Positions 1 through 64,000 of a stretch of 64,000 nt of DNA are shown piece by piece. How positions within the stretch are numbered: position 1 is the stretch's first letter; each line of letters starts with the position of its first letter. The stretch covers positions 1 through 64,000 of the forward strand of contig MNWW01000067.1 in the NCBI GenBank assembly GCA_001871415.1. The letters are read 5' to 3'. The position numbers were made by a program, and so were the translations under genes. The DNA is from Candidatus Woesearchaeota archaeon CG1_02_57_44. Its GTDB lineage: Archaea; Nanobdellota; Nanobdellia; Woesearchaeales; CG1-02-57-44. The notes beneath the pieces were generated by a model. That model ran no database searches. It had not been told where the DNA came from and was given only the letters and a program-made list of their open reading frames with translations.

Positions 1-137
1 AGCATCAACGCGAAGAATGAAATATGATGCGCCGGCCGGGCAGTCAAAAACCTTCTATGGGTTTTTGGGCCCGTCCGGCAGCAACCGCTATCATAACAGC
101 ATCAACGCGAAGAATGAAATATGATGCGCCGGCCGGG
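1..137. repeat. 40-bp direct repeat (1-40 = 98-137) containing the last 13 nt of tRNA-Gly plus its 3' flank
   Basis: agcatcaacgcgaagaatgaaatatgatgcgccggccggg occurs twice, offset 97; may extend beyond the window start. Confidence 0.95.
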
Positions 138-196
138 ATTCGAACCCGGATATACGGCTTGGAAGGCCGCAGTCATAGCCATTAGACCACCAGCGC
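125..196 (-). tRNA. tRNA-Gly(TCC)
   Basis: Cloverleaf GCGCTGG...CCGGCGC-A, anticodon loop CTTCCAA, T-loop GTTCGAATC; CCA not encoded. Confidence 0.97.
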
Positions 197-261
197 GCTA
201 ATGCTGGCAGGTACTGGCGAGGTTAAAAATGTTTTGGCCGTGGTGACTGGGCGACCATCGT

Positions 262-414
262 CTAGGTGACCGTCGAGTTCTTCCCGATGTCGTAGCGCGG
301 TCCCTGACGCTTCCAATGGTACATATCGCCGACCAGCAGTTCGGTAGGCAGTTCACGATATTTTTCCCATTGCTCCACACGCTCTATCTTCTCTGCCAAT
401 TCATCCGCATCCAC
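262..414 (-). CDS. small hypothetical protein (50 aa, MDADELAEKIERVEQWEKY...)
   Basis: GTG start preceded by a strong SD GGGGTGAT; AT-rich TATA-like element near 450-460; below the ORF-track cutoff. Confidence 0.5.
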   Translation of the reverse strand: MDADELAEKIERVEQWEKYRELPTELLVGDMYHWKRQGPRYDIGKNSTVT

Positions 415-534
415 GCCTATCACCCCCGTTGATTATTCTGGGGCAGCCCTTATATATAGTTAGGTATAGTGAACTTATGGAATGCGTAATCGCTTTTCTC
501 CGCTATCCACCAGAAAGGGATAAATAGGTCTTGC

Positions 535-1710
535 ATGCTCGGGTTTCTCATGAACGTGCTTGTGGTCAATGATGGATGCGAGCGAAGACAGCTTGACAGC
601 GCCAGACTCAAGGATTACTTCGGCATCAATGGATGCACACTGGTCAAGCGTCCGCAGGACGCTGATCTTATCGTTATCGTCACCTGCGCGTTCAACCAGG
701 AAAAGGAGGACCTCAGCATCGAGCTTATCCGTCATTATCAACAGTACACGGCAGAGGTCGTTGTCCTTGGTTGCCTTCCAGCAATCGCGCCGCAACGCCT
801 TGCGACCATCCATACAGGAAAGAGCCTTCCCACGGTCGAGCACCACCGTATCGACGAGTGGTTTCCTGAATTCTCCACAGGGCTTGATGATATCGCAGAC
901 GCGACAGACCTTGATGGTCCGCCAAAGTGGTTCCTGCTGCGAAAAGCGCTGCGCCGGTCCCTGCAGGGGCAGCTGGGAAGCAGGATGGTAAAACGGCTCC
1001 CAAAGATGCTCTCCAGCACAGGGCATCTGAGGATATCGTACGGGTGCCTTGGCGACTGCACATACTGCGGCATCAGGAACGCCATCGGCCGCCTGAAGAG
1101 CAAACCCCTTGCTCAGATTCTCCTAGAGTACCAGACGCTCCTGGAGCGCGGCTGCAAGCGGATACGCATCCTTGCTGATGATACAGGAGCCTGGGGTCTT
1201 GACACGGGCAGCAGCCTGCCCTTGTTGCTCTCAGCGCTTGACCAAGCCACTGCACGCAAGGTCAGCTGGGAGCTTGATCAGGTGCATCCGGTCTGGGCTG
1301 TGCGCTACCAGGACGCGCTGCGAGATCTGATAGCCTCTGGCAGGATAGACAGCATGCTCGTCTCTGTACAATCAGGGAGCCCGTCGGTCCTTCGCAGCAT
1401 GCGACGATTCCCGGATGTGGATAAGGTCCGCGACGCACTAGCAGGATTCACCCGGGCGCACAAGGACTTCTCGCTGCTCACAGATGTCATCGTCGGCTTT
1501 CCCGGGGAGACGGATGAGGATTTCGGGCAGACTGTTGCACTATTGCTGGCCTGCGGTTTCGCCTACGTCAATATCTTCGGCTACACGGACAGGGAAGTGT
1601 GCGATGCCAGGAATCTGGACGATAAAGTGCCCCGGCAGGTCATTGATCGACGTATCCACACGCTGACCAAGGCGCTTGCCAAGGCAGACATCAGGCATGA
1701 AGTGCTTTGA
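535..1710 (+). CDS. MiaB-like radical SAM methylthiotransferase
   Basis: N-terminal MTTase cysteines (GC..., TCAF, LGCLP), CLGDCTYC, VQSGS and IVGFPGET motifs; no C-terminal TRAM domain. Confidence 0.85.
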   Translation: MLGFLMNVLVVNDGCERRQLDSARLKDYFGINGCTLVKRPQDADLIVIVTCAFNQEKEDLSIELIRHYQQYTAEVVVLGCLPAIAPQRLATIHTGKSLPTVEHHRIDEWFPEFSTGLDDIADATDLDGPPKWFLLRKALRRSLQGQLGSRMVKRLPKMLSSTGHLRISYGCLGDCTYCGIRNAIGRLKSKPLAQILLEYQTLLERGCKRIRILADDTGAWGLDTGSSLPLLLSALDQATARKVSWELDQVHPVWAVRYQDALRDLIASGRIDSMLVSVQSGSPSVLRSMRRFPDVDKVRDALAGFTRAHKDFSLLTDVIVGFPGETDEDFGQTVALLLACGFAYVNIFGYTDREVCDARNLDDKVPRQVIDRRIHTLTKALAKADIRHEVL

Positions 1711-1762
1711 TCAGAGCACTGTCGCCGATAACCATTTATAGGTGTTCATCCGCAATCTGCTC

Positions 1763-1903
1763 ATGGCTGATAAGCACGCTGAACACCGGGATCGTCTAGA
1801 TACTGAAGACCGCAAGAAGCGCGGGGGCATGGTCAAGTTCATCCTGCTGGTTGTTGTCATCATCGCCATGTTCTATTTGGTACGGCAGTATATGGTTGGA
1901 TAG
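1763..1903 (+). CDS. small single-TM protein (46 aa)
   Basis: MADKHAEHRDRLDTEDRKKRGGMVKFILLVVVIIAMFYLVRQYMVG; TTTATA ~25 nt upstream. Confidence 0.55.
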   Translation: MADKHAEHRDRLDTEDRKKRGGMVKFILLVVVIIAMFYLVRQYMVG

Positions 1904-1979
1904 ATGCACAACCTATTGGATGGACTCATCACTGATTATTCGGCCTTGTGATTCGCGATAGCTGCACTCTTGCCTGCGA

Positions 1980-3017
1980 CTATTTCGGCATTGCCTTGCG
2001 GAACTGCTCGAGAAATGTCTTGAACTGGTCAGCGCGCACCTGCGCGCCGCAGGCGTGCTCGTGGCCGCCACCATGCCCTTCAATCCCTTGCAATGCCTGC
2101 TCGAGCACTGGCGGCAGGATGAAATTGCGCGCGCGCATGCTCATCTTCACCAGGCCATCTTTCTCACGACCAACGATGATGACCATGTCCTGATTGTCAT
2201 AGAGCATCCGATTGGCGATATCCTTGCTGAAACTGTCCTTGCTGCCTGCGTAGATCCAGCAGATGATACCGTCCTTGGGCTTCGTCTGTCTCGCCTCGGA
2301 CAGGAGGTCTTCATACTTGCGGTTGACCTTGCTGAACAGGTCCATGATGAACACTGCCCGTTCGGTCTTTGCTTCCATCAGTTCTTCGGGTCCGTCCATG
2401 CCGGCGATGTGCTCGATGCACTGCATGGCTAAGGATGTCCTGGTCTTGAGCATGAAGGAGAAGACAAAGACCAATCGTCCAAGTGGCGTCGCGAACAGCG
2501 CATCGTCAGGGTTCTTGACCTTTGCTGGCAGCAGAGAGGGATATCGTCGCTTGAATTCCTCCGCGAACCATGGCCAATGCCAGTCGCCGATGGCGCCGAT
2601 GGCCGCGAGCCAAAGGTCTTTTTGATTGACTTCGTAGGCCATCACTGACGCAGGGATATTATCGTTCTTGTTGGCCAGCCGTGGATTATAGTAGCGCACG
2701 CCTTTCTTGGGATTCGGGCCATGATGGTCAAGCCAGCACACGGGCGTTTTTGCCCGGTCGATGAAATCCTGCTCGACATTATAGAGGTCTGAGACGAATA
2801 TGCGGTCTGGTCGGTATTCTTTCACCTTGGCATAATACCTGCTATCGACGCTTGGCACGCTCTTGACCATGATGCCATGGCCGCGCATGATGAGCCGGTA
2901 GAGCAGCAGATAAGAGCAGACCCCATCAGGGTCGTCATGGAAGAAAAACAGCGGATTGATGGAATCGTCCAGGAAATCGCGGACTTCCTCAGCTTCCGCA
3001 CCCGTCATGCCTTTCAT
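1980..3017 (-). CDS. DHH/DHHA1 family phosphoesterase
   Basis: HDDPDG, LDHH and GGGHEHACG motifs. Confidence 0.9.
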   Translation of the reverse strand: MKGMTGAEAEEVRDFLDDSINPLFFFHDDPDGVCSYLLLYRLIMRGHGIMVKSVPSVDSRYYAKVKEYRPDRIFVSDLYNVEQDFIDRAKTPVCWLDHHGPNPKKGVRYYNPRLANKNDNIPASVMAYEVNQKDLWLAAIGAIGDWHWPWFAEEFKRRYPSLLPAKVKNPDDALFATPLGRLVFVFSFMLKTRTSLAMQCIEHIAGMDGPEELMEAKTERAVFIMDLFSKVNRKYEDLLSEARQTKPKDGIICWIYAGSKDSFSKDIANRMLYDNQDMVIIVGREKDGLVKMSMRARNFILPPVLEQALQGIEGHGGGHEHACGAQVRADQFKTFLEQFRKAMPK

Positions 3018-3044
3018 TCTGGGCGCTAGGGCGGTTTTCTTTAA

Positions 3045-3500
3045 CTAAGTTTTGGCGATGAGGGTCATCAGGTAGTCCTTGAAGCGCTTCTTATAGAGCC
3101 GCCAGGCGTCTTTGTTGAATGCGTGCACCTTTATATGCACCTCCTTTAGGCCCTGTCGCCTTGCCCATGCCATGCAGGCCGTGAGGAGCTGTGAGCCGAT
3201 GCCTTTGCCACGATGCCCGTTTTTCGCATAGAGATGAAAGATGTAGGCGTACTTTCGTGTGCGGTATTCCTGGCCGGATTTTTTCACTTCCATGCCAGCG
3301 TATGCGGTCAGTTCCTTTCCTTCCTGAGCGACAAAATACGCGCAGGTATCGCGCCTGAGGTCGCGGCCCAGCCGAGGACCGATATGACTCCTGTATGACG
3401 GGTCTATGCGGTCATCAGTCCCTGATTCCCAGTCAAAGAACTCCTGCTTGAGCTTGAGCAGCTGCGGGTAATCATCGACCGTCGCTTGGCGGATGCGCAT
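3045..3500 (-). CDS. GNAT family N-acetyltransferase
   Basis: MRIRQAT start, HRGKGIG acetyl-CoA motif, N..A..LY motif. Confidence 0.9.
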   Translation of the reverse strand: MRIRQATVDDYPQLLKLKQEFFDWESGTDDRIDPSYRSHIGPRLGRDLRRDTCAYFVAQEGKELTAYAGMEVKKSGQEYRTRKYAYIFHLYAKNGHRGKGIGSQLLTACMAWARRQGLKEVHIKVHAFNKDAWRLYKKRFKDYLMTLIAKT

Positions 3501-3562
3501 GTCAGGTCAGGCATACAATATTCCTTTAATAATTGTCGTATATACCTGATGCATCTCCTGTC

Positions 3563-3752
3563 CGGGCTGGCCGGGGCCCGGCTCTGTCCTGAATCTCGTT
3601 TGACTATGCCAGCAGCGGGCTTCGGCGGTGTTCCCACCAGTAACGGATTGACATCCCCGAAGGGGGCATCCCCCTGTCAATGCGCAAAATGCGACACATC
3701 AGCCTTCGCAATTGCTGCTGGCTGGACTCTTAGGACAGAGCCCCGGCGCCCG
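3563..3752 (+). ncRNA. candidate structured non-coding RNA (rod-like, ~190 nt)
   Basis: Nested complementarity gccggg/cccggc, gctctgtcctga/ttaggacagagc, gccagcagcg/tgctgctggc; TATA-like gtatatac ~20 nt upstream; T6 run just downstream; strand uncertain. Confidence 0.55.
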
Positions 3753-3787
3753 ATACTTTTTTATTCACCGAGCCATTTTGGCTTGAC

Positions 3788-6343
3788 ATGCCCTCGGACA
3801 AGGATATCAAGAAGGAATTCAAGCTTGAAGCCAGCAAGAACCCGGACAAGTACTACGCGACCAGTGTGCTCAAGGCAGAGGGCTTCTCCCGCAAACAATG
3901 CGCATGCGGCACGTTCTTCTGGAGCGTGAACGCTGACCAGAAGACCTGCGGCGATCCTGTCTGCTCCGGCGGTTTTAGGTTCATCGGCGAAAAGGCGAAG
4001 GATGCCAGCGAGACAGGCCTTGACTATGTGGGCGTCTGGAAGAAATTCGCGGCCATGTTCAAGGACGCTGGCTATACACCCATCCCCCGGTATCCTGTGG
4101 TCGCACGGTGGCGTGATGATACTGACTTCGTGCAGGCGAGCATCTATGACTTCCAGCCGTATGTCGTGTCTGGCGAGGTCGAGCCTCCGGCAAACCCCTT
4201 GGTCGTCCCGCAGTTCTGTCTGCGCTTCAATGACATCGACAATGTCGGCATCACGGGCGCGCACTACACGGGCTTTGACATGATAGGTCAGCATGCGTTC
4301 CTCCCGCCAGAGCAATGGAGCCAGCCGCGCTTCTTCGGCGATATCCACAAGTGGCTCAAGAACGGTCTTGGCCTGCCCAATGAGGAGATCACATTCCATG
4401 AGGACGCGTGGGCAGGCGGGGGCAACTTCGGTCCCTGCATGGAGTATTTCTCCAAAGGCATGGAGCTTGGCAACCAGGTCTACATGATGTATGAGGTCAC
4501 TGCGGCGGGACCGCGTGAGCTCAAGCTCAAGGTGCTGGACATGGGCATGGGCCATGAGCGCAACGCATGGTTCGCGGCCGGCGCGCAGACAAGCTACGAG
4601 AGCACATTCCCCACAGTGATGGCATCGCTTCGCGCCAGGACGGGTGTGAAGGCCGACCCTCACTTCCGGCGCCAGTTCCTTCCGCTCGCATCGTTCCTGA
4701 ACCTCGATGAGACTGACGATATCAACAAGCAGTGGCAGATGGTCGCAGACAAGCTCAAGATGGATATTACAGAAGTCAAGGAGAAGGCGCTCTCTGACGC
4801 TGCGCTGTACTCTGTCGCAGAGCACTCGAGGGCGCTGCTGGTCGCGTTGGCTGACGGCGCGCTGCCCAGCAATGTGGGCGGCGGCTATAACCTGCGCACG
4901 ATACTGCGGCGCGCGCTGGACTTCATCGAGCAGCGCTCCTGGGATATCGACCTCGCTGACGTGGCAGAGCAGCACGCGCGCTATCTGAAACCACTCTATC
5001 CTGAACTAGTCGAGAACCTGGAGAATGTCAAGACCATCCTCGCCGTGGAGAAGCGCAAGCACCAGGAGACGAGGTCGAGGGCCGGAGGGTTGGTCAGGAA
5101 AGCACTTGCTGCTGGTATCTCGACAGACAAGATGGTCGAGCTCTATGACAGCCATGGCATCATGCCCTCAGAGGTCGTGCGTGAGGCAAGAGCGCAGGAC
5201 CTGAAGCTTGCGGTTCCTGATAATTTCTTTTCCCTGGTCGCTGAGCGCCATGAGCAGGCTGAGCAGGCGACTGCCACAGTGAAAGCTGAAGGTCTTGATC
5301 TGGAAGGGATCCCCGGGACGGATGCTCTCTATCTCGGCGACTGGCAGGAGGTCAGCAGCGAAGGCGTGGTGCTCAAGGTCATCGGTACGGACGTGGTGCT
5401 GGACAAGACCGCGGCGTATCCGACGAGCGGCGGTCAGCTGCATGATGTCGGCATGCTCGAAGGTCCTGACAGCGGGACGTATGAGATACTCGACGTGTTC
5501 AAGCAGGGAGCGTGCATCGTGCACCGGCTCAGCGAAGCGCCCAAGCTTGCAGCAGGGGATGCGGTCAGGGTCTCGCTGGACCTTGATCGCAGGCGCCAGC
5601 TCGCGCAGCATCATACCGCGACACACCTCATCGGAGCCGCCGCCCGCAAGGTCCTGGGCAGTCACATCAACCAAGCGGGCGCCAGAAAGACCCTCGAGAA
5701 GGCGACGCTGGACATCACGCACTACCAGAATGTCTCTGACGAGGAGAAGAAAGCGATTGAGACCGAGGCGAATCTCCTGGTCAAGCAGGATATTCCTGTG
5801 GTGAAATCATTGCTGGCGCGCAACGACGCGGAGAAGCGCTACGGTATGCGCATCTATCAAGGTGGCGCTGTGCCGGGCAGGCAGATTCGCATCGTCGAGA
5901 TACAGGGCGTGGACATCCAGGCCTGCGGCGGTACGCACCTGAACCATACTGGCGAGGTTGGCACTATCCGCATCATCAGGAGCAGCAAGGTGCAGGACGG
6001 TGTGGTGCGCCTGGAGTTTGTCGCCGGCGCTGCCAGGGAAGCGGTAGCGTCAGAGGCCGGCGGTATCCTCGAGGAAGCGGTGGCGATACTGGGCTGCCCG
6101 CCAGCGCAGGTCCCGGGGAGGACCGCGGAGCTGTTCACCAAGTGGAAGCAGATAGTCAAGAAGGGTAGGAAGGACATTGACGCGACGCTGGTCAGTGTCG
6201 AGGAGACATCAGGGGACATCCTGAAGGCGACCGCTGACGTGCTGAAGACGCAGCCCGAGCACATCCCCAAGACGCTGCGCAGGTTCTTGGCGGAGATCGA
6301 AGTGGCGAAGGACAACGCTGACGCGGTCCAAGCTGCTCAGTGA
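3788..6343 (+). CDS. alaS: alanine--tRNA ligase, archaeal type
   Basis: N-terminal Zn motif, RYPVVARWRDD..ASI, HHTATH and CGGTH editing motifs. Confidence 0.97.
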   Translation: MPSDKDIKKEFKLEASKNPDKYYATSVLKAEGFSRKQCACGTFFWSVNADQKTCGDPVCSGGFRFIGEKAKDASETGLDYVGVWKKFAAMFKDAGYTPIPRYPVVARWRDDTDFVQASIYDFQPYVVSGEVEPPANPLVVPQFCLRFNDIDNVGITGAHYTGFDMIGQHAFLPPEQWSQPRFFGDIHKWLKNGLGLPNEEITFHEDAWAGGGNFGPCMEYFSKGMELGNQVYMMYEVTAAGPRELKLKVLDMGMGHERNAWFAAGAQTSYESTFPTVMASLRARTGVKADPHFRRQFLPLASFLNLDETDDINKQWQMVADKLKMDITEVKEKALSDAALYSVAEHSRALLVALADGALPSNVGGGYNLRTILRRALDFIEQRSWDIDLADVAEQHARYLKPLYPELVENLENVKTILAVEKRKHQETRSRAGGLVRKALAAGISTDKMVELYDSHGIMPSEVVREARAQDLKLAVPDNFFSLVAERHEQAEQATATVKAEGLDLEGIPGTDALYLGDWQEVSSEGVVLKVIGTDVVLDKTAAYPTSGGQLHDVGMLEGPDSGTYEILDVFKQGACIVHRLSEAPKLAAGDAVRVSLDLDRRRQLAQHHTATHLIGAAARKVLGSHINQAGARKTLEKATLDITHYQNVSDEEKKAIETEANLLVKQDIPVVKSLLARNDAEKRYGMRIYQGGAVPGRQIRIVEIQGVDIQACGGTHLNHTGEVGTIRIIRSSKVQDGVVRLEFVAGAAREAVASEAGGILEEAVAILGCPPAQVPGRTAELFTKWKQIVKKGRKDIDATLVSVEETSGDILKATADVLKTQPEHIPKTLRRFLAEIEVAKDNADAVQAAQ

Positions 6344-6377
6344 TCGGTGCTCTTGGCTGCTGCTACAGAGCGCAATC

Positions 6378-6385
6378 TTAATATA
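6378..6385 (+). promoter_or_regulatory. TATA box for the Cys-leader/cysE transcript
   Basis: TTAATATA ending 24 nt before the ATG at 6409. Confidence 0.6.
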
Positions 6386-6408
6386 GATGCGCCATCTCTG
6401 TGGACGAC

Positions 6409-6438
6409 ATGCAAATCGTCATCTGTTGCTGTCACTGA
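6409..6438 (+). CDS. cysteine-rich leader peptide MQIVICCCH
   Basis: ATG CAA ATC GTC ATC TGT TGC TGT CAC TGA; three tandem Cys codons; stop is 51 nt before cysE. Confidence 0.7.
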   Translation: MQIVICCCH

Positions 6439-6489
6439 TTTCTCGTCGATGTAATTGTGCCTACTGCCATCGGTTCCAAGGTGATTTTC

Positions 6490-7305
6490 ATGGATTTGTT
6501 TTCATCATACGCGTCGGATGACGCTGCTTTCCAGGTCGCGGGTCCTGCGCCGCGCGACTATACAGAGGATTTCAACCTGCTGCGCCAGCTGCTCTTTCCG
6601 GCGCAGTGGGGGCGTGACGCCGGCGATAGGCATACGCACCTGCGTCTGCGTGAGGACCTCCTTCATCGGCTCGCAGCGCAGCTCCCCGATGCGTCCATCG
6701 AGGCGCTGCTCGGTCAGCTGCCGGGCATCCGGGAGACACTGAAGACCGATGTGCAGGCCGCGTATGCCGGTGATCCTGCGGCGAAAAGCTACACAGAGAT
6801 CATCAGGGCATATCCGGGTTTCCAGGCCACCATGGTGCACCGTGTGGTGCATGAGCTGTATGTGCAGGGGTCTGATGAGGCCCTGCTCTACGCCCGTGAG
6901 CTGCAGGAGTACGCGCACAGTCGCACGGGCATCGATATCCACCCCGGCGCTTCAATCGGCGGGCATTTCTTCATCGACCATGGGACAGGCGTGGTCATCG
7001 GCGAGACCGCGGAGATAGGCGACTGGGTGCGCATCTATCAGGGTGTCACGCTCGGCGTGCTGCATTTCGAGAAAGACAAGAACGGTGATGGCACCGTGCT
7101 CGTGAAAGGCAACAAGCGGCATCCGACGCTCGGCAGCCATGTGGTCATCGGCGCGGGCGCGAAGGTGCTCGGGCCGGTCTCGATAGGAGACCATGTCAAT
7201 ATCGGCGCCAATGCCTGGATAGATGAGGACATCCAACCATATACGACGGTCTTTGTGGCAGAGCATCCTCGCCTGGAACGGCGCAGCAGGACTGGCAAAG
7301 GATAG
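6490..7305 (+). CDS. cysE: serine O-acetyltransferase (EpsC-type)
   Basis: GDPAA, YPG, GIDIHPGA, IDHGTGVVIGET, KRHPT motifs; SD AGGTGAT at 6479-6485. Confidence 0.95.
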   Translation: MDLFSSYASDDAAFQVAGPAPRDYTEDFNLLRQLLFPAQWGRDAGDRHTHLRLREDLLHRLAAQLPDASIEALLGQLPGIRETLKTDVQAAYAGDPAAKSYTEIIRAYPGFQATMVHRVVHELYVQGSDEALLYARELQEYAHSRTGIDIHPGASIGGHFFIDHGTGVVIGETAEIGDWVRIYQGVTLGVLHFEKDKNGDGTVLVKGNKRHPTLGSHVVIGAGAKVLGPVSIGDHVNIGANAWIDEDIQPYTTVFVAEHPRLERRSRTGKG

Positions 7306-7367
7306 GTACGGATTTCGGCGCTATGTTTCACAAGACTCATAAAGCATCCGTGCTTTTTTGGTCCTCT

Positions 7368-7499
7368 ATGCATCTGAAAAAGCGCATGAAGCTGTTCAGC
7401 TACAGGGTGCTCTATTGGTTTTTCGTCACTATGCTGTATCTCAGGTGGATGCTGGAATCCGTGTTCCAGGGACTGCCGTTCGAAGAGACGCTGCCTTAG
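7368..7499 (+). CDS. possible small hydrophobic protein (43 aa)
   Basis: MHLKKRMKLFSYRVLYWFFVTMLYLRWMLESVFQGLPFEETLP fills the intergenic gap. Confidence 0.35.
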   Translation: MHLKKRMKLFSYRVLYWFFVTMLYLRWMLESVFQGLPFEETLP

Positions 7500-7554
7500 C
7501 TAAAGCCAATTCTAGGATGAGTGATTTGACTGCTTCTTTGGTCTCTCTATTATC

Positions 7555-8199
7555 TCAGAAATCGCCAAGGCTCGCCTGCTTTCCTTCGATCGCGTTCTTG
7601 TACGTCGCCCAGGACTTGCGGAAGAGGTGCTCGTATTCCGTATGGTACTTATTGAGGAACGCGACGGTCTTCGGGTCTGATGGATAGCCGGAGCCAAAGT
7701 CAATGCCTATCTCTGCCTTGATTGTCTCAATAGCAGCATCGCGCGTGGTCTTGGCGATGATGGACGCGGCTGCCACCGCGATATGGCGTTTGTCCGCCTG
7801 ATGCTCGAGCAGGAGCTTGCCCGGCTCTTTCACCATGGCGCTCATGAAGCCATGGAAACCGAGGATGTTGTTGCTCGGGCAGTCCATGATGTGCTGGTCT
7901 GCCTTGGACTTGCCGATGATCTCCGCGGCCTTGAGTGCCTCGAGCTGGTTGAGGTTGACGCCGGCTGCAGATGATGCGTCTATCTCTCCGGGCTTGATGA
8001 TCACCACGACGATGCTCTTTGCCAGCTGCTCGATGCTCGCCCTGGCGCGCTGTCGCTGCGCGGGGCTGAGCAGCTTGCTGTCCTTGACGTGCGCCGCCTT
8101 GAGCGCTGGCTCGTCTTTCTGGTCGATGACGCAACCGCAGATGACCAGCGGCCCTATGACCGGTCCGCGGCCAGCTTCGTCGATGCCTAGGATGCGCAT
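7555..8199 (-). CDS. rnhB: ribonuclease HII
   Basis: GIDEAGRGPVIGP, DSK, AASIIAK, GSGYPSDP motifs. Confidence 0.97.
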   Translation of the reverse strand: MRILGIDEAGRGPVIGPLVICGCVIDQKDEPALKAAHVKDSKLLSPAQRQRARASIEQLAKSIVVVIIKPGEIDASSAAGVNLNQLEALKAAEIIGKSKADQHIMDCPSNNILGFHGFMSAMVKEPGKLLLEHQADKRHIAVAAASIIAKTTRDAAIETIKAEIGIDFGSGYPSDPKTVAFLNKYHTEYEHLFRKSWATYKNAIEGKQASLGDF

Positions 8200-8319
8200 G
8201 GGCTGATATGGAACAGACTGGTATAATAAACATTTGGGTGGTTCGGTGCCATGCCTGCTTGCCCGAGGGTCTCATCACGGTGCGCGGCAGGTCATCGCGC
8301 CTTTCATGCGCCTCGGGGA

Positions 8320-9471
8320 TCAGAGAATGTCGAAATCCATGACTGCTTGGTCTATCTGCGACCATGATCCTTTGGTGACCTTCATGACATTTCCTTCGCC
8401 GTCATACTGCGGCATCAGTGCTTGTCTGCAGAGCGACTCGCCAGCACCTATGCGCTGGTCCACCATGGTGTAGGCGACCAGGTCCTGAACATCAGATTGT
8501 GGTCCTCTGCTGAATCTTGCACTGGTTGATTCGAACAATGGCTGGCGCTCGGTCATGGTAGGGGACCATGCATAGGTCACTGTTCCCCCGGTAGGTGGGC
8601 TGTTCTTGACCAGCAGGTAGTCTCCTCGTGGAGACCATACCGGTGCGCACCCGTCGACGACTGGGCGCGTCCCTGTGCTATCGTGCAGGTACACTTCTGC
8701 GTCCACATCCCCCTTGCTGCTGTGGAACGCGACCGTTGTTCCGTCTGGACTCCACGCAGGCATGTAGAATCCGCCAGGCGCATCGATATCGAGATCGATG
8801 CTTCCTGTCTCCACATCGACGATGATGCCTTTCTTCAACACGTTCCCTTCGTGTTGCCTGAGCTTGTTCTCGATGCCCAGCGCCAGCCGAGTGCCGTCCC
8901 AGCTCGGTGTGAATGAGCCAAAAGTCATCTGCCACCCGCTGCCGACTATCCGTTCTATCATCATGTTGTCGATGATAGGGATTGCATCTTCTATCTGATC
9001 CGCTCTGCCATAGGCAATGCCGTTGCTGCATGAAAGCCCGCTCGTGCTGCCTTCTACAGAGAGGTATCCAAAATACATGAGGTCCCCTCGCAGGACAACA
9101 GGACTGAGGGGCTCAGAGAAATCTCCGCAGAGGTATTCGCCCTCGTCGCCTATCCACCTGATGCTGTGCTTCCATGTGTTGCTCATCGGGTCATTCGGCG
9201 GTCCGCGAGTGTCCAGGTTCAATGCCATGGTGTAAAGGCCCTTCTCCGCGATAGTGAGATTGTCCGGTGCGGTCTTGTGGCGCACTTCTCGCGGAGGGCT
9301 GTCAGGCAGGGTCACAAATATCTTGACGTCATGGTAATGCGTGATGTAGGCAATGGTGCCCGAAGGATACAGAGATCCTGGTTTGGTGATGGTCTGCTTT
9401 CTCCTGCAGCCAGAGGATGCGAATCCTGCCGCTGCAGCTGCGCTGAGCTGCAGAAATCGTCTGCGGTCCAT
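8320..9471 (-). CDS. Tat-signal lipoprotein with TolB/PD40-like repeats
   Basis: MDRRRFL twin-arginine motif, lipobox-like SSGC, PSWDG/PAWSPDG/PVWSPRG repeats. Confidence 0.75.
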   Translation of the reverse strand: MDRRRFLQLSAAAAAGFASSGCRRKQTITKPGSLYPSGTIAYITHYHDVKIFVTLPDSPPREVRHKTAPDNLTIAEKGLYTMALNLDTRGPPNDPMSNTWKHSIRWIGDEGEYLCGDFSEPLSPVVLRGDLMYFGYLSVEGSTSGLSCSNGIAYGRADQIEDAIPIIDNMMIERIVGSGWQMTFGSFTPSWDGTRLALGIENKLRQHEGNVLKKGIIVDVETGSIDLDIDAPGGFYMPAWSPDGTTVAFHSSKGDVDAEVYLHDSTGTRPVVDGCAPVWSPRGDYLLVKNSPPTGGTVTYAWSPTMTERQPLFESTSARFSRGPQSDVQDLVAYTMVDQRIGAGESLCRQALMPQYDGEGNVMKVTKGSWSQIDQAVMDFDIL

Positions 9472-9556
9472 AGATGCCAAAGAGTAAGAAATGATATATA
9501 AATTATGCTACTGTTTAGTGGTCATTAAGGCAGGTACGGGCTCGGATCGAACTTTT

Positions 9557-9764
9557 GCTTCGCTACAGCCGCACGGTCAGCGCGTATGCTGCGCTGTTGA
9601 GCAGAACGGAAGAAAAATGATAGCGGGGGATGGATTCAGGAACGCCTAGGGGAAACCCTACGGCCCTACCCTAGTGCGGCTTTCGCTTCGCTACAGCCGC
9701 ACGGTCAGCGCGTATGCTGCGCTGTTGAGCAGAACGGAAGAAAAATGATAGCGGGGGATGGATT
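9557..9764. repeat. 80-bp direct repeat (9557-9636 = 9685-9764) containing the last 16 nt of tRNA-iMet plus its 3' flank
   Basis: Exact duplication with period 128. Confidence 0.95.
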
Positions 9765-9823
9765 TGAACCACCGACCTGCGGGTTATGAGCCCGCCGGGC
9801 ACTCCTGACTGCCCTACCCCGCT
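9749..9823 (-). tRNA. initiator tRNA-Met(CAT)
   Basis: A1-U72 pair, anticodon stem ending in three G-C pairs, loop CTCATAA. Confidence 0.97.
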
Positions 9824-9864
9824 GTTTTGGGCCTTTGGACCAATATCCAGCAAAACCGGAAACC

Positions 9865-9872
9865 TATATAAA
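9865..9872. promoter_or_regulatory. TATA box between divergent tRNA genes
   Basis: TATATAAA (TTTATATA on the minus strand) between tRNA-iMet and tRNA-Ser. Confidence 0.65.
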
Positions 9873-9902
9873 TGTATTGCGTGTCCGAAAGCCATCGCCT
9901 GT

Positions 9903-9988
9903 GCCGGGGTGGCACAATCTGGTACTGCGTAAGCCTGCTAAGCTTATTTCCCGCAAGGGATTTCCGGGTTCAAATCCCGGCCCCGGCG
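9903..9988 (+). tRNA. tRNA-Ser(GCT)
   Basis: GCCGGGG...CCCCGGC-G, loop CTGCTAA, long variable arm TCCC-GCAA-GGGA. Confidence 0.97.
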
Positions 9989-10066
9989 TGTTCCCTCAAT
10001 CAAGGTCTCACTACTGGTCCGTGTCTGATGAAAATCATTAAATAATCACTGAATACTCCTTTTGAC

Positions 10067-11137
10067 ATGTCTGGTGGCCTGGATCTCTCGCAATTATTAC
10101 AGGGGTTGCCTATACAATCCAATGCCATCACACCTGTAGTCGAAGGCGCCTCTCCTGACGAGATTGGTCATCAGGTCGTGGATCTCTATGGGCGATGGTA
10201 TGATGTTCGTCACCATCGCCATGTTGTCGATGATAAAGAGGGTGTGGGCAAGAATTTTCTTATCCCCCTCGTCGATGCTATCCAGAGAAAATTGTCCCAA
10301 GACCCTGCACCTGCAATCACAGGAAGCGTTCAAAAGCATCTGTCTGCTCCTCAGGGCGCAGGGAACTCTACTGCTCTTGTGAGGGGTGGCGATCATCGGG
10401 TGGGTTGTGTGGGCGACAATAATCTGCCTTATGCACAATTGCAGAGCATGGTCGCTGAGCATCGGACCGCGCTTGATGCTGAGGAGGCGGGCATCAAGAC
10501 AGCATTGCAGGGTCTGATGGGCATGTACGTCCGATCGAGAGCCTTCACGCTTGAAGGCACTGTTGCCGCGGAACATGCGGGTAATGCAGGGACCCTGACA
10601 CTGCACAATGTCAGGCCCCTGGACAGGATGGCGCTCTATTATCTGTTCAATGAGCATGAGGTCCCTGTGCTCAATATCGGGCCTGGAGTCGACAGTGTGG
10701 ACGCGTTGTACCGGATTCTCTTTGAGCATCTGCCTGGGGCCAAAAGTCACTCGGAGCTACGGTCTTTCTTTCCTGAAGAGCGGGATCTGGCTTTGATTAA
10801 TCATTTCCACGATAAGCACTATGCGGTCATCCCTCTCCATGATGTTGGTTCGTCGTCACAGTATTTTGCGGCTTTCTTGACTGGACGATCTGCCGAACAC
10901 TCGGCTGATATCTTCAGAACTGAGAACGTCAGCGTTTGCCGCTTCCACGGGACCCGTTACAAAAAGACTCCCGGGTTTCCTGTGTTCGCATCGGGATACT
11001 TTGATGATGCTGATTGGGAGATGCCAGGTTTCAAACAGCACCGGTTCACAGAGCTCCTCGCGACAGTGTACACCACCTTCGTCCAAGAAGGCATATATGA
11101 TAAGCTCCATCTCAAGATGCAAACCGCGACGCGTTGA
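10067..11137 (+). CDS. hypothetical protein (356 aa)
   Basis: Long ORF, AT-rich promoter-like element upstream; no recognised motif. Confidence 0.75.
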   Translation: MSGGLDLSQLLQGLPIQSNAITPVVEGASPDEIGHQVVDLYGRWYDVRHHRHVVDDKEGVGKNFLIPLVDAIQRKLSQDPAPAITGSVQKHLSAPQGAGNSTALVRGGDHRVGCVGDNNLPYAQLQSMVAEHRTALDAEEAGIKTALQGLMGMYVRSRAFTLEGTVAAEHAGNAGTLTLHNVRPLDRMALYYLFNEHEVPVLNIGPGVDSVDALYRILFEHLPGAKSHSELRSFFPEERDLALINHFHDKHYAVIPLHDVGSSSQYFAAFLTGRSAEHSADIFRTENVSVCRFHGTRYKKTPGFPVFASGYFDDADWEMPGFKQHRFTELLATVYTTFVQEGIYDKLHLKMQTATR

Positions 11138-11614
11138 TTCTTGGAGTTGCTTTCTTGGATCCTGCTTCGGGTCACTGATCGCTTCTTTCCTGCGCGCAGG
11201 GGTGATGGGTGCTCACTGGTCACTCGCCCGCAGACATTATAATCCCGCAGTTTCTTCTGATGGGTAATCGGGAAGGGTCTCTTGTTGGCAAGCGAGGCCT
11301 CATCATTAGTCTGCCGCAGATGTTCAACCCCCTGGACTTTCGTCTATTGCTGGGCGGTTTGAAGGCAGATTCAATGTGTTGTCCTCACTACTGATGACAA
11401 CCCAATCTGTGGGGATGGTGCCGGTATGGGGGTGGTGGTGCTCCGCATGTTGTGGCAAGACTGCGCGGAACCTGCGCATAAAACCTGAGTAACCACATCG
11501 TAGTATCGGGATGCAGCATATAATATCGAGAACATATGTTTTGGTTCATATATTAGGGAACAACTAAGTATATATACGGGCGTGACTCTTACATTGAGGA
11601 AAAGGCCTTGAAAA

Positions 11615-11686
11615 ACACAACATATTGTGGAAATGTGGGCATCACTACCACAATATGTAGACTGGCTCCTTTTCCATATCTTGTGG
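11615..11686. promoter_or_regulatory. three NrdR-box-like sites upstream of nrdJ
   Basis: acaCaAcATaTtGtgg (11615-11630), ccaCaAtATgTaGact (11648-11663) and tttCcAtATcTtGtgg (11671-11686) resemble the consensus acaCwAtATaTwGtgt. Confidence 0.65.
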
Positions 11687-11732
11687 CGCACAGTGCCAAG
11701 ATGATACCAAATACAACATTTGTGGTGATGAC

Positions 11733-14732
11733 ATGAACGGAGACTCAGTTTCAGAGACAGTTGGTAAAGGACTGCACATTGAACGACGATTCACGAAGCC
11801 GGGAAAAAACCCGCTTGAGGAGGTCACCTACGAGCGCAGGTCTTCGGCTATCACAGAGCCGGACGGCAGCATCGTCTTCGAGCTCAAGGACCTTGAAGTG
11901 CCAAGCACCTGGAGCCAGCTCGCAACGGATATCATCGCCAGCAAGTACATGCGCAAGGCAGGCGTGCCCAAGACCGGCCATGAGACCTCTGTCAGGCAGG
12001 TCGTGTTTCGGATCGCGCACACCATCCGCGTGGTCGGCGAGCAGCTTGAGTACTTCTCCACGCAGGAGGATGCTGACGCTTTTGAGAATGAATTGTCTTA
12101 CATGCTCGTCAATCAGGTCGGAGCGTTCAACAGCCCGGTCTGGTTCAACTGCGGGCTCTATCAGCAGTATGGCATCAAGGGCTCCGGTGGCAACTACGCC
12201 TGGGACTTTGACAAGAACAATATCGAAATGGTCAATGACTCCTATTCACGACCACAATGCTCTGCTTGCTTCATCCAGAGCGTCGATGACGACCTGATGA
12301 GCATCTTCGAGCTGTCCAAGAACGAGGCGAAACTCTTCAAGTACGGTTCAGGCACAGGCACTAATTTCTCTGGGATCCGCGGCAGGCAGGAGAAGCTCTC
12401 CAGCGGCGGCAGCAGCTCCGGGCTCATGAGTTTTTTGGAGGTCTTGGACAAGGGCGCTGGCGCGACCAAGAGCGGAGGCACCACGCGCAGGGCGGCCAAG
12501 ATGGTCTGCCTGGACATGGACCATCCGGAGATAGCAGACTTCATCACCTGGAAGGCCAAAGAGGAGAAGAAGGCGAAAATCCTCATCGCCAATGGCTATC
12601 CGTCTGACTTCAATGGCGAAGCCTACCATACGGTCTCCGGTCAGAACAGCAACAATTCTGTTCGTATACCTGATAGATTCATGGAGGCTGCGCTGCAGGG
12701 CGGCACGTGGCAGACCACCATGCGCACCACAGGGGAGATCTTCGAGACCTTCGATGCCAAGGAGCTCATGGGTAAGATATCCCAGGCAGCGTGGGAATGC
12801 GCTGATCCTGGCGTGCAGTTCGACGACACCATCAACAAATGGCACACGTGCAAGGTCTCAGGCAGGATAAACGCCAGCAACCCCTGCTCCGAGTACATGT
12901 TCCTTGACGACACGGCCTGCAACCTGGCCAGCGTCAACCTGATGAAATTCCTGGAGCCAGACAATACCTTTGACATTGAAGGATTCAGGCACGCGTGTCG
13001 TGTCTTCATCGTCGCGCAGGAGATACTGGTGGATTTCGCCAGCTATCCAACCGAGCGCATCGCTCGCAACAGCCACATCTACCGCACACTCGGCCTTGGC
13101 TATGCTAATCTGGGGACAATGCTCATGGTATCTGGATTGCCCTATGACTCTGATGACGGCAGGGCGCTCGCGTCTGGCATCACGGCCATCATGACCGGGG
13201 AGGCGTACCTCACCAGCTCTGTCATCGCGCAGGCGAAAGGGACTTTCGCAGGCTACGCCAAGAACGCAGAGCCCATGCTCGATGTCATCAGTATGCACCT
13301 GGAAGAGGCGAATAAGATTCCGGAACTATGCCCCTCATCAGTACGAGATGCCGCCATCCAGGTGTGGGAAGCAGCGCTCGAATCCGGCAAGGAACATGGC
13401 TATCGCAACGCGCAGGTCACCGTGCTGGCGCCGACAGGAACCATCGGATTATTGATGGACTGCGACACCACAGGGGTCGAGCCGGACTTCGCGGTGGTCA
13501 AATGGAAGAAGCTCGCTGGCGGTGGCTACTTCAAGATAATCAATCAGTCTTTGCCCGCAGCCCTGCGTACACTTGGTTATGACAATGACCAGGTCGATGA
13601 CATCATCCGCTACGTCATCGGCGCCGGCACGCTGGAAGGCGCGCCGCACGTCAATCCGCTCGCGTTGCGCAAGCACGGCCTGTCGTCCCAGCAGATAGCG
13701 GACATCGAGGCGAAGATAGCAAAGAACAAGATCCTGGACGAGTACACGCCGCACATCGCGGACCTCAAGCTCACGCCAGAGCAGATGGCGGAAGCGAAGC
13801 TGTATGTCAGCGGAACAGGCACAGTCGAAGGAGCGCCTCATCTGTCCGCGGAGCACTATCCGGTCTTTGACTGCGCCAACAAGTGCGGCACGGGCAAGCG
13901 CTTCATCGCCGCCATGGGCCATGTCAAGATGATGGCCGCCGCGCAGGCGTTCATCTCCGGCGCCATCAGCAAGACCGTCAACATCCCCAACAACGCGACT
14001 GTCGATGATATCCATGACATCTATTTCGATTCCTGGAAACTGGGCCTGAAGGCGATAGCATTGTATCGCGATGGCAGCAAGGGCAGCCAGCCCCTGACGA
14101 GCAAGGCCAAGGAGGACAAGAAGGTCGTCGCGTCAGGGCCTGTCCGCGGCGAGCGCAGACGTCTGCCGCAGGTGCGAAAGGGCATGACTGTGGAGTCGCG
14201 TGTCGGCGGCAACAAGATCTTCCTTCGCACGGGCGAATACGCCGACGGCACGCTCGGCGAGATATTCATCGACATGCACAAGGAAGGCGCAGCGTTCCGC
14301 TCGCTGATGAACTGCTTCGCCATCTCTATCTCGCATGGACTGCAGCACGGTGTGCCCCTGGAGAAGTTCGTGAACGCCTTCACCTTCACGCGCTTTGAGC
14401 CCCATGGCATGACGGATCATCCGAACATCAAATCAGCGACGTCGGTCATCGACTTCATCTTCCGCGTGCTCGGCATGGAATACCTGGGTCGGACCGACTT
14501 CGTGCACAACCCGCCGGAGAAGCTGAACACGGAGATCGCCGCTGGCGCGATGCCTAAGGATCCGGCGCAAAAAGAGCTGGTCGCGTATCCTGACTTCGCC
14601 AGCATGAGCCAGAAGGCGCTGGGCGAGCTGATGGGCGACGCTCCGCCGTGCACGACCTGCGGGCACACGACGGTGCGCAATGGGACGTGCTATCGGTGCC
14701 TGAACTGCGGCAACAGCATGGGGTGCAGCTGA
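11733..14732 (+). CDS. nrdJ: class II (AdoCbl-dependent) ribonucleotide reductase with C-terminal TSCPD and Zn-ribbon domains
   Basis: FNSP, SACF, NPCSEY, APTGTI, ISKTVN, YRDGS motifs; terminal CxxC...CxxC. Confidence 0.96.
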
Positions 14733-14760
14733 GGGAGCTCAGCAATATTTTTCTATTTCT

Positions 14761-15552
14761 CTATATCCCCAGCCGCTGCGCGAAGCGATAAGCCACCCTG
14801 CCGCCGAGCTGATGCGCATCGCAGTAGTCCTCGATGCAGGTCCTGGTCATCTCTAATACTCTAGGGTTGCGATATGTCTGCAGCTGTGACGATTGCCACC
14901 TTCGCAGCTCGCCTTCCAGCTGGTTCCTTCCGTGCTGGTCAGGATAGCGGACGAGTACGGGCATGGCAGCGCCTATCACATTGGTCATGTTCTTGCCTTC
15001 AGCATCATAGAATTCAGCGGCATTGTGCAGAGAGGGGTACACGCTATGATGGTTCCCATTGAAGCACTGGGGCGCTATCTGCGCTGCCGTCACTTCGTCG
15101 GAGAAGTCTATGCCGAGGAGATAACCACTGATGGCTAAATTCCGCCAGGCAGTCATCTCGTCTGAAGTGATACGCTCCTGCAATCTCTTTCCATCAGGAG
15201 GGAACATGACTATCGTTGGGCTCAAGGTCAATGCTGGATGCTCGCTTGGCGGAGTCTGCCTTAGAAGCGCATCGACCGCCGCAGGCGTGCCGACATCATG
15301 GCCTGCGCGAAAGCTCTCATACCATTTCATGCTGGCGATAGTATAGCCGAACACCGCATCGTGCAGCGCGCTTCGTGCCTGATAGCTTAACTGGCGGGTC
15401 AGCTCGGGTGCCCGTTCCGGGTGCATGTATCGAGGCTGCGGATCCGTCCTTGCTGTTGCAGCGGCCTGTGCCGGAGGCCCGGTGACCGCTGGCGCTTCAT
15501 CCGCGATAGTCCCCCCGATTCCCCGTCGAAACAATGCTGCAAATGCTTTCAT
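14761..15552 (-). CDS. hypothetical protein (263 aa)
   Basis: ORF with SD-like GAGGT upstream; no motif recognised. Confidence 0.7.
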   Translation of the reverse strand: MKAFAALFRRGIGGTIADEAPAVTGPPAQAAATARTDPQPRYMHPERAPELTRQLSYQARSALHDAVFGYTIASMKWYESFRAGHDVGTPAAVDALLRQTPPSEHPALTLSPTIVMFPPDGKRLQERITSDEMTAWRNLAISGYLLGIDFSDEVTAAQIAPQCFNGNHHSVYPSLHNAAEFYDAEGKNMTNVIGAAMPVLVRYPDQHGRNQLEGELRRWQSSQLQTYRNPRVLEMTRTCIEDYCDAHQLGGRVAYRFAQRLGI

Positions 15553-15756
15553 CGTGTACCTCTAGCACCTCTTGGAGGCGGTTGGCACTAATGGAGTTTA
15601 AAAATTTTGTGCGATGCGCTGGCGCAAGGCCCTGCAGCCCGAATGTCTTCTAGAATGTCTTGAGCTGCTGCATCTTCTCCACGAACCACATGCTCCGTGG
15701 TTTTACACCACATCTAAACAGCAACTTTTTTATCTTGCTCTGAAATTTTATGCGCT

Positions 15757-16428
15757 ATGGACGAGTTCGATCTTGAGAACCTATGCGGAAGGATTGAGCG
15801 GATGAGCAGAGACGATGTCGCCCCTGACCCCGCAGATGTCCTGCGCCTGGAGCAGTATCGCGTGACAGACCAGGGATATCCTGTGCTCATGAATTTCACC
15901 GAGACCTATACCAGAAGGTACTGCGCGTTTCGGGACGCAAAGCAGGAACATGCGAATCCGCCTGCACACGCCCCCGACCTTGAGCACATCTTCTGGAATG
16001 GTGTGGCCGGTTACTTCAGCGGCGGCGCGTTTCACGCTCCCTCTGCGGCACCATTAGGACTTGCGCTGAGCCTCGCGGGCACGCTGCCCGAAGAACTCAC
16101 CGACTTTCGCTACAGCGCCAACCAATTATTGAGTGCGACATGGGTGGGCGCGATGCTGGGCTCCCTCCTCGGCCCTACGGGGACCTATGCTGGCGCCATC
16201 GCCGGCTTCACCCTGTCCGCCCTGTACCAGACCCCTCGTGTGCACCGCGAGCGCCAGGTGCAGCAGAATAGGCAGCAGTCCGCAATGATGCGTGACCAAC
16301 AATTCTCTGATCAGAAGGAGCGGCTCATCCTTGATACCCTGGATGCGTTAACCTTCGACGTGCAAGGTCCGCGGCTGTCAGGTGCTGCTGATGCATCAGG
16401 ATATGGCTTAGATGCGAGCGCCCGCTGA
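15757..16428 (+). CDS. hypothetical membrane protein with glycine-zipper-like segment
   Basis: GAMLGSLLGPTGTYAGAIAG followed by a Q/R-rich helix. Confidence 0.7.
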   Translation: MDEFDLENLCGRIERMSRDDVAPDPADVLRLEQYRVTDQGYPVLMNFTETYTRRYCAFRDAKQEHANPPAHAPDLEHIFWNGVAGYFSGGAFHAPSAAPLGLALSLAGTLPEELTDFRYSANQLLSATWVGAMLGSLLGPTGTYAGAIAGFTLSALYQTPRVHRERQVQQNRQQSAMMRDQQFSDQKERLILDTLDALTFDVQGPRLSGAADASGYGLDASAR

Positions 16429-16565
16429 TGCATCAATGTGTCTGCAAGGATAATGTCAGGCGTCCAATATTCCCGGTGTCATCACGCTCCATGATAGGTT
16501 GATGACTGGCGCTGCAGAGTCCTCTCCCCGATACGCAGATGCCTGACGCGGGTCAATGCTGCGGG

Positions 16566-18428
16566 CTACGTCTTATAGCCGTGGATGAACACATAGCGCC
16601 AGAGCAGGCCCTGCCTGCGCTGCATCTGCATGCTGAATCCTGTTGAACGGAATAATGCCTGCAATCTGTCCTGGTCATTCACCCATTCGACATTCGGCAG
16701 GATGTGAAAGAAGCGGTCATACTCGACAAAGACGGCGCGCCCGCCTTTTGGTAGTCTCTTTGCGATATCCTGGAGCAATTTTTTTGGATCATCCGCTTGG
16801 CTCAGGCCGCCGATGCTGATGACCGCGTCCACTCGGGGGATCCGCTTGTGGATATGATGCTCCTCGAGGAAGACCTGCACATGCCTGTGCCCGTATTGTC
16901 TCATGCGCTCCTGCACCAGCAGGATCTCGCCAGGAGAATCGTCCTGCGCATAGACTGCTCCTCCTCGGGCAGCTTCTGCGAGATGCAAGGTAAGGGTGCC
17001 GATGTTGCAGCCCACTTCCATGATGCGCTTCCCTTCGAGATCACCGAGCAACCCGGTGGCTTTCCTGCGCACCCAGAGAGGGAATTCCAGATGCTCCGTC
17101 ACGGTCCGGGAGCGGGCCAGGATATCCTTGATCCTTGAGAAGAAATGCGGGCTGTAGTATGCCTGCACCAGAAAATAGACCGGCAGGCCCAGGAGCATGA
17201 ATGATGCCACCAGGCGCAGGCTCTGCATCGCGCCTGGCGTTATGCGCAGCCACAACGCGATGAGGGAGAGGAACAGCAGGATGACGAGGGACGCGCCGAC
17301 CTTGCCGCCCGGAGCGGTGTAGTACACTCGCTTGGGCACCTTCTTCCTGAGGACGATGAATGCCATCATGACCGCGCTGTACATGAGCAGTATCAGGGGG
17401 ACGAGCATCGCGAGCAATGACTCATAGTTGCCAGCGCCCGCGAAGACCAGTATGATGGAGACGATGGTCTGCAGCAGGATGGCCTTATGGGGCGTCTGAT
17501 TGACTGGATGAATCTGCGCGAACTGACGGGGGAAGAGCAGGTCCTGACTCATGGCGAGGATGAGCCTTGGCGCCGCGACTATCCATCCTGCGACAGAGCC
17601 GATGATGGACAGGTAGACGAGCAGCGTGAATATCGGCGACGCCACAGACCCGAAGGCCCGGGAGGCCAGGTCGGTGAACGGAGCATGACTTCCTCCAAAG
17701 GCATTAGAGGGGATGGATCCCAGCGATGCGAGCACCAGTGTCAGACAGATGACGGTGATGATGGTCGTGCCCAGGATAAGCGCCTTGGGCAGCACTCGCC
17801 TCGCATCCTTGGTCTCCGCGGCGAGGAACGTCGCAGTCTCCCAGCCAAAGAAGGTCTCGGCGATGAGGAACACGGTCACGGGCAAGGAGCCGCCGACGAA
17901 GAATGGCCGCATGTTGGCGGACGAGAACAAGAAGAGATTGCCCAGCGCGACCATGCCGACGGTCCCCAGTGTGATGATCGCGAACACCATGAGCATGACA
18001 GCGCTCGTCTGCATGCCGCGATAGGCGATGTAGTTGAAGAGGAGGATGAAGATGATGGATACCGCTATCTTCGGCAGGTACGCGGGGATGGGCAGCAGGT
18101 ACTGCACCGCGCCCACGACGAGCATCGCGATAGTGATATTGCCCCCGACCAGCGCGGCCCAGCCGATGAGGAAGGACCAGAACCTGCCGAAGGCCTGCTT
18201 GCAGAACTCATAGATGCCGCCTTCCTTCGGATAGAGCGCAGTCAGCTCAGCGAAGAGCATGGCGATGTAGATGGACACAATCCCCATGAACAGCCAGGCA
18301 AGGATGGATGCAGGCCCGGAGACTCGCGCGCCGACAGCGGGCAGGAAGAAGATGCCGGTGCCCATGATGGCATTGATGGTCAGCAGGATGATGACGGGGT
18401 ACGAGAGCACCTTTCGCAGCCGGGCCAT
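16566..18428 (-). CDS. APC-family amino acid permease fused to a C-terminal class I SAM-dependent methyltransferase domain
   Basis: GTGIF, FAEL..YPKEGG.Y and FFGWE motifs; C-terminal IMEVGCNIG motif I. Confidence 0.9.
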   Translation of the reverse strand: MARLRKVLSYPVIILLTINAIMGTGIFFLPAVGARVSGPASILAWLFMGIVSIYIAMLFAELTALYPKEGGIYEFCKQAFGRFWSFLIGWAALVGGNITIAMLVVGAVQYLLPIPAYLPKIAVSIIFILLFNYIAYRGMQTSAVMLMVFAIITLGTVGMVALGNLFLFSSANMRPFFVGGSLPVTVFLIAETFFGWETATFLAAETKDARRVLPKALILGTTIITVICLTLVLASLGSIPSNAFGGSHAPFTDLASRAFGSVASPIFTLLVYLSIIGSVAGWIVAAPRLILAMSQDLLFPRQFAQIHPVNQTPHKAILLQTIVSIILVFAGAGNYESLLAMLVPLILLMYSAVMMAFIVLRKKVPKRVYYTAPGGKVGASLVILLFLSLIALWLRITPGAMQSLRLVASFMLLGLPVYFLVQAYYSPHFFSRIKDILARSRTVTEHLEFPLWVRRKATGLLGDLEGKRIMEVGCNIGTLTLHLAEAARGGAVYAQDDSPGEILLVQERMRQYGHRHVQVFLEEHHIHKRIPRVDAVISIGGLSQADDPKKLLQDIAKRLPKGGRAVFVEYDRFFHILPNVEWVNDQDRLQALFRSTGFSMQMQRRQGLLWRYVFIHGYKT

Positions 18429-18504
18429 GGCAGTAGCTGGCGACAGGGGTGTTTATAAATGCTGCGTACAAACCATTATTACCAGTGCGTTACTGCCATC
18501 ATCT

Positions 18505-19490
18505 GTGGATAGATCCCATCTAGCGCAACTGGCAAGCCACCTTCTTGCCAGGCCGCCGGTCAAGGTCAGGATGGACGCGTGCAGCAGGTGTCAGTTGGCG
18601 TGCCCTTCCTGCCCGACCGGAAGGCGGGAGAACGCCAAGGGTATCGTGGGCTGGGGCGCCTTGTCCTTGCAGGACTTCATCTCTTTCTGCGAGCGCCATC
18701 CGCACGTACGTCATATCGAGCTCTCCAACTGGGGCGAATTGTTCCTGAATCCAGAGCTGGTGCCCATGATGCGCTACGCGCATGAGCATGGCATCTTACT
18801 GAACGCGCGCAATGGCGCCAACCTGAACACCGTCAGGCAAGAGGTACTGGCCGCCTTGGTGCAGCATCGCTTCCATGTCCTGAGCGTCTCACTGGATGGC
18901 GCGAGCCAGGAGACCTATGCGCAATACCGCAGGAACGGTGATTTTGACAGGGTCATCGCTCATGTCAAGACCATCAATGAGCACAAGGCACGAGCGCGCT
19001 CACGCTACCCCTGCTTCGCTGGCAGTTCGTCATCATGCGCCACAACGCACACGAGATCCCGAAGGCAAAGGCGATGGCGAAAGCGCTCGGCATGGAATTC
19101 CGGCCCAAGCAATGCTGGGACGCTACCCTGGCGCCCGTAGATTCTTTCGACATGATCTTCAGGGAGACCGGACTTGATGTCAGCAGCGCCCAGTATCCTC
19201 CTGCTGACAGGAGGATGGCAGTCCTTCCCTGCCTGCTGCTCTGGCACTCGCCGCAAATCAACTGGGACGGCAGGCTGCTCGGCTGCTGCGTCAATACCTG
19301 GCAGGACTTCGGGAATGTCTTCTCCGACGGGCTATCCGCCTGCATGGACAGCGAGCGCTACCAGCATACCAAGAAGATGCTGCAGGGCAAAGCGGGGCCG
19401 CGCGATGACATCCCCTGTGTGCGGTGCCCTCGTTTTGCAGGGATCAGCAAGCACCCGCTTCGCGCGCAAGACCTGCTTTTGCCCTTGTGA
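18505..19490 (+). pseudogene. radical SAM/SPASM protein split by a 1-nt frameshift near 19008-19011
   Basis: CQLACPSC and SLDG in one frame; WQFVIM..SPASM cysteines in another; adding one C restores RYPLLRWQF. Confidence 0.8.
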
Positions 19491-19574
19491 TTGACGCTGT
19501 TCCAGGTCCTTGATCGTGCTCTGCTCTGGTCGGCATTCACAAGACATAAAAGGAGCGGCGCTTCCACGGCATGC

Positions 19575-19916
19575 ATGATAGACTTCGCTTGCAAGCACTT
19601 CGAGCTGGATGAAATAATCCGCTGTGGCTTTGGTCTTACCAAGGGGGAGCTGCGCCTGCTGTATTCCCTGGAGTCCACAGAATGGCAGAGCGCTGAGGAT
19701 CTCGCAGGTACCCTGGGGCTGAGCACCAGCAGCATGCAGCGCTCGCTCAAACGGCTGACAGAGAAAGGTATCGTCGCGCGCAGGCAGATGAACCTCTCCA
19801 GCGGCGGGTATCAGTTCGAGTACCGGCTGCATACCAAGGAGCATCTGCGGGATGTTTTGGGCAGCATCATCGACGAGTGGGCCAAGGGCGCCAAGCGCGA
19901 GCTGAAGCAGTGGTGA
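19575..19916 (+). CDS. winged-helix transcriptional regulator (TrmB/MarR-like)
   Basis: C.FGLT..E, SAEDLA..LGLSTSSMQRSLKRL..KGIV.R. Confidence 0.85.
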   Translation: MIDFACKHFELDEIIRCGFGLTKGELRLLYSLESTEWQSAEDLAGTLGLSTSSMQRSLKRLTEKGIVARRQMNLSSGGYQFEYRLHTKEHLRDVLGSIIDEWAKGAKRELKQW

Positions 19917-19973
19917 GAGCGTAGTCATATGCGCACTATGCTGATGCGCAATAGGAATTCGTGACGGGTCATA

Positions 19974-21623
19974 TTACTCCCTATTCTTCTCCTTGCGCTT
20001 CTCCTCGTCAAGCCGCCCCAGAGCATAATCGTTCATGTCCACGCTGTTGGGCAGGTCCTTGAGGAACGGATGTATCGCTGCCGCCTGCTGCCACATGTCC
20101 TGGGCCACCTTGCGATAGCTCGGATGCCCCTGCGGCACGGAGCGCAATTCAGAGAACCAGAAGAGCGAGCGCAGATTGATGGTGATATACCAGCGCACCC
20201 GGAACGCCAGGGGTACGACGTACTGCGCCTCCTGGGGCATCATACGTGACATGCGACCGAAGGACCTGGCAGCGGTGTCCATTACCGCCTTGAAATCCTT
20301 GTCAACACCAGCAGCGACGACCTCCTCCGGCAGCACATAGCCATGCTCGACGGTCAGCAGCTGGCGCTCCTGCGTGAGCATGCGATGGCGGTGCAGGTCG
20401 CGGTACGCGCCGAAGTCCGCTAGTATATCAAAGGTGTAGAAGACATTCTCGAACGCGCGCGGCGGCTTGTGCCTGCGATTCTCCCTGCCTGCGACGCACG
20501 CGGCGATGATGCTGTTGCGTTCTGTGGTGGGTAATCGCCTCGCGTACTGGAGCAACGCCTCCAGCGGCAGATCCGTATGCTGATACAAGGCGTGAGCGAT
20601 GATCTTTTCTTCGGCGCGCTTGTCTGATTCGATGAGCTTCACGGTCGGCGCTGCGGCCAGCGATGACGGCGCGATGGTGGCTTTGGCTATCGACTCTGTC
20701 GCCTGCGCTGCTTGCGTCTTCAGCTGTCGCTCACGCTGCTGCAGGAACTGCTGCAGACTCGGGAAGTGCTTGTGCGATGGCTTGCAGCGACGAACAAAAC
20801 TCGGTATGGTCTTGTCCAGCTCCTGCTGCAATTCCTCTGCCAGTGACTCAATCTCAGCAAGTCCTGAGCAGCGCATGCACGCAATCAGATATTCAAAGAA
20901 GCGGCCATTGCCGAACACGCCCATGTTGGTCAGCGTCGACGCGGGCAGCAGACCGCGCAGCGCGTCGCAGGCGCGGGCGCGCACCGTGAATGCGTAGGCC
21001 TTCTCGCTCACGCCTTCTTCCTTCGGATAACGCTTGGTGAAAAACTCCTGCATCACCGGCATGAGCTTCGAGTAAGCGGCAAAGAGCGTATCGCAGGTCT
21101 GCTCATACGCCTGCGCGTGCTCGTTGTTGCCTGGCGATCGCGCCCTTCCCATCAGCTGCGTCGCGCGGCAGTACTGCCACCTGCTGTCGACCTTGTCGTC
21201 GAAATAGACATAGCGTGTGGACTTCTCCAATGGGCTGCCGCCGATGCGCCGGTCCTGGATGAATTTGGTCGCGATATTGCTGATCCCCTCTAGCGCGACA
21301 TGCGCTCCTCCGAGTTCACCGATGGAATCATCACCGTAGCCGTCGAGGATGCGATCATAGAACTCCTGCGCCTTCTTTATCGCGAGCGTCTGGCTGATGC
21401 CCGACTCCTCAGCGTAAGCCGCGATCTGGGAAAACCCGGTCTCGGGCGCGAGGATGAACTCGTCGAGCAGCAGGCGACGCAGGCCCTTCTGGCTCCTGCT
21501 GTAGCGCGAGAAGAGCGCTCCCTTGATGACCTCTGGCAGGTTCTGGAGCACGAACACGCGTCCGCGCATGTTGGAGACGAACCGCGAGAGCAGCTTCTCT
21601 TCCTCGAGGGTGAAGGCGTCCAT
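19974..21623 (-). CDS. thyX: FAD-dependent thymidylate synthase, two-domain type
   Basis: RYSRS, EKSTRY, RDLHRHR, ELRS..GH motifs. Confidence 0.9.
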   Translation of the reverse strand: MDAFTLEEEKLLSRFVSNMRGRVFVLQNLPEVIKGALFSRYSRSQKGLRRLLLDEFILAPETGFSQIAAYAEESGISQTLAIKKAQEFYDRILDGYGDDSIGELGGAHVALEGISNIATKFIQDRRIGGSPLEKSTRYVYFDDKVDSRWQYCRATQLMGRARSPGNNEHAQAYEQTCDTLFAAYSKLMPVMQEFFTKRYPKEEGVSEKAYAFTVRARACDALRGLLPASTLTNMGVFGNGRFFEYLIACMRCSGLAEIESLAEELQQELDKTIPSFVRRCKPSHKHFPSLQQFLQQRERQLKTQAAQATESIAKATIAPSSLAAAPTVKLIESDKRAEEKIIAHALYQHTDLPLEALLQYARRLPTTERNSIIAACVAGRENRRHKPPRAFENVFYTFDILADFGAYRDLHRHRMLTQERQLLTVEHGYVLPEEVVAAGVDKDFKAVMDTAARSFGRMSRMMPQEAQYVVPLAFRVRWYITINLRSLFWFSELRSVPQGHPSYRKVAQDMWQQAAAIHPFLKDLPNSVDMNDYALGRLDEEKRKEKNRE

Positions 21624-21704
21624 GGTGATTCTCTATTGGACTGTTGCATATCTATTCAATGGATGATGATAGGTGCGGATGCATTCTTGGTTCTTCTTAT
21701 CCGG

Positions 21705-22205
21705 TCATTTAGGAAGCTGTGCTAGGATCGCTTTGCAGAACGCGCCCAGGTCGTCGGGCTTCCTGCTGGTGATGAGGTTCTTGTCCACGCAGACCTCCTT
21801 ATCGACCCAATCTGCGCCGGCGTTCTGCATATCGTCCTTGATGGCGAAAAAGCTCGTCGCTCTTCTGCCTTTCAGGATGCCTGCCGAGCAGAGCAGCCAG
21901 CCGCCATGGCAGATGGCTGCTATCGGTTTTTTTTCTTTGTCCATACGCTGGACCAGTATGATAGCTTGTGCGCTGCGGCGCAAAAAATCAGGAGCCCAGC
22001 CACCGGGGATGATGATGGCATCGGCCTGGACATCAGTCAAGATATCGCCGTCGCTCTGGACCGGATAACCGTATTTGCCCTTGTAGGTCTTTTCGCCCAT
22101 ACCGAGCAGCAGGACATCATGTCCTTCTTCCTTCAGGCGATGATACGGATAGAGCACCTCCAGGTCCTGGAAGTCCTGCGCCACGAGTATGATGATCCTT
22201 GCCAT
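21705..22205 (-). CDS. pfpI: PfpI/DJ-1 family protein
   Basis: FQDLE, IPGG, AICHG, TSRKPDDL. Confidence 0.92.
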   Translation of the reverse strand: MARIIILVAQDFQDLEVLYPYHRLKEEGHDVLLLGMGEKTYKGKYGYPVQSDGDILTDVQADAIIIPGGWAPDFLRRSAQAIILVQRMDKEKKPIAAICHGGWLLCSAGILKGRRATSFFAIKDDMQNAGADWVDKEVCVDKNLITSRKPDDLGAFCKAILAQLPK

Positions 22206-22270
22206 GGTATGCACCCCCTGGAGACAGGACAAGTGAAAGTTATATAAATATTGTCCACGCCGGTCTACTG

Positions 22271-24196
22271 ATGGGTTATTTGGCTCGATGGGGGGTCATA
22301 AGAGTTTCCTGGCTATGCCCTGTGTTTTTGCTTCTCGGAGCTGTCGTCTTGTTCTTCTCTTTGTCGGTTCCTGTGAGCCTGGCAGCAAGTCCTCTTGATA
22401 GCACCGCCATGAGCATGACCGTGGATATCACGTCTGGATTGGCTTTCACGGGGACGCAACCGCTCGCGCGGCTTGATTCAGTAGAACTGAACCTCTCGCT
22501 CTGGCCAAGGACTGACTGGCGGCAAGTCGTGCAACTGGAGGGTGCACAGCAGCCCCGCGACGGGACCATCAACTACATATACACCAAACCTCCGGTCCGA
22601 GGCATCCCCCTCGCATTGCACGCGACCGTGGATACCACAGGGCTCTATCCCGCAGTGCGTCAGGGCGTGCCATTCCCCGCGCGATTCTTCCCCAATGATG
22701 TCGCTCCGTTAACGCTGCCGACAGAAGGCATCGACAGCGACAATCCTGCTGTGGCGGCTATGGCCCGGCGTATCACCGAGAACGCGACCGAGCTCTACGA
22801 GGCATTGCACCTGCTCGGCGGTTGGATCGAGGACCATATCAATTACTCGCTGGACACCCTGACTGCTGACGCCACCCAATTGCCGTCATGGGTGCTGGAG
22901 AAGCGCTACGGTGTCTGCGATGAGCTGACCGTGCTGTTCATCGCTATGGCGCGCTCGCTTGGCATCCCTGCGCGGTATGTTTCCGGTGTCGCTTTCACTA
23001 ACTACAATGATGTCAATGACTGGGGGATGCACGCGTGGGCCGAGGTGTATTATCCCGGTGCAGGATGGATCCCGTACGATGTCACCTATCATGAACTGGG
23101 CTATGTGGACGCGACGCACATAGCGCTGCGCAAGTCAGAGCGTGTCAATGAGCCGGGCGTGCAGGCCAACTGGCTCGGTTATGGTGTGGATGGAAGCCTG
23201 CTGCCAATCTCGGTCGCGGTGAAGGAGCTCTCCAGCGAGCGTGGGTCTCGGGCATCAATAGACGCATCGCTGAGCATGCTGGAGAGCAAGGTCGGTCCTG
23301 GCTCCTACAATCTGGTCCAGCTTCAGCTTCGCAATCCGACAGACAGCTATGTGCCGGTGTTCGTACAGCTCGCTCCTACCGAGGGTCTCGCCTATGAGAG
23401 TGCTCGTGAGGTCCCTGTCTATCTCCGGCCAGGCGAGCACAGGACGCTGTATTGGGTGCTGCGTGTCGATACGACGCTGCAGCGAGGCTATCGTGTCACG
23501 TTCCCGGTGCAGGCGCTGGTGGATGGCGCGCGGTACGAGACTTCTTTCGTGCTCGAGCAGGGCGGCGGCGTCCTGAGCAGGGACGATGTGCGCGCGTATA
23601 TGGTATCGTCCGCCACGCACGCCTCCACGGGCTTCTACTGCACACCTGATCAGGAGTTCTTCTACGATGATGAGGACATCGCTCTATCCTGCTCAAGTGA
23701 TACGCAGGTCTGCCTTGAGCAGCGATGCCCTGCACCAGCCGACGGCGGGTATCATTTCACGCTTCCCGCGCATGACGCTGGCTATGCACCGATGCATTTC
23801 ACTGCTGGCAGCAGCGCCGTGGACCTCGCGGTGAAGGTCGTCGCTTCGCCTTCTGTCAGCATCGAAGGGCTGCGCGCCGTCAGCGGGGGATTCGGCGACG
23901 CGGTCAATGTGACATTCTCCCTGATGCCGTCGTCGGCGCCGCAGGACGCGCGGTTCACTGTTTCGATCAATGGCAATGATGTGCATGACGGTCCTGTCCC
24001 TGGCGCGCTCGAGCAGACGCTGAGCATCCCTTTCACCTTATTGCAGGAAGGGGAGAATGATGTTACCGTCAAGACTGCGTGGCAGGATGCAAGGGGGCGA
24101 GAGTATGAGGATTCAGAATCGGTGATAGTGACGCTCGGTCCGTACAGCTGGTGGGAGCGGGTCAAGTGGTGGTTCATGCGGATGATGGGTGGGTGA
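22271..24196 (+). CDS. secreted/anchored transglutaminase-like domain protein
   Basis: Signal peptide; GVCDE, HAWAEV, WIPYD catalytic triad motifs. Confidence 0.9.
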   Translation: MGYLARWGVIRVSWLCPVFLLLGAVVLFFSLSVPVSLAASPLDSTAMSMTVDITSGLAFTGTQPLARLDSVELNLSLWPRTDWRQVVQLEGAQQPRDGTINYIYTKPPVRGIPLALHATVDTTGLYPAVRQGVPFPARFFPNDVAPLTLPTEGIDSDNPAVAAMARRITENATELYEALHLLGGWIEDHINYSLDTLTADATQLPSWVLEKRYGVCDELTVLFIAMARSLGIPARYVSGVAFTNYNDVNDWGMHAWAEVYYPGAGWIPYDVTYHELGYVDATHIALRKSERVNEPGVQANWLGYGVDGSLLPISVAVKELSSERGSRASIDASLSMLESKVGPGSYNLVQLQLRNPTDSYVPVFVQLAPTEGLAYESAREVPVYLRPGEHRTLYWVLRVDTTLQRGYRVTFPVQALVDGARYETSFVLEQGGGVLSRDDVRAYMVSSATHASTGFYCTPDQEFFYDDEDIALSCSSDTQVCLEQRCPAPADGGYHFTLPAHDAGYAPMHFTAGSSAVDLAVKVVASPSVSIEGLRAVSGGFGDAVNVTFSLMPSSAPQDARFTVSINGNDVHDGPVPGALEQTLSIPFTLLQEGENDVTVKTAWQDARGREYEDSESVIVTLGPYSWWERVKWWFMRMMGG

Positions 24197-24222
24197 GCGA
24201 GGTTCAGGTAATGTGGGTCCCG

Positions 24223-24483
24223 TTACCTTCGTCCGTACGCATGACATTGCCAGACGATGATGCAGAACTCCACGAAGCATAGGCCGTTGAGGATGAGGAT
24301 AGGGAGGTTCCTGATCTCGATGCCGTAGAGGATCCAGATGAAGGCGCCGATGGCCAGCAGGATATAACTGCTGACCGCGATATCTTTTGCACTCCTGGTC
24401 CTGAAGATCTTCACAATCTGGGGGACATTGGCGAAGCCCATAATCGTCCCTGTGAGCGTCGCCAATGTCGCGAGAATGGTCAT
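24223..24483 (-). CDS. SemiSWEET/PQ-loop transporter
   Basis: PQIVKIFRTRSAKDI, W..YG, N; 86 aa with 3 TM segments. Confidence 0.9.
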   Translation of the reverse strand: MTILATLATLTGTIMGFANVPQIVKIFRTRSAKDIAVSSYILLAIGAFIWILYGIEIRNLPILILNGLCFVEFCIIVWQCHAYGRR

Positions 24484-24535
24484 AAGGACAGACGCGGCAT
24501 AGGGACTGATAAATGTTTGGGTGCAGTACTGGCTT

Positions 24536-24808
24536 TTACTTCAGAATAGCGTAGCCCTGCACCATGATATCCGCGAGCTTCTCGCCTCGCTCGGTCAGGC
24601 GCAGCAGCTTGAGGCGTCCTTGCTTATTGAACTTGATAAGCCCTGCTTTCTCGGTCTCCTGCAATATCTTGACCACGTGCGAATACGTGCAATCAATCTG
24701 CTTGGCGATGGTGCTGGCATAGACCTCACCCTTGGCGTTGCGCAGCGCGATGAGCATCATGGCGGGTTTCTCACGAAAGAAGATGTCGAATACGTTTCTT
24801 TTTGCCAT
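24536..24808 (-). CDS. winged-helix DNA-binding protein
   Basis: YASTIAKQIDCTYSHVVKIL...GR...LTERG. Confidence 0.88.
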   Translation of the reverse strand: MAKRNVFDIFFREKPAMMLIALRNAKGEVYASTIAKQIDCTYSHVVKILQETEKAGLIKFNKQGRLKLLRLTERGEKLADIMVQGYAILK

Positions 24809-25055
24809 GGACCCACCTAGTGACTCTAATGGTTATGTTTAAAGATGGCTATTGTATATAAACATTTCGATAGTGGATACGAATTGGCGTACGTGAACTT
24901 TTTATGGAGGTAACCTATGAAGCTTCTGTGCACGAGGGACCCGCTGCATCTCTAGTGCGCTGTGCCTCTGCTCATGCTGCGTGCGGTCTGTGCATCCAGC
25001 CGTTCATGCATAGGAGGCCCTGGCCTCAGGACAAGGGAGCATCGTGAGGAACGCG

Positions 25056-26888
25056 CTATGCTCTTGTCAGCTTGATATCCGCCTTGCCTTCCACGGCTTC
25101 TGTGAGAAGCTTTCCCATCTTGTGGTCTTTGCGTATCTTGATTGCGCCGTTGTTGCTCACTTTCGCGCTCATCAGGAAATCGCCGTCCACGTAGATGTTC
25201 AATGAGTTGCCTTTGGGCACGTCCGGGAAGAACTCGACCATACGCTTGCTCATCTTCGTCCTGAACGAGACTGTTGCCTGCCCCTCAGCGTTTTTGTTTT
25301 TTTTTACTGAGCCGCTTGATTGCAGTTCCTCGATATCGATGCTGATGCCCAATGCCTCTTCGATGCGCTGGATGTTCTCGCCGCCCTTGCCGATGACGCG
25401 CGCGATGCAGTCTGCCGGGAGCCTCACGACCGCCTTGTTGTCAGAGACCACCTCTGCCTGCGCGCGGTCAGAGTACTTGAGGAAGAAATCCTCCACAGCC
25501 GCTGATGCCAGGCGATGTGCAGGCGGCTTTGCGCTTTCTCCCTTGACCGGAACTACCACAGTCTCTTCGCCATAGGAGTACAGCTCGTACTCTGGCTTGT
25601 TGGTGAGAAAGTCAGTCACAACCACAATGGGCCTTGCCAGATCCGCTTCAGTCATACCAGCAGGCACCTTGACCTGCATGGAGAGCGAGAGCACTTTTCC
25701 GACCATACCGTTCTGTATGAAGATGACCGTATCGACGACCTGGGGTATGACGCCAAGCTCAATCCTGCCCACGAAGCGCTGGATGGCGTCGACGGCCTTT
25801 GTCGCGTGCACCACGCCGATGAGACCGATGCCGGAGAGCCGCAGGTCGGTGAACAGCATGAAATCCTTGGTGTTGCGCATCTCATCGAAGATAGTGTAAT
25901 CGGGCCTGCTGAGCAGCAGGATGTCATGCACTTCCTCAGGCGTGCCGTGGCTGATGGCGTACTGCGTTATGGCCTCTGGCAGGATCAGGTCCCTTGGCGC
26001 TTCCACAGTCTTGATGACCTTGTTCATGCCGAGGTAGAACTCGGCCAGCGCCTGCGCGAATGTGCTCTTTCCCTGTCCTGGCGCGCCAGCGATGAGGATG
26101 CCTTCCGCTTGCTCACCGATGCGTTCCTTGAGCTTATCAGCAAGTTTATAGTCGTCCATGCTCAGGCGCTTGACCGGGCGCACGGCGGTTATCTCCCAGC
26201 CGTCAGAGAACGGTGGCTTGGTGATGACTATCCTGTAGGAGCCTAGCTGGATAATAGTACTACCCGGCCTATCTATCTCCACGAACCCGTCAGAGCGTGC
26301 CGCGGCGGCCTCGATTATCTCCTGCGCGACTTCCCTGACATCATCCTGTGTCAGGAGCTTCTTGGCGAGCTCGACAAATTCCCATTCTCCTGGTTTTCCC
26401 TTCTTCGCCTTGGGGGTCGTTCCTTCGCGCAGGTGCACGCTCATGGTCTGCTTGTCGAAATAGGAATCCAGCTGTATCTTCTCTTTCACCGGCAGGTCGA
26501 GCAGGACAACCTTCGCGCCCTTGGCCAATGATACCTGGTTTTGCACCTTATCCGCTGTTACTAGCAGGGCGTCGGACTCAAACGCGTACTGGCCGATGAG
26601 CGCGTCTATCTCGCCAAGGCCCGCATGCTCTATCTCTGACGCGTTCGGCCTGCGACCAGCGAACTCCAGGGTGAAGTTGAGCTTCTTGCTGAGCTCGCGC
26701 AGGCGTTGAATTTCTCTGAGCCCCAGAAAACCCATGGTACGGTTCTGGCTGGCCTGGTGCTGCAGCTCAGCCATCACTGCTTCATGGATGATGATGGTAT
26801 CAGCTTTCATGGTGCTGCCAAGCAGGTGGCTAAGCAGACCGTCTATGATGACACTAGTATCAGGGACAATGCGTTCGTAGGATTCCAT
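25056..26888 (-). CDS. PIN-ATPase-KH protein (PINA, Holliday-junction branch migration ATPase family)
   Basis: PDTSVIIDG PIN domain, GAPGQGKST, DEMR, KH motif IGKGG. Confidence 0.93.
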   Translation of the reverse strand: MESYERIVPDTSVIIDGLLSHLLGSTMKADTIIIHEAVMAELQHQASQNRTMGFLGLREIQRLRELSKKLNFTLEFAGRRPNASEIEHAGLGEIDALIGQYAFESDALLVTADKVQNQVSLAKGAKVVLLDLPVKEKIQLDSYFDKQTMSVHLREGTTPKAKKGKPGEWEFVELAKKLLTQDDVREVAQEIIEAAAARSDGFVEIDRPGSTIIQLGSYRIVITKPPFSDGWEITAVRPVKRLSMDDYKLADKLKERIGEQAEGILIAGAPGQGKSTFAQALAEFYLGMNKVIKTVEAPRDLILPEAITQYAISHGTPEEVHDILLLSRPDYTIFDEMRNTKDFMLFTDLRLSGIGLIGVVHATKAVDAIQRFVGRIELGVIPQVVDTVIFIQNGMVGKVLSLSMQVKVPAGMTEADLARPIVVVTDFLTNKPEYELYSYGEETVVVPVKGESAKPPAHRLASAAVEDFFLKYSDRAQAEVVSDNKAVVRLPADCIARVIGKGGENIQRIEEALGISIDIEELQSSGSVKKNKNAEGQATVSFRTKMSKRMVEFFPDVPKGNSLNIYVDGDFLMSAKVSNNGAIKIRKDHKMGKLLTEAVEGKADIKLTRA

Positions 26889-27123
26889 AACCTTGCAGGA
26901 GGTGAACTGGTATATAGAGGTTTCGCAGAAAGATGTTGAACTGAGGTCATTGAACGTCTTGCTAGCAGTACCTTGGCGAGAACGCCGGCAGGTGCGGTCA
27001 GCCGAGCAAATTCTGCGGGAATTGAAGATTACTGCTGTTATTAGCTATGCTGTCTACAGTCCTGTGCATAATCCGCTTCAGCTCGGACACAGAAATATGC
27101 TGAGGCCTGTTACTCATCGGTTT

Positions 27124-28995
27124 TCAGAGGTTGTCACGTCGACGCAGGGCGCTTGGATCCAGCTCACCTGCCTCGATGCGGGCTCGCAGAAGATCGTCCA
27201 GATCAGCAGGTGTCACACCTTCCTCCCGTGATATCCTGTTACCGTGGCTGTGCTCTGCCCTGCCGCCCCTGATCCGATGCGTGAGCGTCATAGTGTCATC
27301 GGTATCCGGGACAATCTCGGCCTGCATATTACGCGCATGCGGCCAAGCACCGGTTTGCACCTGAGCGGATATCTCATGCAAATGCGTTATGAACACTGTC
27401 GCAGTTCTGACTGCGTAGGCATAGTCTATCAGTGCGCAGGAATCATCTACACCGCTCTTGCTGTCTGTCCCGCCGCAGGGCTCATCGAAGAGCAGGGCGT
27501 CTTGTGGACCAATAGCTTGGCATATGCGTCTTGCCCGTGCCAGCTCCGCGCGATGGCGGCCCTGACCCTTTTCTATCTGATCTGTCGAAGCAAAATGTGT
27601 ATAGAGATCCCGCACAGGTCGTCCGATACGCACAGACTGCGCCGGGCACATGAACCCTGCCTGGGCGCTGATAAGCTCGAATCCCCAGGTCTTGCCATAA
27701 CAGCTCTTGCCGCCATCATTCGGGCCTGTGATGACCAGGAAATTATCCTGCTCGCCCATGACCAAGTCGTTGAGCACGTATGGGCTTCCTTTCTGCGTCT
27801 CCTGCCATGCGACCACCGGATGCACCATGCCGCGCATCTCCATGCCCTTTCCTTCACCCACCACAGGTCTGCATATCGGTATCCCAAGGGATTCATAGAC
27901 GCTATACACGTGGCCGAGCGTCGCGTACAACGAGAACTGCTCTTTCATGCCACTCGTCAGGGCATCACAGAAATCAGGGAGCGTCTCGAAATCAAAATCC
28001 AGGGCAGATTGCACGATGTGACCGATGTCTGAGCTCACCAGCCCTTGCACCCTTCGCAAGATGGCCGGGGCATCAACCCCTGTAGTGATGGTTCTGTCAG
28101 CGTTCGGGACAGCTGCCATCAGCTGCTCGAGCTGCGAGCCTGGAGGCAGCATGCCCAGCTCGGTCACCCCAGAGACACCATCGCGAAGATTCAGCGTGAA
28201 GCCCACCACGTACTGGGCGCCGCCTTGTAGGAGCTCGACATTCTGTGCCCAGCATCGGTATTCCTCGTGAGCCTGCACCTGTCGGAAAAATGTACGAACA
28301 TCCTTCATCCCCTGGCTGTCCATGGCATCGAGCGCTCCTGAGAATTCCCGTATGGCATCGTCGAGGACAAGATAAGAACGTGGCAGGTTCCACCAGTCAG
28401 TGTAGATGAATCGGCCATGATCGTCTCGCAGACGGCGCTTATTGTAGTCTCTCTGGTACGCTTCATAATGGAGCTTGGCCGCCATCTGTACCTGTGTGTG
28501 GAATGTCGTCAGGGCGCCCAGTATCTCCGGATGTCGTTGTATGTCCTCTTGCACATCGAGACGATAGTTGATGACGTCCACATCAGTAGTATATGTCCTC
28601 AAGGCATGCATGAGCCGGGGGCCGCCTTGGCCGATGAGATTATTGGGTCTTTGTAAATATCCTCCACTGTCCCTAGTCGCGCCGGTGAAGTGCGCATCAA
28701 AAGCCCCCAGGCTCAGGTCGTCGGCAAAGCGGCTTCGCAATTCAAGGCGCGGCCATTCCTCTGCAAGAACTCTTCTCCCGCCTTGGTGCCTGAGCTGTTC
28801 GTAGTCGCGGTCAGAGGGTCCTAGCTGGGTTATATCAGGAAACAACAGCTGTGTGACAGGTCTTGAGTTGTCGAATGATATCGTGTATGCACGTTCCATG
28901 CGATCGGCAGAAAAATGCAGCAATCTAAAAATGTTGTGGGCGTCTGCGCAGAGCACCTTGTCACTATGCGTCGGCGCCGGTATCGTCACCCTCAT
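27124..28995 (-). CDS. MutS-family ATPase (domain V, divergent N-terminus)
   Basis: HPVV, ITGPNDGGKS, LFDEPCGGTD, ITHLH. Confidence 0.87.
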   Translation of the reverse strand: MRVTIPAPTHSDKVLCADAHNIFRLLHFSADRMERAYTISFDNSRPVTQLLFPDITQLGPSDRDYEQLRHQGGRRVLAEEWPRLELRSRFADDLSLGAFDAHFTGATRDSGGYLQRPNNLIGQGGPRLMHALRTYTTDVDVINYRLDVQEDIQRHPEILGALTTFHTQVQMAAKLHYEAYQRDYNKRRLRDDHGRFIYTDWWNLPRSYLVLDDAIREFSGALDAMDSQGMKDVRTFFRQVQAHEEYRCWAQNVELLQGGAQYVVGFTLNLRDGVSGVTELGMLPPGSQLEQLMAAVPNADRTITTGVDAPAILRRVQGLVSSDIGHIVQSALDFDFETLPDFCDALTSGMKEQFSLYATLGHVYSVYESLGIPICRPVVGEGKGMEMRGMVHPVVAWQETQKGSPYVLNDLVMGEQDNFLVITGPNDGGKSCYGKTWGFELISAQAGFMCPAQSVRIGRPVRDLYTHFASTDQIEKGQGRHRAELARARRICQAIGPQDALLFDEPCGGTDSKSGVDDSCALIDYAYAVRTATVFITHLHEISAQVQTGAWPHARNMQAEIVPDTDDTMTLTHRIRGGRAEHSHGNRISREEGVTPADLDDLLRARIEAGELDPSALRRRDNL

Positions 28996-29029
28996 CCATC
29001 ATACCGTGAATGGCTCATTCTCCTTCCCT

Positions 29030-30469
29030 TCATCTGTCAATCGCTTCTGCCCGCTCTTTCACGCACTCCACAAAGAGCTCCGCGCGTTCGAGCGGCACCT
29101 GCGCTCCGGCGGCATTGGCGTGGCCGCCCACTTCTGCCTGCGTGTCCTCGCCTGCCTTAGCATTCAGGTCCGCGATGACCGCAGCGAGGAACTCACGGAG
29201 ATTGCGCTCTTCCTTGTGTTTTGATTCCTCCTCTGGTCGGCTGCCGCTGTTTCTCGGCGCTTTTCTGATGCTCACCTTCAACAGCTTCTCCTGGTCGGCG
29301 ATGCCCAGCACCATCGTGCCTTCAGAGAACCTTCCTGAGCGAGAGATGATACTGGCCACGGTACCGATGACCGTGTGGCCGATGACGCCGCGGCCGTCGA
29401 TGATGATGATGTTCGCATCACCGGGTCGTTCGATCGCCGGCACATGCTCCTCTGTCCATCGCACGGCTTCCATTATCTTCTTGCGATAGATAGTCACTTC
29501 GCGCAGCGCGCGCATGGTCAGATGCTTGTCGCCGAGCAGCGCGCCGATGCCCAGCGAAGCCTTGCCGAGCCTGCCGCAGGCGTTGAGCAGGGTGGCGAAT
29601 TCCCGAGCGTCTCTCGTCGAGCTGCCGGGCTTCTGCTGCGGAAGGATATAGACCGGCCCGATGATGTCCTCGGGATGCTGTTCGCCATGGCGGCGGAGGA
29701 TGATGCCTGCCACCAGATCCTTCATGTCGTCCTTGCTCAGGTCAGCCGCCTTCTTCCAGCCGCTGCCTTTCCGCAGGTCGATGCCCAGCTCGGTCAGGAA
29801 CTGTATAGCGCCGGACTCATTGCCTGAGACGCCGGGGATATAGTAGTCCATGCTGTATTCCAACAGCTTGTGCAATGGTCTTGTCTGCGCGCCGAAAAAG
29901 CGAAGCCCTTGCTGCACCTCCATGGTGCCGGTTGCGACAGCATCAGCAAGGATCGCCTTGTTGAGGCCAGTGAATCCCTTGTCCTCCTGGATGTCGCCCA
30001 GCGCTCCGATAATGGCGATGACCGCGAGGTCCTTGTTCTGGGCAGAGAGATCGCGGGCGAACAGGTAGGCGACGCCTGCACCGCTTATCTCCTTGCCGCC
30101 GTCGATGCCGAAACAATGCGGATTCACCTGCCAGATTCCTTCAGGCCTCGCCTGCAGCTCATGGTGGTCCAGGATATAGACCTGACGATCAGCAAGGAGC
30201 TCCCTGATGTCCTCGATCTGGCCTGAGCCAAGGTCGCAGAACACAAATACCTGATGCTGCTCTTTGGCGAACTGCTCGATGAGCTCGCGGCGCAGCTGGG
30301 GGACGATAGTGAGCGCGTATCTCCTGTTGTCACGCAGCAGCGCTGAGACCATGATGGCCGCGGCGCTGATGCCGTCGGCGTCATGATGGCTCACGAGGCG
30401 GAGCGTCTCGGTCCTGGGCAGCGCGGCAAACGAGGCTGCCGCCTGTCTGCAGTAGTCTGCAAAACCCAT
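29030..30469 (-). CDS. RecJ-like DHH exonuclease
   Basis: HHDADG, DLGSG, LDHH, GGHANAAGA; adjacent to rps15 as in many archaea. Confidence 0.92.
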   Translation of the reverse strand: MGFADYCRQAAASFAALPRTETLRLVSHHDADGISAAAIMVSALLRDNRRYALTIVPQLRRELIEQFAKEQHQVFVFCDLGSGQIEDIRELLADRQVYILDHHELQARPEGIWQVNPHCFGIDGGKEISGAGVAYLFARDLSAQNKDLAVIAIIGALGDIQEDKGFTGLNKAILADAVATGTMEVQQGLRFFGAQTRPLHKLLEYSMDYYIPGVSGNESGAIQFLTELGIDLRKGSGWKKAADLSKDDMKDLVAGIILRRHGEQHPEDIIGPVYILPQQKPGSSTRDAREFATLLNACGRLGKASLGIGALLGDKHLTMRALREVTIYRKKIMEAVRWTEEHVPAIERPGDANIIIIDGRGVIGHTVIGTVASIISRSGRFSEGTMVLGIADQEKLLKVSIRKAPRNSGSRPEEESKHKEERNLREFLAAVIADLNAKAGEDTQAEVGGHANAAGAQVPLERAELFVECVKERAEAIDR

Positions 30470-30471
30470 GC

Positions 30472-30927
30472 TCACTCGACCAGGAGCTTCATCTTCTCTG
30501 GATCGTATGCCCACGTCTTGGCGAGCCGGCCGGTGCGCTGGTAGTATTTCACCAGGCGGCGGATCTTTGACTCGGTCAGGGTAAGGCCACGCTTCGCCGT
30601 GTTGTCCTTCCGGTAATTCGCGTTGTGCTTGCGGATGAGCAGGGCCTTCTTGATGAGCGCCATCATGTCATCAGGGATATCCGGAGATTGTTTTCTGGCT
30701 GCTAGAATCTGGCTGACACTCTTGCCCGCGGTGAGCTTGACTGAGGGGATGCCGTAGGTATCGCGAAGCTCAACGCCTATCTGCGCGGCGGTCTTCTTGT
30801 CCTTGGCCATCTTAGACACAAGAACTTCGACTTCCTTTGCCTTGTAACGTATCCAGACGGGCTTAGACTGTCCTATTGGCTTTGAAGAACCAGATTTACC
30901 TTTCTTTCTCGAATGCATCCTTGCCAT
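30472..30927 (-). CDS. rps15: 30S ribosomal protein uS15 (archaeal)
   Basis: MARMHSRKKGKSGS, LRDTYGIP, ESKIRRLVKYY. Confidence 0.98.
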   Translation of the reverse strand: MARMHSRKKGKSGSSKPIGQSKPVWIRYKAKEVEVLVSKMAKDKKTAAQIGVELRDTYGIPSVKLTAGKSVSQILAARKQSPDIPDDMMALIKKALLIRKHNANYRKDNTAKRGLTLTESKIRRLVKYYQRTGRLAKTWAYDPEKMKLLVE

Positions 30928-31023
30928 GTTCTCACCCGGTATGGTCAAGCTCAGGGCCGGACCATCCTTGATGGAACCCGAAAACAGTGGTTGATTTATA
31001 AATCTAGCGGGTATTCCGGGGGT

Positions 31024-31941
31024 ATGGCGCTTGGGCTATCGGGGGGCATTCCTATAGGTCTGGTGTATGCCCTGCTGAGCATGGCGGGCTATGGTAGCTA
31101 CCTCGTCTTCGCGAAATCGGCGACAGCGAGGCATGGCTCTGTCGTGGCGTCAACGGCTATACATGGCATAGGGTTGCTCCTTATCGCGGCGATGGCTTCC
31201 AGATACTTGTATGTCCCTAGCATAGCTCTGTTGGGGCTTATCATCGCGACAGGTCTCATCGGTGCTGCTGGCGTGTATCTGCAGTTCCTCGCTGTGCAGG
31301 TAGGCGATATCGCCATCGTCTCTCCCTTATCCAACATGGGCGGATTCTTCATCCTACTGCTTGGGGTCGTGTTCCTTGGCGAGCGGTACTCGGGGGTGGT
31401 GTATGCTGGTGCAGTGGTCGTGTTGCTCGGTGTGCTGTTGGCGCTGGTGCGCGGTCCGGCTGTCCAAGCATCAGACACGGGTCGTGGCGACGGGCGCGTG
31501 AAGCATGGCAGATTTGGCGGTCGGGTCATCACGCCCGGGGCGCTTCCTGCAGTCGGATTCAGTCTTATCCTCGCGTTGTATGGCACCTTGTCAAAGATGG
31601 TCGTCGATGAGCTCGGCGGCATCGTCTCCGCGTTCTGGCTAGAGCTTGCGGTGCTGCTGTGGTTGCTGCCTTTTGCTGTCCGGGCCATGATGCAGCTGGA
31701 GCGCAGGGATGTGCGGCCATTGTTCATCGCAGGGCTGCTTTTCGGCATCGGCTCAGGATTCCTCTATCCTGCGATAGGGCTCATCGGTCTTGGTCTCACC
31801 GGCAGCATCATCCAGGCGGCGCCCATCATCGGGGTCACGCTCGCGTATGTGCTGCTCAAGGAGCGGCTCGCCAAGTGGCAGTGGGTGGGTGTATTGTGCA
31901 CCATCGCGGGCATGCTCGCCATCGTGGTCGCGAGCGCGTGA
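31024..31941 (+). CDS. EamA/DMT family transporter
   Basis: About 10 TM segments in two repeats ending in LGE and LKE. Confidence 0.9.
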   Translation: MALGLSGGIPIGLVYALLSMAGYGSYLVFAKSATARHGSVVASTAIHGIGLLLIAAMASRYLYVPSIALLGLIIATGLIGAAGVYLQFLAVQVGDIAIVSPLSNMGGFFILLLGVVFLGERYSGVVYAGAVVVLLGVLLALVRGPAVQASDTGRGDGRVKHGRFGGRVITPGALPAVGFSLILALYGTLSKMVVDELGGIVSAFWLELAVLLWLLPFAVRAMMQLERRDVRPLFIAGLLFGIGSGFLYPAIGLIGLGLTGSIIQAAPIIGVTLAYVLLKERLAKWQWVGVLCTIAGMLAIVVASA

Positions 31942-31972
31942 GTGGCGTTACTATTGCTCTTTCCAGAAAGCG

Positions 31973-32995
31973 CTACTCTGATCGTCTCATCCTCATGAAC
32001 GTGTCCGTGCCAAGACGTCTTGATTCTATCAATCGAAATCCGGGCTCCTTATTGAACGCTCTTACGCCGCCAGGCAGCAGCCTCGGCGAGACATACAGGC
32101 GCAGCTCATCGATGGCATCGGCTGCGAGGAAGGATTCGTAGATGTCTGCTCCTCCCTCGACGAGCAGTCTTGCTATGCCACGCGATGCCAGGTCGGCAAG
32201 GACGGCATGGATGTCATGCGGGTCTATCGCGACGAGCTTCGCACCATGCTGTTGCAGCGCGGAGACATGGGCCGCGTCAGTATGCTTGCAATAGGCGAGC
32301 GCATTGCTGTCGCGCAGTACTTTGGCGTCTGGGGGGATGTCGCATCCCAGGATGACTCTTGTGATGCCCCGCTCGCTGGCGAGTTCAGGATCATCTACAC
32401 GCACGGTGTTGGCTCCGACGAGGATGGCGTCAAAGCTGTTGCGCTGCTTCTTGCTATGCTCCAGGGCTTCTGGACAGCTGATGGTCGTTCGCATGCCTTT
32501 GGCTTCTGCGATATTGCCGTCAAGGGATGTCGCGGCCTTGAGCACTACCCAGGGAGCAGATGTGGTGGCGTACTTCAGCCACGACGCGAGGAATGTGTCG
32601 CATCCTGTCGGCAGCGCGCGCTCGACAAGGATGCCTGCCTTGCGCAGACGCTCTGCTCCGCCATGGGTCGGGTCTGCTGTTCCATAGACAAGCTTGCTGA
32701 TGCCCGCGGCGATGATGGCGCTGGTGCAAGGTGGCGTCCTGCCCTGATGATCGCAAGGCTCGAGCGTGACGATGAGTGTCGCTCCTTTGGCATGTGTTCC
32801 GGCGCGTGCTAATGCTGTGGGTTCAGCGTGCGGGGTGCCCGGGCCTTTGTGGAATCCTTCGCCTATGACTTTGCTGTCCTTGACGATGACGCAACCGACC
32901 TGCGGATTGGGGGAGCAGTATGCTTGCGCTGCCAGTTGCAGCGCTCTGCGCATGTGTCTATCGTATCGACCTGTGATGGTGAGTGGTGTCGTCAT
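31973..32995 (-). CDS. ribD: bifunctional riboflavin deaminase/reductase
   Basis: PNPQVG, HAE, TLEPC.H.GRTPPC, SLDG, VEGG. Confidence 0.95.
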   Translation of the reverse strand: MTTPLTITGRYDRHMRRALQLAAQAYCSPNPQVGCVIVKDSKVIGEGFHKGPGTPHAEPTALARAGTHAKGATLIVTLEPCDHQGRTPPCTSAIIAAGISKLVYGTADPTHGGAERLRKAGILVERALPTGCDTFLASWLKYATTSAPWVVLKAATSLDGNIAEAKGMRTTISCPEALEHSKKQRNSFDAILVGANTVRVDDPELASERGITRVILGCDIPPDAKVLRDSNALAYCKHTDAAHVSALQQHGAKLVAIDPHDIHAVLADLASRGIARLLVEGGADIYESFLAADAIDELRLYVSPRLLPGGVRAFNKEPGFRLIESRRLGTDTFMRMRRSE

Positions 32996-33074
32996 GGTTT
33001 CTCTCAAAGGGATGCAATACGTTGCATTACGAGGACGTTATCGGTATGGAAGGTGATTCTCCGTGTGGTTCTTG

Positions 33075-33521
33075 CTATCTGCAGAGCAGCAGCGCAGCGT
33101 CGACAGCGCGGCGGGCGTGCGGCACGGCGCGCGCTCTTGCTTGGGCGAGCCTCATGCGCGGTCCGGTGATGCCGAACCCGACTGGCTTGTCGTGCTGCAT
33201 CTGCAGCTCGAGCAGTTGCTTGGCCACAGCGCTGCCGATGACTTCATCATGGCTAGTGGCTCCCTGCAGGATGGTGCCGAGGACGACGACCGCGTCGATG
33301 TTTTTCTGCTTGAGGAGACGGCTTGCGGCAAGCGGCGTCTCATAGGCGCCGGGCACGGTGACGATTGGTCCTAGCAGGGCGCCATGGCTGATGATGCGCT
33401 GCTTCGCTGCGTCGAGCATGGTCTTCGCTATGTCGATGTGGAATGTGGCGGAGACGATGCCGACGCGTTTGCCCTTGGCGTGGGGGATGGTCGGAATCCG
33501 TTCTGCTTCAAGTCGGTTCAT
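33075..33521 (-). CDS. ribH: 6,7-dimethyl-8-ribityllumazine synthase
   Basis: VPGAYE.P, G.T.HD, PVGFG. Confidence 0.92.
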   Translation of the reverse strand: MNRLEAERIPTIPHAKGKRVGIVSATFHIDIAKTMLDAAKQRIISHGALLGPIVTVPGAYETPLAASRLLKQKNIDAVVVLGTILQGATSHDEVIGSAVAKQLLELQMQHDKPVGFGITGPRMRLAQARARAVPHARRAVDAALLLCR

Positions 33522-33597
33522 ATCGGTCACCTGGTCTTTGTGGATAGTGTTCCTATGATGGTACTTATTGTGGTCGCTATGGTCACACGCTCTTGGT

Positions 33598-34116
33598 TCA
33601 TATGGGCCCTGCGTCTGGCGCTCCTTGCCGTCTGCCTGTTCCTGCCCGCTCACGCAACGCGTCTTTGCCTTGCAGCATCGCGATGGCGTTTCGCGCGTGC
33701 TTGACGGTGCGGTCCTTCATCGTGGCGCTGAGCTGTTTGGGCGTCGATGCTTCTGCCTCGAACACCATGACGCCGAGGATGTGATGATTAGTCATCAGCT
33801 GCGCCTGTATGATGCCCATGCTTGCCTCATGCGCGCACTTGCTGTCGATGGCAGCGCCGCCGACATGGCCTAACGCTAGGACGATGTCGCAGTGATGCTC
33901 CTCGATGAGTTTTTTTGCGGCCACCGGCAGGTCCTTGATGCCTGGTACGGTGTAGCGCACGATGCGCACCTTCGGAGCCTCACGCCTGATGGTGTTCTCG
34001 GCCATCGTTCCCATATCGACGCGCGCAAAGGTCGTGTCGACGATGCCGATGGAGCCGGTGATCCGATTCATCGTTGGACTCTTGTTGTGTCTCTGTTTCG
34101 TGACTGCTTGTCTCAT
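33598..34116 (-). CDS. ribC: archaeal-type riboflavin synthase
   Basis: GIVDTTFARVDMG, TVPGIKDLP, AHEAS. Confidence 0.93.
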   Translation of the reverse strand: MRQAVTKQRHNKSPTMNRITGSIGIVDTTFARVDMGTMAENTIRREAPKVRIVRYTVPGIKDLPVAAKKLIEEHHCDIVLALGHVGGAAIDSKCAHEASMGIIQAQLMTNHHILGVMVFEAEASTPKQLSATMKDRTVKHARNAIAMLQGKDALRERAGTGRRQGAPDAGPI

Positions 34117-34183
34117 GGCATCTGCCCTCCGTATCAGGCCTGAATCGATTTTTCTTGTCTGTCATTTCTGGACTGCGATGTCC

Positions 34184-34924
34184 TCAGTGAAGATCTCCTG
34201 TTGTATGCAACATGAGCGTATCGCCGTCTGCAAGGTCCAATGCCCTGCGCAGGTTCATTAGCGCTATTATCTCGATGATGGTGTCAGGATGCGATGTGCG
34301 CTCTGGCCGGATGATAGCGACCTGATATCCTTCTGACGCATGCGATGCCGCCCGTCTCCTTGTTGTTTTCCTCGCCGGCCTCACGGACTTTTTGGTCATC
34401 GTGCAGGGATATAGAGTGAACCCTCCAAATGTGCGGTCTTTTCTCTGGAACCCCATTACCACTATCGGGCGCAGGGTATCAAGAAACGTTGCGGTCTCTG
34501 TCGCGGCAACCTGTAGGTTCAGCGTTCCAGCAAACGGTGTGAATCCTGCGGCCTTGTTGATGACTTCGCGATATTCCTCCTGCGAGAGATAGAAGCGTCC
34601 TTCACCAAGACCACTCACCAGCGTTCCGCTGAGCGCTGATTGCGCGATGGAACTGCCGGCCAGCTGCCGGGCATAGGACTGCAATTTTTTTCTTCCCTTC
34701 AGCGTCAGACAGAGCCGCACGCCCTGCGGGCTGGTCTGATTGCTGATGAGCCCTACGGATGCGGCTTTTCGTAGCTGCAGCGAGGCTGCCTGCTGGCTGA
34801 TGGACAATGCGGATGCGACAGCGCTGGTGGTAGTCTGCCAGGTTGCTGTCTCCTGTGCAGGCTTTCTTGTGGCCGCGTTGCGTGCTATGAGCGCGAGCAG
34901 CGGTGCGCACTTCGCGATATCCAT
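34184..34924 (-). CDS. rbkR: HTH-fused CTP-dependent riboflavin kinase / regulator
   Basis: N-terminal wHTH (SQQAAS), SGLGEG, PFAGTLN, P.RT.H, EII..NLR. Confidence 0.9.
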   Translation of the reverse strand: MDIAKCAPLLALIARNAATRKPAQETATWQTTTSAVASALSISQQAASLQLRKAASVGLISNQTSPQGVRLCLTLKGRKKLQSYARQLAGSSIAQSALSGTLVSGLGEGRFYLSQEEYREVINKAAGFTPFAGTLNLQVAATETATFLDTLRPIVVMGFQRKDRTFGGFTLYPCTMTKKSVRPARKTTRRRAASHASEGYQVAIIRPERTSHPDTIIEIIALMNLRRALDLADGDTLMLHTTGDLH

Positions 34925-34962
34925 CGAGTGTCGGAGCGCATGGTTACTTATATTCTTTATGC

Positions 34963-34978
34963 TACCAATTTTTTGGTA
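34963..34978. promoter_or_regulatory. palindromic operator candidate upstream of the rib operon
   Basis: TACCAA-TTTT-TTGGTA just upstream of the minus-strand TATA element (~34947-34954). Confidence 0.55.
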
Positions 34979-35263
34979 ACTGGAGTGCGCTATTTTTGTA
35001 GTGTGTTATTGTAGTGATTGTACTAATTGGCCGCTCAGCGTGAGTTTTCGCAGTCTGGTCTGGGAATGGTGGGAGATGGGTCTGGAATGAATGGGACAGT
35101 TGCAGACCTGTAGTGTATTCCTTCGTGATGCTACTCATAAGAGGCATCCCTGCTGCTGCGCACGGCTCTGGATGATGCGGGTTTCGTGCCTATTGGTCAA
35201 AGATTTTCTATCCATCAAAAACTATATTAATGAACTGCGACCTGAGAAGGACAAGAAGGGAAT

Positions 35264-35343
35264 CATGGCGAAGAAGTCCGCCATGGCGCGACGCAGCCGC
35301 TCCGGTGTCGCAGCCAGAACTGCCTCATTGCTGATGACTTCTG
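35264..35343 (+). ncRNA. fluoride (crcB) riboswitch
   Basis: P1 catggcg/cgccatg, pseudoknot gaagtc/gacttc, AACTGC...GCTGATGAC; upstream of crcB. Confidence 0.85.
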
Positions 35344-35423
35344 TGCATGTTTAAGCAGGAGGAGGCATCGCGCAAATCCCGGAGATCGCATGCGCATGGC
35401 TCTTGACAGAAGGTGAACACATC

Positions 35424-35801
35424 ATGTACATCCCATTGTTGGTCGGGCTCGGGGGATTTATCGGTGCTATTATGCGCTATGCCGTCGGGGGGTGGATACA
35501 GAACAGTGTGGTGAGCTTTCCTCTGGGCACGTTTGGTGTCAATGTCCTCGGTAGCTATCTGCTTGCCCTGGTGATGTATCTCTCTGAATACACGGGCATG
35601 GTCAATGCGGAGGTGCGTGTGTTCTTTGGCATAGGCATGCTCGGCGCGTTCACGACCATGTCGACGTTCAGCTATGAGTCTTTCCGGCTGCTCGAGCGTC
35701 ATGAGCTATTGCTGTTCAGCGCAAATGTTATAGGCACTCTTGTATTCACGATGGCTGCGGTATATCTTGGCCGCCTGACGGTCATGCACTATTGGAGATG
35801 A
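35424..35801 (+). CDS. crcB: fluoride channel Fluc/CrcB
   Basis: GGFIGA..RY, PLGTF.VN..G, GAFTTMSTF..E. Confidence 0.96.
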   Translation: MYIPLLVGLGGFIGAIMRYAVGGWIQNSVVSFPLGTFGVNVLGSYLLALVMYLSEYTGMVNAEVRVFFGIGMLGAFTTMSTFSYESFRLLERHELLLFSANVIGTLVFTMAAVYLGRLTVMHYWR

Positions 35802-35816
35802 TGGAGGGGATAGGCA

Positions 35817-36167
35817 ATGAACAAATCATCTGAAGCCGTGCTGCTTCGTATCTTCATCGGCGAGTCTGACGAGCACCAGGGCAAGAAGCTCTACCGGCAC
35901 ATCATCGAGAGGCTCAAGAAAGAGGGCATAGCAGGCGCGACCGTGCTGCGTGGCATCGAAGGTTTCGGCAAGACCAGTCACATCCACACGAACTCCATCC
36001 TGCGACTATCAACGGACATGCCTATCGTCATCGAGGTCACGGACACCAAAGAGAACATCGCTCGCGTGCGGCCGTTCCTGGACTCTGTCATCAAGGAAGG
36101 ACTCATGACTGAAGAGAAGGTCAGGATCATCTTCTACGAGGGCAATAAGAAGGACACCACGACCTAA
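35817..36167 (+). CDS. DUF190 (PII-like) protein
   Basis: LRIFIGESD, GATVLRGIEGFG, DMPIVIE; common crcB neighbour. Confidence 0.92.
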   Translation: MNKSSEAVLLRIFIGESDEHQGKKLYRHIIERLKKEGIAGATVLRGIEGFGKTSHIHTNSILRLSTDMPIVIEVTDTKENIARVRPFLDSVIKEGLMTEEKVRIIFYEGNKKDTTT

Positions 36168-36269
36168 GGTCTTGCTTGTTCTCTTGACCAGAAGCAGAAC
36201 CTGCCTCTTGTGTATTTTCTAAATCTTCTACAAGGTGCGTGTGACGCTCTTTTCTGTCAGCGTGGTGGA

Positions 36270-38036
36270 TCATTCCACCACATAGAATGGCACTTGTCCC
36301 TTTGGCGTGTCATAGACCGTCGCCTGCTTGCCTGCGTGGCTCGCGATGGGATTCTGCATGAAGTCTGTGAGATTGGAAGTGCCTCCTTTCTGCAGCACCA
36401 GATGCACCGGTATCGTCCCCTGTCCGCTCTGCAGCAGGCCGATCTGCACCAGGCGATAGTTATCCTGCACATATTGGAAAATGTCAGGGTTCTGCATGAC
36501 ACTCGGCATGCCCTGGCCCTGGATGTGGATGTAGAGCCAGCTGAAATTCAGGTCATCCTCCCCGTGCATGAACTGCGTCTCGTTGTTGACCAGGCCTGCG
36601 CAACGCCTGTCGGCCAGGAAACAGACGCCGTAAGACTGCGGATTGAACGTCGCGACCCAGAAGCGCTCGCTCGTATTGCTGTTGGCATGGATGTAGTCCG
36701 CGGCGACGTCTAGGCCATAGAAGATGACACCATATTGCCTATCCAGGCTAGCCTGGACCTGGGCATGCGACAGGGGGATGAGGATGAGTGGAATGAATAT
36801 GGCCAGTTTCCAGCGAGAGCCTTGCGCGAGGAACTTGCCCATGACATACAGGGCATAGGCGCTCGCGAGTATGACCAACGGGAGGAAAGGCATCTGGTAA
36901 TAATTATGGCCTTTGATGAAATCGGCCAGCACCATAGCGTAGGGGATGATGGCGAGGACATAGAGAAGCAGGAACCTGCCGAGCTTGGTGCGGTACTTGA
37001 AGAGCACCAGGATGATGCCGATGATAAAGAACCAGACAAACCACATGGTATAATTGTCCGTGATATATGAGCGCATGATGTCAGAGAATTGGTTCCAGTA
37101 ATCAGGCGTGAAGATGCGCCAGAGATTGACACGTGAGAACGTCGCCTCGAAGACTGCCTGCTTGGTGTTGAGAAGCGGTGCGAGTGCTGTCCAGAGCAGC
37201 AGGGGCGAGAGGCCGGCGAGGAGGGCAAGCAGGGGCCTTGACGTAGTCAACCAGAAATCCTTCTTCAGCAGTGCGCGGTATGGGAAGAATCCCAGCCAGG
37301 GTATCATGATGATGAGGAACGTGTACTTGAAGATGCCGGTCAGTGCGATAGCCAATCCGAGCCAGATGCTGTTCTTGACGCTCATATCATCGAGCCACCG
37401 CAGGTAGAGGACGCTGGCGAGCAGCATGAAGAAGAGCGCCGGGCTCTCGGGCTGGATGTTCCTGCCGAAGAAGATGTTCAGCGGCAGGTATGCCATGAGG
37501 AATGCGGAGAGCAGGGAGATATAGTCGCTCTTGGTCAGGCGCTGCGCGAGCAGATAGATCATCACCACCGAACCGAGCGAGAAGAGTATCATGATGACCC
37601 TCGCCGACCAGAAATGGATGCCGAAGACACGCCAGGAGAGCTCTATCATCCATGGTATGATGGGCATCTGCGGATACTCCTCAAAGTATCCGGGACCGTC
37701 ATCAAGGCCGAGGATGTGCATCTGCCTTCGCAGGTAGTCCCCATGGTTGTATTGGTTGAGCGCCTGGCTGAGATACTCGTTCTCCTTCATGTTATGATAG
37801 CCGATGCTTGGAAAGTCCATATGATACGAGCGCCAGGACCAGCCGACGATGAGAAAGACGATGATGAGCGCCCAGCGCCAGTCGATTTTTTTCAAGCGGG
37901 ATAAATCGATGCCAAGGTCGGCGTCCTCAGAAGCAGCATCCTTGATCTGAGGGCCTTTCTGATGCTGGTTCTTATGCGGATCTTCATCGCTATCACTGTG
38001 ATGCTTTCGGTCGTGATGCTCGTCACTCTCCCCCAT
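36270..38036 (-). CDS. ArnT/PMT-like (GT-C) membrane glycosyltransferase
   Basis: Polytopic; SAR after the first loop, QPE, K.TF, HNYYQ..P. Confidence 0.85.
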   Translation of the reverse strand: MGESDEHHDRKHHSDSDEDPHKNQHQKGPQIKDAASEDADLGIDLSRLKKIDWRWALIIVFLIVGWSWRSYHMDFPSIGYHNMKENEYLSQALNQYNHGDYLRRQMHILGLDDGPGYFEEYPQMPIIPWMIELSWRVFGIHFWSARVIMILFSLGSVVMIYLLAQRLTKSDYISLLSAFLMAYLPLNIFFGRNIQPESPALFFMLLASVLYLRWLDDMSVKNSIWLGLAIALTGIFKYTFLIIMIPWLGFFPYRALLKKDFWLTTSRPLLALLAGLSPLLLWTALAPLLNTKQAVFEATFSRVNLWRIFTPDYWNQFSDIMRSYITDNYTMWFVWFFIIGIILVLFKYRTKLGRFLLLYVLAIIPYAMVLADFIKGHNYYQMPFLPLVILASAYALYVMGKFLAQGSRWKLAIFIPLILIPLSHAQVQASLDRQYGVIFYGLDVAADYIHANSNTSERFWVATFNPQSYGVCFLADRRCAGLVNNETQFMHGEDDLNFSWLYIHIQGQGMPSVMQNPDIFQYVQDNYRLVQIGLLQSGQGTIPVHLVLQKGGTSNLTDFMQNPIASHAGKQATVYDTPKGQVPFYVVE

Positions 38037-38109
38037 GGCGGTGCTGGAAGGGGCGCAGTTTATAAAATTTGAGGAAGGTGGGCTGATGTGGACGCGTATG
38101 CAACTCCTG

Positions 38110-39210
38110 CTAGTTCAAGAGCAGATTGCCGTGGGTGTCAAGCGCCACGATCATATAGACGCGAGGTTGCTCTGCTCTGGCCTGTATCACGCGGTCCACC
38201 AGGTCGTCGGTGCGAAGGTTTGTGGGCCTGAAATAGGTATGCGTCGTTTCATCCAGCCAAGCGCCGGTCACGGTCCACTGAGGCAGGTTGTTGTTGCACT
38301 CCCACGGTGCTATGTACTGGATGGCGTCCTCTGCTGTGATGCCCTGACCTTTCTCTGCGGCGTGGCGTGCGATGCATTCCCGGAAGAACCCGGGAGCGCC
38401 TTCTCGCGCATAGCGGTCCGCGGTCGCGAGTGTCGCCGGGATGACTTCGGCATTGAACTGATAGATTGCTTCCTCCACTTCTGTTATGGGCTGCGCGAAG
38501 CTCTGTGTGCCGATGATGTTGACGATATTTCCATCTCTGTTCGCAGGGGACTGATACCAATCACCGAACAGACCCTTGACCGGTGAGAGGTCTATGTCGC
38601 CGCCGAAGGGATTGCCGAACGTGCGATGGTGGAACTTGTAGTTGAGCAGGATATCATTGCCTCTCTCTGGCAGGAAGCATCGCTCATCGGTCTGCAGTTG
38701 CCAGTACTGCAGGACCTTCATGCCATCGACCCTGGCGGCGAAGTCCTTGATGGCATTGTTGCTACGGTCGATGTAGAAGCCAAACCGGAACGGTCGCTGA
38801 TGCTCCAATGTCCTGAGCTCTTGGTCCATGGCTTCAGGATTGAATGGGACAGGGTGATCAAAGTCAACCTGGACCGCGCAGTCCATCCAATAAGGATTGA
38901 GCTCAACCGTGTCGATGTGCTTTGCCAGCGGGTTGCAATAGAGAGTCCGTCTGACACCCTGGAACGCAGGGTGGGCGAGCGCATCCAGCTGCGCTGCCAC
39001 CTCGTCAAGGTTGCCCGCAATCTCGGGCGCATGGCCATTGCGCTCCACGATGACGTCCCTGCCATCGTCGCTCATGGTCACCATCTTCGACCAGGAATAA
39101 GCGAATTTCAGGCGCCAGCCGGTGATGTCAAGGGGCTTCACGCGGTGGGGGACTGCGGTGAAGTTCTTATAGTTTGTGACGCTTATACATCCTGCTTTTT
39201 GTGGGGTCAT
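38110..39210 (-). CDS. hypothetical protein (366 aa)
   Basis: Long ORF starting 18 nt after the Mrr-like gene. Confidence 0.75.
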   Translation of the reverse strand: MTPQKAGCISVTNYKNFTAVPHRVKPLDITGWRLKFAYSWSKMVTMSDDGRDVIVERNGHAPEIAGNLDEVAAQLDALAHPAFQGVRRTLYCNPLAKHIDTVELNPYWMDCAVQVDFDHPVPFNPEAMDQELRTLEHQRPFRFGFYIDRSNNAIKDFAARVDGMKVLQYWQLQTDERCFLPERGNDILLNYKFHHRTFGNPFGGDIDLSPVKGLFGDWYQSPANRDGNIVNIIGTQSFAQPITEVEEAIYQFNAEVIPATLATADRYAREGAPGFFRECIARHAAEKGQGITAEDAIQYIAPWECNNNLPQWTVTGAWLDETTHTYFRPTNLRTDDLVDRVIQARAEQPRVYMIVALDTHGNLLLN

Positions 39211-39228
39211 GCGTATTGCCGACTGTCT

Positions 39229-39726
39229 TCACGCCCGTCGTATCAGCCGCTGCACATCGGGAACGCGGTTGGTGAGTCTTGTCAACAGCGATGCCCTTGA
39301 CGCTTCCATACGTGTGAGATCCTCCAGATCATAGAGCAGTATGCCTTGCTGCTGCGCGTAGGCAGCGGCTCTCAGGGTGTAGGTGCTGTTGGTGAGCATC
39401 TCCGCGCGCTTTCCTGGCACGCTGAGCAGCGAGAGCTGGCTGGCGAACTTGGCCACCTCGTCCAGGCCCACCTCATCGGATGTCCGATACTTGCACTCGG
39501 CAAAGCGCTCGTGCAGGCGCACACGATACACCAGGTCTATCTGGACTTTCATCTTATCTATAGTATAGAGCACATTGTGCCGGACTCCGCGATATCCTGC
39601 GTCCCGATAAAGTTGAGCGCAATAGCGCTCGAAGCGCTGTCCCATGGTGCTGGTCGCCTTGCGCGCAGAGCCCACAGTCGCACATGGCTTCTTGCTGCAA
39701 GCACGTCTTGGCGTATGATGGCCCAT
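39229..39726 (-). CDS. Mrr-like PD-(D/E)xK endonuclease
   Basis: G..FE..C..LY...GY, QIDL, AECK, TNS.YT..A. Confidence 0.85.
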   Translation of the reverse strand: MGHHTPRRACSKKPCATVGSARKATSTMGQRFERYCAQLYRDAGYRGVRHNVLYTIDKMKVQIDLVYRVRLHERFAECKYRTSDEVGLDEVAKFASQLSLLSVPGKRAEMLTNSTYTLRAAAYAQQQGILLYDLEDLTRMEASRASLLTRLTNRVPDVQRLIRRA

Positions 39727-39830
39727 ACATTCTCGATGACCGAGGTGCTTAAACAACCCTTTGGGAAAGAAAGCGGATGGGTTGCGGGATGGGCGGAAAA
39801 CTTCTTAACTATGACGCGGATTCCACTGCC

Positions 39831-41624
39831 ATGCGTCTTGAGGATGTGGTCGTTTCTGAATCCGATGGTCTTAGACGCCTGGGCAAAGGCCGGGCGGCGA
39901 CGGTCTATCTGGTCCCGACGAATGGGCATGCTGCTGGTGGCGCGCATGATCAGGTAGGGCGCCCCAGAAGTGCAGGGCACATGGTTCTCAAACGCTTCTC
40001 TGGGCATGATTCGCTCACGTCGCTGGTCAATGTGCTCTGCAGCGGCGCGCCGAACCACTACGCATGGAATCCTGACGCCATCGAGTCGGCTCATCATGTC
40101 AGGACCATCCTGGGCATGCTGGTCCCGTTCTGGACCGAGGAGCGCATGAGCGTGGCTGCTTCATATGGATATTCATTCAATGACGAGAACAATTGCTTTC
40201 AATTGCATTGCGACTATGTAGATGGCAGGCACGCGGCGCTCCATCATCCTTTCTCCGCAAGCCGTGAACAAGAACTGCCTGAGCTACGTACGTTGCTTAG
40301 GGACCTGGAATCCACGCTGCCGGACTGGAGTTTTTCTGGTGCTGTGTGGCAGGCAGGCAAGGGGCATCCCCTGGGTATAGGCAATTTCATGAACGAGGAA
40401 GGCGAAGACGGCAGATGGGTCTGGGTCGATCTGGAATCAGGGGTGCCTGCGCTATTCCCGCTCGATCCTGTCACCTTGCTCACCTATTATCTTCCTCGGG
40501 CCTTTGCGGCAGGGAGGCCACTGTTCGATGATGTGGACGCCGAGCTGCTGATGTCCCAGGTGAGCTCGCACGATGCGCTGCATGAGTACCTTGGTCCTGC
40601 GCAGATCTATACCGTCGGGGTGATGCCCGGAACGCTGCCCTAGCTGCATGAGTACCTTGGTCCTGCGCAGATGGACCAGTTGCAGGGGACTGTCAGCGAA
40701 CTTGCGCTCTCCCAAGCAGCATGGAAGGGCAAGAGCAGATTGCAGAATTCCATCTCCTACCAACAGCATCGCGGTGGCATATCCGAAAGACAGGCAGCAT
40801 GGTATGAGCAGCATCCTGTACGCTGGTATGCCCGCGAAGGAACGAGGCTCACGGGAAAAGCGATACGATATGTATCCCTTGACGTCCCGGGCAAGGCCTG
40901 GCAAGGGCTCGTCAATGCTGCCAGACAGTTCCTGCCTGCTGCCAGGCATTGGGGCCGCTGCGTCGTCTCCAGCCCCTATCGGATGCAGGCGCTGCATGAT
41001 TACGTCGATGATCGCATAACCTTCTGGGAGGGACGCAAGCAGCTATCCGCTGATGAGGCAGCGCATCTTCGCTCGCAGCTGACCCAGGAACATACGAGCT
41101 CATTCATCACGGACGTGATGGGCCAGGCGCTGCTCAAGCCGCTGGAAGCTCTGTTGTTTCCTTCATTGGCCACGGCACTATATTCCTCTGGTGTCATCGA
41201 TGAGGCGCAGGCCGGAGCGCTTGTTGTCGCAGGAGGTTCCATCTCCCGCTCTGCTTATACAATGGTGCGCATGCTGCAGGACAGGTCCAGTAGGAAAGGT
41301 CCTGCTGATGCTGCATCCCCCGGTGATGAGAACAGCCGCGGGTTCATCGGCAGATTCCTTGACAATAGGGGGGTCGCGCTGCTCTGGGGGGCTATCCCTA
41401 CTGCGGGCAATCTCGCCTACCCCTTGCAGATGGTCTACTCCGGCAGCACCTCCGACCATGACCTTGGCGCATTTCTCGTCTATGATGCCATGTCCCGTCT
41501 GGGCCGGAAGATCCCTATCTACGGCGGAGAGAACAGCGGCACAGAACATGCTCTATGCCGGCTGCCTGATGTGCTCGTGCGACAGAGAGGCCTGTCTACT
41601 GTGTCCATCTGTCAAGAAGTCTAG
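39831..41624 (+). pseudogene. kinase-like protein gene interrupted by a 66-bp in-frame insertion carrying a TAG stop (40641-40643)
   Basis: ORFs 39777-40643 and 40671-41624 share a frame; LGKGRAATVY, VLK, NF..WVDLE kinase-like motifs. Confidence 0.75.
40577..40672. repeat. 30-bp direct repeat flanking a 36-bp unique insert
   Basis: gctgcatgagtaccttggtcctgcgcagat at 40577-40606 and 40643-40672. Confidence 0.95.
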
Positions 41625-41634
41625 CAGGTAGTCT

Positions 41635-42381
41635 CTAGCACATCCATCTCGCCCGGAAGATGCCGCCAAAGAACCGTGCCACGCCTTTCAGTTTCGCCTT
41701 GGGCGAGAAGGCCCACTTGGACGCGCCGTGCAGGCGCGCACCAAAGTCGACCGGGAATTCCGTGATGGCATAGTGCGCGCGCTTCGCTTTGGCCAGGAGG
41801 TAGAGGTCCAGGGAGAAATCCTTTGGCGCATCGTCGAGCAATGCGAGCAATTCCCTTGGAAACACTTTCGGCTGAGCGTTTATCTCATGCAGCCATGATA
41901 GGAACACGACGCTGGCGAGCGCGCCATAGCACCAGGTGAAGACGGCGTCGATTGGCTTTCTGCCTTTGCGCGCGCCTTTGACCAGGTGCTTGGTCATCTG
42001 ACGGTCCTGATACATATGGTATGCCTTGAACACGTCTTCAGGAGGGGTCTGCAGATCCGCGTGGGTATAGGCGAGGACCTTGCCTTTGGCCGCGCGAAGA
42101 CCTGTCAGGATGCCATGGCCATAGCCGATGTTGACGGGCACGAGCACGGTACGGGCGAAGCCGTACTGTCGCTTGGATAGCTCTCGCTTCAGCACAGCCG
42201 CGGTGTCATCAGCGCTGCCATTGTTGACGAGGATAAGTTCAACACGCACGCTTTTGAGCACAGGCATGAACCTGCGCAGGATGTGCGGGATGTTCTTTGC
42301 TTCATTGTAGCAGGGAACAATGATGCTGAGCTCTGGCGCGAGCGATGACTTTCGGTTCATTTCCTGTGCGCGTGTTACCAT
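41635..42381 (-). CDS. GT2 glycosyltransferase (DPM1-like)
   Basis: SIIVPCYNE, NNGSAD, N.GYG, HADLQ, R..G.SK. Confidence 0.93.
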   Translation of the reverse strand: MVTRAQEMNRKSSLAPELSIIVPCYNEAKNIPHILRRFMPVLKSVRVELILVNNGSADDTAAVLKRELSKRQYGFARTVLVPVNIGYGHGILTGLRAAKGKVLAYTHADLQTPPEDVFKAYHMYQDRQMTKHLVKGARKGRKPIDAVFTWCYGALASVVFLSWLHEINAQPKVFPRELLALLDDAPKDFSLDLYLLAKAKRAHYAITEFPVDFGARLHGASKWAFSPKAKLKGVARFFGGIFRARWMC

Positions 42382-42449
42382 TGTTGACTCCTTGTATGCT
42401 GCTGTTTCGGTTCAAACGCCGATGCTTTCCCTGCTCCTGCGTGTCTCTT

Positions 42450-44198
42450 CTATTGTTCAACAGGACAACTTCCTGACGCGCCCACCTTGTTGAGCCGCTC
42501 GTAGACAATGACCGTGCTTGGTGTTCCTGGTCCCATGATACGACAACGCAGGGAGGGGAAATTGCCGCAGCCGATGTCATCATACGCGACATCGTGACGC
42601 ACAAAGCCCTGAAGGGGAAGCGGTGTGTCAGAGACCACCCAGTTCGCGAACAGAGTGCTGGATTCAGTGAAGCTCCGAGCAGTGCTTGCTACTGTTTCCT
42701 TATCCATATCCAGCGCAAGGGTGTCATTCCACCGGAATCCCGTCGGCGTGTACATGCATTGGTCCACCGTCAGCAGCAGCGGTCCCTTGAGCCGCCAGTC
42801 CAGCAGGGCTGCGATGTCGTGAGGTTGCGCATTGGCCTGCAGGAAGAGCGATACTGCTTCAGTCTTATCTGTCGTCGGATTGGTGATCTCGCGTGCGTAG
42901 TCAAAGAGCAGCATCCTTGGTTTGGCGGCGTCTTGAAACTGGCTGAAGGAGGAGGAACCAAAGGATGCGCCGATGCGCTGCTGCAAAGGCAGCGCTGCCA
43001 TCACAGGCAATGCGCTGATGAGATTACTGCAGACAAGCAGTATGACCAGGGGCCATGCCAGTCTGCCGGCGCGCATCACCAGGACAGCGCTGATTATGGC
43101 AAAGAAGGGGAGCGTGAACAGGATGTGATGGAATAAGGCGGTTCCTGCTGGCATGATGATTATGGCCGCAAGGATGGTGATGATGGGCACTGCTTTGATG
43201 CGTCGGGGAAGCGGTCCGATTGCGCTGCTGACGGGAAGAAGCGCGAGCAACAGCAAGAGCAACGGGAACAGATGGTTATTGATGTCAAAGAGATACTGCA
43301 GCGAATGGACAAGCAGCTTGTGCGCGAATGACATAGGCACGCCGACATTGCCCGCGTTGCCCAGCAGATTCGCCCATAAGGCCCAGGGTACGCTCAGAAG
43401 CAAGAACGCCACAAGAGCGACCGCAGCCTGGATAAGGTGTTGACGTCGTCGGTGTGATGGTATGGCGGCGATGTCGAGCAAGTAAGCACCCATCAGGCCT
43501 ATCAGCGCGGTGATGGCTAAGGTGTAGGAGCTATGGAACAGCAGCACCGGCGCTATAGCTACCATGATGGTACCACTCGGCTGATGCGCGAGGAAACGCT
43601 CGTATCCTTCAGCCAGCAGGAGCATGGCGAATACCGCTATGCTATAGTAGCGCGCCTGGCGGATGTAGAGGAGCAGCATGACATTGAGGGCAAAAAGCAA
43701 TTGCGCCATGAGCAGTGCCGTGCTTTTCAGGAATCTGCTGACGTACAAGGAAAACAACAACAGGGAAAGCAGCCCGATGATGGCGAAGGGCAGACGCGCA
43801 AGGAACGTGCTGCGGCCAGCGAGCAGGAATGGCGCGGTGATGAAATCGTAAGCAGGGGAGTTGGCTACCCAGATTCCTTGCCTGACCGGAAAGCCTTGCT
43901 GCTCTGAGGGTGGGACGAGCATATTGCCGCAATTGACGGTTGGCGCATGGCAGCGCAATATGTTGAGCGCAGGTATCGCTATGTTGGTCTCATCGCCCTG
44001 CAGGGAGCGATCACCGAGCGATGCGAAGATGAGTATGGCGAACAACAGCAGCAGCCATACCGGACAGGACGGCTTGCCGTCAGCAGGCTGGAGTTGGTAT
44101 CTTCCTGTCAGACCTCCTGTCTGGAGGGTTGTTCCGACCGAGGATCTTCGCTGTGCCCGTCGTGCGGTCATTGGGCTTCTTGCGCCAGGATCCGGCAT
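42450..44198 (-). CDS. GT-C/ArnT-like membrane glycosyltransferase
   Basis: GDE after TM1, ARLP, RQARYY; polytopic. Confidence 0.8.
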   Translation of the reverse strand: MPDPGARSPMTARRAQRRSSVGTTLQTGGLTGRYQLQPADGKPSCPVWLLLLFAILIFASLGDRSLQGDETNIAIPALNILRCHAPTVNCGNMLVPPSEQQGFPVRQGIWVANSPAYDFITAPFLLAGRSTFLARLPFAIIGLLSLLLFSLYVSRFLKSTALLMAQLLFALNVMLLLYIRQARYYSIAVFAMLLLAEGYERFLAHQPSGTIMVAIAPVLLFHSSYTLAITALIGLMGAYLLDIAAIPSHRRRQHLIQAAVALVAFLLLSVPWALWANLLGNAGNVGVPMSFAHKLLVHSLQYLFDINNHLFPLLLLLLALLPVSSAIGPLPRRIKAVPIITILAAIIIMPAGTALFHHILFTLPFFAIISAVLVMRAGRLAWPLVILLVCSNLISALPVMAALPLQQRIGASFGSSSFSQFQDAAKPRMLLFDYAREITNPTTDKTEAVSLFLQANAQPHDIAALLDWRLKGPLLLTVDQCMYTPTGFRWNDTLALDMDKETVASTARSFTESSTLFANWVVSDTPLPLQGFVRHDVAYDDIGCGNFPSLRCRIMGPGTPSTVIVYERLNKVGASGSCPVEQ

Positions 44199-44272
44199 AC
44201 CAGAGTGAATCCCCGCCGCGTTTATATAGGTTTTCCAGCACATTTTTATTGCGCTTGCGCATCCTCTCGGTC

Positions 44273-46795
44273 ATGTCCGGGGAGTTCACCAGCAGCATCA
44301 TAGCAGTGGCTGTGGCGCTGCTCCTTGGTCTTGTCCTGTCTCCTCCGCTTGCGCTTCTCGCAGGCGTGGTCGCATATGCTGCTTCCTGCTGGCCGCGTCT
44401 GCGGCGCGGCAGTCTGCTGCGTCTCGCGCTTGGTTATCTCTTTGGCATTGCTGGGGTCATGACCCTGTCAAGAGGGTCCCTGACTGCGGCTGGCGTAGCA
44501 GCTGACCCAGCAGGCCTTGCGCCCCTTTGGTGGGGTGTCCTTGGTATGGTGCTCTTCTGCGTCCTGGCCAAGCCGCTGGACACGATGCAAGTGCCCAAGG
44601 TCATGCGACATCCCCTGTTCCTCTGGATCCTGCTTGTCAAGCTGGCACTATCACTTTTTTTCGGCTCGCACTATTATGTTGACGGCACGATGCCATTTGT
44701 CTCTCACTTCATCACGTCAGGATTCGCGAATCCATACGATGCGTTCCTCGCGCTTGGCCAGGTCAAGGCGTTCCCATACAGCACAGCCATGCTGCTGTTC
44801 CTGGCATTGCCGTTGTTTGTGCTCTCTCCTTTGTGGTCCGGATCCTTGTTTGCCAGCGGCGTTGCTGCTGGTCTGGGCCCTTCCGGTGCCGTCGGTGGTG
44901 CAGGAGCCAGTATGCTTCAGCTGCTGTTGTTTCGCCTACCGCTGCTGCTCGCGGACATCGGCATATTGCTGCTGCTCTGCAGGATGCTTCCGACGCGCGA
45001 GGAAAAAGTACTGTGGTATTACTGGGCAAGCCCTATCGCCATCTATATCACGTATTTCCATGGCCAGCTTGATGTCATTCCTGTCTTTCTGCTGCTCGCG
45101 TCGCTCTACTTGCTCTTGCGCGAGCAGTACCCTGCGTCCTTCGCCGTGCTTGGACTCGCGCTCTCGGCCAAAGCCAATATCTTTGTCGCGGTACCGTTCA
45201 TCTTCCTCTACCTTTGGCGCCGGCGACAGAGCCTGGAACGCATCATCGGTCACTTTGCCCTGAGCGGTGTGGTGTATGCCATCTTGGCGTTGCCCTTCGT
45301 CTCCTCGCCGGGTTATCAGGCACTGGTGGTGCACGCTGAAGAGCAGTTCTGGCTCTTCTTGCTGCAAGTGCCCTACCACGTCCAGGGCCTGGTCCTGTAT
45401 CTCGCTCCGCTCGCGCTGGTGTTGTTCTTTTTTCGCGTCGCTTATTTCAAGACCTTCAGCCAGAACGGATTGTTCATGTCCCTGGCTGTCGCGTTCACCT
45501 TGCTCGTCACCCTTGTCCCTCCGCGGCCAGGATGGTTCTACTGGTCAATCCCGTTCCTGGCGTATTTCTTCATCAGGGATGAGCGTCTCAGCAAGAAATA
45601 TTACACGCTCATCAACGGCTCGTATCTCCTGTACTTTCTCGTCCTCTCTCCGCAATCTGACCTGTTCTCGTCGCTGCGCGTACCAGCCGACATACTTCCT
45701 GTCAGCGTACCCTCTGCTTTTTTCGGCAGCAACGCGGTATTCTTCGCGAACCTTGGCTTCACGCTCTTTGTCGGTGTGCTGCTGTCCAATATCTATTTCA
45801 TCTATCGTCGTGGTCTTCTGGAGACCCTGGAGGTGCGCGAGCGCCCGCTCAGCATCGGTGTCGCCGGCGACTCTGGCAGCGGCAAGAGCACGCTCACAGG
45901 CATCATCAGCGACCTGGTCGGCGCGCACAACCTGACGGTGCTGGAGGGCGATGACCTTCACCGCTGGGAGCGCGGCGATGCCAATTGGGAGAGTCTGACA
46001 CATCTTGATCCCAAAGCCAACAAGCTAGCGCTCGACGCAGAGCATCTCGCCGCCATCAAGAACAGCCAGCAGGTCGAGCGACGGGAGTATGACCATGGAA
46101 ATGGTCAGTTCACGGACACGAAGTCCAAGGCGCCTGGCAGATTTGTCATCGTGTCAGGCCTGCACAGCTTTTATCTGGCGCGCATGCGCGCGTTGCTGGA
46201 CCTGAAGATCTTCCTTGAGCCGGAAGAAACCCTTCGCCGTGAATGGAAACTCACGCGCGACAGCGGTGAGCGAAAGCACAGCGGACGGGCCGTCGCCAGG
46301 CAGATACAAAAGCGCCTTCCGGACAGCAAGAAGCATATCCTGCCGCAGAGACAATTCGCTGACCTGGTGCTAAGATTCGTTCGAGAAGGCCCGGCGGCAT
46401 CATCCCGGAAAGCAGACAAACGCAAGCCGTCGCTGCTCCTGGAAGTGACGCTGAAGAATCACTATGATGTGCAGGCGCTGCTGGCAGCGCTCGACAACGC
46501 GCTGGTGTGCCATGACTACAGCGATGATCTGGAGCACATGAGCATGATGTTCAGCGAGCACATCACTTCCTCTCGGGTTGCTGGAGTCGTATCTGATGCA
46601 GGATCTCCAGCTAGTCCAGAGGCCCTGCTCACGCCTGAAGCGATAGCGCGCATCGCGTATCATCTGTATCCGAATCTGGAAGAGCTGCTGGACAACCGCA
46701 GGCCGCGATGGCGAGGAGGATACAATGGTATCATCCAGTTGCTCGTGCTGCTCTTGCTCGCTGATTCGGCGAGAACAGGTGAGTCTCATGGATGA
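44273..46795 (+). CDS. polytopic GT-C-like membrane protein fused to a phosphoribulokinase/uridine kinase domain
   Basis: FPY, HGQLD membrane domain; C-terminal GDSGSGKST, DDLH, YDH, GLH, WK..RD, I.PQ...AD. Confidence 0.85.
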   Translation: MSGEFTSSIIAVAVALLLGLVLSPPLALLAGVVAYAASCWPRLRRGSLLRLALGYLFGIAGVMTLSRGSLTAAGVAADPAGLAPLWWGVLGMVLFCVLAKPLDTMQVPKVMRHPLFLWILLVKLALSLFFGSHYYVDGTMPFVSHFITSGFANPYDAFLALGQVKAFPYSTAMLLFLALPLFVLSPLWSGSLFASGVAAGLGPSGAVGGAGASMLQLLLFRLPLLLADIGILLLLCRMLPTREEKVLWYYWASPIAIYITYFHGQLDVIPVFLLLASLYLLLREQYPASFAVLGLALSAKANIFVAVPFIFLYLWRRRQSLERIIGHFALSGVVYAILALPFVSSPGYQALVVHAEEQFWLFLLQVPYHVQGLVLYLAPLALVLFFFRVAYFKTFSQNGLFMSLAVAFTLLVTLVPPRPGWFYWSIPFLAYFFIRDERLSKKYYTLINGSYLLYFLVLSPQSDLFSSLRVPADILPVSVPSAFFGSNAVFFANLGFTLFVGVLLSNIYFIYRRGLLETLEVRERPLSIGVAGDSGSGKSTLTGIISDLVGAHNLTVLEGDDLHRWERGDANWESLTHLDPKANKLALDAEHLAAIKNSQQVERREYDHGNGQFTDTKSKAPGRFVIVSGLHSFYLARMRALLDLKIFLEPEETLRREWKLTRDSGERKHSGRAVARQIQKRLPDSKKHILPQRQFADLVLRFVREGPAASSRKADKRKPSLLLEVTLKNHYDVQALLAALDNALVCHDYSDDLEHMSMMFSEHITSSRVAGVVSDAGSPASPEALLTPEAIARIAYHLYPNLEELLDNRRPRWRGGYNGIIQLLVLLLLADSARTGESHG

Positions 46796-47903
46796 ACCGG
46801 CTCCTGCAGAGGATGAATGGAAAATACAGGGCCGGCCATCACTGCCCGGGAAGCTGCTCCAAGAATTTCTTGACGCTTGTCATGCTGTCGGTGCTGATAA
46901 GGCGCTGGTGCAGACGGGTGGAGGCAATATCTCCGTGAAGGTCTCGATGCCAGTGGATACGCTGGGTGCCGATGGTCTTGGCGCGAAGGCAGGGCAGCAA
47001 GCATCCCTGATGCTCATCAAGGCCAGCGGCACTGACCTCGCGGAGGTGAGCGCGTCCCGCGGCTGGTCGTTGGTGCAACAGGATGTCATTGGCACATTTG
47101 TCCATGCTCAGGGGGATGGCAAGTCTTCAGAACAGAAGCCCGAGGCTGAATACACGCGCGCCATTGCCAGCGCGCTGATGAGCGGAGCGCGTCCGAGCAT
47201 GGAGACAGGATTCCACGCGCTGCTTGGAAAGGCCATCGTGCACACGCACCCCGTGGCGATCAATGGTCTGCTGTGCACAGAGGAATGGGAATCTTTGGTT
47301 GACAAGTTGTACCCTGGCTCCTGCAAGGTCGCATTCGCGCTCCCCGGACTACCATTGTCACTTGCCATCTGGCGTGCGCTCGCTCGCTTCACCGTGGCGG
47401 GAAAGAGCTCACCGCGCAGGATATTCCTGCAGAACCATGGACTCATCTGCGTCGGCGAGACGCTTGCAGAAGCGGTATCACTGACGCAGGATACGGTCAA
47501 GACCGCGATCGATCACTACTATGATGAGGGCATCACATATCAGGCCCCGACGCCAGGACTGGATCGTGCTTTTGTCGCGCAGAGCGGCATTGACTTCACG
47601 CAGCACCTGTTCCCGGATTCTGTGGTGTTCTTTCCTGACGGTATCGGTCCGGGCGGCAGGCAGGATATCGCGCTCGCGTGGCTTGCCATCGCGCATCTCG
47701 CATGGCAGGTGGGCAGCGTGCATTACCTGCCCGCTGACGCCGTTTCTTCGCTGCTAGCCATGGAAGCCGAGAGATTCCGGCGGCGACAAGGTGTTGTCGC
47801 ATCGTCAAGCGCGCTGTCCGCGAAGGCTGATGCGCCAGCGGGCGATGGCCAAAAACCTGATAGCAAACTCGAGGGCACTGCGCAGCAAGAGGATTCTTTA
47901 TGA
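46788..47903 (+). CDS. class II aldolase/adducin family protein
   Basis: GGNISVK, KASG, RPSMET..H, HTHP, NHG, FPD. Confidence 0.88.
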   Translation: MDEPAPAEDEWKIQGRPSLPGKLLQEFLDACHAVGADKALVQTGGGNISVKVSMPVDTLGADGLGAKAGQQASLMLIKASGTDLAEVSASRGWSLVQQDVIGTFVHAQGDGKSSEQKPEAEYTRAIASALMSGARPSMETGFHALLGKAIVHTHPVAINGLLCTEEWESLVDKLYPGSCKVAFALPGLPLSLAIWRALARFTVAGKSSPRRIFLQNHGLICVGETLAEAVSLTQDTVKTAIDHYYDEGITYQAPTPGLDRAFVAQSGIDFTQHLFPDSVVFFPDGIGPGGRQDIALAWLAIAHLAWQVGSVHYLPADAVSSLLAMEAERFRRRQGVVASSSALSAKADAPAGDGQKPDSKLEGTAQQEDSL

Positions 47904-49405
47904 GAGTCATCATCCCCATGTCCGGCATGGGCAAGCGATTTCTTGACGCGGGCATCAAGACGCCAAAACCACTCATCGAGATTGACGGAAGACCCGTTAT
48001 TGAGCATATCGTACGCATGTTCCCTGATGGGGAATTCGTCTTCATCTGCAACAGTGAGCATCTCGCGACGACACCGCTGCGGCGTGTGCTCAAGCGTGTC
48101 GCTCCTGGATGCACCATTGTGGAGATAGCGCCGCACAAGAAAGGACCTGTGTATGCGGTGCTGCAGGCGGCGGAGCATATAGCTGATGATGAAGAGGTCG
48201 TCGTGAACTACTGCGACTTTGGCTGGCATTGGGACTACGATGACTTTTGCAGCTTTGTCGCGCGCCCAGAGGTCGAGGGGTGCATTCCCTCCTACAAGGG
48301 CTTTCATCCCCATAGTCTCGGCACGACGTACTACGCCTATCTCAAGGTGGACGCGTCCGACCGGCTCCTGGAGCTGCGCGAGAAGGAATCTTTCACTGAC
48401 GAACGCATGCAGGAATACGCGTCATCAGGGACCTATTATTTCAAGAAAGGCGCCCACGTCAAAAAGTATTTTCAGCAGGCCATGGATGAGGGCGTGCAGA
48501 AGAACGGTGAATACTATGTCAGCCTGGTCTACAACCTGATGAGCGCTGACGGGTTGAAGGTCTTTGCCTACGAGATACCATACTTCCTCCAGTGGGGGAC
48601 GCCTGAAGATCTGATGGAATATCTCTCGTGGTCGAATGCGTTCCGGCTCACAGCGCAGATCCGCGACGGAACGTTGCTGGAGGAATCGTTGAGCGCTGTC
48701 AGCTGGATGGCTGGCGCAGGAGAGCGGCCCTTCCAGCTGCTGGAAGACAAGCCCGTGTTCGTGGAGTCATTGCTCAGTTTTCCCAAAGCCGCGCGTTATA
48801 TCTTCGTGCTCGATGACACGCAACGTCTGTACGGCGAGCGCATCGGCATACACTTCCCGGGGGCACAGATCTGCTCAGTAGATGAAGCGACCGGCGCTGA
48901 TGGGGCGAAGGGCGTGCTCTCAGATGCCCATGCTCATGGCGCTGTCTTGCTGGCTCCCTGGGATAAGCTCTGCTGGTGGGATCTGCATGTCTTCGTGAGC
49001 ATGGCTGACGCGCCACTGCTCTGGACGTTCTCCAACACGGTCAATCTGCGAAGGCATCCGACACGATACACGTTTCTGTCCACGGTGACATCGGGTGGAG
49101 TAAAGGTCGTGTCCGAGGAGGGGAAAGACGGTCGGGTGCCGAGCGACGCTCAGGATACGCAAGCGTATCTGGGCGCGGTGTTCCTGCCGCAGGTCAAGAA
49201 AGGCAAGCGATCCGCTGGCCAGGAAGAAAGCATCTCCTGGGAGGGCATGGCGTCAGGCGAAGCGACTGCCATCGCAGCGCTCGGCAAGCCGGGCGCCCGG
49301 CTTTTCCCTGTGGATAAATGCATCGAGCTGAGCACAGACGACGATGTCGCGACGTATCGCTACTGGTCGCGCTACTTTCGGCTGTGCGACCATCATCCGC
49401 GGTGA
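47900..49405 (+). CDS. NTP-transferase (GT-A fold) with a second degenerate domain
   Basis: IIPMSG.G.RF, PKPL, YCD, EK, GEYYV, WGTPEDL. Confidence 0.88.
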   Translation: MRVIIPMSGMGKRFLDAGIKTPKPLIEIDGRPVIEHIVRMFPDGEFVFICNSEHLATTPLRRVLKRVAPGCTIVEIAPHKKGPVYAVLQAAEHIADDEEVVVNYCDFGWHWDYDDFCSFVARPEVEGCIPSYKGFHPHSLGTTYYAYLKVDASDRLLELREKESFTDERMQEYASSGTYYFKKGAHVKKYFQQAMDEGVQKNGEYYVSLVYNLMSADGLKVFAYEIPYFLQWGTPEDLMEYLSWSNAFRLTAQIRDGTLLEESLSAVSWMAGAGERPFQLLEDKPVFVESLLSFPKAARYIFVLDDTQRLYGERIGIHFPGAQICSVDEATGADGAKGVLSDAHAHGAVLLAPWDKLCWWDLHVFVSMADAPLLWTFSNTVNLRRHPTRYTFLSTVTSGGVKVVSEEGKDGRVPSDAQDTQAYLGAVFLPQVKKGKRSAGQEESISWEGMASGEATAIAALGKPGARLFPVDKCIELSTDDDVATYRYWSRYFRLCDHHPR

Positions 49406-49467
49406 GTGCCCGCGTCACGCTGTATTCAACTGAAGTAATATATAGAAGCATGACCCTCCTATGCACC

Positions 49468-50205
49468 ATGTCCGATGATAGTCATTCAGGCGCTGTACCT
49501 GCGCAGGCAGCGCCACGCATCATCGTGCATCGCGTCAATACCCTGCAGAAGCTGGCCTTGGTGCCTAAGCACTTCGGCGTGGAAGTGGATATCCGCACGC
49601 GTGATGGTGTCCTGGTCATGGACCACGAGCCATGGATGCAAAGCGCTGGTGGTATGGCTGATCAGGGTCCAGAGCAGAAAGACTCTGGCTCTTCGCGTCA
49701 AGGACCCGAACGCTTTGCGTCTCTGGTCGCGGCACTTGAGGGGCGCTTCATCGTCCTGAACCCGAAGGAAGATGGTCTACAAGACGCCATCCTCACGGTG
49801 CTGCGCAAACACGCAGTGACTGACTATTTCTTCCTGGACCTTCCTTTTCCCACTATCTGGCAACTGTGCCTCGCGGGAGAGCATAAGATTGCATTGCGCT
49901 TCTCCGAGCACGAGCCTCTTGAGGCAGTGCTTGCCATGAAGGGGCGGGCCGATTGGGTGTGGGTGGATACGTTCACACGACTGCCGCTGGACCGGCGCAG
50001 TCATGATGCGCTCCGCTCTGCGGGCTTCAAGCTCTGCCTGGTATGCCCGGAGCGATGGGGTAGGCCTGAAGACATCCCTATCTATCGTCGTCAGATGCTG
50101 GCAGAGGGGCTATGGGTCGATGCGGTCATGACTGCGCTGGAGCATGCGCAGGACTGGACAGCCCCTCTTGATGTCTCCGGGTTGCGGACAGGGGGGAAGC
50201 GCTGA
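49468..50205 (+). CDS. GDPD/PI-PLC-like phosphodiesterase
   Basis: HRVN, GVEVDIR..DH, N.KE, RFSE.E, WVWVD. Confidence 0.82.
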   Translation: MSDDSHSGAVPAQAAPRIIVHRVNTLQKLALVPKHFGVEVDIRTRDGVLVMDHEPWMQSAGGMADQGPEQKDSGSSRQGPERFASLVAALEGRFIVLNPKEDGLQDAILTVLRKHAVTDYFFLDLPFPTIWQLCLAGEHKIALRFSEHEPLEAVLAMKGRADWVWVDTFTRLPLDRRSHDALRSAGFKLCLVCPERWGRPEDIPIYRRQMLAEGLWVDAVMTALEHAQDWTAPLDVSGLRTGGKR

Positions 50206-50978
50206 TGGCAGGCGAAGGCGACATGTACGGCAAGGGCTCACTGGATGGACAGATGAACAAGTTCGCGAAGGATCAGGAAAAAAATAATACGACAGATGAA
50301 GCGCCCGACAACGGCAAGGAGGAACCTGGGATACTACGGGCTGCGCTTCTTGACCTGGATCATACGCTCTATGACTATCGTCCTTGCCACGCCGCTGGCA
50401 TGCAGGCCATGCTGCAGCTGGCTGAAGAGAAACTTGGTCTGGATAAAGAGGGGTTCAGGACAGCATATCGTCAGGCGCAGGAAGAGAACAAGCGGCTGCT
50501 GGTGGGTACTGCCGCTGAGCACTCTCGTCTGCACTACGCGAAACTGATTGTAGAGTCTCTTCTCGACGAGACAGACGCCGCTCTTTGCCTCGCTATGGAG
50601 GAATCTTACTGGTCAGCGTACCTGGATGCCATGCAGCTGTATCCAGGTGTCTCGGATTTTCTTGACTATTGCAGAGAACAGTGGATCAGGACAGGTATCG
50701 TCACGAATCTGACCACTGCTATTCAGCTGCGAAAGATTCAGGCGCTTGGCATCGTTGTGGGTCTTGTCGTGACCAGCGAAGAAGCAGGAGTCGAGAAGCC
50801 AGAACCTGGCATATTCAAGCTCGCGCTGGACCGTATTGGCTGCCAGGCGCAAGAGGCGCTCTTCATCGGCGATGACGCACATCGCGACATAGCCGGAGCA
50901 AGAGCCATGGGTATGCGCGCGCGACAGATACACTCAGGCAAGGACTGGGATGACTGGAAGACGTTTCTTGAGTCCTGA
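50205..50978 (+). CDS. HAD-superfamily hydrolase
   Basis: DLDHTL, TN, EKP, IGD...DI.GA. Confidence 0.92.
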   Translation: MAGEGDMYGKGSLDGQMNKFAKDQEKNNTTDEAPDNGKEEPGILRAALLDLDHTLYDYRPCHAAGMQAMLQLAEEKLGLDKEGFRTAYRQAQEENKRLLVGTAAEHSRLHYAKLIVESLLDETDAALCLAMEESYWSAYLDAMQLYPGVSDFLDYCREQWIRTGIVTNLTTAIQLRKIQALGIVVGLVVTSEEAGVEKPEPGIFKLALDRIGCQAQEALFIGDDAHRDIAGARAMGMRARQIHSGKDWDDWKTFLES

Positions 50979-51194
50979 GCAGGCTGCGTACCACGTTACG
51001 GCACTACGCGGTTGTCTGATGTCGAATCGCTGTCCGATATTCGCAATCCCGCATCCAAACGCATATAAATGGATGGGCGCTACTTTTCGCATGGCGCCAT
51101 ACGGTGATTCCAGCTGCGCAGGACGGGTGGAGATTCTCTTTCTTCCACTTGTACTGGGGCCGGTCCATTGCCTGGCGCGAAAAGGGGTGAGTTG

Positions 51195-52118
51195 ATGAAC
51201 AACACTGCTGACTTTTCTGGCATACACATACCGCTGGTGACACCGTTCACTTCCACAGGCGAGCTCGATGAGAAGGCGTTGCGCACGCTGGTCGACTACT
51301 GCATCACCGAACAGCAGGCGGACGGGCTGATGCCCTGCGGCACCACTGGTGAGGTGCCGGCGCTGACCTTCGAGGAGCACAAGCGGGTCGTGACCATAGT
51401 GGTCAATCAGGCCAAGGGCAGGGTGCCTGTCATACCGGGCACAGGAAGCAACAACACCGCTCATGCCATCGAGCTGACGCGTTTCGCTGAGCAGGCCGGC
51501 TGCGCCGCCTGTCTGCAGGTTACTCCATACTACAGCAAGCCGAGCCAGGATGGCATCGTCGCGCACTTCAAGGCCATCGCGGCAGGCTCGAACCTGCCCA
51601 TGATACTCTATAACATCCCGGGCAGGACGGCGCGCAATGTGGAGCCTGCGACCATACTGCGCATGGCAAAGGAGATATCGACCATCGTCGGAGTCAAGGA
51701 CGCTGCCTGCGACATCGTGCAGACCGAGGCATTGCTGCAGGGCGCGGCATCACTCGGACGACCCTTCGTCGTGCTGACGGGCGAGGATCGTATGACTTTC
51801 CTGAACATGTGCCTCGGAGGACATGGCGCGGTCAGCGCGGTATGCCACATAGTGGGCAAGGAGTATCAGGAGATGTTGCGCCTGTTGCGCGAGCAGCCTA
51901 CGGGATACCTGGAAGCGGCTCGGGTGATACATTACAAGACCCTGCCTGTCGTGGCTGCATTGTTCTCCGAGCCCAACCCCGCGCCCACCAAAGCTGCGCT
52001 GCACCTGATGGGCGTGTTGCCTGATGACTCGCTGCGACTGCCGCTGCTCTCGATGACCGATGTCGGCAAAGAGAAACTCAAGGCAGAGCTGAAGGTGCTG
52101 GGCAAAGTCAAAGGATAG
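51195..52118 (+). CDS. dapA: 4-hydroxy-tetrahydrodipicolinate synthase
   Basis: TPF, GTTGE, PYY, YNIPGRT, GVKDA, NP...K; SD GGGGTGA. Confidence 0.93.
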   Translation: MNNTADFSGIHIPLVTPFTSTGELDEKALRTLVDYCITEQQADGLMPCGTTGEVPALTFEEHKRVVTIVVNQAKGRVPVIPGTGSNNTAHAIELTRFAEQAGCAACLQVTPYYSKPSQDGIVAHFKAIAAGSNLPMILYNIPGRTARNVEPATILRMAKEISTIVGVKDAACDIVQTEALLQGAASLGRPFVVLTGEDRMTFLNMCLGGHGAVSAVCHIVGKEYQEMLRLLREQPTGYLEAARVIHYKTLPVVAALFSEPNPAPTKAALHLMGVLPDDSLRLPLLSMTDVGKEKLKAELKVLGKVKG

Positions 52119-52120
52119 CG

Positions 52121-52236
52121 TCTTGTTGTCGTGTAGTGTCTGTTGTGATGGCGTATTGTCTGTTGTTGTCGTGTAGTGTCTGTTGTGATGGCGTATTGNN
52201 NNNNNNNNGTATTGTCTGTTGTTGTCGTGTAGTGTC
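52121..52236. repeat. GT-rich 40-bp tandem repeat (two related 20-mers) spanning an assembly gap
   Basis: Unit tgttgttgtcgtgtagtgtc-tgttgtgatggcgtattgtc; Ns at 52199-52208. Confidence 0.85.
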
Positions 52237-52521
52237 TTTCCTTTTATTGACAGACCTTTTTAGCTGTATGTGGTATTGTCGCAAATGATATTGCTTGTGA
52301 AGAATAATCGCCGGGCAGCGACCCTTACGCCCGGCCTTGTGTGGGGAAGTCCAGATGGCCGCTTGTCAGTTGTGTTGTGAATGTGCTTAATAATGGTGCG
52401 TGCGAAAATTACGGAAAATCTCCGGATTTCTCGGATGACACATTGACAAAGGATACCCTCTGGCCTTCCCTGTATGGTGTCCGGCAGGCAGCAGATGCTT
52501 CAGGGGCTGCTGGCTTACTGT

Positions 52522-53556
52522 TCACTTCAGCATCGCGCCGAGACCGAACAATATAGCCAACGCGTGAACGAAGAATCCCAGCACTGGGATGTGCATGAGG
52601 ATGCCCAGCACCAACGCGCCCAGCACCGCAGGCCAGATGCTCTTTCGCTTCGGCAGCAGAGCATCGCCGAGCCACATGGCTGAGAGGATAGGCGCAAGGA
52701 GCATCGCCAGGATGTAAGCGACGATGCCCAGCAGGGCGAGCGGGATGCCTATCAGGGTGATGAAGAGCAACAGGATGGCGAACGGCGCGAGCACGGCCAC
52801 CAGCAGACCTCCGAGGAACGCGCTGCCGGGTCTTTTCCTGAGGTTCTTGAGACGCTTTGTCATTGCCTTGGGAAAGAGCCATGCCGCGAGCAAGGTGACG
52901 ATGATGAAGCTGAGGATGGATGATACCTTGGCGGCATAATTCTGATTGCGCGCAGCTTTGGCGACACGTGTATGCTGCAGGAGCTGTCCGTTCACCGTCG
53001 CGCTATTGGTGAACGAGTCTGTTCCCTGATCGACGTTGCCGGAGACCGTCCCTTTCAGGGTCAGGCTTGTTGCGGTTGCCGTAAGGTTGCCAGCGATATC
53101 GCCGTCCACATTCGCAGTGTTGGCTTCTATCTTCAGGTTGCCATTGACCGGGCCGTTCACTATGATGTTCTGGCCTGTCAGGTAACCGCCCTTGCCGAGC
53201 ATGCCCTTTACCTGCACATCACGGGCGAGAGCGATGACCTCGCCGTGGATGTCGCTGTTGATGATGAGGGTTTGCGCGGCTATGCGCACATCGCCGCCGA
53301 TAGGGGCGTTGATGGTCACGGTCTGCGCTGCCAGTACGGCGTCATCGCCGATGGGCTGGTTGATGGTGATGGTCTGACCTGCAGCGTATAGATCGCCGGA
53401 GATGGGCGCATTCACCTGGATAAGATTGCCGGTCGCATACGCGTTGTCCCTGACAGGACTGTCAATGTTCTGAGTGAACGTCGCGGCCGAGACAGTGATC
53501 GGGACCAGCGTGATGAGCAATGCGAGCAGGAGTATTGATAGGGTTTGGGCTTTCAT
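52522..53556 (-). CDS. bactofilin-like beta-helix membrane protein
   Basis: Signal peptide, repeated I.IN.PI.GD...A units, C-terminal TMs with TLIGIP. Confidence 0.85.
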   Translation of the reverse strand: MKAQTLSILLLALLITLVPITVSAATFTQNIDSPVRDNAYATGNLIQVNAPISGDLYAAGQTITINQPIGDDAVLAAQTVTINAPIGGDVRIAAQTLIINSDIHGEVIALARDVQVKGMLGKGGYLTGQNIIVNGPVNGNLKIEANTANVDGDIAGNLTATATSLTLKGTVSGNVDQGTDSFTNSATVNGQLLQHTRVAKAARNQNYAAKVSSILSFIIVTLLAAWLFPKAMTKRLKNLRKRPGSAFLGGLLVAVLAPFAILLLFITLIGIPLALLGIVAYILAMLLAPILSAMWLGDALLPKRKSIWPAVLGALVLGILMHIPVLGFFVHALAILFGLGAMLK

Positions 53557-53770
53557 AGCCCTTGGTATAACGAGCTTGCATAAAATGGTTTTGGAGAAAG
53601 ATGAGATTTAGAAGTGAGCTTTTCGCGTCGGTGATATCAGACTCGTATCGTATTTGTCTTCACGTTGTGACGAAATAGGGGAAAAACTGCGACGCTTGCG
53701 CATATGAATGATGTATATTGTCTGGAATGGTGTACATTGTCTGATTCCTATGTCCTCACATTGGGTCTAT

Positions 53771-55486
53771 TCAATGCCTGCGTGGTTGGTATGGTATACC
53801 GTGCAGGTCTTTGCTGACGTATGTGACAATCGGCTTGTCGTCCTTCTGCGGAAAATCTGTCCTGAAATGTCCGCCACGGCTCTCTTCGCACTGCAACGCG
53901 GCAGTGGCCATGAGGTATCCGGCGAGCGTGGCATTACGGAGCTCGAGCGTCTCATTGCTCATGATACTGTCCCAGTACAGGTCCAATGCCGCAAGATGCA
54001 GGCCTCTCATGGCGTGCTGCGCCGCCTGAAGCCGTGGCCCGCTGCGCTCGATGCCAACCAGATTGGTGGCGATATGCCGCGTGCTGTCCCAGAGGGTGTT
54101 GCGCGCTGCTTCGTCTATCTCCTGGGTTGCATGGGTGTAGCGCCAGGGCCGCAGACTGTCTCTTGGTCGACGCGGATGTGACAGTGCGTCCGTCGCGGCA
54201 AGCAGTCCGTACAGCGCGCCTTCGGGCAAGGAATTGGACGCAAGACGATTCGCGCCCATGAGGCCTGTATAGGCGCATTCGCCGATGACATAGAGTCCTG
54301 TGATTGCGCTACCACCATGGATGTTGACAGGCACGCCGCCGCAGGTGTAGTGGGCGGCGGGCACCACCGGCGCGGACTGCTCGGAGATATCGATGCCCTG
54401 CTCGAGGCAGAATCTGAAGATGGTCGGGAATTCCTGCTCAAGCTGCTCACGGCTCTTGCCTGTCACAGCTGTTGTCAAGTTCAGCCAGACATTGCTGATA
54501 GGATTGCCCTTGCTGTGCTCCTGCTGCATGGCGGTGTAGATGGCGCGCGCGACAATATCGCGTGTACTGTGGCTGCTGTGCCCGGGCACGATGACGCTCA
54601 CGAGGTCCTCGGTGCTCTCTGGCGTCAAGGCGAGTACGCCTCCCACTGCTTCACCGCGCAGCGCCTCGGTCATCAGGAACCTGCGATTCGCGTTCGCGCC
54701 AGGATCGAAATAGACGGTGGGATGAAACTGCGTCTTGTCGAGGTTCAACACCGAGGCCCCTGCATCAAAAGCCATGACGATACCGTCACCGGTGATGGTC
54801 GACTGATTGCTCGTCACCTGATAGACCCTGCCTGCGCCGCCCGTGGCGATGATGGTGTTGCCTGCGGCGAATGTGCGCACCCTGCCGATCTCGCGGTCCA
54901 GGACATACGCACCACAACAGGTCTTTCCTTGAGCGGTGTTTTCTGTTATCAGATCTATGGCCGCGTGATGCTCAAGGACCGTGATGTTCGGATGTGCGCG
55001 GATGTGGTCTTCCAGGGACATCTGCACGGCATGGCCTGTATAGTCAGCGACAGGATACACGCGAGGGACGCTGTGGCCTCCTTCCTGATGCAGGACATAG
55101 ACGCCGTCTTTCCTGTCGAAGGCAACGCCTTGGTGCTCCAAATACCCGATGACATCCCCATAGGCGCGCCTGACGAACATCTCCACGACATCAGGATTAC
55201 ATGATCCATCGCCGGCGCGCAAGGTGTCCTCAACGTGCGAGCGGTAGGAGTCAAGGCCTGCCGCGACGGCCTCAGGCGACACAGCGGATATGCCTCCCTG
55301 CGCGAGATCAGAGTTGCACTCGTCCATGCGGCCCTTGGTGATGAGCGTCACGTCGGCACCGCGGTCAGCGAGCTCTAATGCTGCCCGGTCGCCGGCGATG
55401 CCCGAGCCGATGACCAGGTAGGGCGCATTCACCTGCGCTGATCGCTCGATGGAACCGGGCCTTGGCTTTACACCCTGCGGGCTCAT
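53771..55486 (-). CDS. nadB: L-aspartate oxidase
   Basis: GSGIAG, AQGG, EGGHS..R, QFHPT, TEALRG, AHYTCGG, GANRLASNSL, ESRGGH. Confidence 0.93.
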   Translation of the reverse strand: MSPQGVKPRPGSIERSAQVNAPYLVIGSGIAGDRAALELADRGADVTLITKGRMDECNSDLAQGGISAVSPEAVAAGLDSYRSHVEDTLRAGDGSCNPDVVEMFVRRAYGDVIGYLEHQGVAFDRKDGVYVLHQEGGHSVPRVYPVADYTGHAVQMSLEDHIRAHPNITVLEHHAAIDLITENTAQGKTCCGAYVLDREIGRVRTFAAGNTIIATGGAGRVYQVTSNQSTITGDGIVMAFDAGASVLNLDKTQFHPTVYFDPGANANRRFLMTEALRGEAVGGVLALTPESTEDLVSVIVPGHSSHSTRDIVARAIYTAMQQEHSKGNPISNVWLNLTTAVTGKSREQLEQEFPTIFRFCLEQGIDISEQSAPVVPAAHYTCGGVPVNIHGGSAITGLYVIGECAYTGLMGANRLASNSLPEGALYGLLAATDALSHPRRPRDSLRPWRYTHATQEIDEAARNTLWDSTRHIATNLVGIERSGPRLQAAQHAMRGLHLAALDLYWDSIMSNETLELRNATLAGYLMATAALQCEESRGGHFRTDFPQKDDKPIVTYVSKDLHGIPYQPRRH

Positions 55487-55666
55487 GATGGTGAGGAATT
55501 CCCCCTTGGCTATAATGGTTGTTGCATGGCAGGTTCCTGCTGCCTTCCATGCCACGGCTCCGGCAGAGGATATCGAATGTAGCAAAAGCACCATCCCATG
55601 TTCTCATTACACAATAGTGAATCCATCCAAAGCTTTATAAAGCACCTTGTAATTTTCGACGCTGTC

Positions 55667-58600
55667 ATGTCTTTTTGCACTCCTGAAGGCATCGAGGTCC
55701 CCGGGACGCCTGCCCGCCATGGCAGTGATGCGCGAAAGCAAGCGATAGCGCTGCGAAAAGTCGAGATCCTGCGCGGGCAGTACCTGGACTTCGGGGCTGC
55801 TGTCGCGCAGCGGCTTGGTGTCGAGGGATTCATGGACGATCTCGGATCACGAGTATCCACTGAGCGTCTCCTGCATGATGCAGGCAGACTGCTCGTCGGA
55901 GAATACAGCATGCAGATAGGCGGGCCGAGCATGGCTGCGTGCATGCTAACGCAACCGACCACATCATTCAACCATGCTGTCGGCAGCGCTGCACTGGATG
56001 CGCTGGCCGATGCCCTGGTCGTCGGTGTGGCCTTGAAAGGCTTCAGCTACGCGGTCGCTGATGCACAAGGGCAGGGGTTGCTGGGCCTGATGCAGGACGT
56101 GGTCGCTCAAGGTCCTATTGCGCTTCCGGGCTTATTGGACGGGTATTTCTCTTTCCTGCCGGGCAGCGCCTTTGAGCGGAATCTGGCGCAGGTGCTAGCC
56201 CATGATGGTGCTGGCGCGCAGGGGAACGGCAGGGTGCTTGGAATGCATGATGGGCATCTGGCAAGCGCGGTGGAGTCCGTCTTCGCAGATTATCAGGAAC
56301 AATACCAGCGGCGCCAGGACGAGCGCTTCTATCAGACAGGGTTTCTCTGGAAGACCGCATACCACGCGGCCGGTAGCATGATCGCCGGATGGGGCGGCGA
56401 CTATGCTCATCTTGCGCGACCATTGCTCACGCAGGTGATGCTTGAGAGGATGGGATGGTCTGATGCAGGACCTTCTGGTTCCAATGGGCACCTGCCAGAG
56501 GTCCGATCCATGAGTGTCGTGCAGGCAGCCTGCGTTGCATTGACCGGCATGCTGGAAGCGGCGGGCACCCCATTGCCGCGTTGTGTCTATGCGAATGGGC
56601 ACTTTGCGCCGGCGCATCTGGACAAATCCCCGCTCTGTGACCTGCTCCACGCAGAAAATCCCGCAGCGCAGGAAGATGTGTGGGACGGCATCAAGGCGTC
56701 CATGATGCTCGCCAATGGATGGTCCGAGGCACTACCCCTGCTTGTTGACGCTGACGGCGCGTACCTTCGGACTCTGCAGCACATGATGCCCGCGCTGGAT
56801 GCTAAGACCGTCATGTCGCAGACGACTTCTGCTCCAGCAAGGATGGTCGCGCAAGCCATCTACAATCTCGACAGGGGACATCGGGAAATAGCGCTCCATG
56901 AGCTCTCCCTTGCGATGCAGGCGACTGGCGACATCACGCAACATGTCCATGCAGGCGTCCGACGCGTCTGTTCCATGGACGGTCATGCACGTCAGGACCT
57001 TGGCATCAACCCGCAAAGAGCCTATGCGGAACGCTACACGACAATGAGCGTCAGCATGGCACGCGCGCTCGCCTATGACCTGCAGCAGCCGGTGGCGGCT
57101 ATGCAGTTGCTCGCTGACGTGCCTGCAGCCGCGGCCACAGGCAGTGTCCCGCTGGAGCTCGCGGCCATCGCGTATCATCAGGCATCGCTCGCTGCTGCGG
57201 GTCAAGAGGACGACGCTGCAACGCTGAGAGACGCAGGCAATGCCTTCATGCGACGGGTGAGGCAGCACGAGTTCCTGCCGTCCCCCCATTCCTATCTGCT
57301 CGGGAAACTCGCGAGCATGACGGCCAATGCCACGTCGCGCACAGAGCTCTGCGAGCTCATGGTCGGCGTCTATCAACCCTGCATTGAACTTGGCGATGAC
57401 ACCGCGCTCGTGCAGGCGACGCTGCAGTTCGCGCTCCATGAGCTGCATCTTGGCGCGCAGCGGGAGAAGACCGCGCAACTTGCCGAGGATATGGGCTATC
57501 GGTTCGCCACGCTGTATGGCTGCCCTGATTATGGCAGTCCGCATTTCCTCGCAATGCTCGAGAAGCATCTTCTTGGCGAGGATGCTGGTCTTTATGCACC
57601 TGCCATCCATGACCTCCACAGACAGGTCCTGCGGCACCGCAGGGATGCAGAAGAACATTTCTCGTCTTTTGCCAGCATCATCGGCTCGGTGGATCTGGCA
57701 GAGGATGCCCATTTCATCCCGATCGGCGATACTGTCTATCGCATGACCACTGGCGGACATCCGTTCGTGGAGCCGATAGCAGGCACGATCGCCATCAAGG
57801 TGACTGACGCAACAGAAGTGGATGCGCTGCGTGCTGTGCGGGCGGTCATTGATGATCCGTTTCCCATGTTTCCGGCTTCTGTCGTGGGCTACAAGGGGGG
57901 CTGCGGCGATCAGCAGGGCAACTACTTGCTGCTCCTTGCGCTTGGTCAGGGCACGCTTGCCATGGAAGCGCAAGATGCGCGCGTCCCGCTGCAGGATCGT
58001 ATCAGCGCATTGCTGCACGCTGGATTCAACTGGTCGCGGATGCCAAGGCAATTGCATCCTGAGGCATTGCCCGGATTGTTCACTGACGACGCTGACCACT
58101 ACGTCTGGACCGCTCGCGTTGCCCCTGAGGAACAGGTCGCCATCCCCCTGCGCAAGACACAACTACCGGGGGAAGTGGTGCGCAAGGTACTGGGAAAGGA
58201 TACGGATGCGGTCCAACGCTCAGTCCCTGAAGGCGCTGGCTATGTGGTGCAGGATGGCACGCGTGTGTATGTGCCCGGTCAGAGCAAGGCCCTGGACTGG
58301 ATGCTGACGTCACTTGACGACTATCACACAAGGGGCATGAAGCAGATAACCGATGGCATGGGGCGAGCGGAGCGCGAGGCCTACGCGATGAGCGGATGCT
58401 GTGTGCTCAGCACCAATCCTAAGCTGGAGAATTTCCTGGCAGATGGCACCATGATAGATTTTTCCCATCTGGTCGTCGGCGACCCGATGTTCTATTTCTC
58501 GCTCTTCACCATGGATCCGAGGATGGCAGCGCTGTTGCACTACCCCGTCGCCCTACGGCATGCTGATGCGCCGCGGCCTCTGGAGGATGTGCTCGTCGGC

Positions 58601-59005
58601 AGGTTGGCTGACATGCTCACCATGGTGACACCGCTTGCAGCGACAGGCGAAGAGGGGGATGCCATCGTCCTGCACCAGATGTTCGATTTCGCAGGCTCTC
58701 CTGCTGAGCATGGTGCAGACGCTTCCATGGTACGTGATGCCATCATCGCTTCTTACTGGCATCAGAAACCTCTGCAAGCCATCGGCTCGTCATTCGCCTA
58801 TGCTGCCCGGGAAGACTATGGCAGGGCGAACCTGTTCGCATGGCATGCGCTCAGCGCGCTGCTGCCCGGCTGCATCGGTGCCCGCCAGCTCGGCTACGCG
58901 TTCACCAACCTGGTGTTCAGGACAGGGCACGCGGAGATGCAGGAATTCCTTGCAAAAGAGTTTCCGGACCCTGCGCATTACGCATGCGCGGGAATAGTGG
59001 TGTGA
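55667..59005 (+). CDS. large hypothetical protein with a C-terminal degenerate APH/kinase-like domain
   Basis: >1100-aa ORF; STNPKLENFL...MIDFS...GDP.F. Confidence 0.75.
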   Translation: MSFCTPEGIEVPGTPARHGSDARKQAIALRKVEILRGQYLDFGAAVAQRLGVEGFMDDLGSRVSTERLLHDAGRLLVGEYSMQIGGPSMAACMLTQPTTSFNHAVGSAALDALADALVVGVALKGFSYAVADAQGQGLLGLMQDVVAQGPIALPGLLDGYFSFLPGSAFERNLAQVLAHDGAGAQGNGRVLGMHDGHLASAVESVFADYQEQYQRRQDERFYQTGFLWKTAYHAAGSMIAGWGGDYAHLARPLLTQVMLERMGWSDAGPSGSNGHLPEVRSMSVVQAACVALTGMLEAAGTPLPRCVYANGHFAPAHLDKSPLCDLLHAENPAAQEDVWDGIKASMMLANGWSEALPLLVDADGAYLRTLQHMMPALDAKTVMSQTTSAPARMVAQAIYNLDRGHREIALHELSLAMQATGDITQHVHAGVRRVCSMDGHARQDLGINPQRAYAERYTTMSVSMARALAYDLQQPVAAMQLLADVPAAAATGSVPLELAAIAYHQASLAAAGQEDDAATLRDAGNAFMRRVRQHEFLPSPHSYLLGKLASMTANATSRTELCELMVGVYQPCIELGDDTALVQATLQFALHELHLGAQREKTAQLAEDMGYRFATLYGCPDYGSPHFLAMLEKHLLGEDAGLYAPAIHDLHRQVLRHRRDAEEHFSSFASIIGSVDLAEDAHFIPIGDTVYRMTTGGHPFVEPIAGTIAIKVTDATEVDALRAVRAVIDDPFPMFPASVVGYKGGCGDQQGNYLLLLALGQGTLAMEAQDARVPLQDRISALLHAGFNWSRMPRQLHPEALPGLFTDDADHYVWTARVAPEEQVAIPLRKTQLPGEVVRKVLGKDTDAVQRSVPEGAGYVVQDGTRVYVPGQSKALDWMLTSLDDYHTRGMKQITDGMGRAEREAYAMSGCCVLSTNPKLENFLADGTMIDFSHLVVGDPMFYFSLFTMDPRMAALLHYPVALRHADAPRPLEDVLVGRLADMLTMVTPLAATGEEGDAIVLHQMFDFAGSPAEHGADASMVRDAIIASYWHQKPLQAIGSSFAYAAREDYGRANLFAWHALSALLPGCIGARQLGYAFTNLVFRTGHAEMQEFLAKEFPDPAHYACAGIVV

Positions 59006-59075
59006 ATGCAGTGGCTGCTCAGGGCTTTGGCATGGCCAATGGTGGTCAGGTGATCGCCACGGGCGATATTGGTCG

Positions 59076-59972
59076 TCAGAGGAACACCAGCAGCAGCTCG
59101 GTATCCATGACCAGCTCTGCCAGCGCAGAGCAGTAGGCAAGGATGCGGGCCTCCTTCGGTCTGCAGTGCTCGAATTCCTTCTCGATCGCAGCGACGAGCT
59201 GTTTTCTCTTTTCCTTGAAGCCCGGCAACGCTTTCTTGTCCATGTGAAAGTACAGTCGCTCCAGCTGGGCTACCAGCTCTCCCAGGGATGCCATGATAGA
59301 GCGCAGCTCTGGACGCTGCGTCACCTTCGCATCCTTGAGATGCGAGGCGAGATGGCAGAACTGATCGCTCATCTTCTCCAGGTGATCGAGGATGATGAAA
59401 CTATAGGTGGCGTGGCTGCGTTCCGCTGAGGATACTTTGTTGATGACGCGCTTGCAGAAATTGGTCAACTTGTCCATAAGCGGTTCGAGCTCCGCGATGC
59501 GGGCCAATGCGTCTTTGTCATTCCCTTGCCAGGCATCGGGCAGTTCCTTGGCCATGTTGGTGAGGATGGTGAATGCCCTGCGCTGCATGGCCTCCGACTC
59601 CTCCTCCATGGGCGCTGCCACATTGCGGATGCTGACATGATGCTCGCCCTGGTCCATGAGCGCGTAGCCCAGCAGCTCCTCTAGGCGCTCGCGCAGACGC
59701 TCGATGCGGGCTTTGCCATCGAAGAGTATCTCTATCTCGTCATAGCCCATGATGTAGAGCATGGTCAGGTAGCGGCGCAGGAAGAGCTCTCCTTTCTTCA
59801 CCTGTATCTTCGCTTTCTTCTTCCCCGGCGCGCTGGTGCAGAGCATGAGGCAGTTGCCGTTCTGCTCGACGCTGACGCGGCTCCCTTTGGTGAGGCCGTT
59901 CGCTCTCACCCAGGTGATGGGCAATGAGATGACCTTGGTCTTGCCGCCCAGTTCGATGATGCTGCGTTCCAT
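59076..59972 (-). CDS. AbrB-PhoU family regulator (archaeal)
   Basis: R.I...GG..VISLP..W, Y..GYD, E...D, LEKMSD. Confidence 0.9.
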   Translation of the reverse strand: MERSIIELGGKTKVISLPITWVRANGLTKGSRVSVEQNGNCLMLCTSAPGKKKAKIQVKKGELFLRRYLTMLYIMGYDEIEILFDGKARIERLRERLEELLGYALMDQGEHHVSIRNVAAPMEEESEAMQRRAFTILTNMAKELPDAWQGNDKDALARIAELEPLMDKLTNFCKRVINKVSSAERSHATYSFIILDHLEKMSDQFCHLASHLKDAKVTQRPELRSIMASLGELVAQLERLYFHMDKKALPGFKEKRKQLVAAIEKEFEHCRPKEARILAYCSALAELVMDTELLLVFL

Positions 59973-60077
59973 GTCAGGGACCCTATAACCTTATACCAAT
60001 ATATATAGTATTATGACTAAATATATAATTTTTACGGCGGTTCTGCGGTTCTTGGGTCGTGACCCGGAGGCACTCGT

Positions 60078-61256
60078 ATGGTCGCATCTTCACTTGACGT
60101 GCTCATCGTCGGAACCGGCATGATGGGCAATCTGGTTGGGCCGCAGGTCCGGCGCGTCGGCGGAAACGTCGTCGGGGTCGTGAGCCGCGACGCGGAGAGG
60201 GGCACAGCGTTTCTGGACGGCATCAATGAGGCCGCTCCCGTGTGGACCGACTACGAGACCGCGCTCGACGAGTCAGGGGCAAGTGTCGTCGCTGTCCTGA
60301 CACCTAATCAGTATCACGCTGAGCAGGGGATCCTTGCGGCGCAGCGGGGCAAACACGTGTTCATGGAAAAGCCGCTGGCGACGACGGTCGCTGATGCAGA
60401 GGCGTTCTTCTCAGCTGTTACCCGGGCGGGCGTTGCTGCGGAGATCAATAGCCAGTATCGTTATCATGAAACGCTGGATGGTGCGCTCAGCGGCATCATC
60501 GTATCAGGTGAGCTTGGCAATCCCACGTTCATAGACACCGCCTATCTGCAGGATTGGCAGATGGATCCCTCCGCCGCCATCGGATGGCGTCCCATCGTCG
60601 AGATCGCAGGCAAGGGCAAGCTCGTCGGAGACCTTGGCGCGCACTGCCTGCAGACCATGCTGCACCTGTTCGGCGGGGATATCACAGACTTCTCGGGCAA
60701 GATGTTCAACGTGTTCCCTGTCCGCTACTCGCTGACAGAGGCAGGGACCTTCCCCGACGGCACAGTGCCGAGCTATGCGGAGCGGCCCGACCTCTACACG
60801 CAGATGGACATGCTCTCTGCGCAGTATTCCGGCGACGACATGGCGACCGCGCAAGGCATGCTGCGCATAGCAGCAGGATACGATGTGCCCTTCCGCGTCG
60901 CGCTCTCGCAGGTCGATGCAGGCCACAAGAACGATTTCACGTTGGATGTGACGTTTGAGCGCGGCAAGGTGCGCTGGAGCCAGGAGCATCCGAATCAGCT
61001 CTACATCGCACGTGCTGACGGACAGGTCACGATATATGAGCGGGGCTCGGCGCCAGGCATCGTAGGCACGCCGCCCGGTCACCCGCAGGGCTATGGCGAT
61101 GCCATCGCTCTGGAGCTGCTTCGCATGCATGATGTGATCGGTGAAGGCGGCGATGCTATCCGGGCATACACGCAGCGCAACATCGGCGATGCGGTCAAGG
61201 TGATGAAGGTGCTTGACGCCTGGACGTCGGGGCCTCTGGTCTGTGTGGGGAGGTGA
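60078..61256 (+). CDS. Gfo/Idh/MocA oxidoreductase
   Basis: GTGMMG, TPN..H, EKP, YLQDW, DLGAH, GHP.GY. Confidence 0.92.
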   Translation: MVASSLDVLIVGTGMMGNLVGPQVRRVGGNVVGVVSRDAERGTAFLDGINEAAPVWTDYETALDESGASVVAVLTPNQYHAEQGILAAQRGKHVFMEKPLATTVADAEAFFSAVTRAGVAAEINSQYRYHETLDGALSGIIVSGELGNPTFIDTAYLQDWQMDPSAAIGWRPIVEIAGKGKLVGDLGAHCLQTMLHLFGGDITDFSGKMFNVFPVRYSLTEAGTFPDGTVPSYAERPDLYTQMDMLSAQYSGDDMATAQGMLRIAAGYDVPFRVALSQVDAGHKNDFTLDVTFERGKVRWSQEHPNQLYIARADGQVTIYERGSAPGIVGTPPGHPQGYGDAIALELLRMHDVIGEGGDAIRAYTQRNIGDAVKVMKVLDAWTSGPLVCVGR

Positions 61257-61261
61257 AGGAT

Positions 61262-62431
61262 ATGGCAATAGCAGAGGGAGTGGACATACCGATATGGCTG
61301 AATACTGCGTGCAGCCCCGAGCTTCCGCTGAGGGAAGTCGTTGCACGGGCTGGCGGGATAGGGTACAACGGCTTGGAGGTCATGGCGTTCCTCGAGGAAG
61401 GGGGCGATCGTGCAGGCGCGCTTGATTTTGCAGCGAGCCACATCAGCGCGAAGCGATTGACAGTCGACAGCGCAAACGACATCTTGTCCATGTTCAGCGA
61501 TGCTGGCATGGGATTGACGCTCGGCGTGTATCATAATATGCTGACGGCCGATATGGACCAGGCATCCGCCAATCTTGACCAGCTCGTGTCGGTCATCAAT
61601 GCGGCGCATCTGCTTGGTGGCAGGAGGAATGGGGTGTCGGTGGGCACCTTCGCGGGCATGGATGCTACGCTGGATTATGATGGCAATCTCGAGAAATTCG
61701 GGGCAGTGTTCGGTCCGGTGCTCTCGTATGCCGCAGCATTGGGCATCGATGTGAGCTTCGAGAACTGTCAGATGGAGGGTTGGATGGCCACAGGTCAGCG
61801 CGACTCCTTGTGCAATCTGGCCGGCACCTACCAGCTCCGCAGCATGATGGTCGACGCCGTCGGTGGCGCCGAGAACCTGCTCTGGATCCCGGATCCGAGC
61901 CACGGCCTTGCCCAGGGCGATGGCGTCCAGGGCGTGCTGCGTGCGCTGTTGATGGAGACTCCTTCCCGCATCAGGGCATTGCACATCAAGGACACGGATA
62001 ACAATAATCCAGAGGCTCTTCACGTCCGCGCGATGCGCGGCGGCTTCGCGCCTCCTGCGAGCCAACGGGCACATGAATGGGACGTCTATGGCGGCAGACC
62101 CACGCTCATCGGTTTCGGTGGTGGTGGGGACATGGACTGGACAGAGTACCTGCGCGGCGGTGCCACTCTGCTAGCAAGAGGTGATGGCAGCTACAAGCCG
62201 GTCATCGTCGAGAACGAGGATGTCTGGAGCAAGCAGACGGGCAACCCGGCGGCAACGTGGCAGGCGAATCACGCAGCGCATCTGAATCTGGCTCCGCTGT
62301 GCTATCCGCTGACCGACCAGGGCTATCAGTTCAACCACACGCAAAGGCAAGTGCTGCAGACGCCATCAGTCAGCGAAGGCATGCTGCTCAAGACACATGC
62401 ATCGGTTGTCCGGGCGTACGCAGGGAAATAG
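61262..62431 (+). CDS. sugar phosphate isomerase/epimerase (xylose-isomerase-like TIM barrel)
   Basis: FENC, DPSH, HIKD, VENED metal motifs. Confidence 0.88.
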   Translation: MAIAEGVDIPIWLNTACSPELPLREVVARAGGIGYNGLEVMAFLEEGGDRAGALDFAASHISAKRLTVDSANDILSMFSDAGMGLTLGVYHNMLTADMDQASANLDQLVSVINAAHLLGGRRNGVSVGTFAGMDATLDYDGNLEKFGAVFGPVLSYAAALGIDVSFENCQMEGWMATGQRDSLCNLAGTYQLRSMMVDAVGGAENLLWIPDPSHGLAQGDGVQGVLRALLMETPSRIRALHIKDTDNNNPEALHVRAMRGGFAPPASQRAHEWDVYGGRPTLIGFGGGGDMDWTEYLRGGATLLARGDGSYKPVIVENEDVWSKQTGNPAATWQANHAAHLNLAPLCYPLTDQGYQFNHTQRQVLQTPSVSEGMLLKTHASVVRAYAGK

Positions 62432-62463
62432 GCAAAACAGCAGAGAGGACTCGCCACCATCCG

Positions 62464-62483
62464 GCGCCGTGAGGCGCTTTTTT
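62464..62483 (+). terminator. hairpin plus U-tract terminator
   Basis: GCGCC-GTGA-GGCGC followed by T6. Confidence 0.6.
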
Positions 62484-62634
62484 CTTGTTCTCCATCATAT
62501 GCTATCGCTCCTGCATCATGCTGGCCTTCGCGCATCTTCCGATGCAGGTCTTCAGGAGCATGCCCTGGCCGCCAGCATCACCAGCGACGCTGCGGCGGCC
62601 GTATGAACGCGATAGCGACGTGTCGCGGCCTTCA

Positions 62635-63792
62635 TCACTGCGGCAGGTCCCTGTTGGTCCAGGACATCATGGGCCTCATCGCGCGTACAGCATCATATGC
62701 CTGTCCAGCAGGCAGGCACAGCTGCCTGAGCGCATCAGGAAGTTCTTCTTGGGGGATCCTCCCAGCGTAGTGGGTCGCTGCGGCATGGTTCTTGCAGAGC
62801 CGCTCGCACGCCACGAACTGACGGGCGTATCCCGGATGCTCGGGCAATGACAGATTATGTGTCCAGACCGTCTCTTGCAGGGAATATCGATCCGTTGCTT
62901 CCGTCTCCAGACCAAAGCCCGTGTCAGCGCTAATGAGCCGCACCAGCGGGTGCGTGAGCACCAGGGTATGGTCCAGGCGACGATCGCCCAGAGGCTCAAG
63001 ATAGGGTATCAGTCCTGCCGCGCCCGCAAGGCGTCCGGTCGGATTGTTTGTCACTGCCTCGGTCTCCAGGTAATGGATCGCCTGCGCCTGCAGGATGTGG
63101 CGGTCCACGGGGCTTGCGCCTACCCTCCTTGATGAATGTCGGCCAAAGGTCATGGGCACAGCGATCTCTGAGCCATTGACCAGCCGCTGACCGTCGGTGA
63201 GCATTTCCGGCGTCAGGGTGTAGCGCAGGACGGCCTTCACGCCCTCAGGATAGCCGGACTCAAAGCCCGTGCCCATGGGCATCTCGAACTCGACATATGC
63301 GAAATCATCGCCAGCGTAGACATCAATGAGGTCAGCGACCATGCCCATCGTCGCGTCATGAAGGTAGCTTCCAGAATCAGGATGATTGACCAGCGCGGTC
63401 AGGTGTCGTCGCACAGCGCCATGGTCATCCAGGATGGCGCCGGTACCTCCGATGAAGCGGTTGATCGAGCCGAGCCAGGCATCGCCAGCCCAGGTCGGCT
63501 TGAGGCGCATCAATGTCGTGCCCATCACCAATGTCTCTGCATCAGGGACATCGCGCACCTGCTGGCGCGGCATACCCCGTTGGAAATCCGCCCAATTGAA
63601 GTGCGAGTAGCATAGATCAACCAGGCCAAGCCCCTTGCCGAAGCGCTCGAAGCTTGCAGCATACTGCTGCAGGGACGCGCCGCGATGGGCTACGATGACC
63701 CTGCTGCCGGTATCGTTGTCTTCCAGCAGATGGAACCTCTCGGTCTCACCATCGACGACTGTGCTGAGTTCTCGTGCTTCGAATCGTGGCAT
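62635..63792 (-). CDS. aldose 1-epimerase family protein
   Basis: GASL, NR, LH, GYP...Y.L, G.H, PTG, LDH, ACE. Confidence 0.75.
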   Translation of the reverse strand: MPRFEARELSTVVDGETERFHLLEDNDTGSRVIVAHRGASLQQYAASFERFGKGLGLVDLCYSHFNWADFQRGMPRQQVRDVPDAETLVMGTTLMRLKPTWAGDAWLGSINRFIGGTGAILDDHGAVRRHLTALVNHPDSGSYLHDATMGMVADLIDVYAGDDFAYVEFEMPMGTGFESGYPEGVKAVLRYTLTPEMLTDGQRLVNGSEIAVPMTFGRHSSRRVGASPVDRHILQAQAIHYLETEAVTNNPTGRLAGAAGLIPYLEPLGDRRLDHTLVLTHPLVRLISADTGFGLETEATDRYSLQETVWTHNLSLPEHPGYARQFVACERLCKNHAAATHYAGRIPQEELPDALRQLCLPAGQAYDAVRAMRPMMSWTNRDLPQ

Positions 63793-63842
63793 GTATGCAT
63801 CACCCGGACTATGGTTTTTTGCCCTGGATGCGGCAGGGTATT

Positions 63843-64000
63843 TTATATTTTGTCAGTTCGCGCCAGGAATACTAATTTAAGAGAGCGGGCATTCCCGATG
63901 CTGATGCCCGAGCCATCAGGTCGTCTCATCAATATCGCTTCTTTGACAAGCATGCTTGAGACCCATCCTTCTCCTGAACGGGCAGCCGACCCTTCGTATC
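63843..64000 (-). CDS. 3' end of a possible CDS running off the window
   Basis: One minus-strand frame is open from the edge to TAA at 63843. Confidence 0.35.
   Translation of the reverse strand, partial: YEGSAARSGEGWVSSMLVKEAILMRRPDGSGISIGNARSLKLVFLARTDKI

Follow-up and report, generated by a model that had tools for sequence, protein, structure and literature searches.

The stretch between a GNAT acetyltransferase gene and alaS in the genome of Candidatus Woesearchaeota archaeon CG1_02_57_44 raises the question of what kind of unit is located there, e.g., a structured RNA or a piece of mobile DNA. A sequence-only reading of the window (the whole stretch of DNA that was analysed, 64,000 nucleotides of contig MNWW01000067.1) described at this place an unassigned rod-shaped RNA of about 190 nt and left four options for it: a new archaeal ncRNA, a very divergent SRP-like RNA, an alaS leader, or a MITE. 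It is the last option that has been borne out, since copies dispersed in the genome and accompanied by target-site duplications were found, i.e., exactly the pattern named in that reading as fatal to a new RNA. The whole is best explained, with a probability of roughly 0.78, by a type II MITE moved in trans, docking at promoters and carrying a folded core with a triple-helix head. The actual unit is shorter than the proposed one and occupies 163 bp; the element and its immediate surroundings are as follows:

3045..3500, minus strand: GNAT acetyltransferase gene, 151 aa (PF00583, E 3e-18)
3525..3538, minus strand: predicted BRE-TATA of the GNAT gene as read from the sequence, 25 nt before its ATG
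3571..3579, plus strand: left target-site duplicate, 9 bp, agreeing with 3743-3751 at 8/9 bases (k=9 fits best)
3580..3742, no strand assigned: type II MITE, whole element, 163 bp, present in the genome as 7 full copies of 90-100% identity
3580..3597, plus strand: 18-bp terminal inverted repeat on the left; an IS5-family remnant (G000:C53:72496) has an identical left end
3725..3742, minus strand: 18-bp terminal inverted repeat on the right; remnants on contigs C34 and C8 have identical right ends
3743..3751, plus strand: right copy of the target-site duplication; the predicted alaS BRE begins with its last base
3751..3765, plus strand: predicted BRE (3751-3757) and TATA box (3758-3765) of alaS, fitting the family flank profile C-R-N-A-A-N-N-TTTAWATA and holding a run of six T
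3788..6343, plus strand: alaS, alanyl-tRNA synthetase, 851 aa, predicted leaderless (PF01411, E 4e-75; PF07973)

Farther off in the window, there are ORFs which we take, by their motifs, to resemble a radical-SAM methylthiotransferase (535-1710), a DHH-family nuclease (1980-3017), a serine acetyltransferase (6457-7305), and RNase HII (7555-8199).

A DNA search of the element's own genome (1.53 Mb in 77 contigs, 82% complete) returned seven full-length copies and two partial ones, and the boundaries of all seven coincide with the bases equivalent to window positions 3580 and 3742. The element has the size and make-up of a MITE (<500 bp, no transposase gene, terminal inverted repeats), its two terminal inverted repeats matching each other at 14 of 18 positions. 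The duplicated targets agree at 9/9 bases in three of the full copies, at 8/9 in two (the window copy included), at 7/9 in one, and at 3/9 in one; the target-site duplication expected of a MITE is, hence, present at 8/9 or better in five of the seven. One of the partial copies (94 bp, G000:C76:9910-10003) arose by internal deletion and has an 8/9 duplication of its own; the other (G000:C25:2910-2997) is truncated, lacking the left half. The other copies of the MITE adjoin unrelated genes, and contigs from public sequencing runs end at the element boundaries, then run into many different flanks. No empty pre-insertion site was seen in the contigs of eight public runs (with patchy cover in four of the eight), and no genome of the same family was present among the genomes sampled. 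Overall, it is almost certain that the window element is a type II MITE of IS5-family lineage; it would be moved in trans, in a cut-and-paste manner, by a DDE transposase of the IS5 family.

Certain irregularities were noted among the copies. The copy with the 3/9 duplication (G000:C49:5734-5897, locus L193) may be a chimeric assembly or a recombinant; contigs of several runs carry variants of its left half with other sequence following the head (the conserved hairpin described below). Three breaks fall within the head (window 3655-3665), namely those of the deleted copy, of the truncated copy, and of a further loose end seen in reads; this place may represent a breakage or recombination hot spot. 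Extra flanks in the public runs, missing from the assembly, point to more copies in the population; in four of these flanks, a TATA-like run was spotted by eye 15-17 bp from the element end.

A stand-alone housekeeping ncRNA, a divergent SRP-like RNA, or an alaS leader would be in line with the strong fold and with the position between two genes. At the same time, the covariance models of Rfam 15 (a search suggested in the sequence-only reading) gave nothing on the element at E<=10, yielded at gathering scores three tRNAs only from the whole window, produced just five chance matches in 20 relatives (E 0.66-6.1), and showed no match for the element in 12 further loci. The genome harbors its own archaeal SRP RNA (RF01857, 125 bits, G000:C67) and RNase P RNA (RF00373, 104 bits, G000:C35), neither model having a match at the element; since these RNAs reside on other contigs, a divergent SRP RNA is not needed. 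The alaS leader is excluded because the predicted alaS BRE-TATA lies downstream of the element, and against a new stand-alone ncRNA stand the multiple copies with terminal inverted repeats and target-site duplications as well as the patchy distribution. A resemblance to 6S RNA comes to mind for a rod with a central bubble; this reading found no support in Rfam. The T6 run (3757-3762), formerly considered to be the terminator of a stand-alone transcript, belongs to a BRE-TATA arrangement that precedes the alaS ATG (3788) by about 25 nt and, therefore, reads as the alaS promoter. The TATA-like run thought to start this transcript does exist (3539-3544), but it abuts the predicted GNAT BRE-TATA, and the other copies need no equivalent of it. 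Taken together, these RNA readings retain hardly any credibility, and, in these genomes, members of the MITE family can easily be mistaken for a "new RNA".

The ends of the element lead to its parent IS. One transposase remnant, located farther on in the same contig, begins with the 18 bp of the left end, and two further remnants end as the element does on the right; the 82%-complete assembly shows four transposase fragments only and no intact gene. The C-terminal fragment matched 19 of 201 genomes of the order, and, in other genomes, 8 of 23 loci hold a full IS of 885-908 bp, in which the ends are these or sister ones and the 9-bp duplication agrees at 8/9 or better. The cognate IS of the MITE, sharing its ends and duplication length, is thus represented by remnants here and by full elements in relatives. 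The parent transposases are encoded by a single ORF of about 270 aa with invariant D100, D170, and E222; the PF01609 domain (DDE_Tnp_1) is present in every one of 120 homologues among the matches listed. The nearest plasmid-borne relatives (best 20 of 71) are archaeal IS5 proteins at 25-30% identity, including the ISHla2 and ISHvo2 families. The best family for the parent transposases is NF033579 (IS5), with 118-131 bits in six of six full-length proteins vs. a curated cut-off of 140 bits for membership. GGC ends combined with a 9-bp duplication mark the IS903 group. Both traits of this group, covered by NF033579, were found in the parent elements (for the reference ends, see Table 2 in PMC6382973). 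Since the score stays below the cut-off despite such ends and duplication, the transposase is placed outside the IS903 group, so the parent, as judged from its sequence, is an IS5-family element that is IS903-like in ends and duplication only.

Two observations concern the IS elements as such. In the parent IS (the 5' ends of L164-L183; L037), a hairpin is conserved immediately inward of the left end, with a G-rich run between it and the start codon; this hairpin is not homologous to the MITE core. An IS5 element from a Methanomethylovorans plasmid (L301:212-1212) has sister ends of the GGCTCTGTAGAAAA type and, by eye, a duplication agreeing at 7/9 bases; an AT-rich run lies beyond the left end, at 14 bp from it. 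To judge from this element, the promoter-edge targeting discussed below may extend beyond the order.

In public genomes, an exact two-end pattern with a spacing of 148-178 bp allowed retrieved 112 stretches, 94 of them 162-166 bp long, and a 9-bp duplication with at most one mismatch was found in 79 of 110 testable matches (for k=8 and k=10, in 10 and 3, respectively). The titles of the matches comprise Woesearchaeota/Nanoarchaeota, a block labelled Methanosarcinales, and four bacterial entries; the latter four lack both the duplication and the TATA motif, and a model built from 56 members (R1) gave no match in the one bacterial genome searched with it. Archaea outside the order were considered as hosts and dismissed: the Methanosarcinales titles look like mislabels, since two such genomes share match coordinates with genomes of the same order. 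Of 151 genomes of the order searched with the R1 model, 50 gave a match, two of these being unpublished; a sample of the phylum, likewise of 151 genomes, gave 23, every one from the same order. One exact head pattern was found in none of the viral contigs searched. Such a family, patchy and multi-copy, fits a mobile element and not a housekeeping RNA. The interiors of the members share 58% identity on average, and a comparison of 56 interiors with 12 IS sequences gave only matches of 13-31 bp at the chance level (E 0.003-0.04). The similarity to the parent IS is limited to the ends, which is the sense of "type II" as set out in the relevant part of PMC10969869. The same core is encountered between at least five end types, with duplications of 8-10 bp and at a length of 161-169 bp, and 38 of the 112 end-pair matches lack the head by the first pattern used.

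Larger elements (L009, L042, L045, L048; 250-303 bp) with the same ends and 9-bp duplications occur as well, some with extra hairpins in the core. Tandem or nested cores, some with no recognisable ends, were seen beside intact elements (L020:1355-1673, L017, L062, L291-L292); this is what repeated insertion at one promoter edge would give.

The sites of insertion follow a rule. In a set of 58 elements that bear the core, have a duplication, and come with long flanks, a TTWWAW motif starts 14-18 bp outside one end in 51 cases, with a peak at 17, vs. 4-5 of 58 in each of four control windows; the motif is on the left in 24, on the right in 29, and on both sides in 2 of the 51. An ATG is located at 39-52 in 37 of 53 flanks with TTWWAW vs. 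14 of 63 other flanks (in the window, the alaS ATG is at outward position 46). When one element per genome is counted, BRE-TATA is found 14-18 bp outside the end in 37 of 44, and the sliding control for the TTWWAW offset stands at 531/6144 (8.6%). Across five end classes, the offset was recorded in 81 of 97 elements (a set overlapping with the 58), and it is shared by 17 of 21 elements lacking the core and by 8/8 full-size parent ISs, seven of them at exactly 17; hence, it is to be ascribed to the transposase and not to the core. From the duplication to the TATA box, the sequence reads C-R-N-A-A, with A at position 12 in 50 and at position 13 in 63 of 70 flanks; both positions lay outside the search pattern, yet they are enriched for A. 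We take C-R-N-A-A at this place to be the archaeal BRE, and an assumed BRE/TATA consensus stands behind the prediction of the alaS promoter, too. In the GC-rich genome of the window, just three of seven full copies and none of three remnant ends pass the TATA test. The distance from the insertion to a core promoter element, the hallmark of promoter targeting, is fixed, and there is little doubt that the MITE lands at a fixed place at the promoter edge. The transposase likely docks on promoters bound by TBP/TFB, so that the element would be dropped at the upstream edge of the predicted BRE-TATA, in this case that of alaS. If so, promoter-edge insertion offers a compact safe-harbour integrator, and insertion scars can serve as markers of core promoters, within a base or two, in uncultured archaea lacking transcript data.

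A family member situated about 45 bp upstream of an RNase P RNA gene (L220:1142-1663) indicates that promoters of RNA genes are targets as well. Another copy (G000:C40:71) faces what appears by eye to be the 5' end of a tRNA, truncated by the start of the contig.

The rod described in the sequence-only reading is also real, if not in all its parts. Its helices are in place: cgggc (3563) with gcccg (3748), gccggg (3570) with cccggc (3742), gctctgtcctga (3581) with ttaggacagagc (3730), gccagcagcg (3608) with tgctgctggc (3713), ggtg (3627) with cacc (3635), ttgaca (3648) with tgtcaa (3675), and cgca (3683) with tgcg (3690). The two outermost of them, though present here, consist of the GC-rich target and its duplicate, since the 9-bp duplication flanks the element, and do not occur in the remaining six full copies; only the window copy has the cgca/tgcg hairpin, the others reading tgca or tcca there. 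The fold exceeds chance, as claimed (z -4.31 for the plus and -4.57 for the minus strand, with 0 of 200 shuffles equal), and the interior stems covary across the collected homologues. The parts of the core are as follows:

3608..3616, plus strand: inner stem P2, 5' arm, covarying across the family
3648..3680, plus strand: stem P4 (3648-3653 with 3675-3680), closing the head, supported by covariation
3654..3675, no strand assigned: conserved head with predicted base triples and three-way covariation, made up of the pyrimidine strand (3654-3658), loop (3659-3661), purine strand (3662-3666), a 3-nt linker, and the mirror tract (3670-3675)
3714..3722, plus strand: inner stem P2, 3' arm, covarying across the family

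Independently of any alignment, the arms of a member pair better with each other than with the arms of other members (10.4 vs. 6.6 for P2, 6.3 vs. 4.6 for P4). The model-fitted alignment shows 84% of cells paired vs. 64% in shuffles along with 480 double changes, a circular count, the pairs having been picked on the same alignment, one row of which is a reverse-strand duplicate. RNAalifold run on a plain MAFFT alignment recovered no more than the ends and the head hairpin, the stems being out of register; consequently, the R1 model is mostly a sequence profile. The core is, with high probability, folded and under selection, and the element most likely retains it to serve its own mobility or persistence, in the role of a folded spacer of a fixed length of about 165 bp, and not for host housekeeping. 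As a single strand, this non-IS core is predicted to take the shape of a rod with the triple-helix head.

For the head, 156 of 174 candidate matches were anchored (of those dropped, five false or reversed ones were removed by hand, the rest by the filter), and 111 were kept below 85% identity. In these 111 cores, position 3 of the head reads C-G-C in 92 and T-A-T in 15, with 4 others (107/111 concordant), and position 4 reads C-G-C in 71 and T-A-T in 31, with 9 others (102/111 concordant); off-diagonal positions show no association. In a separate alignment of 99 rows, unanchored corrected mutual information ranked the pair of the pyrimidine strand and the tract second overall (CC 61, TT 35, CT 3). 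With the head left out in building the tree, position 4 showed 22-24 changes; after correction for the tree, 6.2 of 8 independent pairs change the same way and 0 the opposite way (median p 0.03). For position 3, the corrected result is not significant (2.8 vs. 0.5 of 5, p 0.5), and two off-diagonal controls are both null. Base triples are the simplest reading of this parallel three-way covariation and a probable one.

The tract runs in a parallel register, hence no alternative Watson–Crick hairpin is available. Two other arrangements, the UNCG tetraloop register and an antiparallel hairpin of the purine strand with the tract, are contradicted by the covariation register. A K-turn was also considered for the tandem G.A pairs and set aside, there being, by eye, no 3-nt bulge in the right place. 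The triple of the head needs a crossover linker of 3-4 nt. In the intrastrand triplex classes I-IV, as outlined in PMC4666352, mirror-related strands are adjacent and joined by a fold-back loop, and none of these classes fits the order pyrimidine, purine, mirror pyrimidine; falling outside the four, the head would be a bulge-derived crossover triple.

The strand and the kind of molecule that folds can be approached through the mismatches. Where the hairpin strands disagree, the tract matches the pyrimidine strand (at position 1 in 51/51, at position 4 in 2/2, at position 5 in 41 vs. 16), the decoupling at position 1 resting partly on a C fixed by the search pattern. The TC/TC mismatches, equal to tandem G.A on the minus strand, are found in 79 of 111 cores at the 5' mini-hairpin and in 51 of 111 at P3 (vs. 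12.6% in chimeras), and mini-loops closed by G...A number 43 on the minus and 0 on the plus strand. Loops of the d(GNA) type and tandem G.A pairs are known to be stable. Folding z-scores separate neither the strands nor DNA from RNA. Purine-motif triplexes, according to the part of PMC4666352 dealing with them, do not form in RNA. The balance tilts slightly toward minus-strand single-stranded DNA as the folding species (with G.G-C / A.A-T triples, tandem G.A, and G-N-A mini-hairpins) over RNA.

Other explanations of the core have to be weighed against this one. The element being a MITE, its core might be a transcribed structured RNA, selfish or regulatory, travelling as a passenger between IS ends; its triples would be of the pyrimidine-motif C.G-C / U.A-U kind on the plus strand, or else the minus strand would carry a UNCG-type loop. 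UNCG loops are a class of RNA tetraloops, and the head loop reads U-N-C-G on the minus strand, UACG (75/111) and UUCG (10/111) being the commonest; the covarying stems and the excess of G-T over A-C among interior mismatches on the plus strand (14 vs. 3) point the same way. Pyrimidine-type triplexes, as stated in the corresponding part of PMC4666352, can occur in RNA. A transcript is, nevertheless, poorly compatible with the random orientation of the element to the adjacent promoter, 24 left and 29 right, which moreover points away from it; with a tract following the pyrimidine rather than the purine strand; with minus-strand mini-loops in the form of 23 GNA triloops and 18 GNNA showing no purine preference at position 3; and with the absence of a match in 101 of 151 genomes searched. 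An RNA is, accordingly, a possible but doubtful reading. Neutral palindromic DNA, its stems homogenised by template switching in inverted repeats and nothing in it selected, would explain why both strands fold equally, why one internally deleted and one truncated copy exist in this genome, why the head is missing by the first pattern from a part of the end-pair matches (38/112), and why variants of 250-303 bp occur. It is still improbable: correction between inverted repeats can neither yield the parallel, mirror-type covariation of the tract nor keep the TC/TC mismatches at fixed places (79/111), and the core, at 161-169 bp, has outlasted its ends, as seen over five end classes. If the folded and selected core is accepted, selection at the level of base triples on a core outlasting its ends contradicts the view of type II interiors as decayed filler.

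The promoter-edge position admits competing explanations, too. A preference for AT-rich DNA is common for MITEs (as reported in parts of PMC10969869 and PMC6382973), and ISH6 targets an AT-rich motif that is itself duplicated (per the portion of PMC3942029 concerned). With four of seven copies in this genome failing the TATA test, the transposase could read the sequence or bend of BRE-TATA directly, or purifying selection could have removed insertions elsewhere, no contact with TBP/TFB being involved. What speaks against this is that the motif lies outside the duplicated target and on one side only (both sides in 2/51), that it is confined to 5 bp and does not recur further upstream, although insertions surviving selection would be expected there as well, and that it carries the BRE bases along with a downstream ATG. 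Direct read-out or selection is, thus, a serious contender at rather less than even odds. Because the offset is sharp and one-sided, tethering by TBP/TFB is inferred, and guidance by these basal factors is marginally preferred over direct read-out of sequence or shape.

Several known systems resemble parts of this picture. ISC1058 belongs to the IS5 family and generates a 9-bp duplication. The non-autonomous archaeal element depending on its transposase in trans, SM3A of Sulfolobus (S. islandicus, 164 bp), is like the 163-bp MITE in length (PMC3718332); the passages describing it there mention neither a conserved folded core nor a promoter-edge position. Among 18,091 archaeal MITEs listed in PMC11602168, the present family may be included; one Woesearchaea genome reaches 105 MITEs per Mb, and the accessible part of that paper leaves core structure and targeting unmentioned. 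In the literature consulted, neither promoter-edge targeting nor a triple-type core was found described for archaea, no report of insertion with a constant spacing to an archaeal BRE-TATA was encountered, and a MITE combined with a triple helix of such kind was not found.

In bacteria, MITEAba12 with ISAba12 (Acinetobacter), along with the IS903-type GGC-ended IS5 elements, have 16-bp ends starting with GGCT and a 9-bp duplication, as here; the identity of MITEAba12 to the parent is likewise limited to the ends, and its length is similarly tight. It differs in being 113 bp long, 78% AT, weakly folded, and in preferring AT-rich DNA (all from the portion of PMC6382973 on this element). The BoxC, PIT, and TM repeats are, similarly, dispersed, intergenic, and endowed with G/C-rich triplex potential on both strands; as presented in PMC4666352, they fit classes I-IV and are not tied to mobile elements in E. 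coli. By contrast, the mirror strands of the head in the window are split by the purine strand, and the head forms a stem-closed bulge inside a MITE, with support from covariation.

The closest parallels in targeting are offered by TnGBS, the ISLre2 family, and the ISKra4 group, which insert at a fixed 15-17 bp upstream of the core promoter and, when their ends are near-symmetric, in either orientation, as here (according to the relevant sections of PMC3942029). These are bacterial, with a Mutator-like DDE enzyme and sigma-A promoters, whereas here an IS5-type enzyme meets the archaeal BRE-TATA. In yeast, Ty3 integrates position-specifically beside a TBP-containing factor, and its intasome contacts TBP in TFIIIB, as shown in the corresponding part of PMC8632968; Ty3 differs in using a retroelement integrase at Pol III genes, and for the window MITE the contact with TBP/TFB is a conjecture. 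If it is true, promoter-edge insertion by an IS5-type enzyme of 270 aa would extend the strategy of TnGBS/ISLre2 and Ty3 to archaeal TBP/TFB. Tentatively, and at less than even odds, the family can be viewed as an order-wide archaeal class in which a portable, selected, single-stranded module with a non-classical triple-helix head travels between the ends of several IS5-type lineages and is delivered, with base-pair precision, to the upstream edge of BRE by a DDE transposase tethered to TBP/TFB; archaea would thus possess their own version of Ty3 targeting, in which the cargo includes a folded cofactor made of nucleic acid.
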